From an uncultured Clostridia bacterium (lineage in GTDB: Bacteria > Bacillota > Clostridia > TANB77 > CAG-508), in the NCBI GenBank assembly GCA_947629765.1, contig CANREW010000001.1:29442-93441 (forward strand): a stretch of DNA of 64,000 nucleotides. Reading direction: 5' to 3'. Below the pieces are notes generated by a model that did no database searches, was not told the DNA's origin, and worked only from the letters and a program-made list of their open reading frames with translations. The translations under genes were made by a program, and so were the position numbers. Of the stretch, positions 1-64,000 are shown piece by piece. How positions within the stretch are numbered: the first letter of the stretch is position 1; the number at the start of each line of letters is the position of its first letter.

Positions 1-1130
1 AGCTCATTGTCACAAACAAAAGGAACATTTTTATCTTGAAACATAAGCTCTGATACTCTATATTTTGTAGGCTCATTTTCAAAAGTAATTGAATCACCTA
101 ATGCTAAAATATCATTTGAATTTAAAGTTACATATCCCTTAGAATTATTGTAACTTGCAACATTTCCAACATATATTCCCATATTATTTTGCTTTTCTTT
201 GAAAACAAAATCTGTATTTGCTTCTTTGTCAAGATGACCATAAGAGAAGTTACCTCTATTAAACACTTGTAATAAATCTTTTCTATCTTTTAAATCCACT
301 TCATAGGGTTTAGAAGATAGATATAAATCTATATATTTTCTATAAATTTTTGTGACAGTTGCAACATATTCAGGAGACTTTAACCTTCCTTCGATTTTAA
401 ATGAAGAAATACCTGCCTCTATTAAATATGGAATAAAATCTAATGTGCACAAATCACGAGGACTTAATAAATAACCGCTGTCAATTATTTTGTCATTTTT
501 AAGTAATTGATATGGAAGGCGACAAACCTGGGCACATTTCCCTCTGTTTGCAGAGCGAGCGCCAGTCATACTAGAAAATAAACATTGTCCAGAATAGCTT
601 ATACAAAGAGCACCATGTATAAAAGTTTCAATTTCAATATTTGAATTTCTGCAAATATATTCGATATCTGGAAGAGAAAGCTCTCTTGCAAGAACAACTC
701 TTTTAAAGCCTAAACGCTCGGCTGATTTTACACCTTCTAAATTGTGAATAGTCATTTGTGTACTAGCATGAATAGGAAGTTTAGGAAAAGAATTAATTAA
801 AGTTGTAGCAAGACCTAAATCTTGAACAATAATTGCATCAATACCGAACTCATAAGCTTTTTCAGCAAGAAAAATTGCATCAGAAAATTCACTGTTTTTA
901 ACTAAGGTATTAAGAGCTAGATGTACTTTAACATTTCTGATGTGTGCATAATTAATAACTTCTTTTAATTCGTCTAAGTCAAAGTTCTTAGCACTTGCAC
1001 GAGCATTAAAAGAAGAACTACCAACATATATGGCGTCTGCTCCATTTTGTACGGCAGCCTTTACCGATTCAAAATCTCCCGCTGGTGATAAAAGTTCGAC
1101 AGTATCTATATCCATAACCTCCGATCTCAT
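1..1130 (-). CDS. U32-family peptidase (collagenase PrtC-like), 3' end outside the window
   Basis: Reverse-strand translation gives MRSEVMDIDTVELLSPAGDFESVKAAVQNGADAIYVGSSSFNARA..., the typical peptidase U32 N-terminus. The ORF runs off the window start. Confidence 0.8.
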   Translation of the reverse strand, partial: MRSEVMDIDTVELLSPAGDFESVKAAVQNGADAIYVGSSSFNARASAKNFDLDELKEVINYAHIRNVKVHLALNTLVKNSEFSDAIFLAEKAYEFGIDAIIVQDLGLATTLINSFPKLPIHASTQMTIHNLEGVKSAERLGFKRVVLARELSLPDIEYICRNSNIEIETFIHGALCISYSGQCLFSSMTGARSANRGKCAQVCRLPYQLLKNDKIIDSGYLLSPRDLCTLDFIPYLIEAGISSFKIEGRLKSPEYVATVTKIYRKYIDLYLSSKPYEVDLKDRKDLLQVFNRGNFSYGHLDKEANTDFVFKEKQNNMGIYVGNVASYNNSKGYVTLNSNDILALGDSITFENEPTKYRVSELMFQDKNVPFVCDNE

Positions 1131-1266
1131 TTTTTTTCATAACTATTGTATCACAAATTGAAGTTTTTTCATAGTATATTGTAGAAACTTTTGAAAGAGA
1201 ATTTAAAATATTCTCTATAAAAGATTAAGATAAGCTAAACCTGATATGAAAGGGAGGTAACTTAAA

Positions 1267-1428
1267 TGCCAGAAGAACAAAGAATGGGTATGGATCAAAG
1301 AAGTTGTGGCTGTAATAATGGAGGAATACTAGGAAACTTATGTGGAGGCTGCGGAGGAAACAGCGAGATACTATTTTTCTTAATAGTATTTTTACTATTA
1401 TTTACAAACTTTGGATGCTGCAATAACT
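1267..1428 (+). CDS. small Gly/Cys-rich hydrophobic peptide (53 aa), YjcZ-like sporulation-protein style
   Basis: GGGAGG RBS 8 nt upstream of the ATG. Translation is MPEEQRMGMDQRSCGCNNGGILGNLCGGCGGNSEILFFLIVFLLFTNFGCCNN: Gly/Cys-rich, then a hydrophobic segment. A rho-independent terminator hairpin (aaagggcttaa...ttaagctctttttt) follows. Confidence 0.45.
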
Positions 1429-1575
1429 AATACTTAAAAAGGGCTTAAGATTAAATTAAGCTCTTTTTTATTGGTGTTGTCTATATGTTTATTGCAAAAT
1501 TATGTAAAATATGCTAAAATAATATTTAATAGAGCAAATGCTCTAAATTATTTTTTTGACAGGAGGACAACGGGC

Positions 1576-2274
1576 TTGAAAGACAACATTGTGTTACATA
1601 TTGGTGGAAAGGAGATGACCTTTTCGGAGAAAGAACTCGCAATGGCAGTAGAATACTATTTTGCCAAAGAGTATGGAACTTCTCCTGCAAGCAATATCCC
1701 TGGGTATAGAAAACCAATGCTTATACCTGCATCTCCAATCGAAGGCAAGTGGTTTAGGGTAAATCCTATGTGTATCGATCGGAAACTCTTTGAAAAAGAA
1801 AGAGAAGATGGTCTTCAGGAGAGACTGAGGAAATTAATCCTTCAGGTATTAAAATCAGTAGACGAAAAACCCAATATTTGTGCGCATCCTTTTGAAATAT
1901 TGATTCCAAGCGAGAAACAACTGCCAAGTTTAATGTGGGCAGAAACCGAGAAAAAAACTATTAGTGAGTTTAATCAGCTTCTCAAAAACTATAACAGTTC
2001 GTATAGCTGGGCAGCTACCACGGAACAGTTTCTTGTTTGGGCACAACAAATTCAAAATGGTGAAACATGGGAAGACTTATGCAATAATCCAGATACTCTG
2101 GCCCGCCATAGACTCATTACAGATAAGGACAAAGAAAAACTGTATACTATCGGAGGGGCATCAACTGGTGAAAAAGTAAACTCTGCTATTTATTCTTTTA
2201 GGAGTACGTGTATTCCAGGATTTAAGATTTCTGGAGCAGTACCCATGATTGTGAGGAGACCTACCAACAAGTAA
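1576..2274 (+). CDS. hypothetical protein in a GC-rich (~42%) island, likely horizontally acquired
   Basis: AGGAGG RBS followed by a TTG start, then a long ORF (...IVLHIGGKEMTFSEKELAMAVEYYFAKEYG...). GC content and codon usage are atypical for this window, including an in-frame CGG (gat cgg aaa). No family recognised. Confidence 0.45.
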   Translation: MKDNIVLHIGGKEMTFSEKELAMAVEYYFAKEYGTSPASNIPGYRKPMLIPASPIEGKWFRVNPMCIDRKLFEKEREDGLQERLRKLILQVLKSVDEKPNICAHPFEILIPSEKQLPSLMWAETEKKTISEFNQLLKNYNSSYSWAATTEQFLVWAQQIQNGETWEDLCNNPDTLARHRLITDKDKEKLYTIGGASTGEKVNSAIYSFRSTCIPGFKISGAVPMIVRRPTNK

Positions 2275-2340
2275 ACAAGTAGCGAAAAAGGAAGAAAGCT
2301 AATATTTTAGCTATCTTCCTTTTTATTATAAATATAAAAT

Positions 2341-2476
2341 AGCAATAATATTTATTTTTCAAGAGGCTTGTCGTTTGCAGCCTACAAATTTTTAATTTTA
2401 ATGTAGGCTGCAAAAATCGCCCTTCGCTACGCTTCGGTTGATCGCTACGCGCCTCTTTTTAATAAATATTATTGCT
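2341..2476 (+). repeat. structured intergenic repeat, family A, copy 1 (nested hairpins)
   Basis: Near-identical to 5570..5708. Nested inverted repeats: aagaggc/gcctctt, tttgcagcctaca/tgtaggctgcaaa, and an outer stem aatatttattt/aaataaatatt extended by copy-specific complementary bases. Confidence 0.7.
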
Positions 2477-2580
2477 ATTTTAGAAGAATAACTATAATGC
2501 ATTTTATTCAAAAATACTTGAAAAAAATATATACTATGATATATAATAATTGCATAATATAAAGAAAGGATTTGTACTTT

Positions 2581-3303
2581 ATGACACCTCATAATGAAGC
2601 GAATATTGGGGATATTGCAGATACTGTATTAATGTCTGGTGATCCTCTTAGAGTTAAATATATTGCAGAGAATTTTTTGGAAGATTTTAAACTTGTAAAT
2701 ACCATTCGTGGTATGTATTGTTATACTGGTATATATAAAAACAAAAGAATATCAGTAATGGCTCATGGCATAGGAATTCCAAGTATGGGTATATATTCTT
2801 ATGAGTTATTTCATATATATGGTGTAAATACAATTATAAGAATGGGATCTTGTGGAGCTTTATCAGATAAGCTAGAACTATTTGATATAGTACTTGTAGA
2901 AAATGCATATACAGAAAGTAATTATGCTTTTAGCTTTGATAATAAGCCTTGTAATTTAGTACAAGCAGATAGAAAAATAAACAATATAATAGAAGAAACC
3001 TCAAAGCAAAAAGGTATACCTTGCAAAAAAGGAAATGTATTATGTAGTGATTGCTTTGATCCATACCTTCCTGATAAAGATGCAATAGTAAACCGTACAC
3101 CAAAAGACTTAAACTTAATCGCATCTGAAATGGAATCTTTTGCATTATTTTACAATGCAAAAAGAGAAAATAAAAAAGCAGTATGTATACTTACAGTTTC
3201 AGATGTACCAAAATCTAAAAAAGCAATAAGTGCCAAAGAAAGACAAAATTCAATGGATAATATGATAAAGATAGCATTAGATACAGCGATTAAAGTAAAA
3301 TAA
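2581..3303 (+). CDS. deoD: purine nucleoside phosphorylase, DeoD-type
   Basis: MTPHNEANIGDIADTVLMSGDPLRVKYIAENFLEDFKLVNTIRGMYCYTGIYKNKRISVMAHGIGIPSMGIYSYEL: PNP/UDP family, DeoD hallmark. RBS AAAGGA upstream of ATG 2581. Confidence 0.85.
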   Translation: MTPHNEANIGDIADTVLMSGDPLRVKYIAENFLEDFKLVNTIRGMYCYTGIYKNKRISVMAHGIGIPSMGIYSYELFHIYGVNTIIRMGSCGALSDKLELFDIVLVENAYTESNYAFSFDNKPCNLVQADRKINNIIEETSKQKGIPCKKGNVLCSDCFDPYLPDKDAIVNRTPKDLNLIASEMESFALFYNAKRENKKAVCILTVSDVPKSKKAISAKERQNSMDNMIKIALDTAIKVK

Positions 3304-3326
3304 TAAATATGAAGGGAGATATAACA

Positions 3327-4251
3327 ATGAAAGAAACATTAATTTTTGGACATAAAAGTCCTGACACAGATTCAATAACATCAAGTATAGTAATGACAAA
3401 TTTAGAAAAACATTTAGGAGGAGAAAATCCAAAAGCATGTAGACTTGGAAAATTAAATAAAGAAACAGAGTTTGCATTAAATTATTTTAAAGTAGATGCA
3501 CCAGAGCTTATAGAAAGCATAGAAGAAGGAACAGATGTAATATTAGTAGATCATAACAATTTTTCAGAAAGTGTTGATGGTATAGAAAAAGCTAATATTT
3601 TAAAAGTTGTAGACCATCATTGCATAGCAAATTTTGAAACTTCATCACAACTATTCTATTTATCAGAACCTGTACGGATGTACAGAAACAATTCTTTTTG
3701 AATTATATAAGATGAACAAAGTTGAAATAGAACCAAAAATAGCAGGAATTATGCTTAGTGCGATTATATCTGACACATTACTATTTAAATCACCTACTTG
3801 CACAAGTAAAGACAAAAAAGCAGCAGAAGAACTTGCTAAAATTGCAAATGTTGATATCCAAAGTTATGGTATGGAGATGCTAAAAGCAGGAACAGATCTA
3901 AGTGAATTTACACCAGAAGAATTAATAAGACTAGATTCAAAGGAAGGTCAAGCAGGAAGTGCAAAATTACAAGTTGCACAAGTAAATACAGCTAGTATAG
4001 AAGATGTATTAAAGGATAAAACTAATATCGAAAATGCAATTAGATCTTTTATAGATGAAAATTCGATAGATATATTTGTATTTGTAATTACAGATATAAT
4101 TAATAGCAATTCTCAAGCTATTGTTTTAGGCAAAAGACAAGATATATTCGAGAAAGCATTTAATACTAAACTAGAAGATAACATGGCATTTTTACCAGGA
4201 GTTGTTTCAAGGAAAAAACAAATCCTTCCAGTTCTTAAAGAAAATGGATAG
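3327..4251 (+). pseudogene. ppaC: manganese-dependent inorganic pyrophosphatase (DHH family), interrupted by a 1-nt C insertion near 3675
   Basis: Two overlapping ORFs (3309..3701 and 3634..4251) carry the N- and C-halves of PpaC. In ...cct gta C gga tgt aca..., removing the C gives EPVGCTETILFELYK, the conserved PpaC sequence. Confidence 0.8.
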
Positions 4252-4265
4252 AAAGGAAAAAATAT

Positions 4266-5558
4266 ATGTCAAATATAAAAGTTAATTTAGATAATGCAGG
4301 TATAAGTTTAGACGAAATATTAGAATATAAAGAGGAAGTTCAGGAGATTGACAAAATTTTACGCAAGAATCCAAATGATATAAATAATTTTTTAGGATGG
4401 ATTGAACTTCCAACAAATTATGACAAGGATGAATTTGAAAGAATAAAAGAAGCTGCAAGAAGAGTACAGACAAATTCAGAAGTTTTTGTTTGTATAGGAA
4501 TAGGAGGCTCATATTTAGGGGCAAGAGCTGTAATTGATGCTTTAACAAATACATTTTACAATTATAAAAAAAGAGAAACTCCACAAATATTATTTGCAGG
4601 AAATAATATAAGCCCAACATATATTAATGATATGATAGAGCTTATAGGAGATAGAGATTTTTCTGTAAATGTAATTTCAAAATCAGGAACTACAACTGAA
4701 CCTGCAATTGCGTTTAGAGTTTTTAGAGAGATACTTGAAAATAAATATGGAATAGAAGAGGCAAGAAAGAGAATATTAGTTACAACAGATAAGGAAAAAG
4801 GAGCATTAAAAGAGCTTGCGGATGAGGAAGGTTATGAAACTTTTATTGTTCCAGATAATATTGGTGGAAGATATTCAGTTTTAACTGCTGTTGGGCTTTT
4901 ACCTATTGCAGTTGCTGGAATAAATATAGATGAACTAATGCAAGGTGCAAAATATGCTCAAGACAAATATGCAGATAGCAATTTAAAATATAACGAATGC
5001 TATCAATATGCAGTTTTAAGAAATTTATTATATAGAACAAAAAAAGATATAGAAATTTTGGTAAATTATGAACCTAAATTACATTATTTTACTGAGTGGT
5101 GGAAGCAACTTTTTGGAGAAAGTGAAGGAAAAAACGGAAAAGGAATCTTCCCAGCAGGAGTAGATTTCACAACAGATTTACATTCTATGGGACAATATAT
5201 CCAAGATGGAAGAAGAAATCTTTTTGAAACAGTTATAAATATTGTAAATACTAAATCAGATGTTATGCTAAAAGAGGAAGAAGATAACTTAGATGGATTA
5301 AATTATTTAGCTGGAAAAACTATGGATTTTGTAAATAAAAAAGCTATGGAAGGAACAATTGAAGCACACGTTACAGGAAGAGTTCCAAACATTCTAATAA
5401 ATATCGAAGAATTAGACGAAAAAACAATTGGGCATTTAATATATTTCTTTGAACTTGCTTGTGCAATGTCTGGAAATATACTTGGAGTTAATCCATTTAA
5501 TCAGCCAGGAGTAGAGGAATATAAAAAGAATATGTTTAGACTTCTTGGAAAACCATAA
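4266..5558 (+). CDS. pgi: glucose-6-phosphate isomerase
   Basis: 430 aa with the [17 protein letters not shown] motif and full-length PGI similarity. Confidence 0.9.
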
Positions 5559-5569
5559 AAACTTTTAAC

Positions 5570-5708
5570 AACACTAATATTTATTTTTCAAGAGGTTTGT
5601 TGTTTGCAGCCTACAAATTTAATTCATTTTAAAGTAGGCTGCAAAAGTCGCCCTTCGTTTCACTACGGTTGGTCGCTACGCACCTCTTTTAAATAAATAT
5701 TAGTGTTG
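5570..5708 (+). repeat. structured intergenic repeat, family A, copy 2
   Basis: Same nested-hairpin element as 2341..2476, immediately after the pgi stop. The outer stem (aacactaatatttattt/aaataaatattagtgtt) differs from copy 1 but stays self-complementary. Confidence 0.7.
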
Positions 5709-5850
5709 CTAATCTATAAAGACATTAATAAGTATCAAAAAAGACTAGAAATTGGAGTCCTAGTCTTTTAAGTTATAAATTTGAACAACTTTTTGACGTC
5801 ATAATAATTATAACATCATTTTTATTATATGTCAAATTTTTAAATATATT

Positions 5851-6072
5851 TTAAAGTGTTACATTTGGAAAATTATTACTTATATGTCTACTTACATTTC
5901 TTACACTTATTCCTGTATCTAATGATATAGAATCTAAGGAATAATTTGAATTTTGTTCAAAATAATTTTGCAAATTTGCAATATCTAATTTATCCTTTGG
6001 CATGCAGTTTTGACAAACATCTCCTTCAGTAACAAAGAAACATCCACATCTTTCACATTTTTTAAATTCCAT
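5851..6072 (-). CDS. small zinc-ribbon protein (73 aa)
   Basis: GGAGGA RBS 9 nt upstream of the ATG. Translation MEFKKCERCGCFFVTEGDVCQNCMPKDKL... has a CxxC...CxxC pattern. The longer 136-aa ORF in the track adds an AT-rich hydrophobic N-terminal extension judged spurious. Confidence 0.5.
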   Translation of the reverse strand: MEFKKCERCGCFFVTEGDVCQNCMPKDKLDIANLQNYFEQNSNYSLDSISLDTGISVRNVSRHISNNFPNVTL

Positions 6073-6240
6073 AATAATTTCATCCTCCACATAATATGAC
6101 ATTATTTTATCATAAATGGACAAAAAATTAAATAGTTTTTTAAAAAAAGACAAAATTTTCAAAAAAAATTTTTTTATATAATATATATTTTCAAAAAAAA
6201 GGCAAATAATATAATAGATAAAAAATAGGAGGTAATAAAA

Positions 6241-6426
6241 ATGGATAATGACAATAATCAAAAAATAAATTGTACAGTTAATAGCTGTAAATTTAATAAT
6301 TGTGAAAATGATGAATGTACTTTACATCAAATAACAGTTGAGCCAATAGACGATTGCGATACTTGCACACCTGATGAGTCTATGTGTGGAAGTTATGAAT
6401 ATGGAGACGAGGACGAAGACGAATAG
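6241..6426 (+). CDS. DUF1540-like cysteine-rich small protein
   Basis: AGGAGG RBS. Translation MDNDNNQKINCTVNSCKFNNCENDECTLHQITVEPIDDCDTCTPDESMCG has the CxVxxCxxNxC pattern with an acidic tail. Confidence 0.5.
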   Translation: MDNDNNQKINCTVNSCKFNNCENDECTLHQITVEPIDDCDTCTPDESMCGSYEYGDEDEDE

Positions 6427-6480
6427 TTAATCTCATCTTTGAAAATAATCGTTACAATTTACTATTTATTCTATAAAAAT

Positions 6481-6607
6481 TCGCCAAATCTCATCGGGGA
6501 TTTTATATTTATTATAAATTGAACCCACGCGGGAAACGCCTATGAAGTTTTTCGGGGGTCTTCAATTTCTTCTAAATATAAAACCCCTGCGTTTGGCTCT
6601 TTTAAAC
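6481..6607 (+). repeat. structured intergenic repeat, family B, copy 1 (about 125 nt)
   Basis: Three copies: 6481, 11218, 13565. Terminal inverted repeat cgccaaa...tttggc; internal ggggttttatat/atataaaccccc. This copy sits inside the loop of a flanking hairpin (aatcgttacaa...ttgtaacgatt) between convergent genes. Confidence 0.75.
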
Positions 6608-6643
6608 TAGTGATTTACAGTAACTTGTAACGATTTATAATTA

Positions 6644-7514
6644 TTATTTTAAAACAATTTCTTTTTTATTTAGATAATTTAAAATACCACTATCTGTTTT
6701 AAAATTGAAAACTAATTTATATGCGATAAGTTCCTGAGTTTTACAATTAAATTTTTTATTTATCTCATTAATTCCATATTTTCCGATCACCAATTATTGG
6801 ATGACCAATATGTGCTAAATGTGCTCTTATTTGATGTGTACGACCGGTATGGAGAATAACTTCTAAAATACTATAATTTTCTTTTTTATTTTCCTCTAAA
6901 ACAGTATATTCTGTTACAATAGGTCTATAACCTTTTTTAGATTCGTCACTAATATATGCCATAGATTTTTTGCTATCTTTAAAAAGATAAGCATTTAATA
7001 TTTGATGTTTTTGTTTAAATATGCCAACAACTTTGCATTTATAGTATTTTGTAATTTCAGAGGTTTTAAATTTTTCTAATAAAATATTAAGTACTTTTTC
7101 AGATTTTGCAAAAAGCACAAGTCCTTCTGTATTTCTATCCAACCTATGACAAGGCTTTAGATACGTGTTAGGATATTTTTTTAAAAACATTTCAGTTAAA
7201 GAATTTTCGCCAGTAACCTCTATATTTTTTGGCTTATTTACCACCAAAATGTTTTCATCTTCATAAATAGTGTCACAAGAAATTTCTTCACCTAAAAGAT
7301 ATTTATCTATAATATATACTTTTATATTATCTCCAGTATGAACTGTAATATTACCAGTTATTTTTATATCGTTCATTCTAATGTCCTTTTTCCTTAAAGC
7401 TTTAAAAAAAGTATTTTGTGTAAGGTTAGGAAATTCATTAAAAAGAAATGAACTTAATTTTTTATTATCAAATTTTTCATTTATAACTAAATTTTTCATA
7501 CTATTATTATACAA
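6644..7514 (-). pseudogene. RluA-family pseudouridine synthase, interrupted by a 1-nt C insertion near 6785
   Basis: ...HTGRTHQIRAHLAHIGHPIIGD then R-K-I-W-N-stop as written. Removing the C in gat C gga aaa gives HPIIGDGKYGINEINKKFNCKTQELIAYKLVF..., a canonical RluA C-terminus. Confidence 0.75.
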
Positions 7515-7645
7515 AAATTTACAAAAAAGAGCAATAGAGATGAAATTAAAATATTTTAAATATTTTAAAAATATTGTAGACTTTTACCAAAAAATAGGAT
7601 AAAATAATTTAAGAGAAAATAGATAAAAGATAAGGAGGAAGAGTT

Positions 7646-8858
7646 ATGCTTGTAGAAAAAATTATATTCAGTATTCTAGCATTTTATCTATTTATAGCAA
7701 TGTTTTTTAAAATGATTAAAAAAATAGATTCTGCATATATAGCAATACTAGTGCTCCAAGCTTTAGGAATAACAATTAGTTTTGTAGAAATCATATTTAG
7801 ATTAAATTATAATATTTTTGTAAAAATACTAGTATATATATTATCAATAGTTATTCCAATAATAATTATGTATATAGAGCATAAAGGGAAAAATTTTTCA
7901 GAATTTATATTTATAGCATTAGCAAAATTTTATGCATTTATGCGGAAATACTAAGAAGAGCAAAGATATATTATTATCACTTATAGAAAAATATCCAGAT
8001 AGTTATTCAGCACACAGAATGCTTGGAGAGGTATATGAAAAAGAAGGCGGAATGAGAAAAGCTATTGACGAATATGTAAAAGCTGTTGATTTAAATAAAA
8101 AGGACTATGATTCATATTATAAAATATCATATTTGCTAAATGAACTAAATAAGCCTGATGATGCGATTGTTATGCTAAATACACTCCTTAGTAAAAAACC
8201 AGAATATAGAAATGCAACAATGTTACTTGGAGATATTTTGTGCACACAAGAAAGATATAAAGAAGCATTAAACGTATATACAAATGGGCTTAAATATGCA
8301 CCAAATGATTATGATTTATATTATAATATGGGTATAGTATATACAATGTTAAATGATTTTCAAAATGCAAAGGTTTGCTATGAAAAAGCAGCGACTATAA
8401 ATAGTTTGCTTTATCATGCATATTACAGTTTAGGACAAATTAATTTAATTGAAATGGATTTGGAGGAAGCAGAAAAATATTTTACAAAAGCATTAGAAGA
8501 TAAGGATCAAGAACCAGATGCATATTATAAACTTGGAAAAATATATATGTTAAGAGGTGATCACGATAATGCAGTTAAGTTTGTAAATCTTGCAATTGAG
8601 CTTGATAATAACTATATAAAAATTGCAAATCAAGAGCCAATATTTATCCCAGTTAAAAGCAAATTCCAGATGCCAGTTATTGATGAAGAAGATATAAAAC
8701 CAAGGAAAACGAAACATAGCAAAAAAGAGCTAAAAGCAAAAGAACATCTAGATAAAACCTATAACATTGTTGGAAAATTAAATATGCATAAATTAAAACC
8801 AAGTATGAAAGCATATGAAGATTTGCAAAACGAAAATGAAAATCAAAAGGAAAGATAG
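7646..8858 (+). CDS. membrane-anchored TPR-repeat protein (as written: 102-aa 3-TM ORF 7646..7954 plus overlapping 308-aa TPR ORF 7932..8858)
   Basis: TPR repeats (AHRMLGEVYEKEGGMRKAIDEY..., YYNMGIVYTMLNDFQNAKVCYEKA...). No RBS before the ATG at 7932. Removing the C in atg C gga aat (near 7943) fuses the two ORFs in frame. Confidence 0.5.
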
Positions 8859-8869
8859 GAGAGATTAAA

Positions 8870-9676
8870 ATGTCAATTTTACAAGCACTTATTTTAGGAA
8901 TTGTACAAGGATTAACAGAATTATTACCAATTTCTAGTTCAGCACACCTTTACATAATACCATGGGTACTAGGCTGGACTAATTCTGCAACATTCAATGA
9001 AGCATTTGAGGCATTTGATGTTGCACTTCACGCAGGAACTTTACTTGCAATAGTTTTATTCTTCTTTAAAGATTGGATAAAATTAATTGTAGGAGGATAC
9101 AAACAAGTTGTAAAAAAGGAAAAAACTTTTGAAGGAAAAATGTTCTGGTATTTAGTAATAGCAACTATTCCAGGAGGAGCAATAGGATTTTTATTAGATA
9201 AATTTTTAGAAGATGCATTAACAACGCCAATCATTATAGGTATTGCACTAATTGTAATGGGAATTATTTTATATGTTGTTGATAAATACTCAAAGTCAGA
9301 AGTAGAATATAAAGATATGACATTTAAACAAACATTTTTGATAGGACTATCTCAAGCATTAGCATTTATTCCTGGTGTATCACGTTCAGGAGTAACAATG
9401 ACAACTGGTAGATTACTTGGAATCAAGAGAGAATCTGTCGCAAAATATTCATTTTTACTTTCAACACCAATTGTTGCTGGAGCAACTTTATATAAACTTA
9501 AAGATTTTGTTGTAAGTGTTCCATTTTTCGTAGGAATCTTAGCAAGCTTTGTTGTAGGAGTACTTGTAATTAAATTTTTAATGAATTACTTAAAGAAAGG
9601 TAGCTTTAAAGGTTTTGCAATATATAGAGTAATTGTTGGTATAGCTATTATCTTATTATGGATAATAAGGTTGTAA
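8870..9676 (+). CDS. uppP: undecaprenyl-diphosphate phosphatase
   Basis: MSILQALILGIVQGLTELLPISSSAHL...: BacA/UppP family. Confidence 0.9.
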   Translation: MSILQALILGIVQGLTELLPISSSAHLYIIPWVLGWTNSATFNEAFEAFDVALHAGTLLAIVLFFFKDWIKLIVGGYKQVVKKEKTFEGKMFWYLVIATIPGGAIGFLLDKFLEDALTTPIIIGIALIVMGIILYVVDKYSKSEVEYKDMTFKQTFLIGLSQALAFIPGVSRSGVTMTTGRLLGIKRESVAKYSFLLSTPIVAGATLYKLKDFVVSVPFFVGILASFVVGVLVIKFLMNYLKKGSFKGFAIYRVIVGIAIILLWIIRL

Positions 9677-9696
9677 TAAAAGAAGGGAGAAAAGAT

Positions 9697-10323
9697 ATGG
9701 AACCAATCAAATTAAATCATCCATTAATTGAACACAAATTAGCAATATTAAGGGATAAGAGAACAGGAACAAAAGAATTTAGAGAATTAATTTCAGAAAT
9801 AACATTATTCTTATGTTATGAGGCAATGAAAGATGCAAAATTAAGAGAGGTAGAAATAGAAACCCCTATAACAAAAACAAAAGCAAAAATGTTAGATGAA
9901 AATGATTATGTATTTGTACCAATATTAAGAGCAGGAACAGGAATGATAGACGGAATTGTAAAAATGATACCAAATGCAAAAATTGGACATATTGGACTTT
10001 ATAGAAATGAAGAAACATTAAAACCTGTTAGATATTATTATAAAATGCCAAAGGGAATAGAAAATAAACAAGTAATAATTATAGACCCAATGCTTGCAAC
10101 AGGTGGATCTGGAATAGATGCTATAACTTTACTTAAAGAAGACGGAGTTAAAAACTTAAAATTTTTAAGCATTATTGCAGCACCTGAGGGATTAAAGAAA
10201 ATGCAAGAAGTACATCCAGATGTTCAAATTTATTGTGCTACAATAGATGAACATTTAAATGATGTAGGTTACATAGTTCCAGGACTAGGAGATGCAGGAG
10301 ACAGAATATTTGGAACAAAATAG
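9697..10323 (+). CDS. upp: uracil phosphoribosyltransferase
   Basis: MEPIKLNHPLIEHKLAILRDKRTGTKEFRELISEI... and ...IIDPMLATGGS: Upp hallmark. GGGAGA RBS before ATG 9697. Confidence 0.9.
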   Translation: MEPIKLNHPLIEHKLAILRDKRTGTKEFRELISEITLFLCYEAMKDAKLREVEIETPITKTKAKMLDENDYVFVPILRAGTGMIDGIVKMIPNAKIGHIGLYRNEETLKPVRYYYKMPKGIENKQVIIIDPMLATGGSGIDAITLLKEDGVKNLKFLSIIAAPEGLKKMQEVHPDVQIYCATIDEHLNDVGYIVPGLGDAGDRIFGTK

Positions 10324-10338
10324 AAGGAGGACAAAGGC

Positions 10339-11170
10339 TTGAAAATTACTGATGTTCAAGAGTTAAAAAATAAGGCAACTGATGTAAGAATAGGAATCAT
10401 TGAAGCTGTGCACGGAGCAAAATCTGGACACCCTGGTGGTTCACTTTCTTGTACAGATATTTTAACTGTACTATATTTTAACCAAATGCATATAGATCCA
10501 GAAAAACCAAGAGATGAAGCGAGAGACAGATTTATTTTATCAAAGGGACATGCAGCACCTGCACTTTATAGTGTTCTTGCAAATCGTGGGTATTTTGATA
10601 AAAAAGAGTTATCGAATTTAAGACATATAGATAGCAATTTACAAGGGCATCCAGATATGAACAAAGTGCCAGGAGTTGATATGAATACTGGATCACTTCG
10701 GACAAGGACTTTCTATTGCAAATGGAATTGCAATGAGTTCAAAATTAAGCCGCAGCGGGATAAGAGTATATTGTCTTCTTGGAGATGGAGAATTGCAAGA
10801 AGGTCAAGTTTGGGAAGCTGCAATGACATCTTGTCATTATAAACTAGATAATTTATGTGTAATTGTTGATAATAACAATTTACAAATAGATGGAACAGTT
10901 GACAAAGTAATGAATCCTTATCCAATAGATAGTAAATTTAAAAGTTTTGGATTTAATGTAATAAATATAGATGGGCATAATATTGAAGAAATAATAAAGG
11001 CATTTAATTTAGCTAAACAAACCAAAGGCAAACCTACTGCAATTATTGCAAAAACTATAAAAGGTAAAGGTGTATCTTTTATGGAAAATCAGGTTGGCTG
11101 GCATGGTAAAGCACCAAATGATGAAGAATACAACATTGCAATAGAAGAACTTAAAAAAGAATATTGTTAA
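10339..11170 (+). pseudogene. tkt: transketolase N-terminal (TPP-binding) subunit, interrupted by a 1-nt C insertion near 10699
   Basis: ...AKSGHPGGSLSCTDIL... followed, after removing the C in ctt C gga caa, by GSLGQGLSIANGIAMSSKLS...LLGDGELQEGQVWEAAM. No C-terminal subunit gene follows. Confidence 0.8.
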
Positions 11171-11217
11171 TGAATTAAAAAAAGATAATATTGTTACTAT
11201 TCACAGCTTATAGTATA

Positions 11218-11345
11218 AAGCACGCCAAATCTCGTCGGGGGTTTTATATTTATTATAAATTGAACCCACGATGGAAACGCCTACGAAGTTTTTCGGGGGT
11301 CTTCAATTTCTTCTAAATATAAACCCCCTGCGTTTGGCTATTTTA
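11218..11345 (+). repeat. structured intergenic repeat, family B, copy 2
   Basis: About 90% identical to 6481..6607. Inserted in the loop of a terminator hairpin (gttactattcacagc ... gctgtgaatagtaac tttcttttt) downstream of tkt. Confidence 0.75.
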
Positions 11346-11520
11346 GATTTTAATGGCTGTGAATAGTAACTTTCTTTTTGATTTTATTTAAGAAAATTTA
11401 AAAAATATGTTGATTTTTTTAGAAAAAAGTGGTAACATTAAAAAGTAGATTAAAAAAAAACCCCTTTTTTAAGGTGGTAAAGATTTTAATCTATTTTTTT
11501 TGGTTATGGAGGTTAAAATG

Positions 11521-13123
11521 AACAAAAAATTTATATTTGTAACAGGTGGAGTTGTATCAGGTTTAGGAAAAGGAATAACAGCAGCATCACTTCGGAAGAT
11601 TACTTAAAAATAGAGGATATAAGGTAGCAAACCAAAAGTTTGACCCATATATAAATGTAGATCCAGGAACAATGAGTCCTTACGAACATGGAGAAGTTTT
11701 TGTAACAGATGATGGAGCAGAAACAGACCTAGATTTAGGACATTATGAAAGATTTACTGACGAAAGTTTAACTAAAAATTCTTCTGTAACATCAGGTAAG
11801 ATATATCAAAGTGTAATAGAAAAGGAAAGAAGAGGAGACTATCTAGGAAAAACTGTACAAGTAATTCCTCATATTACAAATGAGATAAAAGATAAAATTT
11901 ATAGTTTTGAAAATACAGATGTAGATATAGTAATAACTGAACTTGGTGGAACAGTTGGAGATATGGAAGGAGTAGCTTTCATAGAGGCAATAAGACAAAT
12001 AGGACTAGAAAAAGCAAAAGAAGATGTTATATATATACATGTAACTTTACTTCCATATATATATGGCTCAAATGAGCTAAAATCAAAACCAACTCAGCAC
12101 TCTGTAAAAGAGTTACAATCATATGGAATAAAACCAGATATATTAGTTTGCAGAAGTGAAGCAGAAATGACTGACGAAATGAAAGCAAAAATAGCATTAT
12201 TCTGTAATGTTAGAAAAGAATGTGTAATTCAAAACTTAACAGCAGATAATCTATATGCTGTACCACTAATGCTAGAAGAAGAAGGATTGGCAGATGCAGT
12301 TTGCAAACATTTAAATTTGGAGAAAAATAAACCACATAACGAAAAATGGCAAGAAATGATAGATCATATTAGAAGTATAGGAAATGACACAGTTAAAATT
12401 GCAATAGTTGGAAAATATGTTAGATTGGAAGATTCATATCTTTCTGTTGCAGAGAGTCTAAGACATGGTGGATATGCAAATAATGTAAATGTAGATATAA
12501 AATATGTAGATTCAGAAACAGTAACAGAAGAAAATGTAGATGAGATATTAGGAGATGTTCAAGGTATTGTAGTTCCAGGTGGTTTTGGAAACAGAGGAAT
12601 AGAAGGAAAAATACATGCTATAAAATATGTAAGAGAAAATAATATTCCTTTCCTTGGAATATGTCTTGGAATGCAAATGGCAGTTGTTGAGTTTATAAGA
12701 AATGTTTGTGGACTTGATGATGTTGATTCAGAAGAGTTTAGCCCAAACTGCAAAAATCCAGTTATACATATAATGGATACACAAAAGAATGTATCAAAAA
12801 AAGGTGGAACAATGAGACTTGGAGCATATCCTTGTGTACTTAAAAATGGAAGCTTAGCTCAAAAATTATATGGCAAAAAAGAGATATCTGAAAGACATAG
12901 ACATAGATATGAGTTTAATAACAATTATAGAGAAATGATAGAAGAAAAAGGCTTAATGATTTCTGGAACATCACCAGATGGCTTACTTGTTGAGATGGTA
13001 GAATATACAAAACATCCATATTTTATCGCAGGACAATTCCATCCAGAGTTTAAGTCAAGACCTGACAGACCTCAGCCTTTATTCGTAGGACTTGTAGAAG
13101 CTGCAAAAAAATGTAAAAGATAA
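11521..13123 (+). pseudogene. pyrG: CTP synthase, interrupted by a 1-nt C insertion near 11593
   Basis: [25 protein letters not shown] then a stop as written. Removing the C in ctt C gga aga gives ...[44 protein letters not shown]..., continuous with ORF 11672..13123 (glutamine amidotransferase domain, LGICLGMQ). Confidence 0.85.
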
Positions 13124-13205
13124 AAATTTATTGCCCCTCATTATGGGGCTTTTTTTATATAATTTGAATATTATAATAAAAATTATGAAATTTTTGTAAA
13201 TTCTA

Positions 13206-13234
13206 TTGACAATAGTATTAAAAAGGTGTAAATT
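13206..13234 (+). promoter_or_regulatory. sigma-A-type promoter of the groESL operon
   Basis: TTGACA-17 nt-TAAATT immediately upstream of CIRCE. Confidence 0.5.
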
Positions 13235-13237
13235 ATA

Positions 13238-13264
13238 TTAGCAGTCGGAAATAACGAGTGCTAA
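13238..13264 (+). promoter_or_regulatory. CIRCE operator (HrcA binding site) upstream of groES
   Basis: TTAGCAGTC-ggaaataac-GAGTGCTAA, versus consensus TTAGCACTC-N9-GAGTGCTAA (one mismatch). Confidence 0.85.
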
Positions 13265-15354
<2,090 letters not shown>

Positions 15355-15593
15355 TGTCGTATTTTGCCTAAAAATAATCCTTGACAAAAAAATTATATTG
15401 TTATATAAAATAGATAGAAGTTTTGAGAATTTTGTAATCGAAACTTTCTATCTATTTTATTTTTTTAATTACATCTTAAGTCAAAACAAAAATAAATTCT
15501 ATTGGAAAATCATCCAAAGAAAATCAAAAGTATAAAATTAAAAAAACAATTGCATAAATTGTATTTTATATGCTAAAATAAAGGAGGAAAATA

Positions 15594-15920
15594 TTGAACG
15601 AAGAATTGTTAAACATTGAAAATATAAGAAAATGTATTTTAAAAAGAAATATAGTATGGACTAAGCATTGCCTAAATAGATTAAGCCAAAGAGATATATC
15701 AATATCTGATGTAAAAATGGCTATAAATAATGGAATGATATTAGAATATTATTATGATGATTATCCATATCCTAGTTGTTTAATAATAGGATATAGTAAA
15801 AATAAAAAAATATTACATGTAGTTTGTGGAATTAAAGATTATACACTTTATATTATAACAGCGTATTATCCTGATACAAACAAATGGGAAGATGATATGA
15901 AAACAAGGAGGAGAAAGTAA
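15594..15920 (+). CDS. DUF4258-like protein (putative toxin of a toxin-antitoxin-like pair)
   Basis: 108 aa. GGAGG RBS. 1-nt overlap (TAATG) with the downstream zinc-finger ORF. Basic C-terminus. Confidence 0.5.
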   Translation: MNEELLNIENIRKCILKRNIVWTKHCLNRLSQRDISISDVKMAINNGMILEYYYDDYPYPSCLIIGYSKNKKILHVVCGIKDYTLYIITAYYPDTNKWEDDMKTRRRK

Positions 15921-16150
15921 TGAATTGTTTTAAATGTGATGGAGAATTAAAAGATAAAAAAATAAATTATGTGGTTGATATGGATGATACAATTATTATT
16001 ATAAAAAAAGTACCAGCAAAAGTTTGTACAAAATGCGGTGTGCAATATTTTGATGATCAGACTTCGCAAAATATTGAAAAAATTGTAAATAAGTTGAAAC
16101 AAATAAGTGCAGAAGTAACGATTGTTAATTATCAAGATAAAGTAGCATAA
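15920..16150 (+). CDS. YgiT-type (MqsA-like) zinc-finger protein, putative antitoxin
   Basis: MNCFKCDGELKDKKINYVVDMDDTIIIIKKVPAKVCTKCGVQYFDDQT: a CxxC...CxxC YgiT-type zinc ribbon. Confidence 0.55.
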   Translation: MNCFKCDGELKDKKINYVVDMDDTIIIIKKVPAKVCTKCGVQYFDDQTSQNIEKIVNKLKQISAEVTIVNYQDKVA

Positions 16151-16249
16151 TAGTTATGCTATCTGCTAAAAGATGATAATGGTAAATTAAAAGAAGAGAC
16201 ACTGGAAATTATTCCAGTGTCTCTTTGGCATAAAAATTAACAAAAAGTA

Positions 16250-16278
16250 TTGACATTACTGTAAATACAGTATATAAT
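16250..16278 (+). promoter_or_regulatory. sigma-A promoter of the rimP-nusA-infB operon
   Basis: TTGACA-17 nt-TATAAT (ttgacattactgtaaatacagtatataat), followed by a roughly 200-nt leader with several hairpins. Confidence 0.55.
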
Positions 16279-16477
16279 AATTATGCTAAATATGAGACTA
16301 GAAGAGTGGAAGCAAATTCCACTCTTTATTTATCTAATAGAAATTCGAAATTTCTATTAGATAAATATGGCTGAACGCGTTGCCCTTTAAGATTTCTCGC
16401 GGATTCCGCTCGAAACTTAAATCGGGCACGAACAAAGAGCGCCTAGGCGCTTTGTTCTGGAAAGAGGTGATAAACGC

Positions 16478-16950
16478 TTGGCAAATATCGAAACAAAGGT
16501 AGAAGAGTTAATAACTCCATATATAAAAGAGTTAGGATATGAGTTATATGATGTAGAATATGTAAAAGAACGGAAAAGATTATTTTTTAAGAATATATAT
16601 AGATAAAGAAACTGGAATAAATTTAAATGATTGTGAAAAAGTATCAAATGCAATAAATGATGTTCTAGATGAAGCAGACTATATAAAAGAACAATATTTT
16701 TTAGAAGTTTCTTCACCTGGAATAGAAAGAGTTATAAGGAAAAATAAACATTTAGAACAAAATATAGGAAAAGAAATAGAAGTAAAGTTATTTAAAACAT
16801 TAGATAATTCAAAAATTTTACAAGGCAAACTTATAAAATTTGATGAAAATAAAATTTATATACAAAATGAAAAAGAAGAAAAAGAAATAGAGAGGAATCA
16901 AATAGCACAAATAAAAACAAAATATAATTGGTAAAGAAAGGATTGATTAA
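16478..16950 (+). pseudogene. rimP: ribosome maturation factor RimP, interrupted by a 1-nt C insertion near 16571
   Basis: TTG start after a GAAAGAGGTG RBS. LANIETKVEELITPYIKELGYELYDVEYVKE then cgg as written. Removing the C gives ...EGKDYFLRIYIDKETGINLNDCEKVSNAINDVLDEADYIKEQYFLEVSSPGIERV... Confidence 0.75.
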
Positions 16951-16954
16951 AAAA

Positions 16955-18076
16955 ATGAAAGCCATTGATAATAATGAATTACAAATTGCACTAGAAACAT
17001 TAGAAAAAGAGAGAGGAATAAAAAAGGAATATTTAATTGAGCAGATAGAATCAGCTTTAATGGTAGCATACAAAAATAACTACAAAGATAGTGAAAATGC
17101 AAAGATTGCTATAGATAAACAAACAGGAGAGACACATATTTATTCTGTAAAAGAAGTAGTAACAACAGTTGAGAATCCAGTTTTGCAAATAAGCAAAACA
17201 GAGGCTGTTAAGATAAATAAAAAACTTAAGGTAGGAGATACTGTTGATGTTGAAATAAATCCTAGAAACTTTGGAAGAATAGCAGCTCAAACAGCAAAAC
17301 AAGTCATTATACAAAAATTAAGAGAGGCTGAAAGAGACATAGTATTTGGAGAGTTTAACGAGAGAAAAGGCGAGATTGTTTCTGGAATAGTTCAAAAAGC
17401 AGATACAGGTGTTGTAATCTTAGATTTAGGAAAACTGGAAGGAATAATGCCTGCAAAAGAACAAATACCAACAGAAAAGTACAAAGTAAATGATAAAGTA
17501 AAAGCTTATGTTCTTGATGTAGTAAGAGGAAATAAAGGTGCACCTCAAGTTATAGTTTCAAGAACAGCAGGAGATTTTGTAAAAAAATTATTTGAATTTG
17601 AAATACCAGAGATATATGAAGGATTAATAGAAGTAAAGAGTGTATCAAGAGATCCAGGAAATAGATGTAAAGTTGCAGTTCATGCTTCTAATGAGAACAT
17701 AGATCCAGTAGGTTCTTGTGTAGGACAAAAAGGTGTAAGAATCCAAAATATAATTAATGAACTTAATGGAGAAAAAATAGATGTTATTGAGTGGGATGAA
17801 GATCCAGCAATATTTATATCTTCAGCTTTACTTCCTGCAAGAGTAATGGCAGTAGATATAGAAGATGAAAAATCTGCAAGAGTAATAGTCCCAGATGATC
17901 AATTATCACTTGCAATCGGAAAAGCAGGACAAAATGCAAGACTTGCAGCTAGACTTACAGGATGGAAGATTGATATAAAATCAGAATCTCAATTTAGAGA
18001 AATGTTAGCAAAAATGCAAGAAGAACAAGAAGAACCAGAGACAGAAGAAGTAGTAGAGGAAGAGAATGAAGAATAG
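16955..18076 (+). CDS. nusA: transcription termination/antitermination factor NusA
   Basis: [44 protein letters not shown]... with S1 and KH domains. The track ORF starts at an upstream TTG (16928); ATG 16955 with a GAAAGGA RBS is preferred. Confidence 0.85.
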
Positions 18077-18329
18077 TAAAGAAACAAGAACATGTATAGG
18101 ATGCAGGAATAAATTTCACAAAGATAACTTTATTAGGATTGTAAAAACAAATAATTCTGATATCGTTGTTGATTTTGACAAAAAATTAGAAGGAAGAGGA
18201 GCATATATTTGTAAAAATATAGAATGCTTCGAAAATGTTGTTAAGACTAAAAGGCTAGGAAGAGCCTTAAAAACAAATGTTAGTTATGAAAAATATAACG
18301 AATTAAGAGGTGTAATTTTTGACAGATAA
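18066..18329 (+). CDS. ylxR: YlxR/RnpM family protein (DUF448)
   Basis: [54 protein letters not shown]... Confidence 0.85.
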   Translation: MKNSKETRTCIGCRNKFHKDNFIRIVKTNNSDIVVDFDKKLEGRGAYICKNIECFENVVKTKRLGRALKTNVSYEKYNELRGVIFDR

Positions 18330-18650
18330 AGAAAATATTTTAGGAATGTTAGGACTTCGGAGCAAAAGCTCGGAAAAATAATATCAGGTAATGATGCAGT
18401 AATAGAAGGAATAAATAAACATAAAATAAAATTAGTAATATTAGCACAAGATGCATCAGATAAAACGAAGAAAAATATGAGATATGTTTGTACTACTAAT
18501 ATGATAGAAGTAATAGAATTTAGTACAATAGAAAATTTAAGTAATGCTATTGGAAAGAAGAATAGAGCAATAATAGGAATAACAGATAATAATTTTTCAG
18601 AGGGGATAATAAAAAAATTAAACGGGGGTGATTTGCTATGGAAAAAATAA
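18319..18650 (+). pseudogene. ylxQ: L7Ae-family ribosomal protein-like (YlxQ), interrupted by two 1-nt C insertions near 18358 and 18371
   Basis: TTG start after a GAGGTG RBS. Removing the C in ctt C gga gca and in gct C gga aaa gives LTDKENILGMLGLGAKAGKIISGNDAVIEGINKHKIKLVILAQDASDKTKKNMRYVCTTNMIEVIEFSTIENLSNAIGKK... Confidence 0.75.
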
Positions 18651-21472
18651 AAATACACGAATTAGCAAAGAAATTAAATAAATCAAGTAAGGAAATTCTA
18701 GATTTAGCAACTAAATTAGGAATAGAAGTAAAAAGCCATCTAAGCATAATAGAAGATAAAGATGTAAAAAGAATTGAAAAAGAAATGGCAAATAAAAAAT
18801 CAGAAAAAAATAATAATGTACAGACCCAAAAACAAGAAGAACCTAAAAAGGAAAAGGCAAATAGCACACCTGTAATAATTAGAAGAGAGGTTATTATTTC
18901 TGATGAAGAAATAGCAAGAAGAGAGCAAGAAAAGAAGGAAAGAGAACAAAAAGCTAGAAAAGATATTGGATTTGTTGAGAGAAATAAAAACAAAGAATAC
19001 AATATCGTTTATAGAAATAAACCAACAAAACCAATGACAGCAAGTGAATTATTTGGATTTCCTTCTAAGGCTAAAAAGGAAGAGCCTAAAAAGAAAGAAG
19101 AAGTTCATGAAGAACCTAACAAAGAAGTAGAAGTACAAGAAAATAAAGAAGAATTAAAACAAGACAAGAAAACTAATGCAGAACAAGTGCAAAATAAAAA
19201 TTATTCAAATAAACCAAAATTTGAAAATAATAAGAGAAATTTTGGTGATAATAATCATAGACATAATAATGGAGAATATAGCAATAATCGCAATGGCTTT
19301 GACAAAAATAATAGATATCAAAATAGAAACAACTTCGGAAACAGACAAAATAACAATGATAGAAACAACAATAGAAGAACTCTTGATGAAAAAGGAATAG
19401 AAAAAAATATCAAAAATATTATGGCCCAAGATTTAGGAGAAAAAGAAAATACAAGAGAATACAATAGAGGTATGGGCAAACAAAGAAATAATAAAAATAT
19501 GCAAGATGAAAATAGACAAAGAAGAAATACAAAATCAAGAAGAGACGAAAATTTCGATTCTGGCAAATTAAAGAATCTAAAACAAGAAAATAGATTATCA
19601 AATATGTTCTCTGACCCGGAAGGTGGAATGTTAGATTACTATGATTTAACAACTGTAAGAGGAAAAAGAGGCAAGAAAAAGAATAGTCCAGAAGAAGAAA
19701 GAACAAAGCAAAAAATATTTAAATTAACAGAAATAACTATTCCTGAGTCAATAACTGTAAAAGATTTAGCACAGGAAATGAAGAAGACAACAGGGGATAT
19801 TATTAAAAAATTATTAGATTACGGAATAATGGCAACAGTAAATAATGAAGTTGACTTTGATACTGCTTTCCTTATAGCACAAGAATTTGGAATAACTGCA
19901 AATAAAAAGGAAGTTATCACAGAAGAAGATATACTATTTGATGATTCTGAAGATAGACCAGAAGATTTAAAACCAAGACCACCAGTAGTAGTAGTTATGG
20001 GACACGTAGACCATGGAAAAACATCTTTACTTGATGCTGTTAGGTCAACAAATGTTATTGAAGGAGAAGCTGGAGGAATAACACAGCACATAGGTGCATA
20101 CAAAGTTGAAGTAAATGGAAGAGAAATAACATTCTTAGATACACCAGGACACGAAGCATTTACAGCAATGAGAGCCAGAGGAGCACAAGTAACAGACGTA
20201 GCAATACTTGTAGTTGCAGCAAATGATGGTGTGATGCCTCAAACAATAGAAGCCATAAATCATGCAAAAAATGCAAATATACCTATTATTGTTGCAATAA
20301 ACAAAATAGATGTAGAAGGTGCAAACCCTGAAAAAGTAAAACAAGAATTAATGAAATATGATTTAGTTCCAGAAGAATGGGGTGGAAATACTGTATTTGT
20401 TGAAATATCTGCTAAAAAGAGAATAAATATTGATGAACTTTTAGAGATGGTGTTATTAGTTGCAGATGTACAAGAGTTAAAAGCAAACCCTAATAAACAA
20501 GCAAAAGGTGTTGTAATTGAGGCAAGACTTGATAAAACAAGAGGACCAATTGCTACAATGCTTGTACAAAGAGGAACTTTGGATGTAGGAGATACTATAG
20601 TTGTAGGTTCTGTTATAGGTAGAATTAGAGCAATGGTAAATGATAAGAGAAAGAAAGTTAAAAAAGCAGGACCATCTACTCCAGTTGAAATAATAGGCTT
20701 GACAGAAGTACCAGAAGCTGGAGAAACTTTCTATGAAGTAGAAGACGAAAAAACAGCAAAACATTTAATTGAAAAGAGAAAACGTCAAGAAAGAGAAAAA
20801 TCAATAAATGCAACATCAAAAGTTACATTAAATGACTTATTCTCACAAATTGAAAAGAACAAATTAAAGCAATTAAACTTGATTGTAAAAGCAGACGTAC
20901 AAGGATCTGTAGAAGCTGTAACAAGTAGTTTGGAAAAAATTTCAAATGATGAAGTTCAAGTAAAAGTAATTCACTCAAATGTTGGTGGAGTTACTGAATC
21001 AGATGTTACACTTGCAAAAGTTGCAAATGCAATAATTATAGCATTCAATGTAAGACCTGAATCAATAGCAAAAGATATGGCTCAAAAAGAAGGAATTGAA
21101 ATTAAGCAATATTCTGTAATATATAAAGCTATAGAAGATGTTGAAGCAGCTATGAAAGGAATGCTAGATCCTACATTTGAAGAAAAAGTAATAGGAAATG
21201 CAGAGATAAGACAAACATTTAAAGTTAGTAGTTTAGGTACAATTGCAGGATGCTATGTTTTAGATGGTAAAATTACAAGAAATGCAGATGTAAGAGTAAT
21301 AAGAGATAATGTAGTAATACATGAAGGAAAACTTGCATCACTTAAGAGATTTAAGGATGATGTAAAAGAAGTTGCAGCAGGTTATGAATGCGGACTTCAA
21401 ATCGAAGACTATAATGATATACAAGAAGGAGATACACTTGAAATATTTGTAATGGAAGAAATAAAAAAATAA
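18638..21472 (+). CDS. infB: translation initiation factor IF-2
   Basis: 944 aa. G-domain ([28 protein letters not shown]) with a low-complexity Asn/Arg-rich N-terminal region. Confidence 0.9.
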
Positions 21473-21485
21473 GGAGTAGTTAAAA

Positions 21486-21641
21486 ATGGCAGATCATAAA
21501 GCAATGAAAGAATTTTATAAAAGAATGCAATCAGGAGCACCAACACCAGAAGAACAAGCAAGAAAAACTAGAGAATGCTTGATGAGACATAAATATAGAC
21601 CAAATACAGGAAAGGAAAATCTAAATGGCAGGGAAAAATAA
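21486..21641 (+). CDS. possible small protein (51 aa) between infB and rbfA
   Basis: AAGGAG RBS 8 nt upstream of the ATG. Translation is MADHKAMKEFYKRMQSGAPTPEEQARKTRECLMRHKYRPNTGKENLNGREK. Overlaps the rbfA start. No family recognised. Confidence 0.3.
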   Translation: MADHKAMKEFYKRMQSGAPTPEEQARKTRECLMRHKYRPNTGKENLNGREK

Positions 21642-21999
21642 TAATCGTTTAGGAAGAATAGACGAGGAATTAAAAAAAGAAATTAGTTATATCATAAATT
21701 ATGAACTAAAAAATCCTAATATAACAGGATTAATAAGTGTAACTAAAACTAAAATTACACCAGATTTAAAATATGCAAAAGTATATGTAAGTATTTTAAA
21801 TTCTAAGAATATAAAAACAACTTTTACAAATTTAAAAAAAGCATCAGGATTTATTAGAAGTGAAATTGCAAAAAGGATAAATTTAAGAATAACACCTGAA
21901 TTAATATTTGTATTAGATGATTCAATGGAATATGGAGAAAAAATTGATAAAATACTTAAAAGAATAATTCCATCAAATGACAATAAAGATGAAAACTAA
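21625..21999 (+). CDS. rbfA: ribosome-binding factor A
   Basis: MAGKNNNRLGRIDEELKKEISYIINYELKNPNITGLISVTKTKITPDLKYAKVYVSIL... Confidence 0.85.
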   Translation: MAGKNNNRLGRIDEELKKEISYIINYELKNPNITGLISVTKTKITPDLKYAKVYVSILNSKNIKTTFTNLKKASGFIRSEIAKRINLRITPELIFVLDDSMEYGEKIDKILKRIIPSNDNKDEN

Positions 22000-22049
22000 T
22001 TATAACTTAAGAAAGATTAGTTTATTAAAAAATAAAAGGAGTGCATTTA

Positions 22050-23000
22050 ATGACATTAGATAATATAAAAGAAGAAATAGAAAAAGCAGAGAATATAGTA
22101 ATACTAACACATGAATCACCAGATGGAGACGCTATAGGAAGTTCTCTTGCTATGTATCAAGCTTTAAAACAATTAGGAAAAAATCCTGATTTAGTAATAC
22201 CAGAGCATCCAAGAACTTTTGATTTTTTACCTTGTGCAAATGAAATAAAAAAGGCAGGAAGAGATATAAATTACGATTTAGCAATAGCATTAGACTGTGC
22301 AGATACAAAGAGACTAGATGGATTTGAAAACTGGTATCATGAAGCAAAGGTAAAAATATCAATAGATCACCATGGATCTAATACAATGTATGCAGATTAC
22401 AATTATGTAGATCCAGTAGCTCCTGCTTGTTCACAAATATTGATAATAGTATTAACAAGTATGGGTATAGAAATAAACAAAGATATTGGAGAATGTTTAC
22501 TTGCTGGTATTATAACTGATACTGGTGGATTTAAATATGAAGGTGTTACAACTGAAACTTTTGAATTTGTAGCAAGTCTACTTAGAATTGGAGTAAATGT
22601 TTCTGAAATATATAAAAAAGTTTTACAAGTAAAAACAAGAGCTCATTTTGAACTTACCAAAATTGCAATTGACAGAATGGAATTTTTCGAAGATGGAAAA
22701 ATAGCATTTACATACATAACTTTGAAAGATATAGAGGATACAAAAGCAGAGTCAGGTGATCATGAAGGTTTAGTAGAAATTGGAAGAGATTTAGAGGGAG
22801 TAGAAGTCTCAATTTTACTTCGCGAGACTGAAAAAGGATATAAGGCTTCGCTTCGCTCAAAAGAATATGTAAATGTTTCAGAAATTTGCTCGATATTTAG
22901 TGGTGGAGGTCATCAAAGAGCAGCAGGATGTACAATACCTTATGCACTAGATCAAGCAAAAGAAAAGATAATTGACAGAACAAAAACATTTTTAAAATAA
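22050..23000 (+). CDS. nrnA: bifunctional oligoribonuclease / pAp phosphatase NrnA (DHH-DHHA1)
   Basis: ...ILTHESPDGDAIGSSLAMYQAL...DHHGSN...GGGHQRAAG. Confidence 0.8.
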   Translation: MTLDNIKEEIEKAENIVILTHESPDGDAIGSSLAMYQALKQLGKNPDLVIPEHPRTFDFLPCANEIKKAGRDINYDLAIALDCADTKRLDGFENWYHEAKVKISIDHHGSNTMYADYNYVDPVAPACSQILIIVLTSMGIEINKDIGECLLAGIITDTGGFKYEGVTTETFEFVASLLRIGVNVSEIYKKVLQVKTRAHFELTKIAIDRMEFFEDGKIAFTYITLKDIEDTKAESGDHEGLVEIGRDLEGVEVSILLRETEKGYKASLRSKEYVNVSEICSIFSGGGHQRAAGCTIPYALDQAKEKIIDRTKTFLK

Positions 23001-23012
23001 GAAGTAAATAAT

Positions 23013-23890
23013 ATGGATGGAATTTTAATTATTAATAAAGAAGAAGGATATACATCACACGATATAGTAAATAAAGTGAAGAAAGTATTAAATGAAAAAA
23101 TAGGACATACAGGAACGCTCGACCCTTTGGCGACAGGCGTTCTTCCTTTACTTGTACGGAAAAGGAACAAAAGTATCAAAGTATCTTGTAAACCATGAAA
23201 AAACATATGAAGCAAGAATAAAACTTGGAATTGGAACTGATACATTAGATATAGATGGACAAATCATTAAAGAAATAAATGTAGATAAAGCTATATTAAC
23301 AGTAGAAAATATAAAAAACACTTTAAAAAGTTTTATTGGCAAACAAGAACAAGAGCCACCAATTTATTCTGCAATTAAAGTTAATGGAAAAAAATTATAT
23401 GAATATGCAAGACAAGGACAAGAAATAGAAATAAAACCAAGACAAATAGAAATATATGATATAAAGCTTTTAAAAATAGATACAGAGCAAAATACATTTG
23501 ATATAAGTATAAGTTGCTCAAAAGGAACATATATAAGGTCACTTGCAAGAGATATAGCAAAATCACTTGGAACTGTTGGATGTATAAGTAAATTAAACAG
23601 AGTAAAGGTTCGGAAATTTTGATATAAAACAGGCTATAACATTACAAGAAATAGAAAAATATAAAGATAATTTAGAATTTTTTAGACAACATTTAATTTC
23701 AATAGAAGATATATTTAACGATAAACAAAATATAGTGATGGATAATAAAAAAATGGAGCTATTTTTAAATGGAGTAAAATTAAAAACTGACTTAAAAGAT
23801 GGAATATATAAAATATATAACAAAGATAATATGTTTATAGGAACTGGAGAGATAAAGAGTAAAGGATTAAAAAGAGATGTCATTATGTAG
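23013..23890 (+). pseudogene. truB: tRNA pseudouridine(55) synthase TruB, interrupted by two 1-nt C insertions near 23157 and 23611
   Basis: MDGILIINKEEGYTSHDIVNKVKKVLNEKIGHTGTLDPLATGVLPLLV. Removing the C in gta C gga aaa gives ...LLVGKGTKVSKYLVNHEKTYEARIKLG.... Removing the C in gtt C gga aaa gives ...LNRVKVGKFDIKQAITLQEIEKY... through to the stop at 23890. Confidence 0.8.
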
Positions 23891-23987
23891 ACATCTTTTT
23901 TTGTCAAATTTTTACAAAATTTTCTTGATTTAAATTTTACATTGTGGTAAAATTTTAATACATAAAAACAAAAAAGGAGGTGTTAAA

Positions 23988-24413
23988 ATGACTAATGAAC
24001 AATTCAATATTATAGTTGGTGAATTGCAGAAGATTAATACGAGATTAGATAATCTTGATACAAGACTAGGAAATGTAGAGACGAGATTAGACAATATCGA
24101 AACAAGACTAGAAAATGTAGAGACGAGATTAGATAATCTTGAAAAAAGAGTTGCTAATTTAGAAGAAACTGTGCAAATGCTAAGAGATTATTTATATAAA
24201 CATGAAAGAGAACAAATTATTTGGCAACAAAAAATCGAAAAAGAGTTAAGACATTGGAATAGAATTTTAATAAGATACGAAGCTACACTTAATTCTAGAT
24301 TTGAAGAACAAGATGATATGATTGAAGAAATAGCGACAGGTTTAAAAGCTGCAATAGATTTAGCAACAAAAAATCAAAAAAACATAATAAAATTGCAAAA
24401 TCTTAATGCTTAA
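23988..24413 (+). CDS. coiled-coil heptad-repeat protein (function unknown)
   Basis: ...DTRLGNVETRLDNIETRLENVETRLDNLEKRVANLEE..., encoded by tandem 21/42-bp DNA repeats near 24050..24140. AAAGGAGG RBS. Sits where ribF is often found after truB. Confidence 0.5.
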   Translation: MTNEQFNIIVGELQKINTRLDNLDTRLGNVETRLDNIETRLENVETRLDNLEKRVANLEETVQMLRDYLYKHEREQIIWQQKIEKELRHWNRILIRYEATLNSRFEEQDDMIEEIATGLKAAIDLATKNQKNIIKLQNLNA

Positions 24414-24593
24414 TTCACAAACTATTTTATTTCAAAAAATGCAAATATTCTTTTGCAAAAAACAAATGGGGGAAAAGCAGATGCTTTATAAATGAACATA
24501 TAAAAAATGTTTATTTACAAGGCATCTGCTTTTATATAAATAAAAATAGTCCCTAAAAATTAGAGACTATTTTTGTATATGGAATAGCTAAAA

Positions 24594-24974
24594 CTACATT
24601 TCCTGATCGCCAGGAATGAAATAATCAATTATACCATATATTAAGGCACCTATTATTGCAGCTATCCAGGAAATTGAATATCCTGCGACAAAATATTGTG
24701 TTACATATAGAGTTATAGCAGCTAAAACAAAACCAACGAAGCCTTTACCAAAAGGAGTAGCTTGTAGCCCTGTAAATTTAACTATTAAATAATCTATAAC
24801 TGTTAAAACTATAGCAGCAAGACCTAAAGACCAAATATTATTTATAGAAAATCCGGGTGTAAAGAAAGCTGTTATACCTAAAACTATCGCAGCTACAACA
24901 AGTCTACCTACTATTTGCCATACAGTACTAGCCGTATTTGTATTGCTTCTAGAACTTGTTTGATTATTGTCCAT
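24594..24974 (-). CDS. small multi-pass membrane protein (DUF360/YvlD-like)
   Basis: 126 aa. Polar N-terminus followed by four hydrophobic segments rich in Gly/Ala/Ile. Confidence 0.45.
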   Translation of the reverse strand: MDNNQTSSRSNTNTASTVWQIVGRLVVAAIVLGITAFFTPGFSINNIWSLGLAAIVLTVIDYLIVKFTGLQATPFGKGFVGFVLAAITLYVTQYFVAGYSISWIAAIIGALIYGIIDYFIPGDQEM

Positions 24975-25140
24975 TTTTACAAAACCCCCTTAAATTTAAT
25001 CTGCAATTAAATGAAAGAAAAAATTTTCTTCAGATATATTATAAACAAAAAAATTTTTTTTATTCAAAAGTAGAATATTTTAAAATAAAATGAAAAGAAT
25101 ATATATGTATGCAAAATTTTGGATTTTAAATGGAGGTTTT

Positions 25141-25822
25141 ATGCTAATTACATTTTTAAGATCAATTGTACTATATATAATCATTTTGATAGTAATGAGA
25201 CTAATGGGAAAAAGAGAAATTGGGCAACTACAACCATTTGAACTTGTAATTGCTATACTTATTGCAGACTTAGCTTCAATTCCAATGGCAGAAATTGGAA
25301 TACCGTTAGAAAATGGAATTATTCCAATACTTGGACTTTTGGTTATGCACTTAGTTATTTCTGTAATAAATATGAAAAGCATACGAGCAAGAGAAATAAT
25401 TTGTGGAAAACCAAGGATTCTAATATATAGAGGAAAAATAAATGAAGAAGCTTTAAGAAGAGAAAGATTTACACTAAGTGAATTAGAAGAAAGATTAAGA
25501 GGAAACAATATAATTTCATTAGGAGATGTAGAATATGCAATACTTGAAACGAGTCGGTGGTCTTACAGTAATACCAAAACCAAGTAAAAGAAATACAATT
25601 CCAGAAGATTTTGGCATAGAACCTGAATACGAAGGAATTCCTTATGATTTAGTAATAGATGGAACGGTTATGGAAGATAATCTAAAGAACATAGGCAAAG
25701 ACTATAATTGGCTAAAAAAACAAGTGGAAAAATTTGGTATAAAACCTGAAGAAGCGCTAATTGTGACTTTTGATGGTAAAGAGCAGATTTTTTGCCAAAA
25801 GAAAGGGAAGATTGATAAATGA
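25141..25822 (+). pseudogene. DUF421 (YetF-like) membrane protein, interrupted by a 1-nt C insertion near 25555
   Basis: MLITFLRSIVLYIIILIVMRLMGKREIGQLQPFELV... Removing the C in agt C ggt ggt joins ...DVEYAILETSGGLTVIPKPSKRNTIPEDFGIEPEYEGIPYDLVIDG... Confidence 0.65.
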
Positions 25823-26202
25823 AAAGAGAAATACTTATAGCATTTATAATTATTATTTTAATAGTTATTTTAAATATTATCACAGCAAATTATACCAATA
25901 AATCAATGGAAGACATAACATCAGATTTAGATAAAATTAGAATTCAGCTAGTTTCAAAAAATAAGGAAAATTTAAATGATAGTATAGATAATGTTATTAA
26001 AAAATGGGAAGAAAAAAAGAATATACTTGCTTTTTATATTGAACACACAGAACTTGAAAAAATGGAACTGTATCTTCACGAGCTCGATAGTAATGTTGAA
26101 ACAGATGAATTTAATATTGCTATTCAATCATTAGATAGTTGCAATTTTATGGCATCACATATTAGGGATAAATACGAAGTAGCACTTAAAAATATATTCT
26201 AG
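25819..26202 (+). CDS. small membrane-anchored protein (DUF4363-like)
   Basis: MKREILIAFIIIILIVILNIITANY... with an N-terminal TM helix. Overlaps the upstream stop (ATGA). Confidence 0.4.
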   Translation: MKREILIAFIIIILIVILNIITANYTNKSMEDITSDLDKIRIQLVSKNKENLNDSIDNVIKKWEEKKNILAFYIEHTELEKMELYLHELDSNVETDEFNIAIQSLDSCNFMASHIRDKYEVALKNIF

Positions 26203-26360
26203 AAAAATGCAATAATATTTATTTTAAAGATACTTGTTTTTTTAAATCTTTTAATAAATATTATTGTATTTTTAGTTATAAAAACAAATCCTTTTTCCTT
26301 GCTTTTTCTAGTCTTTTGATATATAATATTACATATTATAATTGGAGGTAAATTTTATTT

Positions 26361-27860
26361 ATGAACGAAAACGAAAACAATGAAATGGAACAAGATGTAA
26401 ATCACTTAATACAGATAAGAAGGGATAAATTACAAGAACTTACTGATAATGGAAAAAATCCATTTGAAATAACTAAATATAATAGAACACATACAAGCAA
26501 AGAAGTTAAAGATAATTATGATGAATTAGAAGGAAAAGATGTATCTGTTGCTGGAAGAATAATGTCAAAAAGAATAATGGGAAAAGCATCTTTTTGTACA
26601 ATACAAGATAGTCAAGGAAATATCCAAAGCTATGTTAGTACAAATGATTTAGGAGAAGAAAGTTACAAAGAATTTAAAACTTATGATGTAGGAGATATAG
26701 TAGGAATAACTGGTTTTGTATTTAAAACAAGAACAGAAGAAATCTCAGTACACGCAAAAGAAATAATACTTCTTTCTAAATCTTTAAGACCACTTCCAGA
26801 AAAATTCCATGGGCTAAAAGATACAGATTTAAGATATAGACAAAGATATGTAGATTTAATAGTAAATCCAGAAGTAAAAGATACCTTTATAAAAAGAAGT
26901 CAAATAATAAGTGAGATAAGAAAAGTTTTAGACGAAAAAGGATACTTAGAAGTTGAAACACCTATACTTAATACAATATCAGGAGGAGCAACAGCAAGAC
27001 CATTTATAACACACCATAACACATTAGACTTAGATATGTATTTAAGAATTGCAACAGAATTAAACTTAAAAAGGCTTATAGTAGGTGGATATGATAAAGT
27101 TTATGAAATAGGTAGGATATTTAGAAATGAAGGGATGGATATAAGACATAATCCTGAATTTACATCTATTGAGTTATATTCTGCTTTTGAAGACTACAAC
27201 GATATGATGGATATAACAGAAGAACTATTTAAAAGATGTGCTGAAAGGGTTTGCAATACAACAAAAATAACTTATCAAGGAACTGAAATAGATCTTGGTA
27301 CAAAATGGAAAAGAGTTACAATGATAGATAGCATAAAAGAAGCTTGTGGAGTAGATTTTAATAAAATAGAGACTGACGAAGAAGCTGTAGCTTTAGCAAA
27401 AGAAAGAAATATTGAGATTCCAAAAGGCAAAGAAACAAGAGGACATATAATAAGCTTATTCTTTGACGAATATGTAGAAAAAACATTGGTACAGCCAACA
27501 TTTGTATATGATTATCCAATAGAAATATCTCCACTTGCTAAAAAGAAAAAGGATGACCCAAGACTTGTAGAGAGATTTGAAGCATTTATTTGCGGCAGAG
27601 AATATGGAAATGCCTTCTCAGAATTAAATGACCCAATTGATCAATATGAGAGATTTAAAGAAGAAATTGCAGCAAGAGAAAATGGAGATGAAGAAGCAGG
27701 TATGATGGATGAGGACTATGTAAATGCCCTAGAAATAGGACTTCCACCAACTGGAGGACTTGGAATTGGAATAGATAGATTAGTAATGCTTCTTACAGAT
27801 TCAGTATCTATAAGAGATGTGCTATTATTCCCAACTATGAAGCCACTTTCAGACCATTAA
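26361..27860 (+). CDS. lysS: lysine--tRNA ligase (class II)
   Basis: 499 aa. ...[21 protein letters not shown]..., ...[20 protein letters not shown]..., ...[16 protein letters not shown]... Confidence 0.9.
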
Positions 27861-27921
27861 TACAGAGAACCACATTTTAACTATTGAAAACTAATAGAAA
27901 AAATATGTAAAGGAGATTTTA

Positions 27922-28425
27922 ATGAAAGAAGAATTAAGCGATTTCTTAAAAACTGCATATAAATATGGCAAAGTTAAAGATGTAAAAGAGGCATTTGAAG
28001 AGTATCCTGTGGAAGAAGAATGGCATAAAGGAAATGCAAAAAATTGGATAAAAGAACAGGAAGAAAAATATAATACAGAATGTAAAATTGGTGATATTGT
28101 TTTTGTAAAAGAATATGTATATACTGATGGAAAAATAGGAAAAGATCATCTTTTTGTAATAATAGACCAAGATAATATAGCAGTTCCAATCGAGAATTTT
28201 GGAATGCTTATATCTTCTAATTTAGAAAAACTAAAATTCAAATCAAATAAATTATTAAGGAAAGATAATATAAATAATTTGCATAAAGACAGTATAGTAA
28301 AAACAGATGTTGTATATAAAATATCAAACGAGCAAATATTATTCAAAATTGGAAAAGTTGATAATGAAAAAATAGAAGAATATAAGAAAAGCTTTTATAA
28401 TAATTTAAAAAGTAATAATGATTAA
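27922..28425 (+). CDS. hypothetical protein (167 aa)
   Basis: AAAGGAG RBS. No confident family. A weak PemK-like flavour (IGDIVFV...HLFVIID) is not enough to call it. Confidence 0.4.
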   Translation: MKEELSDFLKTAYKYGKVKDVKEAFEEYPVEEEWHKGNAKNWIKEQEEKYNTECKIGDIVFVKEYVYTDGKIGKDHLFVIIDQDNIAVPIENFGMLISSNLEKLKFKSNKLLRKDNINNLHKDSIVKTDVVYKISNEQILFKIGKVDNEKIEEYKKSFYNNLKSNND

Positions 28426-28588
28426 TAAGTCTTAATAAATTCAATCGCGTAGCCGTAAAAATATGAATTTTTAAAGATAAAAAATAGATTAAACAATAAA
28501 AAATTACTAAATTTTTGAATATTAGAAAATTATATTGACAAAATGCATAAATAAATATAAACTTTAAATATTAAAGGAGGAATTTTAT

Positions 28589-29158
28589 ATGATGGAAAAA
28601 GTAGTAGATACTGAAAAGAAAACTAATCGTTTAGTTCAAATTTTATCAACTAGGAAAGCAAAATATATTGTTGGTACATTAATATTTAGTGGACTTGGAA
28701 TAGCTTTACCTAGAATATTCCACATAATTGGAGGAGCAAATGCAGGAGCAACATTATTGCCAATGCATTTAGCAGTGCTAATATCAGCACTTATATTTGG
28801 ATCAATGAGTAGCTGCATTGTTGCTGGAACATCTGTGATTTTTAGCTACTTACTAACAGGAATGCCAACTCTTGCAAGATTACCATATATGTTAATAGAG
28901 CTTGTTATATATGCATTACTACTTAGTATTTTAAACAAAAAGTTTAATTCGTATGTTTCTCTAATCGGAACTATAATTTTAGGAAGAATTATATATGCAG
29001 GAGTATTATTTGCAGCAATAAATATATTTGGTATGCAAACATATGGAATATCAGTAATGCAAAGTATTATAACAGGATTACCAGGAATTGCATTAGAACT
29101 AATATGTGTACCATTTATAGCTAGAATTATAAAGAAGGGAATCCATTTAGATGACTAA
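28589..29158 (+). CDS. ECF-transporter S-component-like integral membrane protein
   Basis: 189 aa, 5-6 TM helices. GGAGG RBS. Overlaps the downstream DUF1893 gene. Confidence 0.45.
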   Translation: MMEKVVDTEKKTNRLVQILSTRKAKYIVGTLIFSGLGIALPRIFHIIGGANAGATLLPMHLAVLISALIFGSMSSCIVAGTSVIFSYLLTGMPTLARLPYMLIELVIYALLLSILNKKFNSYVSLIGTIILGRIIYAGVLFAAINIFGMQTYGISVMQSIITGLPGIALELICVPFIARIIKKGIHLDD

Positions 29159-29555
29159 GTTAGATGAAGTAAAAGATATATTACATAAAACTAATGCATC
29201 GCTAGTAGTATGTTATGCAAATGGAGAAATCAAAGAATATTATCAAAATAGAATAAAGGATATAAAAGCTATACTGCAAGAAAATAAGGATGCATTAAAA
29301 GGAGCAATAATAGCTGATAAAGTAATTGGTAAGGTTGCAGGCTCAATTTTAGCTATATCTGGGATAAAAGAAATTTATACAGATGTTATAAGTAAACTCG
29401 CTATTCCAGTACTTGAAAAATATGGAATAAGATATGAATTTTTAGAAGAAGTAGAATATATTGAAAATAATGAAAAAACAGGAATGTGTCCAATGGAAAA
29501 TAAATATAAAGATGAACAAAACGAAGAAGTAATATATAAAGAAATGATAGGATAA
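29151..29555 (+). CDS. DUF1893-like protein
   Basis: MTKLDEVKDILHKTNASLVVCYANGEIKEYYQNRIKDIKAIL...DKVIGKVAGSILAISGIKEIYTDVIS... Confidence 0.45.
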   Translation: MTKLDEVKDILHKTNASLVVCYANGEIKEYYQNRIKDIKAILQENKDALKGAIIADKVIGKVAGSILAISGIKEIYTDVISKLAIPVLEKYGIRYEFLEEVEYIENNEKTGMCPMENKYKDEQNEEVIYKEMIG

Positions 29556-29740
29556 GAAAAGACATATCTCAAGAAAATGAGATATGTTTTTTCTTTTACC
29601 CTAATATTACAGTTTCTTTACAATTGTGTGAAAAGAATTGACTAAGAATAATTAAAAATGTTATACTATATATGTCGAAAATTACGATAAAACTTGATAA
29701 AAATAGGAAAAAAATCATAATTTGTAAAGAAGGGCTATAG

Positions 29741-31417
29741 ATGAGTAAAAAAAGGTATTTTATGAAAAAAATAATATCAATGCAATTACTTTTAATAGTA
29801 ATTTTAGCAATGATTTTTAATATAATTATTGGTGTAAGTACAAGTTATGCAGCAACTACATATAAACAAGAGAAAAAACAAGGAATTGATGCTTTCCCTG
29901 AAAGCTATAAGAGTTATTTAAAAGAATTACAAAATCTACATCCAGATTGGTCATTTACAGCATTTAATACAGGAATGACTTGGAAAGATTTTATATCAAA
30001 AGAAACAAATTCACATTTAAAAAATACAGTACATAATTCTTCTGATGCTTTATGGAAGGATAGCTGCAATAAAGTAGCAAGTGGATATGCTTGTGCCTCA
30101 CAAGCAATTCTTGAATATTATGCAGATCCAAGAAACTTTTTAACAGAATCTAGTATATTTCAATTTTTAGAGATGACATACAATTCATCAGTACATACAA
30201 AAGCAGGAGTTGATAGTATTCTAAAGGGCTCTTTTATGGATAAGACAGTTACTATATCTGGAAGTAAGACTGACACTTCTATTAAAGCAAAAATTAGTGG
30301 AGAATATATATTGGCAACACCAAATAATAAAATTCAAGATATAGCTAATAATTTAAATATATCTCAATACAAGATAAAAGATTCATCAAATAAAGAAATC
30401 TCAAATTCAACAAATGTTGCAACAGATTATATTTTTATAGATAGTTCAAATAATAAAACATATACAATAGTAACAATAGGAGACATAAATAGCGATGGTA
30501 ATATAGATGCTGTTGATTATATAAGGCTAAAAAATAGAATTGCAGGAAGAACTAAATTATCAAAGACACAAGAATTATCTGCTGATACATTAATAGATAA
30601 TACAATTGAAGCAACTGACTATATTAGACTTAAAAATTTTATTGCAGGAAGATCTAAAATAGAATTATCATCAACGAAGGTAGAAACAATGTCATATGCA
30701 GAAATAATAATGAAAGCAGCGGAAGAAAGTGGAATAAGCCCATATAGCATTGCAATAAAAATATTCCAAGAAGTTGGAAGACAAGGAAGTAGTTCAGTTA
30801 CAGGAACATATCAAGGATATGAAGGGTATTATAACTTCTTTAATTACGGAGCATATGATTCAGGAAACGCTATTGCAAATGGATTAAAATATGCAAAGGA
30901 TAAAGGATGGAATAATCAATACATATCAATTGTAGAAGGCGCAAAACTTATGGCAAATTCATATGTAAGCGTAGGACAAAATACAGCATATTTTTATAAA
31001 TTTGATGTGGTGGATGAAGGCAAAAATGGAGTTTGTTCACATCAATATATGACAAATATACAAGACCCAGCAAGTCAAGCAACAACTTTATATAATACAT
31101 ATGCTAAAAACAATATGTTAAATGTTGCATTAAATTTTGTAATACCAGTATTTAATGATATGCCAAGCAGATGTGGATTACCAGGTCAGATAGATTCAAA
31201 TCTTGATACATCATATTATATAAATGGTACAGGAGTTAATTTAAGAAACAATCCAACTACATCTGCAAATTCAATCGGAACTCTTACTTTAAATGAGGTT
31301 GTTACAGTAGAAAACTTTAATGTTGGAAGTTCAGACGGATATAATTGGGCCAAAATAAAAAGAGGAAATGGAACAACAGGTTATGTTGCAAATAAATATT
31401 TAACAAAATGTAAGTAA
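29741..31417 (+). CDS. secreted peptidoglycan hydrolase: N-acetylglucosaminidase (LYZ2-like) with dockerin-like repeats and C-terminal SH3b domain
   Basis: Signal peptide. Duplicated DxNxDGxIDxxDYxxLKNxIAG motifs (dockerin-like). A glucosaminidase core (GISPYSIAIKIFQEVG...YFYKFDVVDEGKNGVCSHQYMTNIQDPASQA). Ends with ...GYNWAKIKRGNGTTGYVANKYL (SH3b). Confidence 0.6.
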   Translation: MSKKRYFMKKIISMQLLLIVILAMIFNIIIGVSTSYAATTYKQEKKQGIDAFPESYKSYLKELQNLHPDWSFTAFNTGMTWKDFISKETNSHLKNTVHNSSDALWKDSCNKVASGYACASQAILEYYADPRNFLTESSIFQFLEMTYNSSVHTKAGVDSILKGSFMDKTVTISGSKTDTSIKAKISGEYILATPNNKIQDIANNLNISQYKIKDSSNKEISNSTNVATDYIFIDSSNNKTYTIVTIGDINSDGNIDAVDYIRLKNRIAGRTKLSKTQELSADTLIDNTIEATDYIRLKNFIAGRSKIELSSTKVETMSYAEIIMKAAEESGISPYSIAIKIFQEVGRQGSSSVTGTYQGYEGYYNFFNYGAYDSGNAIANGLKYAKDKGWNNQYISIVEGAKLMANSYVSVGQNTAYFYKFDVVDEGKNGVCSHQYMTNIQDPASQATTLYNTYAKNNMLNVALNFVIPVFNDMPSRCGLPGQIDSNLDTSYYINGTGVNLRNNPTTSANSIGTLTLNEVVTVENFNVGSSDGYNWAKIKRGNGTTGYVANKYLTKCK

Positions 31418-31444
31418 AATTTAAAATGAAAGGAAAGAAGATTA

Positions 31445-32695
31445 ATGAATAAAAAGATATTGTATAAGGCAATTTTAATACTATTTTTAATACTCATATT
31501 TACAACTACTGCTCAAATGAAAATATATGCAGCTAAAGGTAGTGCATCTGCAAGCATAGGAACAACTAAGCTAGAAGTAGGGAAGACTACGAAATTAACA
31601 GTTACGGCAACAAATTGTTTTATTGGGTATGAAATAACATCTTCAAATCCAAATATAGTAAGTGTTAGTTCATCAAAAGATGAGTTCGATACTGAATATG
31701 AGAAAACAGATAGTAGGAGTTATACAGTAACTGCAAAACAAGCTGGAAGTGCAACAATTACTGTTAAATCATATACAGCTTCTGGATATGATGAAGGAAA
31801 ATTCTCATTATCAAAAACTTTCACAATAACAGTTACAGCACCAAGTTCTGGTGGCACAACAACTGAAAAACCAAATAATAATAATAATACATCTTCAAAA
31901 TCATCTGATGCTACATTAAAATCTATTACAGTTGGTGGAAAAACTTATTCAAAACCAAGCACAAGTATTACTGCACCTAATGCTAGTTCAGATACTTCAT
32001 CAATAAAAATAAGTGCTGCAGTAAATAATTCAAAAGCAAAAGTAAGTGGAACAGGAACAAAAGATTTAAAGACAGGAACAAATAAATTTACTTTAAAAGT
32101 TACAGCGGAAAATGGAAATACTAAAACATATACAATTACAGTAGTTAGACTTGCAGAAGAAAGTGAAGAACCAAATTTACCTGATGAAGAAAAACCAGAT
32201 GTTAATCAATTAAAACTTACTTCACTTCAAATAGAAGGAGCAGAGTTATCACCAGACTTTAAAGATGACGTATTTGAATATTCTACATATATATTTGATT
32301 CAACTGAGGTAAAAATAAATGCAGTAGCAAATGATCCAGAGGCTAAAGTAGAAATCACAGGTAATACAAATTTAGTAGATGGTGAAAACATTGTAGTTAT
32401 AAAATTAACTAAAGGAGAGACTTCTGTAGAATATAAAGTAAAAGTAAATAAAATGCAGCTTGAGCCATTAGAGGAAACGCAAGATAGTAATATAGAGGAA
32501 GAACCAAAAACATCTAAAATTGCAGAACTATGGAATAGATATGGACTTATTATGATAGTATATTCTACAATTTTAATAAGTACAGGAGTTGCTATTGGAT
32601 TTGGAATAACTAATTATAAAAATAGTGATAAAACAAAGAAAGAAAAACCAATTTCTAAACATAGTAAAGTAGATTTTAAGAAAGAAGATAAATAA
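31445..32695 (+). CDS. surface protein with cadherin-like beta-sandwich repeats and C-terminal TM anchor
   Basis: Signal peptide. Repeats SDATLKSITVGG...TYTITVVR and LKLTSLQIEGAELSPDF...YKVKVNK. C-terminal TM helix with a basic tail. Confidence 0.5.
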   Translation: MNKKILYKAILILFLILIFTTTAQMKIYAAKGSASASIGTTKLEVGKTTKLTVTATNCFIGYEITSSNPNIVSVSSSKDEFDTEYEKTDSRSYTVTAKQAGSATITVKSYTASGYDEGKFSLSKTFTITVTAPSSGGTTTEKPNNNNNTSSKSSDATLKSITVGGKTYSKPSTSITAPNASSDTSSIKISAAVNNSKAKVSGTGTKDLKTGTNKFTLKVTAENGNTKTYTITVVRLAEESEEPNLPDEEKPDVNQLKLTSLQIEGAELSPDFKDDVFEYSTYIFDSTEVKINAVANDPEAKVEITGNTNLVDGENIVVIKLTKGETSVEYKVKVNKMQLEPLEETQDSNIEEEPKTSKIAELWNRYGLIMIVYSTILISTGVAIGFGITNYKNSDKTKKEKPISKHSKVDFKKEDK

Positions 32696-32821
32696 AATAC
32701 AAAAAATGATAAAAATTTCTAAAAAAACACAAAAAAACTTAAAAAAGGGTTGCAAAATTTTTAAATTTGTAGTATAAATATATTTAGATAATTTATAATA
32801 ATATTATTAAAGGAGAGTCAT

Positions 32822-33196
32822 ATGAAAAAAATTATTTTAAGTAAAACATTAGTGATGTTAGTAATAGTTGCTATAATATGTTGTATATCAACAATAAATT
32901 TCGCAGGAACAGTTGATTTAAATCAATTACCTAATGGTAATAATATATCTACCAACGATATACCTAAAATAGATCAAATAAATGGTACATCTAATAACGC
33001 AACAGCTAACAATGCAACAACAAATAATACAACAAACAATACAACTAATATAATAGGAACTACAAATAGAACAGGAAATACCACTGGAACATTACCAAAA
33101 ACAGGTGTTGATGATACAATAATGTGGGTTCTTATTGGAGCAAGTGTTATAGCTGCAATATATACTTATAAAAAAGTTAGAGATTATAATGTATAA
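32822..33196 (+). CDS. LPXTG cell-wall-anchored protein (Asn/Thr-rich)
   Basis: Signal peptide, N/T-rich low-complexity region, LPKTG motif, hydrophobic segment, then KKVRDYNV tail. Confidence 0.7.
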   Translation: MKKIILSKTLVMLVIVAIICCISTINFAGTVDLNQLPNGNNISTNDIPKIDQINGTSNNATANNATTNNTTNNTTNIIGTTNRTGNTTGTLPKTGVDDTIMWVLIGASVIAAIYTYKKVRDYNV

Positions 33197-33253
33197 TTGA
33201 TATAAATTAAAGAGATTAGAAAAGAACAATTTTATAGATTGTTCTTTTTTGCG

Positions 33254-33922
33254 TTACTGAATTGCCTCTGCTTTAATGATAGTTCTATAATGATTGTCAA
33301 ATCTATTGCAGGTAACCAATGTAACAATTTTTTTATTATTTGTATTTTGATTTATACAATCTAAATTTGTTGAATCTGATTTATAGGTATCATATACCAT
33401 ATAATCTAAAAAATTTCCAGTTGCATCGCCGATAGTTATTAAGTCACCATTTGATAATATATGAAGATTACTGAAAAAAGAATTATTTTTGTAATTGTGT
33501 GCTGCAATACAAAGATTACCAATTTCATTAGGATTAGGGCCATAAAATCTACAAGTTGCGACCTTTAATAAATCATTACTTATTTCTGATGATATTGGAT
33601 ATACTATATTAAGCTTAGGAATTTTTATTATTCCTATTACTGAAAAATTATTTCCTTCATAAAAGTAGATATCTTTATTTACGAAGTCAGTAGTATAATT
33701 AGAATCTTCTGAATAAAGCGTAGCTATATTAAAATTATCTATAAGTTTTGTAGAAATTTTTTCAGATTTATATAAGCTATATCTAAAAAATATATAGTAT
33801 GTGACAAGAACAGCAGTTACTAAAATTAAAATATAAAATTGCAATCTATAAAAATACTTTTTATTTAATTTGTTATTTGGAAATTTTATATTTGAGCTAT
33901 TAGTACATATAATTTGATTCAT
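33254..33922 (-). CDS. sortase-family transpeptidase
   Basis: N-terminal TM. Contains ...CIAAHNY... and ...KIVTLVTCNRF... (TLxTC catalytic motif). Adjacent to the LPXTG substrate gene. Confidence 0.7.
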   Translation of the reverse strand: MNQIICTNSSNIKFPNNKLNKKYFYRLQFYILILVTAVLVTYYIFFRYSLYKSEKISTKLIDNFNIATLYSEDSNYTTDFVNKDIYFYEGNNFSVIGIIKIPKLNIVYPISSEISNDLLKVATCRFYGPNPNEIGNLCIAAHNYKNNSFFSNLHILSNGDLITIGDATGNFLDYMVYDTYKSDSTNLDCINQNTNNKKIVTLVTCNRFDNHYRTIIKAEAIQ

Positions 33923-34019
33923 AACAAATACTCCTATAAAAATTTACTATAATATTCTTTGCTTTTGTTGATAAAAAAATTCGTTTATGATAAAATTAAA
34001 AAACAAGGAGGAAAAACAG

Positions 34020-34478
34020 ATGAAAAATTTAACCACATATTTATTTGTAATGTTTATGATAATGTTTTGGGTATTTAGAATCATAGTAGCAGTTTGCTTT
34101 AATTTAGGAATTAATTTTATTGTAACACCAATGGATTTAAATTTTGAGGTAATACTATTATTTTTAACATTTATATCATTGATATTGGTAGTAAAGAGAA
34201 GTGTATTAGGTGGAATTATATATTTGATAGGAAATGGCTTATATTTTGGAGCAAGCATATTTAATGCTATATCACAAACACAAGGTACATCAGACTATAT
34301 GAATATATTTATTTCATTTATTGGAATAGTACTACCATTACTTGTTTTATTTGATTTATTATTAGATAAAAATAGAAAGGCACACCCAGTAGATAAAAAG
34401 ACAGATTGGTTTTATAAAAATAAAGATTATGATAGAAAATTTGATGAAAGAGCAGATAGAAATGAATATAAATTCTAA
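34020..34478 (+). CDS. integral membrane protein (4 TM)
   Basis: AAGGAGG RBS. Translation MKNLTTYLFVMFMIMFWVFRIIVAVCFNLG... Confidence 0.4.
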   Translation: MKNLTTYLFVMFMIMFWVFRIIVAVCFNLGINFIVTPMDLNFEVILLFLTFISLILVVKRSVLGGIIYLIGNGLYFGASIFNAISQTQGTSDYMNIFISFIGIVLPLLVLFDLLLDKNRKAHPVDKKTDWFYKNKDYDRKFDERADRNEYKF

Positions 34479-34527
34479 AAAATATACAAAAAAAAGAGGG
34501 TTCCTATTCTAGGACACCCTCTTTTAG

Positions 34528-34863
34528 TTATTCTATGATTTGGAATTTGCTAATGTATTGGCTAATGTATTGGTTGTTCTTTCTCTTGCAATACTCTGCA
34601 AGCCGCATATAAGCGCCCTCGGTTCGACCTTGAATGTGTTCGTATACTGCGCGATACACATTAGGATGACGCTCAGCAACACGATCCAAAGTACTAACAA
34701 AAGAGCAATATGGATTATGATCCCCACACATTTCAGTAGCGGGCTTATCTTCTGGGCAGGAGCTTATTGTTCCTGCAAACTCCCACGCTGTATGTCGTAC
34801 CTTGCCATCGCTTAGCAACTCAATTGAATAACCACTATTCCACCCAGTATGTACCTCGAATTT
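34528..34863 (-). CDS. hypothetical protein in a GC-rich (~47%) island, horizontally acquired
   Basis: GGAGG RBS. Translation MKFEVHTGWNSGYSIELLSDGKVRHTAWEFAGTISSCPEDKPATEMCGDHNPYCSF... Base composition departs sharply from its surroundings and it carries an in-frame CGG (atg cgg ctt). Confidence 0.5.
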   Translation of the reverse strand, partial: KFEVHTGWNSGYSIELLSDGKVRHTAWEFAGTISSCPEDKPATEMCGDHNPYCSFVSTLDRVAERHPNVYRAVYEHIQGRTEGAYMRLAEYCKRKNNQYISQYISKFQIIE

Positions 34864-35160
34864 CATAAGCGTTACCTCCACAAAATATTTTTGTTGCTGC
34901 TAGGATACACACAAATGTTGTTGGAATAAATCAACACTAATGAATATATTCATTATACCACCATACTTTAAAAATGTAAATGATTTTCTGACCATCGTAT
35001 TTTTAATTGTTAAAGAAAAAGAAAATGTCCTAAAAATGTCTCTTTTTATTCCAATTTTCTTTTTCTTTAAACTGACCACCCAGTACAATAATTATTATAA
35101 AATTATGTGATATAATTAGTAAAATTAAAATAAAAGTAGATGAAAAGAAAGGAATTTTAA

Positions 35161-35742
35161 ATGCAATTACAAAACTTAAATACTAAGTTTCTTGGAAAGA
35201 ATAGCATTTATTATAAAGAAATAGATTCTACACAAGATGAAATATGGAGAAAAATAAAAAATAAAACTATTAAAAACGGAACATTAATTATTGCAGATAT
35301 CCAGACCAATGGCAAAGGAACTCATGGTAGAATATGGCATACAGATGAAAATAATAATATAGCTTTTTCTTTGTTTGCAGAAATGAACTGTGATGTAAAA
35401 GCGTTGACTGGAATAACGCTAAAAATTGCAAAAATTATAGTGGATATTTTTTATACTATCTATGGAATAAAATTAGAGATTAAGGAACCAAACGATATTG
35501 TAATAAATAACAAAAAACTAGGAGGAATACTTACTCAAACCGCATTAGAAGGAGAAAAAGTCAAATATTTAGTAGTAGGTATAGGAATAAATACAAACAA
35601 AGAAAATTTCTCAGAAGATATAAAAGATATCGCTACTTCTATAAAAAAAGAATTTAATGTAGAGGTTGACAGAGAAGTCTTTATAGCAGAATTTTGCAAT
35701 GTATTTGAAAAAGAATTAATAAAAAGAATAGGTGGTAATTAG
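35161..35742 (+). CDS. birA: biotin--[acetyl-CoA-carboxylase] ligase (group I, no HTH)
   Basis: ...IADIQTNGKGTHGRIWHT... (GxGRxGRxW motif). Located ahead of the fab/acc cluster. Confidence 0.7.
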   Translation: MQLQNLNTKFLGKNSIYYKEIDSTQDEIWRKIKNKTIKNGTLIIADIQTNGKGTHGRIWHTDENNNIAFSLFAEMNCDVKALTGITLKIAKIIVDIFYTIYGIKLEIKEPNDIVINNKKLGGILTQTALEGEKVKYLVVGIGINTNKENFSEDIKDIATSIKKEFNVEVDREVFIAEFCNVFEKELIKRIGGN

Positions 35743-35743
35743 A

Positions 35744-36679
35744 ATGAAGATAGGTTATTTGTTTCCTGGGCAAGGCTCACAAAAAGTAGGAATGGGAAAA
35801 GATATATATTGTGAATTTAAAGAAGCAAGAGAAATATATGATAAGGTAAGAAAAATAACAGATATAGACATAGCAAAAATATCTTTTGAAGGACCAGAAG
35901 ATACTTTAAATGAAACTAAATATACACAACTTGCAATACTAACAATGAGTTTAGCAATATTAAGTGTACTAAAACAAAATGGTATAAAGGAAGATATATC
36001 AGCAGGATTAAGTTTAGGTGAATATACAGCACTAATCAATAGTAATGCAATTTCTTTTGAAGAAGGAGTTAGAATTGTTAAAAAAAGAGGAGAATACATG
36101 CAAAATCTTTTGCTAGAAGGAGATTGGCTTATGGCAGCAATTATTGGGCTGACTGATAAGCAAGTTGAAGAAGCATGTAAAAAAGTAAATACAGGTTTTG
36201 TTGTACCTGCAAACTATAATTGCACGGGGCAAGTTGCAATTTCAGGTGAAAAAGATGCAGTATTAGAAGTTTCAGAGATTGCAAAAAATATGGGAGCAAA
36301 AAAAGCTATGATCTTAAATACTGCTGGTCCATTTCATACAAATAAATTGATAGAAAGCTCAAAGAAACTTAAGAAAGAACTTGAAAAAATAACTATAAAT
36401 AAATTTGAAACAAGAGTAATAAAAAATTTAGATGGAGAATTTTATAAAGATACTGATGATATTAGAGACATCTTATCAAAACATATTATCAATCCTGTAA
36501 GATTTTCAAAAACATTAGAAACTATGATAAACGAAGGAGTAGATACATTTATAGAAATAGGACCAGGAAAAACTTTATCAGGATTTGTAAAAAGAATGGA
36601 GAGTAATAATGTAAGAATATTAAATATAAACAATGTAGAAACTCTAAAAAATACAATAAATTCAGTAAAAGGTATTTAA
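35744..36679 (+). CDS. fabD: malonyl CoA-ACP transacylase
   Basis: MKIGYLFPGQGSQKVGMGKD...GLSLGEYTALI... Confidence 0.85.
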   Translation: MKIGYLFPGQGSQKVGMGKDIYCEFKEAREIYDKVRKITDIDIAKISFEGPEDTLNETKYTQLAILTMSLAILSVLKQNGIKEDISAGLSLGEYTALINSNAISFEEGVRIVKKRGEYMQNLLLEGDWLMAAIIGLTDKQVEEACKKVNTGFVVPANYNCTGQVAISGEKDAVLEVSEIAKNMGAKKAMILNTAGPFHTNKLIESSKKLKKELEKITINKFETRVIKNLDGEFYKDTDDIRDILSKHIINPVRFSKTLETMINEGVDTFIEIGPGKTLSGFVKRMESNNVRILNINNVETLKNTINSVKGI

Positions 36680-36711
36680 TTTTAAAAAATATAAAAAGGA
36701 GAAGATGAAAT

Positions 36712-37446
36712 ATGAATAAAGTTGCTTGTATAACAGGAGCTACTAGAGGAATAGGAAAACAAATTGCAATTACACTTGCAAAAAATGGATATGATATAGT
36801 AGTTAATTACAAAACAGAAAATGATGATTTAATTGCAACAAAAAAAGAGATAGAATCAAAAAATGTAAAATGCTTGGCACTTCAAGGTGATGTATCTAAA
36901 TTTGAAGATTGCGAAAGTATCGCAAAAGAAATTATAGATAAATTTGGAAAGATTGATGTATTAGTAAATAATGCAGGAATTACTAAAGATATGCTATTAA
37001 TGAGAATGAAAGAAGAGGACTTTAAACAAGTAATTGATGTAAACCTAATGGGAACTTTTAATATGACTAAAAGTGTTATTGGATATATGATGAAAGCAAG
37101 AACAGGACGAATAATAAATTTGTCATCAGTAGTTGGAATAGTAGGAAATGCAGGACAAACGAATTATTCTGCTTCAAAAGCTGGAATAATCGGATTTACA
37201 AAAAGTTTAGCAAAAGAAGTAGCGTCAAGAAATATTTTAGTAAATGCTATTGCACCAGGATTTATAGAGACAAATATGACAGAAGTACTAAAAGAAGAAG
37301 TTAAAGAAGAAATTGCAAAATCAATACCTTTAAAGAGAATGGGAAAAGTAGAAGATGTTGCAAATTTAGTAAAATTTTTATCTTCGGAAGAAAGTTCCTA
37401 TATTACTGGTCAAGTAATTCATGTAGATGGCGGAATGGTAATGTAA
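36712..37446 (+). CDS. fabG: 3-oxoacyl-ACP reductase
   Basis: SDR family: ITGATRGIGKQIA..., NAGITKD..., ...YSASKAG... Confidence 0.85.
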   Translation: MNKVACITGATRGIGKQIAITLAKNGYDIVVNYKTENDDLIATKKEIESKNVKCLALQGDVSKFEDCESIAKEIIDKFGKIDVLVNNAGITKDMLLMRMKEEDFKQVIDVNLMGTFNMTKSVIGYMMKARTGRIINLSSVVGIVGNAGQTNYSASKAGIIGFTKSLAKEVASRNILVNAIAPGFIETNMTEVLKEEVKEEIAKSIPLKRMGKVEDVANLVKFLSSEESSYITGQVIHVDGGMVM

Positions 37447-37479
37447 AATATAATAAAAATAATAGGAGAGAAAATTCGT

Positions 37480-38718
37480 ATGGAAAAAAGAGTTGTAATT
37501 ACAGGTTTAGGAGCAATAACTCCAATAGGAAAAAATGTAGAAGAAACTTGGAAAGGAATAGAAAATGGAATTTGCGGTATAGATAAAATTTCTTTATTTG
37601 ATACTACAAATTTCAAAACAAGTTTAGCAGCAGAAATCAAAGATTATCAGCCATTAGATTATTTTGAGCCAAAGCAAGCAAAAAGATTTGACAGATCATC
37701 TCAATTTACAATAATTTCTGCAAGAGAAGCAGTTAAAGATAGTGGTATAACAGCTGAAAATACTAACTTTGAACGAGTTGGAGTTTTTGTAAGTTCAGGA
37801 ATCGGGGGATTAAGAACTATTCAGGAACAATGTGAAATAAATTGTTTAAAAGGTAATAATAGGGTATCTCCTATGTTTATCCCAATGTCGATAGCAAATA
37901 TGCCAGCAGGAAATATTGCAATAGAATTTGGATTTAAAGGAGAATCAATATCAATAGTAACAGCTTGTGCATCTTCTACTCATGCAATAGGAGAGGCATA
38001 TAAAACTATAAAACAAGGATATGAGGACGTCATAATAGCAGGTGGAACAGAAGCATCAATATGCTCAGTAGGAATAGCAGGTTTTGAAAATATGAAAGCA
38101 TTATATACGGGAGAGGATAAATCAAGAGCAAGTATACCATTTGATAAGGAAAGAAGTGGATTTGTAATGGGTGAAGGAGCAGGAATGGTCATACTTGAAG
38201 AATTAGAACATGCGAAAAAAAGAGGAGCTAAAATTTATGCAGAACTTATAGGATTTGGCTCTACATCAGATGCATATCATATAACTTCTCCAGATCCAGA
38301 AGGAAATTCAAGTGCAAGAGCAATGACTAGGGCAATGGAAGATGCAAAAATTAAACCAGAAGATATAGATTATATAAATGCACACGGAACTTCTACTCAT
38401 TTAAATGATTCAACAGAAACACTAGCAATAAAAAAAGCTTTAGGAGATGCAAGTAAAAAAGTAATGGTAAGTTCAACCAAGGGAAATACAGGACATCTAT
38501 TAGGAGCAGCAGGTGGAGTTGAAGCAATTATTAGCGTTAAAGCTATTGAAAACCAATTAGTGCCTGCTACAATAAATTACAGAGAAAAAGATGAAGAATG
38601 TGATTTGGATATTGTACCAAATAATCCAAAGAAAGCTGGCATAAATATTGTAATGTCAAATTCTTTGGGATTTGGCGGACACAATGCATGTATCATATTA
38701 AAAAAGTATAAAGACTAG
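37480..38718 (+). CDS. fabF: 3-oxoacyl-ACP synthase II
   Basis: MEKRVVITGLGAITPIGKNVEETW...ACASSTHAIGEA...HGTSTHLND... Confidence 0.9.
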   Translation: MEKRVVITGLGAITPIGKNVEETWKGIENGICGIDKISLFDTTNFKTSLAAEIKDYQPLDYFEPKQAKRFDRSSQFTIISAREAVKDSGITAENTNFERVGVFVSSGIGGLRTIQEQCEINCLKGNNRVSPMFIPMSIANMPAGNIAIEFGFKGESISIVTACASSTHAIGEAYKTIKQGYEDVIIAGGTEASICSVGIAGFENMKALYTGEDKSRASIPFDKERSGFVMGEGAGMVILEELEHAKKRGAKIYAELIGFGSTSDAYHITSPDPEGNSSARAMTRAMEDAKIKPEDIDYINAHGTSTHLNDSTETLAIKKALGDASKKVMVSSTKGNTGHLLGAAGGVEAIISVKAIENQLVPATINYREKDEECDLDIVPNNPKKAGINIVMSNSLGFGGHNACIILKKYKD

Positions 38719-38730
38719 GAGGAATATAAG

Positions 38731-39165
38731 ATGGAATATGAAAAAATAAAACAATTAATGGAAGATATGGGAAATTCTAAATTAACAGCTATTGATATAG
38801 ATTTTCCAGATGGTACTAAAATCAGTATGAAAAAAGAATCAGACCATGAGAATACTTACATAGAAAAAGAAATCAAAAAAGATAAACAAGAAGAACAAAT
38901 AAAAGATCAGGTGCAAACCGAAGAACAAGTAGGTAACATTGTAAAATCTCCTATGGTTGGAACATTTTATATAAAACCTTCTCCAACTTCGGAGCCTTAT
39001 GTTGAAATTGGAAAAACTGTAAAAAAAGGTGATATACTTTGTATAATAGAAGCAATGAAACTTATGAATGAAATTGAATCAGAATTTTCAGGTGAAGTAA
39101 CCGAAATTTTAGTTAAAGATGGGGATTCAGTAGAATATGGAACTCCTTTATTTAAAATTAAATAA
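38731..39165 (+). CDS. accB: acetyl-CoA carboxylase biotin carboxyl carrier protein
   Basis: ...[13 protein letters not shown]... biotinyl-lysine motif. Confidence 0.85.
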
Positions 39166-39181
39166 AGAAAGGAAATTTAAA

Positions 39182-39604
39182 ATGTTAGATAAAGAACAAA
39201 TAAAAGATATTATTCCTCAAAGAGAACCTTTTTTAATGATTGACGAAGTAGAAGAATATATACCAGGAGAAAGTGCAATAGCATATAAAAATGTGAGAAA
39301 TGAAGAATGGTATTTTAAAGGACATTTTCCAGGAAATCCTATAATGCCAGGAGTTTTAATAACAGAGGCTCTTGCACAAACGGGAGCTGTTGCAATTTTA
39401 TCGATGCAAGAAAACAAAGGTAAAAATGCTTTGTTTGGAGGAATTGATAAAATGAAATTTAAAAAAATGGTATTGCCAGGAGACAGATTAAAATTAGAAG
39501 TTAAAATTATAAAAAGAAAAGGACCAATAGGAGTTGGTGAAGCAATAGCAACAGTTGATGGAGTTATTGCAGCAAAAGGTGAATTAACTTTCGCAGTTGT
39601 TTAA
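39182..39604 (+). CDS. fabZ: 3-hydroxyacyl-ACP dehydratase
   Basis: MLDKEQIKDIIPQREPFLMIDEV...HFPGNPIMPGVLITEALAQ... Confidence 0.85.
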   Translation: MLDKEQIKDIIPQREPFLMIDEVEEYIPGESAIAYKNVRNEEWYFKGHFPGNPIMPGVLITEALAQTGAVAILSMQENKGKNALFGGIDKMKFKKMVLPGDRLKLEVKIIKRKGPIGVGEAIATVDGVIAAKGELTFAVV

Positions 39605-39656
39605 AAAATCAATATCACAACTTAAAGCCTTTTAAGAAGGGAAATGATAAAAAAAT

Positions 39657-41027
39657 ATGAATAAAATATTAATTGCAAACCGTGGAGAAATTGCAGTTCG
39701 TATTATTAGAGCTTGCAAAGAAATGAATATTAAAACTGTGGCAGTATATTCTGACATAGATAAAGATGCATTACATACTCGTTTAGCAGATGAGGCAATT
39801 TGTATTGGCCCAGCAGCTGCAAATAAAAGTTATTTAAATATTAAAAACATTATTGAAGCTGCATATATAACTGGAAGTGATAGTATTCATCCTGGTTTTG
39901 GATTTCTATCTGAAAATGCAGAATTTGCTAAAATATGTGAAGAATCTAATATTAAATTTATAGGACCTAGTTCAAAAGCGATAAACCTATTAGGTAATAA
40001 ATCAAATAGTAAAGAAATAATGAAACAAGCAGGAATTCCAGTTATTCCAGGATCAGAAGGAAGTGTAAAAGGATTAAATGATGCAATAATTATTGCAGAA
40101 CAGATAGGTTATCCAGTTATGTTAAAAGCAGCCGCAGGTGGTGGAGGAAAAGGAATAAGAATAGCAAATAATAGTCATGAACTAGAAACGAATTATAACA
40201 TAGTAAAGCAAGAAGCAAAGAATTCTTTTAATGATGATGAAATTTATATAGAAAAATTTATAAAAAATCCTAGACACGTTGAAATACAAATATTAGCTGA
40301 CGAATATGGAAATGTAGTTCATTTAGGTGAAAGAGATTGTTCAATTCAAAGAAGACATCAAAAAATAATTGAAGAAACGCCATCTACAATTGTAGACGAA
40401 AAATTAAGAAATAAAATGGGAAATGTAGCAATAAAGGTAGATAAAACTGCGGGATATACTAGTTGCGGAACAGTAGAATTTTTAGTCGATGATGATAAAA
40501 ATTTCTATTTTATGGAAATGAACACGAGAATTCAGGTTGAACATCCTATAACTGAAATGAGAACAGGAATAGACATTGTAAAAGAACAAATAAGAATTGC
40601 AGGAGGAGAAAAATTAAAATTCAAGCAAAAAGAAATAAAATTTAATGGACACTCAATAGAATGTAGAATTAATGCGGAAAACCCTATGAAAAATTTTATG
40701 CCTTGTCCAGGGAAAATAAATGAAATAAATCTTCCAGGTGGTAATGGCATAAGGGTAGATACAGCTATATATAATGGATATACAATACCTCCTAATTATG
40801 ATTCAATGATTGCAAAAGTTATAACACATGGAGTAACAAGAAATGAAACAATAGCAAAAATGAAAAGAGCATTACAAGAGTTAGTAATAGATGGAGTAGA
40901 AACTAATATAGATTTTATATTTGATATAATTAGGAATCCAGATTTTATTAGAGGTAATTTTAACACTTCGTTTATTGAAGATAAAATATTAAATAGGCAA
41001 ACTATTAAGAGAGAGGATCAAAGATGA
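39657..41027 (+). CDS. accC: acetyl-CoA carboxylase biotin carboxylase subunit
   Basis: MNKILIANRGEIAVRIIRACKEMNIKTVAVYSD...EMNTRIQVEHPITE... Confidence 0.9.
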   Translation: MNKILIANRGEIAVRIIRACKEMNIKTVAVYSDIDKDALHTRLADEAICIGPAAANKSYLNIKNIIEAAYITGSDSIHPGFGFLSENAEFAKICEESNIKFIGPSSKAINLLGNKSNSKEIMKQAGIPVIPGSEGSVKGLNDAIIIAEQIGYPVMLKAAAGGGGKGIRIANNSHELETNYNIVKQEAKNSFNDDEIYIEKFIKNPRHVEIQILADEYGNVVHLGERDCSIQRRHQKIIEETPSTIVDEKLRNKMGNVAIKVDKTAGYTSCGTVEFLVDDDKNFYFMEMNTRIQVEHPITEMRTGIDIVKEQIRIAGGEKLKFKQKEIKFNGHSIECRINAENPMKNFMPCPGKINEINLPGGNGIRVDTAIYNGYTIPPNYDSMIAKVITHGVTRNETIAKMKRALQELVIDGVETNIDFIFDIIRNPDFIRGNFNTSFIEDKILNRQTIKREDQR

Positions 41028-41884
41028 TTGTTGATAAAATAAAAAAACAAGAAGTGAAGAATGTAAAAAATAAGAAACCAAATATAGATATACCAGTAGG
41101 CAAATGGATTAAATGTGATAATTGTAAAGAAATTCTATATAAAGAAGCAGTTAGAGATAATTTAAGTATTTGTCCTAATTGTGGTCATTATTTTAGAATG
41201 CATATAGGGAAAAGATTAAATCTCATAATAGATGATGGAACCTATAAAAGATTTGATATAAATATTGATACTCCAAATCCTTTGCAATTGGAAGACTATC
41301 CTAAAAAACTTAAAAGTTTAAGAGAAAAGACAGGCCTTGAAGAAGCTGTAAGTTGTGGAACAGGAAATATAAATGGAGAAAAGGTTGTAATTTGTATAAT
41401 GGATAGCGCTTTTTTAATGGGAAGTATGGGCATTGTTGTAGGAGAAAAAATTACATATAGTATAGAACAAGCAGTCCAAAACAAATTACCACTTATCATA
41501 TTTTCTACTTCTGGTGGAGCAAGAATGCAAGAAGGTATAATATCTTTAATGCAAATGGCAAAGACAACAGCAGCACTTACTAAACTACATGAGGCAGGAT
41601 TATTATATATATCAGTATTGACAGACCCAACTTACGGAGGAGTTACAGCATCATTTGCAAGTTTAGGAGATATCATTTTAGCAGAACCAAAAGCTATGAT
41701 AGGATTTGCAGGGCAAAGGGTAATAGAACAAACAATAGGTGAATCATTACCAGAAGGTTTTCAAACTGCTGAATTTTTATTAGAACATGGATTTATAGAT
41801 AAAATAGTAGAAAGAAAAGATTTAAAAGAGACTATTTATAAACTAATAAAATTCCATAAAGGAGGTTTAACATATAGTGAATAG
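41024..41884 (+). CDS. accD: acetyl-CoA carboxylase carboxyltransferase beta subunit
   Basis: Zinc ribbon [26 protein letters not shown] plus a CT domain. Confidence 0.85.
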
Positions 41885-42692
41885 AAAAGTTACTGCTTGG
41901 GAAAAAGTTGAGATAGCAAGAAATCCTAAGAGAAAGACAGCTCTTGATTACATAGAAAATATATTTGATGATTTTATAGAACTACATGGGGACAGAAATT
42001 TCAAAGATGATAAGGCAATGGTTTGTGGTTTAGCAAGGATAGAAGAACAAAATTTTACGATAATTGCTGAACAAAAAGGAAGGACAACAAAGGAAAATAT
42101 AGAAAGAAATTTTGGAATGCCAAATCCAGAAAGTTATAGAAAAGCAATAAGATTTATGAAACAAGCCGAAAAATTTGGAAGACCAGTAATTACTTTTATA
42201 GATACAAAAGGAGCATATCCTGGTATTGGAGCAGAAGAAAGAGGCCAAGGTGAAGCAATAGCAAAATCTATGTTTGAAATGGCAAAATTAAGAGTACCTA
42301 TAATTGCAATAGTCATAGGAGAAGGATCAAGTGGAGGAGCGTTAGCAATAGGAGTAGCAAATAAAGTTTTTATGCTAGAAAATGCAATTTATTCAATACT
42401 TTCACCAGAAGGTTATAGTAGTATTTTATGGAAAGATGCAAATAGATTTAAAGAAGCAGCAGAAAAGATGAAATTAACAGCAAAGGATCTATATGATTTA
42501 AAAGTAATAGATAAAGTAATTAAAGAGCCAAATGGAGATAGTGAAGAAAGCTTTAACAAAGTAGTTTGCAGTTTAAAAAAAGAAATAAAAAAAGTTATAA
42601 ATGAGAGTAATTTAACAACAAATGAAATTGTCCAAGAAAGATATAACAAGTTTAGAAATATGGGTGAATTTATAAATTTACAGGAGGAATGA
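41877..42692 (+). CDS. accA: acetyl-CoA carboxylase carboxyltransferase alpha subunit
   Basis: ...[48 protein letters not shown]... Confidence 0.85.
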
Positions 42693-42695
42693 AAA

Positions 42696-43469
42696 ATGTT
42701 ATTAAAAGATAAAAAAATATTAATAATGGGAATAAGAAATAAATGGAGTATAGCATATGGAATTGCAAAATCTGCCTATGATAATGGAGCAAAATTAATC
42801 TTTACGTATATGGGAGAAGAAAATAAAGAAAAGATTGAAGACCTCATAAGCGACTTTAAAGGCAGTAAAGCATATCCGCTAGATGATGCATCAGAAGATA
42901 ACTTAGTTAAAGAAGTTTTCTCACAAATAAAAAAAGAAAATGGAAAAATAAATGGATTAGTTCATGCAATAGCACATGCTAACACAGAAGATTTGCACAA
43001 TGATTTTATATTCACAAGTAAAGAAGGATATGCCCATGCGGTAGATGTTAGTGCTTATTCTTTTGTACTCTCTGCAAGAATTTTAGAAGAATTAGATATG
43101 TTAAATGAAAATGCTAGTATGGTTACTTTAACATATTATGGGTCTGAAAAAGTTTTAAAAGGTTACAATGTTATGGGAGTAGCAAAAGCAGCATTAGAAG
43201 CAAGTGTTAGATATCTAGCAGAAAATTTAGGAAGACAAAATATAAGAGTAAACGCTATCTCAGCTGGACCCATAAAAACATTATCAGCAAAAGGAATAAA
43301 AGATTTTTCATCAATAATGACTGTTGTAGAAGAAAAATCGCCTCTACATAGAAATGTAACTACTACACAAATAGGCAATGTTTCTACATTTTTACTAAGT
43401 AATATGTCAGATGCTATAACAGGTCAGATAATATATGCTGACAGTGGATATAGTATAATGGGAGTATAA
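42696..43469 (+). CDS. fabI: enoyl-ACP reductase (FabI-type)
   Basis: MLLKDKKILIMGIRNKWSIAYGIAKSAYDNGAKLIFTY... SDR fold with the FabI-type N-terminus. Confidence 0.75.
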   Translation: MLLKDKKILIMGIRNKWSIAYGIAKSAYDNGAKLIFTYMGEENKEKIEDLISDFKGSKAYPLDDASEDNLVKEVFSQIKKENGKINGLVHAIAHANTEDLHNDFIFTSKEGYAHAVDVSAYSFVLSARILEELDMLNENASMVTLTYYGSEKVLKGYNVMGVAKAALEASVRYLAENLGRQNIRVNAISAGPIKTLSAKGIKDFSSIMTVVEEKSPLHRNVTTTQIGNVSTFLLSNMSDAITGQIIYADSGYSIMGV

Positions 43470-43742
43470 ATCAATAAGAACATTCAAATAGTTGAAGATT
43501 GTTTGCTTTTAATAAATTATAAAAAATTTAATTTTATACTTATAGTAATTTGTGTAGCATATAGCTTTGACAAAATAAAAATATTTTGTTAAAATAATAA
43601 AAATAAAAAATTAAAAAGATGACACATGTAGTGCTTAAAAGCACATAAATCTGATTACAGAGCTTTTTATAAAGTGATATAGTTTAGATTTTGTTGCAAA
43701 TAGTAACTATGTGTGTTTTGCTTTTAATAGAAAGGAGAAAAA

Positions 43743-44333
43743 ATGCCACAGAACAAATTTCAAAAGTTAATGTTTGCATTAATTACAGTTATAATAACAG
43801 TACATGCTTATGTTTTCTTTAGTTTATATGTCGTTAATGGAAATACTTTAATGGCCATAAATGGAGAAACAAGTGTAATAGCTGCAATAAATAAACAAGG
43901 TGGAGTTATGATGCTTGGTCAAATGCTACCAATTTGGGCTATAATTTTAGTTGAATTTTGCTTGGCTTATAGTTTAGAAATATTTGTAGGACAACCACTA
44001 TCATTTAAATTTGCTTCAAAAGTATTTGATATGAAAACAACGCATCCAGTTTTGTTTGAAACTACAATTATATGTGCAACAGTTGGAATAATGTGTCCTG
44101 CAATGAGTTTTATAGCAGCATTTTTATATTATCCTTATTATATGGGATTTAATATATTTACATTACTTGCAAATTGGTTAAAATTAATATGTTTTAATTT
44201 CCCATTTGCATATTTTACACAATTATTCTTTATTCAACCAACAGTTAGAAGAATATTTAAGATGATATTTGTTAGAAATAAAAATAACAAGAATACTCTA
44301 AAAAATGAAAAAGAATTAGTAAGTGCAATATAG
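43743..44333 (+). CDS. integral membrane protein
   Basis: 196 aa, multiple TM helices. AGGAGA RBS. Confidence 0.4.
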   Translation: MPQNKFQKLMFALITVIITVHAYVFFSLYVVNGNTLMAINGETSVIAAINKQGGVMMLGQMLPIWAIILVEFCLAYSLEIFVGQPLSFKFASKVFDMKTTHPVLFETTIICATVGIMCPAMSFIAAFLYYPYYMGFNIFTLLANWLKLICFNFPFAYFTQLFFIQPTVRRIFKMIFVRNKNNKNTLKNEKELVSAI

Positions 44334-44487
44334 AATGTTAGAGTAAAAACTTATTTACATAACTTACAATTTACCTTAAAGCAAGCAATTAGTTGAAAAT
44401 TGCTTGCTTTTATGTTAAAATAATAAAGTAATAAACAGATAACAGTAATACTACATAAATTAATAATTTATATTGTGGAGGTGGATT

Positions 44488-44784
44488 ATGAAAAAAAGTG
44501 TAAAAATATTTTTAATAATTTTATCCATTTTAATAGTTGTTATATTAGTTGACACAATTCAAGCAAAAGTATTAAACAATGTACCTTTAATAAAAATACG
44601 ATATAATTTAGATGGTGGAAATGTAGATTTTGTTGATAAAGGAATTTTTGTATATACTTATGTTTTTACTGACGAAGAAAGAAAAACAGTTTTTAGATGG
44701 GAAAAATATTCTCCACCATTAGAAACATCTGCTATTGGTATATATTCAAAACGTGGAAAATATGGCGGAACATATACACATTAG
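44488..44784 (+). CDS. small secreted / membrane-anchored protein
   Basis: MKKSVKIFLIILSILIVVILV... signal-anchor. GGAGG RBS. Confidence 0.35.
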   Translation: MKKSVKIFLIILSILIVVILVDTIQAKVLNNVPLIKIRYNLDGGNVDFVDKGIFVYTYVFTDEERKTVFRWEKYSPPLETSAIGIYSKRGKYGGTYTH

Positions 44785-44882
44785 ATATACTTAACAATGC
44801 TGAAAAGATAAAATTATTGTGAGATAAAAACGAAGTTAATTAAAAAGAAAATATAATAAAAATAAAAAAATCGGATTGAAGA

Positions 44883-44990
44883 GTTTATTTAGGTACTTCA
44901 AAGAATAAAGAAAAATTTTATGAAAAATTTGGATTTGTAAAAAGAATAGATGCAAATTTGAAGTATGGAATGATTTTGAAAAGGTAGAAA
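44883..44990 (+). pseudogene. remnant of a GNAT N-acetyltransferase (C-terminal fragment only)
   Basis: ...LGTSKNKEKFYEKFGFVKRIDANLKYGMILKR-stop: the conserved GNAT C-terminal motif, with no upstream N-terminal part. Confidence 0.4.
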
Positions 44991-44999
44991 AGGAGATTT

Positions 45000-45854
45000 A
45001 TGGATAATAATAAATTAGAAACAATTTCAAATCTTTTTGAAGATAAAGAAATAAGAAGTATTTGGGATAGTGACAAAGAAGAATATTACTTTAGTGTTGT
45101 TGATGTTATTGGAGCATTGACAGACAGCAATATTCCAAAAAGATATTGGACAGATTTAAAAAGAAAATTAGAAAAAGAAGGAAGTGAACTGTACGAAAAT
45201 ATCGTACAGTTGAAAATTAAAGCTCAAGATGGGAAAATGAGGGAAACAGATACCTTAGATACAAAAGGAATTTTAAGATTAATTGAATCTGTTCCAAGTC
45301 CTAAAGCAGAGCCATTTAAACTTTGGTTGGCAAAATTAGGAAGTGAAAGAATTGATGAAGTGTTCGATCCTGAAATTGCAGTTAATAGAGCTGTTGAATA
45401 TTATAGAAATAAAGGATATACGAACGAATGGATAAAAGCTAGATTAAGTGGAATAGTTGATAGATTTAAACTTACTGATGTTTGGAAAGAAGGCGGAATT
45501 ACTAAACCAATGGAATTTGCACTTCTAACAAACGAAATATATAAAGGCTGGTCTGGAATGAAAGCTAGTGAATATAAGGAACTAAAAGGGCTTAGAAAAG
45601 AATCTTTAAGAGATAATATGACTGACATTGAAGTTGCTCTAACAAATATTGGTGAAATAGCAACAAGGGATATTGCAAGAGAAGAACATCCAAAAGGATT
45701 AAAAGAAAATTTAAATGTAGCAAAGCGTGGTGGAGGAGTTGCAAGGGGAGCAAAAGACTTATATGAAAAAGAAACTAAAAAATCAGCTATATCAAAAAAC
45801 AATAGCTTAAATTATAAATACATAGATGAAAAATTAATAGAAGATAAAAAATAA
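45000..45854 (+). CDS. Bro-N domain protein (DinD-like DNA-damage-inducible / phage antirepressor family)
   Basis: N-terminal ...IRSIWDSDKEEYYFSVVDVIGALTDSNIPKRYWTDLKRKL... matches the Bro-N architecture. Confidence 0.55.
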   Translation: MDNNKLETISNLFEDKEIRSIWDSDKEEYYFSVVDVIGALTDSNIPKRYWTDLKRKLEKEGSELYENIVQLKIKAQDGKMRETDTLDTKGILRLIESVPSPKAEPFKLWLAKLGSERIDEVFDPEIAVNRAVEYYRNKGYTNEWIKARLSGIVDRFKLTDVWKEGGITKPMEFALLTNEIYKGWSGMKASEYKELKGLRKESLRDNMTDIEVALTNIGEIATRDIAREEHPKGLKENLNVAKRGGGVARGAKDLYEKETKKSAISKNNSLNYKYIDEKLIEDKK

Positions 45855-45953
45855 ATAGTTTCAATTTCGTCGAATTCGACTGGTTTAAAAAAGTGTTCAA
45901 AAATGAACACTTAAGATTTGAATTTTTTAGTTTTAAAAGAAGGAAGTGAGAAG

Positions 45954-46848
45954 ATGAACGATAATAAAATGAATATCAACTGGTATCCAGGCCATATGGC
46001 AAAGGCTAAAAGAGAAATAATTGAAGATTTAAAACTAATTAATGTAGTAATAGAGATACTTGATGCTCGTATTCCAATATCTAGTCAAAATCCAGATATA
46101 AAGAATATTATCAATAAGAAAAAAAGAATTATACTTTTGAATAAATATGATTTAGCAAATGAATCTGAGACAAAGAAATGGCAAGAATATTTTAAAAAGC
46201 AGGGAATAGAAACCGTTTTAGTAAACTCAAATTCAGGAGATGGAGTAAGAGAGACTATAAATAAAATAGAAAAAATAATGCAAGACATAAGAGAAGAAAA
46301 TGCAAAAAAAGGACGTATAAATAAAACTATAAGAGTATTAGTCTTAGGAATACCAAATGTACGGAAAATCATCTTTCATAAATAGAATATCAAAAAGGGT
46401 AACTGCAAAAGTTGGAAATAAGCCAGGAGTTACAGTAAAGAAACAATGGATTAGAATTGCAAACAATATAGAATTATTAGATACACCAGGAATTTTATGG
46501 CCTAAGTTTGAAAGTGAACAAGTTGGACTTAATTTAGCATTTACTGGTACAATAAAAGATGAGATTATAGATAAAGAAGAAATCGCATTTTATCTACTTA
46601 AATATTTAGTAAATAATCATTTAGATTTACTAGTAGAAAAATACAAATTAGATAAAGATAATATAAAAGAAAATCTTCAGCAATTTGAAGAAAATCAAGT
46701 AATTCTTGAAATAATGGAGCAAATAGGAAAAAATAGAGGAGCATTAATTTCAGGGGGCAGAGTAGATAACAAAAAAGTTGCTAATATATTATTACAAGAT
46801 TTTAGAGAAGGAAAAATAGGAAGAATCACATTAGAAAAATGTGAATAA
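45954..46848 (+). pseudogene. rbgA: ribosome biogenesis GTPase A (RbgA/YlqF), interrupted by a 1-nt C insertion near 46362
   Basis: MNDNKMNINWYPGHMAKAKREI... Removing the C in gta C gga aaa restores the P-loop ...VLGIPNVGKSSFINRISKRV... continuous with ORF 46357..46848. Confidence 0.8.
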
Positions 46849-47248
46849 TGAAAGGAAGAATAAATTGGACGAATTAGAAGAAAGAATAAATGAATTATCT
46901 CCACTAACTTGGGCATATGTAGGAGATGCTGTATATGAGTTATATATAAGAGAAAGACTAGCAGAGACAACAAAATATAAACCACATAAATTACATATTG
47001 AAGCAATAAAATATGTTAAGGCACAAGCTCAAGCAAATATTCTAAAAAGTTTAGCAGAAGAACTAACAGAAGATGAAAAAGAAATAGTAAAAAGGGCAAG
47101 AAATACAAAAAATCATCATCTGCCAAAAAATGCAGAAGTAAATGAATATATGTATTCTACGGCTTTTGAAGGATTAATTGGATATCTTTATTTAACTAAA
47201 AAAGAAGATAGATTGAAAGAAATCTTAGATAAATGTATAAATATTTAG
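46841..47248 (+). CDS. mrnC: Mini-ribonuclease 3 (Mini-III)
   Basis: ...LTWAYVGDAVYELYIRERL... RNase III signature in a roughly 135-aa protein. Confidence 0.75.
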   Translation: MNNERKNKLDELEERINELSPLTWAYVGDAVYELYIRERLAETTKYKPHKLHIEAIKYVKAQAQANILKSLAEELTEDEKEIVKRARNTKNHHLPKNAEVNEYMYSTAFEGLIGYLYLTKKEDRLKEILDKCINI

Positions 47249-47313
47249 ATTAATTGTAGATAAATATATAAAAAATAGTTTCCATCATTAATTGAAGGAA
47301 ACTTTTTTTACTA

Positions 47314-47388
47314 TGGTGACCCCTACGGGAATCGAACCCATGATTCCACCTTGAGAGGGTGGCGTCTTAACCGCTTGACCAAGGGGCC
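47314..47388 (-). tRNA. tRNA-Glu (anticodon CUC)
   Basis: Reverse complement GGCCCCTTGGTCAAGCGGTTAAGACGCCACCCTCTCAAGGTGGAATCATGGGTTCGATTCCCGTAGGGGTCACCA. Cloverleaf with GTTCGATTC T-arm, encoded CCA, anticodon loop CUCUCAA. A rho-independent terminator (gtttcc...ggaaacttttttt) sits just before it. Confidence 0.8.
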
Positions 47389-47511
47389 ATAAATTATATT
47401 TATTGTAGCATAATATATATCTAAATGTCAAGAGAAAAATGTAGATAGAAAGAGAATAAAAGGTAAGAGCAAAACCGAAATAATAAAAATAAATATTTTT
47501 AGCAAAAAGTA

Positions 47512-47540
47512 TTGACAAGTGCTAAAAAAATATATATAAT
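47512..47540 (+). promoter_or_regulatory. sigma-A promoter of the hrcA-grpE-dnaK-dnaJ operon
   Basis: TTGACA-17 nt-TATAAT. Confidence 0.5.
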
Positions 47541-47541
47541 G

Positions 47542-47568
47542 TTAGCAGTCGAGAATATTGAGTGCTAA
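47542..47568 (+). promoter_or_regulatory. CIRCE operator upstream of hrcA
   Basis: TTAGCAGTC-gagaatatt-GAGTGCTAA. Carries the same G variant at position 7 as the groES copy. Confidence 0.85.
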
Positions 47569-47583
47569 ACGGAGGTGCAAGAT

Positions 47584-48609
47584 ATGTTAGATGAGCGTAA
47601 GAGAAACATACTTAAAGAAATAGTAGATGAATATATAGCTACTGCAGAGCCAGTTAGTTCAGCAGTAATTGTTGAAAAATATGAAAGCAACATAAGTTCA
47701 GCAACAGTAAGAAATGATATGGCAGAGCTTGAAAAACTTGGGTATTTGGAAAAAACACATGCATCAAGTGGACGTGTTCCATCTGCAAAAGGCTATAGAA
47801 TGTATGTAGACGAATTACTAAAAGATGACAATATAAGTTTAGAAGAAATCAAATATATACAAGAAAAATTAGAGAATAAAGCAGACAGTATTGAAGAACT
47901 TACCAAAATTGCAACAACAACATTATCTGAGATTACACATTACACAACAGTTAGTGTGGGACCTAAAACTTCCGGTCAAATTATTGAAGAAATAAAATTT
48001 GTACTTTTAGGAAATAGAATGTTAATGGGAATAATTGTGACAGATACAGGCTTAGTAAAAGAAACAATTATAAAGTTTGATGAAGATATTACAGCAGAAC
48101 AAGTTGATACATTGAATTATTATTTCAATAACAAGCTTCAAGGAGAACCAATTGAAAAAATAGACGCATCTCTTGAAGAATATATTTTCAGAGAATTAAA
48201 ATATAGTGTAAAAATAATAAGACCAATAATAGAGCAAATGAAAAAGCTAATTCAAGAGGAAGAAAATATATATTTAGAAGGTGCAAATAAATCATTTGAA
48301 TTACCAGAATTTAAGAGCTTAGAACTTGCTAAAAATTTCGTAAATATATTAGACACAAAGGAACTTATGCTAGATATTTTAAATACAGGTTTTGCAGAAG
48401 ATATACAAATATATATTGGAGATGAAAATGACAATAAAGAATTAAAAGATTTTAGCGTAGTTACATTTAAACATTCAGTTGGAGACAAAGACTTAGGAAC
48501 AATAGGAATTATAGGACCAAAGAGAATGAATTATTCGAAGGTTATTTCAGTTATGAAATATATAAGCAAAAAGCTTAATGAAAATGATAATTTTAACAAA
48601 AAAGATTAA
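47584..48609 (+). CDS. hrcA: heat-inducible transcription repressor HrcA
   Basis: MLDERKRNILKEIVDEYIATAEPVSSAVIVEKYESNISSATVRNDMAELEKLGYLEKTHASSGRVPS... Confidence 0.9.
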   Translation: MLDERKRNILKEIVDEYIATAEPVSSAVIVEKYESNISSATVRNDMAELEKLGYLEKTHASSGRVPSAKGYRMYVDELLKDDNISLEEIKYIQEKLENKADSIEELTKIATTTLSEITHYTTVSVGPKTSGQIIEEIKFVLLGNRMLMGIIVTDTGLVKETIIKFDEDITAEQVDTLNYYFNNKLQGEPIEKIDASLEEYIFRELKYSVKIIRPIIEQMKKLIQEEENIYLEGANKSFELPEFKSLELAKNFVNILDTKELMLDILNTGFAEDIQIYIGDENDNKELKDFSVVTFKHSVGDKDLGTIGIIGPKRMNYSKVISVMKYISKKLNENDNFNKKD

Positions 48610-48638
48610 TAATAAAACAAAGGGAGGAAATGATATAG

Positions 48639-49232
48639 ATGGAAGAACAAGAAGAAAAAAACGTAAATGAAGAGACAAAAAAAGATGAAAACATAAGTGA
48701 AGAGACAAAAAAAGATGAAAACATAAGTGAAGAGATGGATCAAGCTACAGTAAAAGAAGAAATTGAAAAAGAACTTTCAGATATTAAGCAAGATCCAGAA
48801 GTTCAAAAAATGCAAGAAGACTTAGAGAACACAACTGACAGGCTAAAAAGACTTATGGCAGAATTTGATAACTTCAAAAAAAGAAATGCAAAAGAAAGAG
48901 AAGTTCTATATTCTTCAATACTTATAGATGTAGTGAGCAAATTGTTGCCAGTTTTAGATAATCTTGAAAAAGCAGCAAGTGCAGAAACACAAGACATAAA
49001 CTATAAGCAAGGAATAGAGTTAATACTTAAACAATATACAGATGTACTTACTTCTTTTGGAGTTACACAAATTGAAAGCATAGGTAAAACTTTTGATCCA
49101 GAATTGCATGAAGCAGTAAGTATGGTGCAAGATGAAAACTTAGGCGAAAAAGAAATAAAAGAAGAATTTAGAAAAGGTTACAAACTTGGAGACAAAGTAA
49201 TAAGACACGCAATGGTAGTTGTAAACCAATAA
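48639..49232 (+). CDS. grpE: nucleotide exchange factor GrpE
   Basis: ...RLKRLMAEFDNFKKRNAKERE... Confidence 0.85.
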   Translation: MEEQEEKNVNEETKKDENISEETKKDENISEEMDQATVKEEIEKELSDIKQDPEVQKMQEDLENTTDRLKRLMAEFDNFKKRNAKEREVLYSSILIDVVSKLLPVLDNLEKAASAETQDINYKQGIELILKQYTDVLTSFGVTQIESIGKTFDPELHEAVSMVQDENLGEKEIKEEFRKGYKLGDKVIRHAMVVVNQ

Positions 49233-49257
49233 TTTAGTTATTAATTTTTAAATATAA

Positions 49258-51198
<1,941 letters not shown>

Positions 51199-51222
51199 TA
51201 AGAAGGGAATAAGCAAATAAAT

Positions 51223-51582
51223 ATGGATGAAGAAGTTTGTTTTATAGATGGTGATGGAAATAAAATTTCTTGTGAAGGTATATGTTCACATATTGGTTTG
51301 GCAAGAGCAATTTTGGAAAAGGACAAAAAACTTGACGAAGAATTCAAAAAAAGTGGTGTGCAAGATCCAGTAGATTTCTTTATATATAATAAAGGTTGGG
51401 CAAAAGTAACTTGCCAAAGCTATTATAAAAAATGTGTTTATTCATCATCTAGACTTAGTGAAAAACAAAGACAAATTCTATTATACTATAAACGTGCAGC
51501 AGGATATGAGATGGACGATTTAGATATGTTAGAATTACAACGAAAATACAAAAATGATGGAAAATGGAATACTGATAGATAA
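51223..51582 (+). CDS. hypothetical Cys-containing protein inserted between dnaK and dnaJ
   Basis: 119 aa: MDEEVCFIDGDGNKISCEGICSHIGLARAIL... A terminator hairpin (gaggttggaaattttactagtccaacctc) follows. Confidence 0.4.
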   Translation: MDEEVCFIDGDGNKISCEGICSHIGLARAILEKDKKLDEEFKKSGVQDPVDFFIYNKGWAKVTCQSYYKKCVYSSSRLSEKQRQILLYYKRAAGYEMDDLDMLELQRKYKNDGKWNTDR

Positions 51583-51685
51583 AAAGTAGAGGTTGGAAAT
51601 TTTACTAGTCCAACCTCGAAATTTGATAAATATAAAGAAAAGGAGAAATATATTAGTAAAGATATACTAATATATACAGTGAAAA

Positions 51686-52825
51686 ATGGCTGAAAAAAGA
51701 GATTACTATGAAGTGCTTGGAGTAGAAAAGACAGCAACTGACGAAGAAATAAAAAAAGCATATAGAAGACTTGCAAAAAAATATCATCCAGATGCAAATC
51801 CTGACAATAAAAAAGAAGCAGAAGCTAAATTTAAGGAAATAAATGAAGCCTATGAGACTTTATCAGATAAACAAAAAAGATCTATGTATGATCAATTTGG
51901 AGCAAATGGTCCACAAGGCTTTGGTGGAGGAGCAGGAAATGGATATTATTCATATTCTACATCTGGTTTTGATGGATTTGATATAGATTTAGACGATATT
52001 GTATCTTCAATTTTTGGTGGAGGCAGAAGAAGAAACTCTAGGACACAAAACGGACCAAGCAAAGGTGCTGATTTAAGGCACGATATAGAAATTACATTTG
52101 AAGAATCTTATTTAGGTGTAAGAAAACAAATAAATATTTCTAGAGAAGATGTATGTGATGTCTGCCATGGTAGCGGTGCAAAACCAGGAAGTAAAGTAGA
52201 TACATGTTCAGTTTGTAACGGAACTGGACAGATAAGACAAGTGCAGACTACTTTATTTGGACAAATGCAAACATCTAGAACTTGTACAAATTGTGGTGGA
52301 ACTGGAAAAGTAATTCGTGAAGTTTGTGAAAAATGTAGAGGAAAAGGAAGAATAAAAAAACAGTCAAGAATCACAGTAAGTATACCAGCAGGAATTGACG
52401 ATGGACAGACAGTAGTTTTAAGAGGTGAAGGTGCACCAGGACAAAACGGTGGCCCAAAAGGTGATTTATATATAGTGGTACATATTAAACATCACCCTAT
52501 ATATATAAGAAAAGATGATCATATACTTTGTGATATTCCAGTAACTGTAACACAGGCAACCTTAGGTGCTGAACTAGAAATACCAATGGTAGATGGGACA
52601 AAAGAAAAATTTAAAATACCAGAAGGAACTCAAACAGGTACAAAGTTTAGAATAAAACAAAAAGGATTTAGTAGCATAAATAGAAATTATAGAGGCGACT
52701 TTATATTTACAGTTATTGTTCAAACTCCAAAAAGGCTTTCAAAAGAACAAAGAGATTTGTTTGAACAATTAGCAAAAACTATGAATGAACAACCACCTGT
52801 AAGAAGAAAAGGAATATTTGGATAA
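51686..52825 (+). CDS. dnaJ: molecular chaperone DnaJ
   Basis: J-domain (DYYEVLGV...KKYHPD), G/F region, four CxxCxGxG zinc-finger repeats. Confidence 0.9.
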
Positions 52826-52977
52826 AATATTACATTTATATTACAAATTAATTACTTCTATTGACTGAAGTAAAAAAATAGATTACAATAAATTTAAATT
52901 AACTTTTATGTTAAACAAAAGAACGGAAAACAAAGGAGAAAATGAATGACAATAAACGCTAGAAGCCTAGAGACTGT

Positions 52978-53000
52978 ACACACACACACACACACACACA
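52978..53000. repeat. dinucleotide simple-sequence repeat, (CA)n with about 11 units
   Basis: gtACACACACACACACACACACACAaatag, about 120 nt upstream of the ATG at 53120. A partially complementary TG/T tract (ttttgtgtgttttttt) lies at about 53066..53081. Confidence 0.85.
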
Positions 53001-53119
53001 AATAGTATATTAAAAGAAAGAGATAATATAAGGACACACAGGACTTATACTTTTTAGGGTATGAGTTTTGTGTGTTTTTTTGTTATATAAAAATATAAAG
53101 GAAAAGGAGAGAAAAACTT

Positions 53120-54589
53120 ATGAAGAAAAATAAAGGTATTACATTAATAGCATTGATTATAACAATAATAATCTTAATAATACTAACAGCAGTAACAATA
53201 AATAATGTAATAAGAACAGACCTAATAGGATTTGCAACAAAGGCAGTGGAAAATTATACAGATGTAGCAAAAGATGAGGCAGACAAAGTAGATGAGTTAG
53301 TAGGAATAACTGATAATTTAGGAGTAGGAAAAGATAGTATAGTAAAAGCAGGAGAGATAGTAACAGAGACTAAAAAAGATAATTATACAGATGTAACAGG
53401 AAGAGCAGCAACAATACCAGCAGGCTTTAAAGTATCAACAAAATCGTCAGAACAATATATAAAAGATGGACTAGTAATACAAGACAACGATGGCAACGAA
53501 TTTGTTTGGGTACCATGTTATTATGCAGATACTGAAAATACAAAACCAGATGGAACAGCTGAGGATGTACAACAATACAAAAAGCATACTTATGAGGATC
53601 AGACTGATACAGAATGTGTGACAGTAGAAAAAGGTGGTAAAGGATGGAAAACATTCTATTATACTTCTTTTAAAGATTGGTTAGATATAGCTACGCAGAA
53701 ACTAAATAATGGTGTAATAGAACCAGATAAGGACGCATATGGAAATAAAAGTGTAAGAGACTATGGAGGATTCTATATAGCAAGATATGAAGCTGGATGG
53801 GACGAAACGACAGTAGAAAACTTACAAGGAGGATCAACAGACTATATTAAAACGGGTTATGAAGAGGAAAAAACCAAAAGAAATATAACAACAAAAACTC
53901 CAGTAAGCAAACCGAATGTATTTAGTTGGAATTTTATAAGTCAACAAAATGCAAAAACAGTATCAGAGAATATGTATAAAGACAGTAGTTCAGTAGATAG
54001 TAAATTAGTAGATGGAACAGCATGGGATACAATAACAAACTGGATAGCAACTGATGGAGAGAAAATAGTAACAGAAAGTACATCATATGGAAACTATAAT
54101 GATACAAATAAATCCTATACAGGATGGTATGCAGAACATGTATGGTCTAGTCAAATTAAAGCTGCTGGTGGTGTAACGGGATGGCTATATGCGAGTAAGT
54201 TTAACAGTGGCTCAATCGACCTTCAATGGAAGAAATTAACAGTTGACCAATGGAATACAAAGAAGGCAGATATAGCTAATGCTAATGAAAGCACTGATAC
54301 AACTAATTATAACCTAGACACAAGAATAGAAATACCAACAGGAAGCTATGATGAATTCAAATTAAAGAATATATATGACTTAGCAGGAAATATGTGGGAA
54401 TGGACAACAGAAGTAGGCGATCATAAGGATAAAGTAGAAACCACGAACAGCGGTTCAATCGCTGTTTTCCGTGGCGGTTGCTTTAATTACTCTGGTACTG
54501 ATGGTCCACTTTGCTCTCGCCATGGTTACCATAGTTCTTCAACTATGGCTGTCGACATCGGGTTCCGTGTCGTGCTTTATGTAAAGTAG
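53120..54589 (+). CDS. prepilin-like N-terminal TM protein with C-terminal FGE-sulfatase (SUMF1/DUF323) domain
   Basis: N-terminus MKKNKGITLIALIITIIILIILTAV (class-III-signal-like, lacking Glu5). C-terminus ...VFRGGCFNYSGTDGPLCSRHGYHSSSTMAVDIGFRVVL matches the FGE-sulfatase RGGS-type and GFRxV motifs. The 3' portion is GC-richer than the rest. Confidence 0.5.
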   Translation: MKKNKGITLIALIITIIILIILTAVTINNVIRTDLIGFATKAVENYTDVAKDEADKVDELVGITDNLGVGKDSIVKAGEIVTETKKDNYTDVTGRAATIPAGFKVSTKSSEQYIKDGLVIQDNDGNEFVWVPCYYADTENTKPDGTAEDVQQYKKHTYEDQTDTECVTVEKGGKGWKTFYYTSFKDWLDIATQKLNNGVIEPDKDAYGNKSVRDYGGFYIARYEAGWDETTVENLQGGSTDYIKTGYEEEKTKRNITTKTPVSKPNVFSWNFISQQNAKTVSENMYKDSSSVDSKLVDGTAWDTITNWIATDGEKIVTESTSYGNYNDTNKSYTGWYAEHVWSSQIKAAGGVTGWLYASKFNSGSIDLQWKKLTVDQWNTKKADIANANESTDTTNYNLDTRIEIPTGSYDEFKLKNIYDLAGNMWEWTTEVGDHKDKVETTNSGSIAVFRGGCFNYSGTDGPLCSRHGYHSSSTMAVDIGFRVVLYVK

Positions 54590-54778
54590 ATGGCAAGAAG
54601 TAAAGAATTCGCATATATTTTGATAATTACAAAAAAGAGACACTGGGAATTATTCCAGTGCCTCTTTTAGCATTAAAATAAAATTTCAATAAAAATCAAT
54701 AAAAAAACTTGTAATTATTTTATTTATTGATATAATATTAAGGGTTAAGAAAATTTTAAAAGAAAAGAGGAAGATATA

Positions 54779-55912
54779 ATGAAAAAAGTTGCAATACTTG
54801 CAAATGGTGGAGATGTTTCAGGATTTAATGCTGTTATCAGAGGAATTGTAAAAATGGCAGAACTCAATGGTATTAAATGTTATGGATATATAGAAGGATA
54901 TAAGGGATTACTTGAAAATAATTATATAAAACTTGATTCTTATACAAATGCATCAGGAATTTTATACAAAGGTGGCTCAATAATAGGTTCTTCAACTAAT
55001 GCAAATGTATTTAATTATAAAGTAGAAGAAAATGGAAAAACAGTATATAAAGATTTATCAGATGTATGTATAAAAAATGCTAAAAAGGATGGATTTGATT
55101 GCATATTTACATTGGGAGGAGATGGAACTCAAAAATCAGCAAGAGATTTATATTTAAAAGGATTAAATGTAATAGGAGTTCCAAAAACAATAGATAATGA
55201 CGTTGCTTGTACTGATGTAACATTTGGATATAATACAGCTGTATCTGTTGCAATGGAAGCATTAGATAGACTTCACTCAACAGGAGAAACACATCACAGA
55301 ATAATGGTACTAGAAGTTATGGGAAGGTATGCAGGCTGGATAGCATTAGAATCTGCAATTGCAGGAGGAGGAGATGTAGCACTAATTCCAGAAATACCAT
55401 TTGATTTGAAAAAGGTAGCAAAGAAAATTAAAGAAAGAATAAAGAAAGGTAAAAGATTTAGCTTAGTTGTTGTTGCAGAAGGTGCAGTTCCAAAAGACGG
55501 AACAGTAACTGTAAAAGATGTAAGAGATAATGGCTCGGGAGTAGATAATACTAAACTTGGTGGAATTGGAGAAAAAGTTGCACAAGAACTTCAAAAACTT
55601 ACAGGATTAGAAGCAAGAAACACAACACTTGGATATATGCAAAGAGGTGGAACTCCAACAGCTTATGACAGAGTATTATCAACAGAATATGGAACAAAGG
55701 CAATGGAATTAGCGCTAGAAGGAAAATTTGGAGTTTTAGCAGTTATGAAAAACGGAAAATTAAGTTCAGTTCCACTAGAAAAAGTAGTAGGCAAAAATAA
55801 AGAAATAGGTGCTGTTTCTGGAAATACAAAAGAGAGCAATTTAAGAAGAGTTACAATGGATGATGACTTAGTTAAAACTGCTAGAAATATAGGAATATCA
55901 TTAGGAGATTAA
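54779..55912 (+). CDS. pfkA: 6-phosphofructokinase
   Basis: MKKVAILANGGDVSGFNAVIRG...TLGGDGTQKSA...GVPKTIDNDV...MGRYAGWIAL... Confidence 0.85.
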   Translation: MKKVAILANGGDVSGFNAVIRGIVKMAELNGIKCYGYIEGYKGLLENNYIKLDSYTNASGILYKGGSIIGSSTNANVFNYKVEENGKTVYKDLSDVCIKNAKKDGFDCIFTLGGDGTQKSARDLYLKGLNVIGVPKTIDNDVACTDVTFGYNTAVSVAMEALDRLHSTGETHHRIMVLEVMGRYAGWIALESAIAGGGDVALIPEIPFDLKKVAKKIKERIKKGKRFSLVVVAEGAVPKDGTVTVKDVRDNGSGVDNTKLGGIGEKVAQELQKLTGLEARNTTLGYMQRGGTPTAYDRVLSTEYGTKAMELALEGKFGVLAVMKNGKLSSVPLEKVVGKNKEIGAVSGNTKESNLRRVTMDDDLVKTARNIGISLGD

Positions 55913-55944
55913 TATTAATTACAAAGAGATAGGGGTTAAATTTT

Positions 55945-57652
55945 ATGATTAGCTTTAAAGAAGGTATAGCACAAGAAATAGCAAAAGCTACAGAATTGAA
56001 TTATGAAGAAATAATAATTGGAATAGAAACTCCAAAAGAAAAAGAACAAGGGGATTATGCTTTCCCTTGTTTTAGGCTTGCCAAAAGCTTAAAAAAGTCT
56101 CCACAAATTATTGCAGAAGAGATAAAACAAAAAATTGAGTTAGATAATGATTTAATTCAAAAGATGGAAGTTGTTGGCGGATATTTAAACTTTTTTGTAA
56201 AAAAAGAAACATTAGTAAAAACAGTTATAGACGAATTTCAAGAAAAAGATGATGACTATGGAAAATCTAATTTAGGTTCTGGAAAAAATATAATAGTTGA
56301 ATATTCGTCACCGAACATTGCAAAACCATTCCATATAGGACATTTAAGGACAACCTTAATAGGAAATGCGTTATACAATACATATAAATATTTAGGATAT
56401 AACACTATACGGAATTAACCATCTAGGAGATTATGGAACACAATTTGGAAAAATGATAGAAGGGTACAAGCTTTGGAGTAGTGAATATAAATTTGAAAAT
56501 CCTATTGAAGATTTGACAGATATATATGTAAGAATAAATGAACTTTGCAAACAAGATGAAAATGTACTTGAAAAATGTAGAGATAACTTTAAAAGACTAG
56601 AAGATAGAGAAGAGTATGAAGTAAACCTTTGGAATAAGTTAAAAGAACTTAGTTTGAAGGAATTTAACAAGATTTATGATTTACTAGATGTAAAATTTGA
56701 TTCATTAAATGGTGAAGCTTTTTATGCTGATAAATTACAAGAAGTTATAGATATATTGGAAAAAACTGGAAAACTTGTAGAATCAGATGGAGCAAAAATA
56801 ATTGACTTAGAAGATAAAGGTATGACACCATGTATAATTTGCAAATCAAATGGTTCTAGCATATATGCAACTCGTGACCTAGCTGCAATACTTTATAGAG
56901 CAAGAACTTACGACTTTGATAAATGTTTATACGTAGTTGCTTATGAACAAAATTTACATTTTAAGCAGATATTTGAAGTTGCAAAATTACTTGGATTAGA
57001 CCAAAAGTATATAGATGGACTAGAACATGTTTCTTATGGTATGGTGCATTTAAAATCTGGTAAAATGTCAACTCGTGAGGGTAATGTAATAAAAGTTGAA
57101 GACTTACTAAAAGAAGCAATTGAAAGAGCAGGAAAAATATTAGAAGAAAAAAATCCAAATATTGAAAACAAAGAAGATATTGCACAAAAAGTAGGCATTG
57201 GAGCTATTATATTTAATGATTTATCAAATAGTAGAATAAAGGATGAGACATTTGACTGGGATACTATTTTAAATTTCCAAGGAGAGACAGGACCATATAT
57301 ACAATATATGTATGTGAGAACAAAAAGCGTTCTTGATGGAGCAAATAATGAAATAGATAGTAACGAAATTGATATAAATAATTTACTAGACGAAGAGGCA
57401 ATAGATGTTATAAAAAATATATATAATTTCGAAGATGTTCTTATAAGTGTTACAGAAAAGAATGAACCATATTTACTTAGTAAATATTTAATAGATCTTT
57501 CAAAAAATTATAGTGCTTTTTATAACAATCATAAGATCTTAGTAGAAGATAAAAAAATAGCAAATAGTAGATTATATTTAACATACATGACAAATAAAAT
57601 ATTGGAGAAAGGTGCTAGAATACTAGGCATTAAGATGCCAGATAAAATGTAA
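55945..57652 (+). pseudogene. argS: arginine--tRNA ligase, interrupted by a 1-nt C insertion near 56410
   Basis: ...SSPNIAKPFHIGHLRTTLIGNALYNTYKYLGYNTI then a stop as written. Removing the C in ata C gga att gives ...[26 protein letters not shown]..., continuous with ORF 56453..57652. Confidence 0.85.
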
Positions 57653-57752
57653 TTGTAAAATATATGTGTATTTTGTTGATTTTTAATTAAATATAATATA
57701 TAATAAAAAAATAGAAAATAAAATAAAAAATGAAGTATACAAAGGAGTTATT

Positions 57753-58841
57753 ATGAAAGCGAAAAGAATGAAAGAAAAAGAAGATGAAGAATATGAGAAA
57801 CCTAGAAAGAAAACTACAAAGAAAAAGAAAAAAAGACATTTGTTCTTAAAAACAGTAATTGTATTACTTATAATTATTGTGATTTTAGCAGGTGTTCTTG
57901 TAGGTTATGTATATAGTAAATTTGCAAGATTAAATCATGATGAAATAGATGTAAATGATATAGGAATAAATGTAGATGCCCCAGAATATAAAGGATATCT
58001 AAATATCCTTTTACTTGGAGTTGATTCAAGAAACAATACTTATGAAGGAACTTTAAGCGACTCTATAATGATAGTAAGTATAAATCAAGATACAAATGAT
58101 GTAAAGATTGCGTCAGTTTATAGAGACTCATATCTAAAAGTTGGAAATAAGTTAGACAAAATAACTCATGCATTTGGACAAGGTGGAGCAAAAGCATCTT
58201 TGACAGCAATTAATACTAACCTAGACTTAGATATTACTAAATATGTAGCAGTAAACTTCGAGGTTGTAGTTGATGTGGTTGATGCTGTTGGCGGAATAGA
58301 TATGGAGATAAGTGATGAAGAATCAAAATATATAAATACTTATATTAAAGAAATCAATAGAGTAACAAAGCATTCTTCTAAACAAATAACAAAGGGTGGA
58401 AGTTACCACTTAGATGGTGTACAAGCATTAGCATATTCTAGAATAAGGTATACATCAGGAGGAGACTACAAGAGAACAGAGAGACAAAGAACTGTATTAA
58501 ATAAAGTATTTGAAAAAGTAAAAACAATGAATCTAGTACAATTAAATAATATAGCAGACAGAATATTAGATGAAATATCAACTAATATACCAACTAACGA
58601 AATATTGTATTTACTTAGCAAAGCTGCATCATATAATATAGCAGGTACAAGAGGATGGCCTGATACAGAAACTGGAATAAAGGGATATCAACCAGCAGGC
58701 GTATGGTATGGAGCACCTGTTAATCTAGCAAATCAAGTAAAAGAATTGCATAGCTACTTATTTGAAGGAGAAGAATACGAAACATCTGCGACTGTTCAAT
58801 CTATAAGTGATTTAATTACAAAAACAACTGGATACAAGTAA
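57753..58841 (+). CDS. LytR-CpsA-Psr (LCP) family protein
   Basis: N-terminal TM. ...LLGVDSR...SDSIMIVSIN...LSIPRD-like core (YRDSYLKV). ...VDAVGGIDME... Confidence 0.8.
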   Translation: MKAKRMKEKEDEEYEKPRKKTTKKKKKRHLFLKTVIVLLIIIVILAGVLVGYVYSKFARLNHDEIDVNDIGINVDAPEYKGYLNILLLGVDSRNNTYEGTLSDSIMIVSINQDTNDVKIASVYRDSYLKVGNKLDKITHAFGQGGAKASLTAINTNLDLDITKYVAVNFEVVVDVVDAVGGIDMEISDEESKYINTYIKEINRVTKHSSKQITKGGSYHLDGVQALAYSRIRYTSGGDYKRTERQRTVLNKVFEKVKTMNLVQLNNIADRILDEISTNIPTNEILYLLSKAASYNIAGTRGWPDTETGIKGYQPAGVWYGAPVNLANQVKELHSYLFEGEEYETSATVQSISDLITKTTGYK

Positions 58842-58974
58842 AATAAAACATAATAAAATCTCACAAATTAAATGTGAGATTTTATTTTATTTCTATTGAC
58901 TTTTTTTGAAATTTAATAGATAATAAATGTATTAACCAAAGAATTTTTAAAAAGAACAGAGGAGGAAAATTTTT

Positions 58975-61548
58975 ATGTATTTGTTCAATAAAATAACAGT
59001 AAATCCACAATTACCAAAAAGAATAGAAAAACTTTCAGTTGTAGCAAATAATCTTTGGTGGTCTTGGAATTCTGATTTTCTAAAATTATTAAAAACGATT
59101 GATGTAGACTTATGGGAAAATATCGGAAAAAATCCAGTTAAATTCTTAAAGATGGTATCACAAGAAAAATTAGAAGAATATGCTAAAAATTCTGATTTTC
59201 TAAAAGAATATGATAGAGTTATCGGAAATTTTGAAGCATATATGGATAGCAAAAATACTTTATTTTCAAAAAAATTTCCTGAGAATAAAAATGATTTAAT
59301 TGCATATTTTTCAGCTGAATATGGACTTGACGAAACAGTTCCTATTTATTCAGGAGGTCTTGGAATACTTTCAGGTGACCATTTAAAATCAGCAAGTGAT
59401 TTAGGAATTCCACTAGTTGGAGTTGGACTTTTATATAGAAAAGGATTCTTCCATCAAGTAATAAATAGAGAAGGAAGACAAGAAAATGTATATAAAGATA
59501 TAGAATTAGAAAATCTTCCAATTACTCCAGTAAAAGATGAAAAAGGTAATGATTTAATAATAGATTCTAGAATACAAAGAAAGAGACTATACTTAAAAGT
59601 TTGGCAAATAAATGTAGGAAGAGTAAAGCTATATCTTTTAGATTCAGATATAGATGAAAATACTGACCCAGAATTTAGAGAGATAACCCAAGTTTTATAT
59701 GGTGGAGACCAAGAAACCAGAATAAGACAAGAGATAGTTCTTGGAATGGCTGGAACAAATTTATTAGATAGGTTAGGTTTAAAGCCAACAGTATATCATA
59801 TGAACGAAGGACATTCTGCATTTATGCTTCTTGAGCTTGCAAGAAAGCTAGTAGAAGAAAAAGAAATTTCTTTTAGAAATGCAATGACAATAGTTTCTTC
59901 TAAGACTGTATTTACAACACATACACCAGTTCCAGCAGGAAATGATATATTCCCAGTAGATTTAATGGAAAAATATTTTAAAAACTTCTGGCCAAGACTT
60001 GGAATAGAAAGAGAAGAATTTTTAAGGCTTGGAATGAATCCAAGAGAAGAAATGGAACCAGGATTTAATATGGGAATATTTGCCCTAAAAATTGCAGGAA
60101 AGAAAAATGGCGTTAGTAAACTTCATGGCGGAGTTTCGAGAGAATTATTTGGAGATGTTTGGCCAGAAATTGCAGCAAATGAATCTCCAATCACATATGT
60201 AACAAACGGTGTACATACATGTTCTTGGCTTGCACCTTCAATGAAAGAGTTATACAATAAATACTTAATGCCATATTGGCAAGATAATATTCACTTAGAA
60301 AGCACTTGGAAAAGAATAAATAATATACCTGATAAAGAATTATGGGATGCACATTATCAAAGAAAAGTTAAATTAATGAAACTAGTTAGAGAAAATACGA
60401 TAGAAAGACTTAGAAGAAATGGTGTAAGATATGAAGAAATAATGGAGATAGTTTCTAAGTTAAATCCAGATATATTAACTATAGGATTTGCTAGAAGATT
60501 TGCAACTTACAAAAGAGCTACATTAATATTTAGGGACTTAGAGAGAATAACTGAAATATTAAACAATACAAGCACACCAGTTCAAATAATATTTGCAGGA
60601 AAAGCACATCCACATGACATAGAAGGACAAGAATTAATAAGACAAATACACGAAATCTCTATGAAACCACAATTTAAAGGAAAGATTTTCCTATTAGAAG
60701 ATTACGATATAGCTATGTCAAGACATCTAGTAAGTGGTGTTGATGTTTGGCTAAATAACCCAAGGAGACCAATGGAAGCATCAGGAACTAGTGGACAAAA
60801 AGCTGCTATCAATGGAGTAATTAATTTTTCTATATTAGATGGATGGTGGGTAGAAGGATATAACAAAGAAAACGGATGGATAATTGGTAAAAACCAAGAT
60901 TATGATTCATATAGTTTGCAAGATGATGAGGATTGCCAAAGCATTTATAACACTATTGAAAATAAGATTATACCTACTTATTATAATAAAGAACAAGGAG
61001 AAAATTTCTCTAGAGAATGGGTAAAGATAATGAAAAATTCTATCACATCTAATGGTTGGCAATATAGCACAGCAAGAATGTTATTAGAATACACGGAAAA
61101 GTTATATTTACCTTTATGTAATCTTTATAATAAATATTATTCAGATTTAGAAAATGTTGCAAAATTAAATGCTTGGATAGATGAAATAAAAAATAGATGG
61201 GATAAAATTAAAATTACTCAATTAAATAATCTTAACAATGTTACAATAGATGCAGGAAATAATATTGAAGTAAGATGCAAAGTAGATATGCAAAATATTA
61301 ATCCAGAAAATATTTCTGTACAAGTTTATTCCGGAAAAGTTTTAGATAATGGAATATTAGAAGATATAAAAATTACAGAAATGGAAAGAATAGATAAAGA
61401 TTCAGACGAGTACAAGGCAAAAATCGAATTAACAACCGGCGGAAATTACGGATATACATTTAGAGTAATGCCAAAACATGAGATGGTTCTTGATGTACAA
61501 AATCTAAATTTAGTAAAATGGATAACTTCAAACATGGAAGAAAATTAA
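58975..61548 (+). CDS. glgP: alpha-glucan family phosphorylase (GT35)
   Basis: 857 aa. ...YFSAEYGLDETVPIYSGGLGILSGDHLKSASDLGIPLVGVGLLYRKGFFHQ... Confidence 0.85.
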   Translation: MYLFNKITVNPQLPKRIEKLSVVANNLWWSWNSDFLKLLKTIDVDLWENIGKNPVKFLKMVSQEKLEEYAKNSDFLKEYDRVIGNFEAYMDSKNTLFSKKFPENKNDLIAYFSAEYGLDETVPIYSGGLGILSGDHLKSASDLGIPLVGVGLLYRKGFFHQVINREGRQENVYKDIELENLPITPVKDEKGNDLIIDSRIQRKRLYLKVWQINVGRVKLYLLDSDIDENTDPEFREITQVLYGGDQETRIRQEIVLGMAGTNLLDRLGLKPTVYHMNEGHSAFMLLELARKLVEEKEISFRNAMTIVSSKTVFTTHTPVPAGNDIFPVDLMEKYFKNFWPRLGIEREEFLRLGMNPREEMEPGFNMGIFALKIAGKKNGVSKLHGGVSRELFGDVWPEIAANESPITYVTNGVHTCSWLAPSMKELYNKYLMPYWQDNIHLESTWKRINNIPDKELWDAHYQRKVKLMKLVRENTIERLRRNGVRYEEIMEIVSKLNPDILTIGFARRFATYKRATLIFRDLERITEILNNTSTPVQIIFAGKAHPHDIEGQELIRQIHEISMKPQFKGKIFLLEDYDIAMSRHLVSGVDVWLNNPRRPMEASGTSGQKAAINGVINFSILDGWWVEGYNKENGWIIGKNQDYDSYSLQDDEDCQSIYNTIENKIIPTYYNKEQGENFSREWVKIMKNSITSNGWQYSTARMLLEYTEKLYLPLCNLYNKYYSDLENVAKLNAWIDEIKNRWDKIKITQLNNLNNVTIDAGNNIEVRCKVDMQNINPENISVQVYSGKVLDNGILEDIKITEMERIDKDSDEYKAKIELTTGGNYGYTFRVMPKHEMVLDVQNLNLVKWITSNMEEN

Positions 61549-61626
61549 AAAAAATTTGTAAAACTATTGCAAATTATATGAGAAAACATATATAATAATG
61601 TCATAAAACAAATGAAAATATAAGGA

Positions 61627-61974
61627 GTGATAAATATGCTAATAATTGATCTAACTCAACCATTAAACACATTTTTATGTATAGCAGTTATGATTGGCCT
61701 AGTATTTTTAGGCCATGAATTAAAAAATTCAATACCACCAGCTATTGCACTAGGATTATCAGTTTTATTAATTGTAATACATGCAGTTCAATTATACGTA
61801 TTTACAGATACATATATAGCTTATGTTTCTGCGTTATCATCATCTTTAATATATGATTTCGCAATGATTTTAGTAAGCTATTTAGCTTACCTTTGGATAG
61901 ATGATATAGAAGCAAAATATAAAAATAAAAAAAGTCTAGATGATAGTCTAGAATGGTTCTGGAAGAAGGTATAA
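61627..61974 (+). CDS. small integral membrane protein
   Basis: 115 aa, 3 TM helices. AAGGAG RBS. Confidence 0.4.
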   Translation: MINMLIIDLTQPLNTFLCIAVMIGLVFLGHELKNSIPPAIALGLSVLLIVIHAVQLYVFTDTYIAYVSALSSSLIYDFAMILVSYLAYLWIDDIEAKYKNKKSLDDSLEWFWKKV

Positions 61975-61998
61975 GCTTTATAAGAAAGGACATTTTAA

Positions 61999-63588
<1,590 letters not shown>

Positions 63589-63700
63589 ATATTGCCAAAA
63601 TACTATTGTAAGTAACAGGGCAATAATATTTATTTAATTGAAAAATAAATATTATTGCCCTTTTTAAATAAAATATATGAAATAAAGGATGGAACTATAT

Positions 63701-64000
63701 ATGGGAAAATTAGTAGTAATAGATGGAACTGATGGAAGCGGAAAACAAACTCAGCTTGAAATATTAGAAAAGAATTTGCAAAGAGAAAATATAGATTATA
63801 GGAAAGTGAGTTTTCCAAACTATGATTCACCTTCATCTAGTTTAGTAAAAATGTATTTATCAGGTGAATTCGGAAAAGATGCAAAAGCAATTAGCCCATA
63901 TATTGCATCAACTTTTTATGCAGCTGACAGATATGCTACATACAAAAAAGATTTAGAGGAATATTACGAAAATGGAGGATTAATATTAGCAGACAGATAT
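63701..64000 (+). CDS. tmk: thymidylate kinase (5' part; runs off the window end)
   Basis: MGKLVVIDGTDGSGKQTQLEILEKNL... P-loop. A terminator hairpin (gggcaataatatt...aatattattgccc ttttt) lies upstream. Confidence 0.85.
   Translation, partial: MGKLVVIDGTDGSGKQTQLEILEKNLQRENIDYRKVSFPNYDSPSSSLVKMYLSGEFGKDAKAISPYIASTFYAADRYATYKKDLEEYYENGGLILADRY

Follow-up and report, generated by a model that had tools for sequence, protein, structure and literature searches.

Between dnaJ and pfk, the window (by which we mean the whole 64-kb stretch of DNA that was analysed) carries a compact cassette, in which a promoter-like site, a short leader ORF with an embedded simple sequence repeat (SSR), an intrinsic terminator and a single gene follow one another. 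Its parts, together with a hairpin lying behind it, are the following:

52829-54632, plus strand: complete cassette from promoter through SSR-bearing leader and terminator to gene, a presence/absence polymorphism of about 1.8 kb between dnaJ and pfk
52861-52889, plus strand: sigma-70-like promoter TTGACT-17-TACAAT, 10/12 consensus matches, predicted start near 52896
52932-52939, plus strand: leader ORF ribosome-binding site AAAGGAGA, from sequence reading, 7 nt 5' of ATG 52946
52946-53005, plus strand: leader ORF with its own ribosome-binding site, 19 codons, in the present phase MTINARSLETV(HT)4HK and stop
52964-52977, plus strand: conserved left-flank motif AGCCTAGAGACTGT (family consensus AGCCTTGAGGCTGT)
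52978-52999, plus strand: (AC)11 SSR, variable element of the proposed switch
53031-53081, plus strand: intrinsic terminator, hairpin of about 22 bp (53031-53078) with T7/U7, from a terminator scan
53031-53050, plus strand: terminator 5' arm GGACACACAGGACTTATAC
53066-53081, plus strand: TG-rich tract TTTTGTGTGTTTTTTT, pairing with 53031-53050 and not with the AC tract
53106-53111, plus strand: main-gene ribosome-binding site GGAGAG, from sequence reading
53120-54589, plus strand: gene for a 489-aa DGR-target-family protein (pilin-like helix, beta-rich middle, FGE-type C-type-lectin domain)
53120-53194, plus strand: class-III (prepilin-like) signal and hydrophobic helix, MKKNKG/ITLIALIITIIILIILTAV, with Ala replacing Glu at +5
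54458-54576, plus strand: DGR variable region (VR), A-poor, ending in the shared element GGGTTCCGTGTCGTGCT
54633-54668, strand not assigned: hairpin with flanking A/T runs, 3' of the gene, probable original dnaJ terminator

The polymorphism is seen most directly in L241 (related loci are cited by their L numbers), where the cassette is absent and window position 52827 is joined to 54674 through an unrelated spacer of 272 nt; L240, whose contig starts inside the spacer, shares this spacer sequence. In L241 a hairpin (AAAAGAGACACTAG...) related to that at 54633-54668 stands directly after dnaJ, and the window copy was probably displaced from there by the inserted cassette. As regards the genetic code, TGA recoding behind the split argS was considered and rejected: the split is a +1 frameshift instead, and TGA ends a few long ORFs.

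The encoded protein and its variable region

The protein, which begins MKKNKGITLIALIITIIILIIL, matches the Pfam FGE-sulfatase family at residues 355-485 (E = 3e-9, above the curated cut-off), as the initial annotation had anticipated in proposing a search of the C-terminus against PF03781. It is not a formylglycine-generating enzyme of the usual kind, the conserved catalytic cysteine pair being absent: no cysteine is conserved in the C-terminal domain among 62 homologues, and C454 and C465 lie inside the variable region. Neither is the combination of domains a non-standard fusion, as had been supposed. Namely, the protein has 5,133 homologues and belongs to a family of more than 5,000 members, the TvpA/FGE-type C-type-lectin DGR target proteins. 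In agreement with this, an AlphaFold2 model (pLDDT 88.8, with helices at residues 5-30 and 35-65) has as its best PDB structural matches the DGR variable proteins TaqVP, TvpA and Mtd. By sequence, the PDB returned only EgtB (E = 0.11), PHROGs contained no match to the protein, and exact-protein look-ups for P0121 and P0007 found no record.

The type-IV-pilin-like N-terminus that had been described is partly borne out. The putative processing motif KG/ITLIAL, with Gly at -1 and a hydrophobic helix, is prepilin-like, and among the 62 homologues G6, I7, T8, L9 and L12 never vary, with A11 conserved to at least 90%. That said, the Pfam N_methyl match (residues 1-25, E = 0.009) stays below its cut-off, and the Glu at +5 of type IV pilins is replaced family-wide by this very Ala11. 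In comparison with type IV pilins and pseudopilins (PF07963), the short basic leader, the Gly at -1 and a hydrophobic helix of about 20 residues that is prolonged as a long alpha-1 helix and followed by a globular domain are all shared, and on L087 and L088, outside the window, a paralogue from the same species has a prepilin peptidase gene (Peptidase_A24, E = 1e-15) at a distance of 2 kb; unlike in pilins, however, the globular part is a 400-aa lectin-type module, and no pilus assembly genes were seen nearby. It is plausible that the gene product is a surface protein, and the earlier proposal of a surface or secreted product is kept to this extent.

The GC-rich codon usage noted at the 3' end of the gene is real, and is more properly an adenine deficit, the signature of a DGR variable region: adenine makes up 18% of the VR and about 45% of the rest of the gene. 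The nearest template repeat (TR) to the window VR is that of L005, from a sister lineage about 95% identical. The two differ at 17 of 31 TR adenines and at 5 of 87 other positions (Fisher p = 2e-8), with a 3-nt gap in addition, whereas the VR of L005 itself differs from its own TR at 20 of 33 adenines and at none of 88 other positions. The window VR and the TRs of L005 and L007 terminate in a common IMH-like 3' element, which in the window reaches to 54576. In eight loci (L005, L007, L026, L029, L033, L038, L061 and L068) the target gene, Avd, RT and template repeat follow directly in this order, Avd is found also at the truncated end of L044, and in all Avd, or Avd and RT, adjoin paralogues in nine related loci. 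From such sequence evidence, the gene family is one of DGR targets.

What, then, of the window copy itself? Neither TR, RT nor Avd was found in the 64 kb (RT and Avd by tblastn), and since Avd and RT are absent from it, this copy would have to be a remote target. A search for the cognate TR through RT homologues gave 2,532 RT matches, and the one cassette examined (L090-L094) belongs to another species. What is more, the window protein, P0001, P0121 and P0122, from four strains, have one and the same sequence at residues 450-489, without any diversification of the VR among them, and the copy may no longer be diversified. The closest known relatives are the T. denticola TvpA class (PDB 2Y3C; category b of Wu et al. 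2018, PMC5758913), in which, likewise, an FGE-sulfatase/CLec domain stands at the C-terminus, the last ~40 codons contain the VR, VR and TR differ specifically at adenines, Avd, RT and TR form cassettes, and a genome has several remote targets. In contrast to that class, the present family has a prepilin-like N-terminal helix in place of a lipoprotein signal, many of its copies are preceded by an SSR switch, and the window copy lacks an adjacent cassette and matches its nearest TR imperfectly; one MAG contains at least 12 copies, against a maximum of 7 non-adjacent targets in the cited survey.

A length-variable repeat within a leader reading frame

The perfect 23-nt AC repeat initially annotated about 120 nt before the start codon is recovered by TRF at 52978-53000 (period 2, 11.5 copies, 100% matches), with 120 nt from its end to ATG 53120. 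Dinucleotide repeats had been said to be rare in such DNA, and indeed this is the sole run of at least six units in the window (G+C 29%). When the 64 kb are shuffled with dinucleotides preserved, the expected number of 16-nt AC patterns is 0.00. Invariance of its length across isolates had been named as the finding that would speak against a phase-variable repeat; the comparison between strains gives 11 units in the window, 10 in L001 and 8 in L082, three assemblies in which the protein is at least 99% identical. Over 3.3 kb the single indel between the window and L001 is the repeat tract, and in another gene carrying the same module n runs from 9 to 15 among seven samples. The (AC)n repeat is real and variable in length, and it behaves as hypermutable; in this respect its description as a slipped-strand phase-variation repeat holds.

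The promoter-spacing mechanism implied by that description does not hold. Promoter mapping had been proposed to see whether the repeat falls between the -35 and -10 elements; it lies inside the leader ORF, about 90 nt 3' of the promoter-like site, an element which also occurs upstream of the related cassettes L012 and L003. No promoter-like site in the window spans the tract, and none is predicted between the terminator and the main ATG, a downstream promoter having been the second objection foreseen. AC and AG tracts are able to form non-B DNA (Z-DNA for AC/GT, H-DNA for AG/CT), and the tract does lie upstream of the gene, so one can ask whether it acts on transcription directly, by altering promoter spacing or strength or as a non-B element. 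We consider this highly improbable, given the position of the promoter-like site. In addition, the tract is always found in an ORF with a ribosome-binding site, on the sense strand and followed by a terminator, and the frame-dependent geometry set out below would be left without explanation.

The TG-rich tract had been read as partially complementary to the AC tract. It forms instead the 3' arm (GTATGAGTTTTGTGTGTT) of the terminator hairpin, and from the end of the T-run at 53081 only 38 nt remain to the main ATG. The 230-nt leader folds with -41 kcal/mol (z = -5.3), and the hairpin is conserved in 11 loci, with compensatory double changes at 4 pairs. We also considered pairing of the AC tract with the UG-rich arm as an antiterminator, and rejected it: in the minimum-free-energy fold the tract is essentially unpaired (at most one 5-bp helix), the hairpin has a perfect 5' arm of its own, and the complementarity is absent from other leader classes. 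An Rfam scan of 52700-53300 at a permissive threshold gave sub-threshold chance matches only and no known RNA family.

The repeat begins at codon 11 of the leader ORF, and its length sets where this ORF ends. With n = 11 or 8 the stop lies 27 nt 5' of the hairpin (for n = 11, TAG 53003-53005), with n = 10 it lies 19 nt 5' of it, and with n = 9 or 12 the ORF extends to a TAG inside the hairpin loop; in other words, two repeat phases in three halt the leader 19-27 nt short of the hairpin, and the third reaches the loop. The arrangement is general in the family. Every homologous leader has a GGAG-type site, each family tract is preceded by about 10 codons of a short ORF with a ribosome-binding site, and 19 family and 78 metagenome leaders (72 of the latter with a ribosome-binding site) hold the repeat inside the leader ORF. 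Among the leader classes there are four unrelated hairpin sequences, and yet in 16 of 17 family leaders with a terminator exactly one frame in three stops in the loop (+17 to +25 nt) or beyond, the other two ending 4-145 nt 5' of the hairpin. The exception, L057, has as its sole hairpin one of negligible stability (-0.2 kcal/mol) and is properly grouped with L023 and L059, in which one frame fuses the leader to a main ORF without a ribosome-binding site of its own. At independent metagenome loci with a strong hairpin exactly one frame reaches it in 20 of 29, and at least one is open to it in 25 of 29, where shuffling of the spacers leads one to expect 13.1; if each hairpin class is represented by a single locus, the corresponding figures are 16 of 20 and 7.9. 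Taken by itself, a locus with one open frame of three is statistically nothing out of the ordinary (about 0.4-0.55 in shuffles); what carries the frame-logic argument is consistency across classes.

The flank motif is unique within the window, where 0.04 matches would be expected by chance, and it borders both AC and AG tracts (in loci picked by protein homology). Conservation as a leader peptide, A-R-S-L-E-A-V, was considered and rejected, the same nucleotides encoding K-A-L-R-L-Y in other leaders. Because it is read in two different frames across leaders, the motif is conserved as DNA or RNA and not as peptide, and it might be a cis-element, either for a dedicated factor or as a DNA structure, that promotes or tunes slippage.

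The proposed switch and its alternatives

We think it likely, though by no means assured, that slipped-strand changes in the (AC)n tract operate a phase switch acting through leader-peptide-dependent transcription attenuation. Transcription would begin at the promoter-like site, at about 52861-52889, or arrive as read-through from dnaJ, and the transcript would enter the short leader ORF containing the repeat. RNA polymerase would then meet the strong intrinsic terminator at 53031-53081, about 40 nt 5' of the main gene. In two of three phases, including the observed 11, 10 and 8 units, the early leader stop would let the terminator form and leave the gene off or low; in the third (9, 12, 15... 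units) the ribosome would cross the 5' arm to the stop in the loop, block the hairpin and allow read-through into the gene. Since all three alleles observed at the window locus are in predicted OFF phases, the ON state there is one that we infer. One point against the proposal is that ribosome-mediated antitermination depends on transcription and translation being tightly coupled, as they are not in all Firmicutes.

An experimental precedent exists in pil1 and pil3 of Streptococcus gallolyticus, where GCAGA repeats in a leader ORF and a downstream terminator constitute the switch: leaders that stop 28 nt or more short of the hairpin give low expression, and those that stop inside or past it give high expression (Danne et al. 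2014, PMC3894217). The likeness is close: in both cases the repeat sits in a short leader ORF, an intrinsic terminator precedes the gene, stop position would set the low or high state, even the distance agrees (27 nt in the window, and 28 nt or more in the low state of the S. gallolyticus switch), and a surface appendage protein of a Gram-positive gut bacterium would be controlled. The differences are that the repeat here is a dinucleotide, (AC)n or (AG)n, and not a pentanucleotide, that the module is multi-copy (at least nine per genome), modular, marked by a conserved flank motif, and found before many gene types and in phages, that the genes controlled are DGR targets, and that the present system is known from sequence alone.

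Would the leader ORF, repeat and terminator not make equal sense as a self-contained phase-variable gene for a small peptide, with the hairpin as its own terminator and the downstream gene independent of it? The long-frame leader peptides reach 35-45 aa or more and are alike within a class, and in class-2 paralogues with a long spacer there are good promoters between the leader terminator and the gene (L014 with 12/12 matches, L008 with 10/12), so that in paralogues of this type expression of the gene may be independent of read-through. We nevertheless find this explanation unlikely. Namely, the long-frame peptides are wholly different between classes, the reading of the conserved flank in two frames speaks against selection at the level of the peptide, and the leader frame is fused to the downstream protein in L023, L057 and L059 and, likewise directly, in several metagenome loci. 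Furthermore, the module precedes many unrelated genes, invariably on the same strand, and the window gene has no promoter-like site of its own.

A further question is whether the tract is a decaying or neutral relic, hypermutable yet controlling nothing, in a recently inserted cassette whose gene is silent and no longer diversified. This would be consistent with the OFF phases of all three alleles, with the identity of the VR in four strains and its non-adenine mismatches and 3-nt gap relative to the nearest TR, with the degraded 3' arm of the L082 hairpin (-18 versus -27 kcal/mol), and with the absence of the cassette from sister lineages. Long repeats that are not under selection usually shorten or become interrupted, however, and this tract is both perfect and long; the leader ORF, its ribosome-binding site and the long frame are intact, and so is the main ORF of 489 codons in all strains compared. 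On balance, a relic appears improbable to us.

Phase switching by attenuation would place the locus beside the classical contingency loci, such as Neisseria opa (CTCTT) and Haemophilus lic1 (CAAT), in which SSRs lie in the 5' coding region; to our knowledge, long dinucleotide units are unusual among the contingency loci of bacteria. Like those loci (reviewed in PMC11868660), the present one belongs to a multi-copy family of putative surface proteins whose members would switch independently by slipped-strand changes in repeat number, and L023, L057 and L059 share exactly their translational design; unlike in them, the window repeat lies in a separate, terminator-coupled leader ORF and not in the gene itself.

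Distribution of the module and its meaning

The 80 homologous loci contain 61 recognised family genes, of which 20 have an (AC) or (AG) run of at least six units within 800 nt upstream, and the repeat is in this sense a conserved trait of the family. Such runs number only 24 in the 499 kb concerned, all of them on the sense strand and all adjoining family genes. More widely, the (AC)n/(AG)n module stands upstream of at least 20 paralogues, of restriction-modification genes and of phage tail-fibre-like genes, and it occurs on 25 viral contigs; the literature searched contains no description of it. Its layout is that of a ribosome-binding site, an ATG, about 10 codons, AGCCTTGAGGCTGT, (AC)n or (AG)n and usually then a terminator. 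By the frame rule the same-species paralogue L083, with (AC)8, is predicted ON, and the window copy OFF. Taking the loci together, about one third are predicted ON, which equals the expectation for random phase, so no selection for a particular state is indicated; in the same sense, the idea that one copy per MAG is ON at a time is unsupported.

Taken more broadly, and with rather less than even confidence, we suggest that this portable switch built on dinucleotide repeats serves uncultured gut Clostridia as a phase-variation cassette throughout the clade and is shared with their phages, the flank motif being a possible cis-element for slippage. So read, it would gate surface proteins, restriction-modification specificity genes and tail-fibre-like genes, and in the family studied it would add combinatorial on/off control to DGR hypermutation of the same proteins. 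In that family the pilin-like helix would serve for display on the membrane or a filament, and the FGE-type lectin domain would carry the VR in its last ~40 codons; each copy would be switched randomly and independently, and a retroelement elsewhere in the genome could rewrite the ligand-binding tip. Both surface display and the relief of termination by translation into the hairpin are steps that we infer.

If the attenuation mechanism is true, then leader-peptide/terminator switching by an SSR, so far found only in Streptococcus gallolyticus in the literature searched, would be widespread and modular, acting also before restriction-modification and phage tail-fibre-like genes. There are practical consequences as well. 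The repeats of the module break short-read assemblies and mislead gene callers, and its simple signature should make contingency genes findable in metagenomes by pattern search; the module also predicts heterogeneity at the level of strains, which is measurable directly by long-read metagenomics. Bacteria diversify their surface proteins, while the rest of the genome remains unchanged, mainly in two ways, by phase variation and by DGR hypermutation, and in these abundant, uncultured gut Clostridia with small genomes both systems appear to act on one multi-copy family.

An AC repeat within a leader open reading frame

The perfect AC repeat reported upstream of the gene is confirmed, and the coordinates and description in the initial annotation are correct: (AC)11 occupies 52978-52999 (23 nt with the next A included), and a T/G-rich stretch lies at 53066-53081. 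The tract is the sole dinucleotide run of at least six units in the 64-kb window, which has a G+C content of 29%, and dinucleotide-preserving shuffles predict 0.00 occurrences of a 16-nt AC pattern. The 489-codon ORF follows at 53120-54589, its ATG 120 nt past the tract end. The surrounding features are the following.

Features around the AC repeat in the window
52825: end of dnaJ
52861-52889: sigma-70-like site, TTGACT-17-TACAAT
52932-52939: leader ribosome-binding site AAAGGAGA, upstream of the ATG at 52946
52946 to 53003-53005: leader ORF, MTINARSLETV(HT)4HK*, from its ATG to its stop codon, traversing the repeat
52964-52977: flank motif, window version AGCCTAGAGACTGT, unique in the window
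53031-53081: hairpin of about 22 bp, then seven T

The fold predicted for the 230-nt leader has an energy of -41 kcal/mol (z = -5.3 versus shuffles), and the TG-rich tract, once proposed as a complementary partner of the AC repeat, is instead the 3' arm of the terminator hairpin, where it pairs with GGACACACAGGACTTATAC. The T-run and the ATG of the gene are only 38 nt apart; this interval holds the ribosome-binding site GGAGAG and nothing resembling a promoter. An Rfam search of the leader region returned no family.

An experimentally characterized precedent exists. Namely, in S. gallolyticus pil1 and pil3, GCAGA repeats in a leader ORF determine the leader length: expression is low if the leader stops at least 28 nt before the terminator hairpin, and if it stops within or after the hairpin, the ribosome blocks the hairpin and the pilus genes are transcribed (PMC3894217). 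The window shares this design in its repeat within a leader ORF, its terminator and the position of the stop codon. Because the layout is that of the experimentally shown pil1/pil3 switch, we consider leader-peptide-dependent attenuation, which would be governed by the phase of (AC)n, to be the most likely mechanism in the window. The original idea of a phase-variable gene is in this sense supported, with a mechanism that differs from the one then implied. A full-text literature search for other switches combining a leader-ORF repeat with a terminator gave no further example besides S. gallolyticus.

The length of the tract varies between samples. The corresponding locus from another metagenome (L001) carries (AC)10 and is 99.2% identical over 3.3 kb, with the repeat as the only indel; a third sample (L082) carries (AC)8 at 98.8% identity to the window, and the proteins of these length variants are at least 99% identical. 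With n = 11 or 8 the leader stops 27 nt before the hairpin, with n = 10 it stops 19 nt before it, and with n = 9 or 12 it stops inside the hairpin loop. All three observed alleles (11, 10 and 8) would consequently be in OFF phases, that is, with a leader ORF predicted to end before the hairpin; a same-species paralogue with (AC)8 (L083) has the long frame. As a separate matter, the window and L001 differ by 26 mismatches, of which 25 cluster within 52434-52613 (L001 1-180, the 3' part of dnaJ), and the following 3.1 kb contain one base difference plus the repeat indel. This distribution is suggestive of a recombination breakpoint immediately 5' of the cassette, the unit running from promoter to gene.

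Conservation and placement of the proposed switch in the gene family

The 489-aa protein has 5,133 database relatives, and the family is multi-copy in MAGs of uncultured gut Clostridia (GTDB genomes); one rabbit-gut MAG alone contains 12 or more. We surveyed 80 homologous loci (499 kb), in which 61 family genes were recognised; 20 of these have an (AC) or (AG) run of at least six units within 800 nt upstream. The 499 kb hold 24 such runs in total, all 24 on the sense strand and all 24 beside family genes. Every family tract is part of a short ORF that has a good ribosome-binding site and reaches the repeat after about 10 codons. The leaders form several classes whose hairpins are unrelated in sequence. 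Of the 17 family leaders with a terminator that we analysed, 16 have exactly one frame of three whose stop codon lies within the hairpin loop (+17 to +25 nt) or past it, the remaining two frames stopping 4-145 nt upstream of the hairpin. The exception, L057, has only a negligible hairpin (-0.2 kcal/mol) and belongs with L023 and L059: in all three, one frame joins the leader to a main ORF without its own ribosome-binding site, which corresponds to the classical translational design. The window hairpin is of class 1, a class preserved in 11 loci with compensatory double changes in 4 pairs.

Not every copy need depend on the switch. Two class-2 paralogues with a long spacer carry a promoter downstream of the leader terminator and ahead of the family gene, perfect in L014 (2889-2917, TTGACA-17-TATAAT, 12/12) and near-consensus in L008 (2867-2894, 10/12), so that some copies may be transcribed independently of it. 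Upstream of family copies without a repeat leader, a divergent XRE/HTH_3-type regulator gene (L085/L086 2081-2347, L007 1903-2247) suggests a second, conventional mode of control. Two further observations concern the leader surroundings. Near the leaders of L008, L009, L011 and L013, GC-rich palindromes ATGTAGGGGCGACCATCGGTCGCCCGAG recur in several copies within an otherwise AT-rich genome and resemble REP or MITE elements. In L030 and L031, the (AC) tract is followed on its 3' side by a degenerate GGAGAGAG and then CAGTAATTTAAATAAA, resembling the (AG)n CCGTAATTTAAATAAA of L028; here it looks as if an AC module was put ahead of a decayed AG module.

The cassette as a whole is, judging from locus comparison, a structural polymorphism. 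In a related lineage (L241), dnaJ is directly followed by a hairpin, a 272-nt spacer and pfk, and this locus lacks the counterpart of window positions 52829 to about 54632, from the promoter through leader, repeat and terminator to the gene. The window hairpin at 54633-54668 resembles the dnaJ terminator of L241, and the same spacer sequence precedes pfk in L240, a contig of MAG GCA_947629835.1 that begins inside the spacer. In L012, three cassettes stand in tandem. Two neighbouring genes deserve mention in their own right. A 119-aa ORF without a Pfam match (51223-51582) lies between dnaK and dnaJ, an unusual operon position for an extra gene. In addition, a +1 frameshift near 56405-56418 divides argS (55945-57652) into two ORFs of 157 and 399 aa, the first frame ending in GYNTIRN* and the next reading INHLGDYGTQFGK. 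Because the same 157-aa call occurs in other samples (L082, L240, L242), the split is either genuine, through programmed frameshifting or the decay of an essential gene into a pseudogene, or a systematic error common to these samples.

A target protein of diversity-generating retroelements

What had been described as an unusual fusion gene is a target protein of diversity-generating retroelements (DGRs), as indicated by the cassettes of related loci, an adenine-biased variable region (VR) and fold matches. Adenine is scarce in the final ~120 nt of the gene (18% A versus about 45%), an imbalance explained by the DGR cassettes of related loci. In particular, in L005 and L007 the family gene is directly followed by genes for the accessory protein Avd and a reverse transcriptase (RT) with a YMDD motif, and by a template repeat (TR); the two proteins match Pfam bAvd and RVT_1, and PHROGs labels the first 'Avd protein of DGR'. 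The same pair occurs in L026, L029, L033, L038, L061 and L068, and Avd at the truncated end of L044.

The VR of L005 differs from its own TR at 20 of 33 TR adenines and at 0 of 88 other positions. L005 belongs to GCA_947629835.1, which encodes the exact PFK protein of the window and, being about 95% identical to it in DNA, is the nearest genome for comparison. Aligned with the L005 TR, the VR of the window (54458-54576) has changes at 17 of 31 adenine positions and at 5 of 87 others (Fisher p = 2e-8), with a 3-nt gap; among three same-species VRs, variable columns fall on 22 of 31 TR adenines versus 11 of 87 other positions (p = 3e-9). The VR end GGGTTCCGTGTCGTGCT is identical to the TR ends. 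We found no TR, RT or Avd within the 64-kb window, and the VR is identical in four strains; for these reasons the window copy is best read as a remote DGR target, possibly one that is no longer active.

The best PDB matches of the AlphaFold2 model (pLDDT 88.8) are the DGR variable proteins TaqVP, TvpA and Mtd, followed by FGE and PvdO. Since the C-terminal domain of the family has no conserved cysteine, the protein is predicted to be a binding module rather than an enzyme. The N-terminal KG|ITLIAL and the hydrophobic helix after it do not vary across the family. Ala replaces Glu at position +5, the Pfam N_methyl score is below threshold, and the model has a long N-terminal helix, like pilins; a Peptidase_A24 gene lies 2 kb downstream of a same-species paralogue on L087 and L088. 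The N-terminus thus works, by prediction, like a pilin-type anchor, and we do not class the protein as a type IV pilin. Wu et al. 2018 (PMC5758913) rank FGE-type targets first in size among DGR target classes, with no mention of pilin-like N-termini or repeat switches, and in the literature searched we found no paper linking a DGR to slipped-strand repeats.

Several observations on these loci stand apart. The RT of L005 is split into two ORFs (4084-5089; 192 + 136 aa), and the adjacent VR is still perfectly adenine-only versus the TR. The paralogue at 4499-5960 of L087-L089, which has no repeat and a divergent HTH_26 gene upstream, is frameshifted (171 + 319 aa) identically on four contigs from different samples. 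Finally, several samples have a 133-aa ORF consisting of MutS domain I only (L090-L093, about 2336-2872, minus strand) beside a DGR cassette (bAvd, RT, TR), and such a truncated mismatch-repair protein stands out in a clade relying on repeat slippage.

The module beyond the family

A metagenome scan with the left flank plus (AC)7 matched at least 120 contigs, of which we examined 80 loci with 81 tracts of 7 to 25 units. Two caveats bear on the attenuation model: the ON-phase share across loci is about one third, equal to the random-phase expectation, and at a single locus one open frame of three is not unusual. At least one frame, however, is open to the hairpin in 25 of 29 independent metagenome loci, versus 13.1 expected, and in 16 of 20 versus 7.9 when one locus per hairpin class is taken.

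Among the genes 3' of these modules are those for pilin-like proteins with other C-termini and for membrane proteins fused in frame to the leader. A 185-aa signal-peptidase-like protein follows the module in seven samples (n = 9, 11, 12, 13, 15, 15 and 15), with the ON frame in five. Genes for HsdS-like proteins, resembling type I restriction-modification specificity subunits, and DPPY DNA methyltransferases follow AC-repeat leaders in L096, L097, L145 and L158, which makes these loci candidate phase-variable restriction-modification systems (phasevarions) of uncultured gut Clostridia. Likewise, phage tail-collar and tail-fibre-like genes follow the module in L101, L125, L139 and L170, and 25 IMG/VR viral contigs (L215-L239) contain the same pattern; both sets may represent contingency loci carried by phages or prophages of these hosts.

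Directly 5' of (AC)n or (AG)n lies the flank motif AGCCTTGAGGCTGT, conserved across hosts and phages (L095-L174, L215-L239) and common to AC and AG modules in loci not selected by flank. Among leaders with a ribosome-binding site, 62 translate it as S-L-E-A-V and 10 others as K-A-L-R-L-Y, and because it is read in two different frames, its conservation is at the level of DNA or RNA. The motif also contains an inverted repeat, AGCC-nnnn-GGCU.

Taken together, the system combines probable SSR leader attenuation with a family of DGR targets, both of known kinds. The widely distributed modular form of the system, of which the conserved flank is a part, has apparently been undescribed so far.
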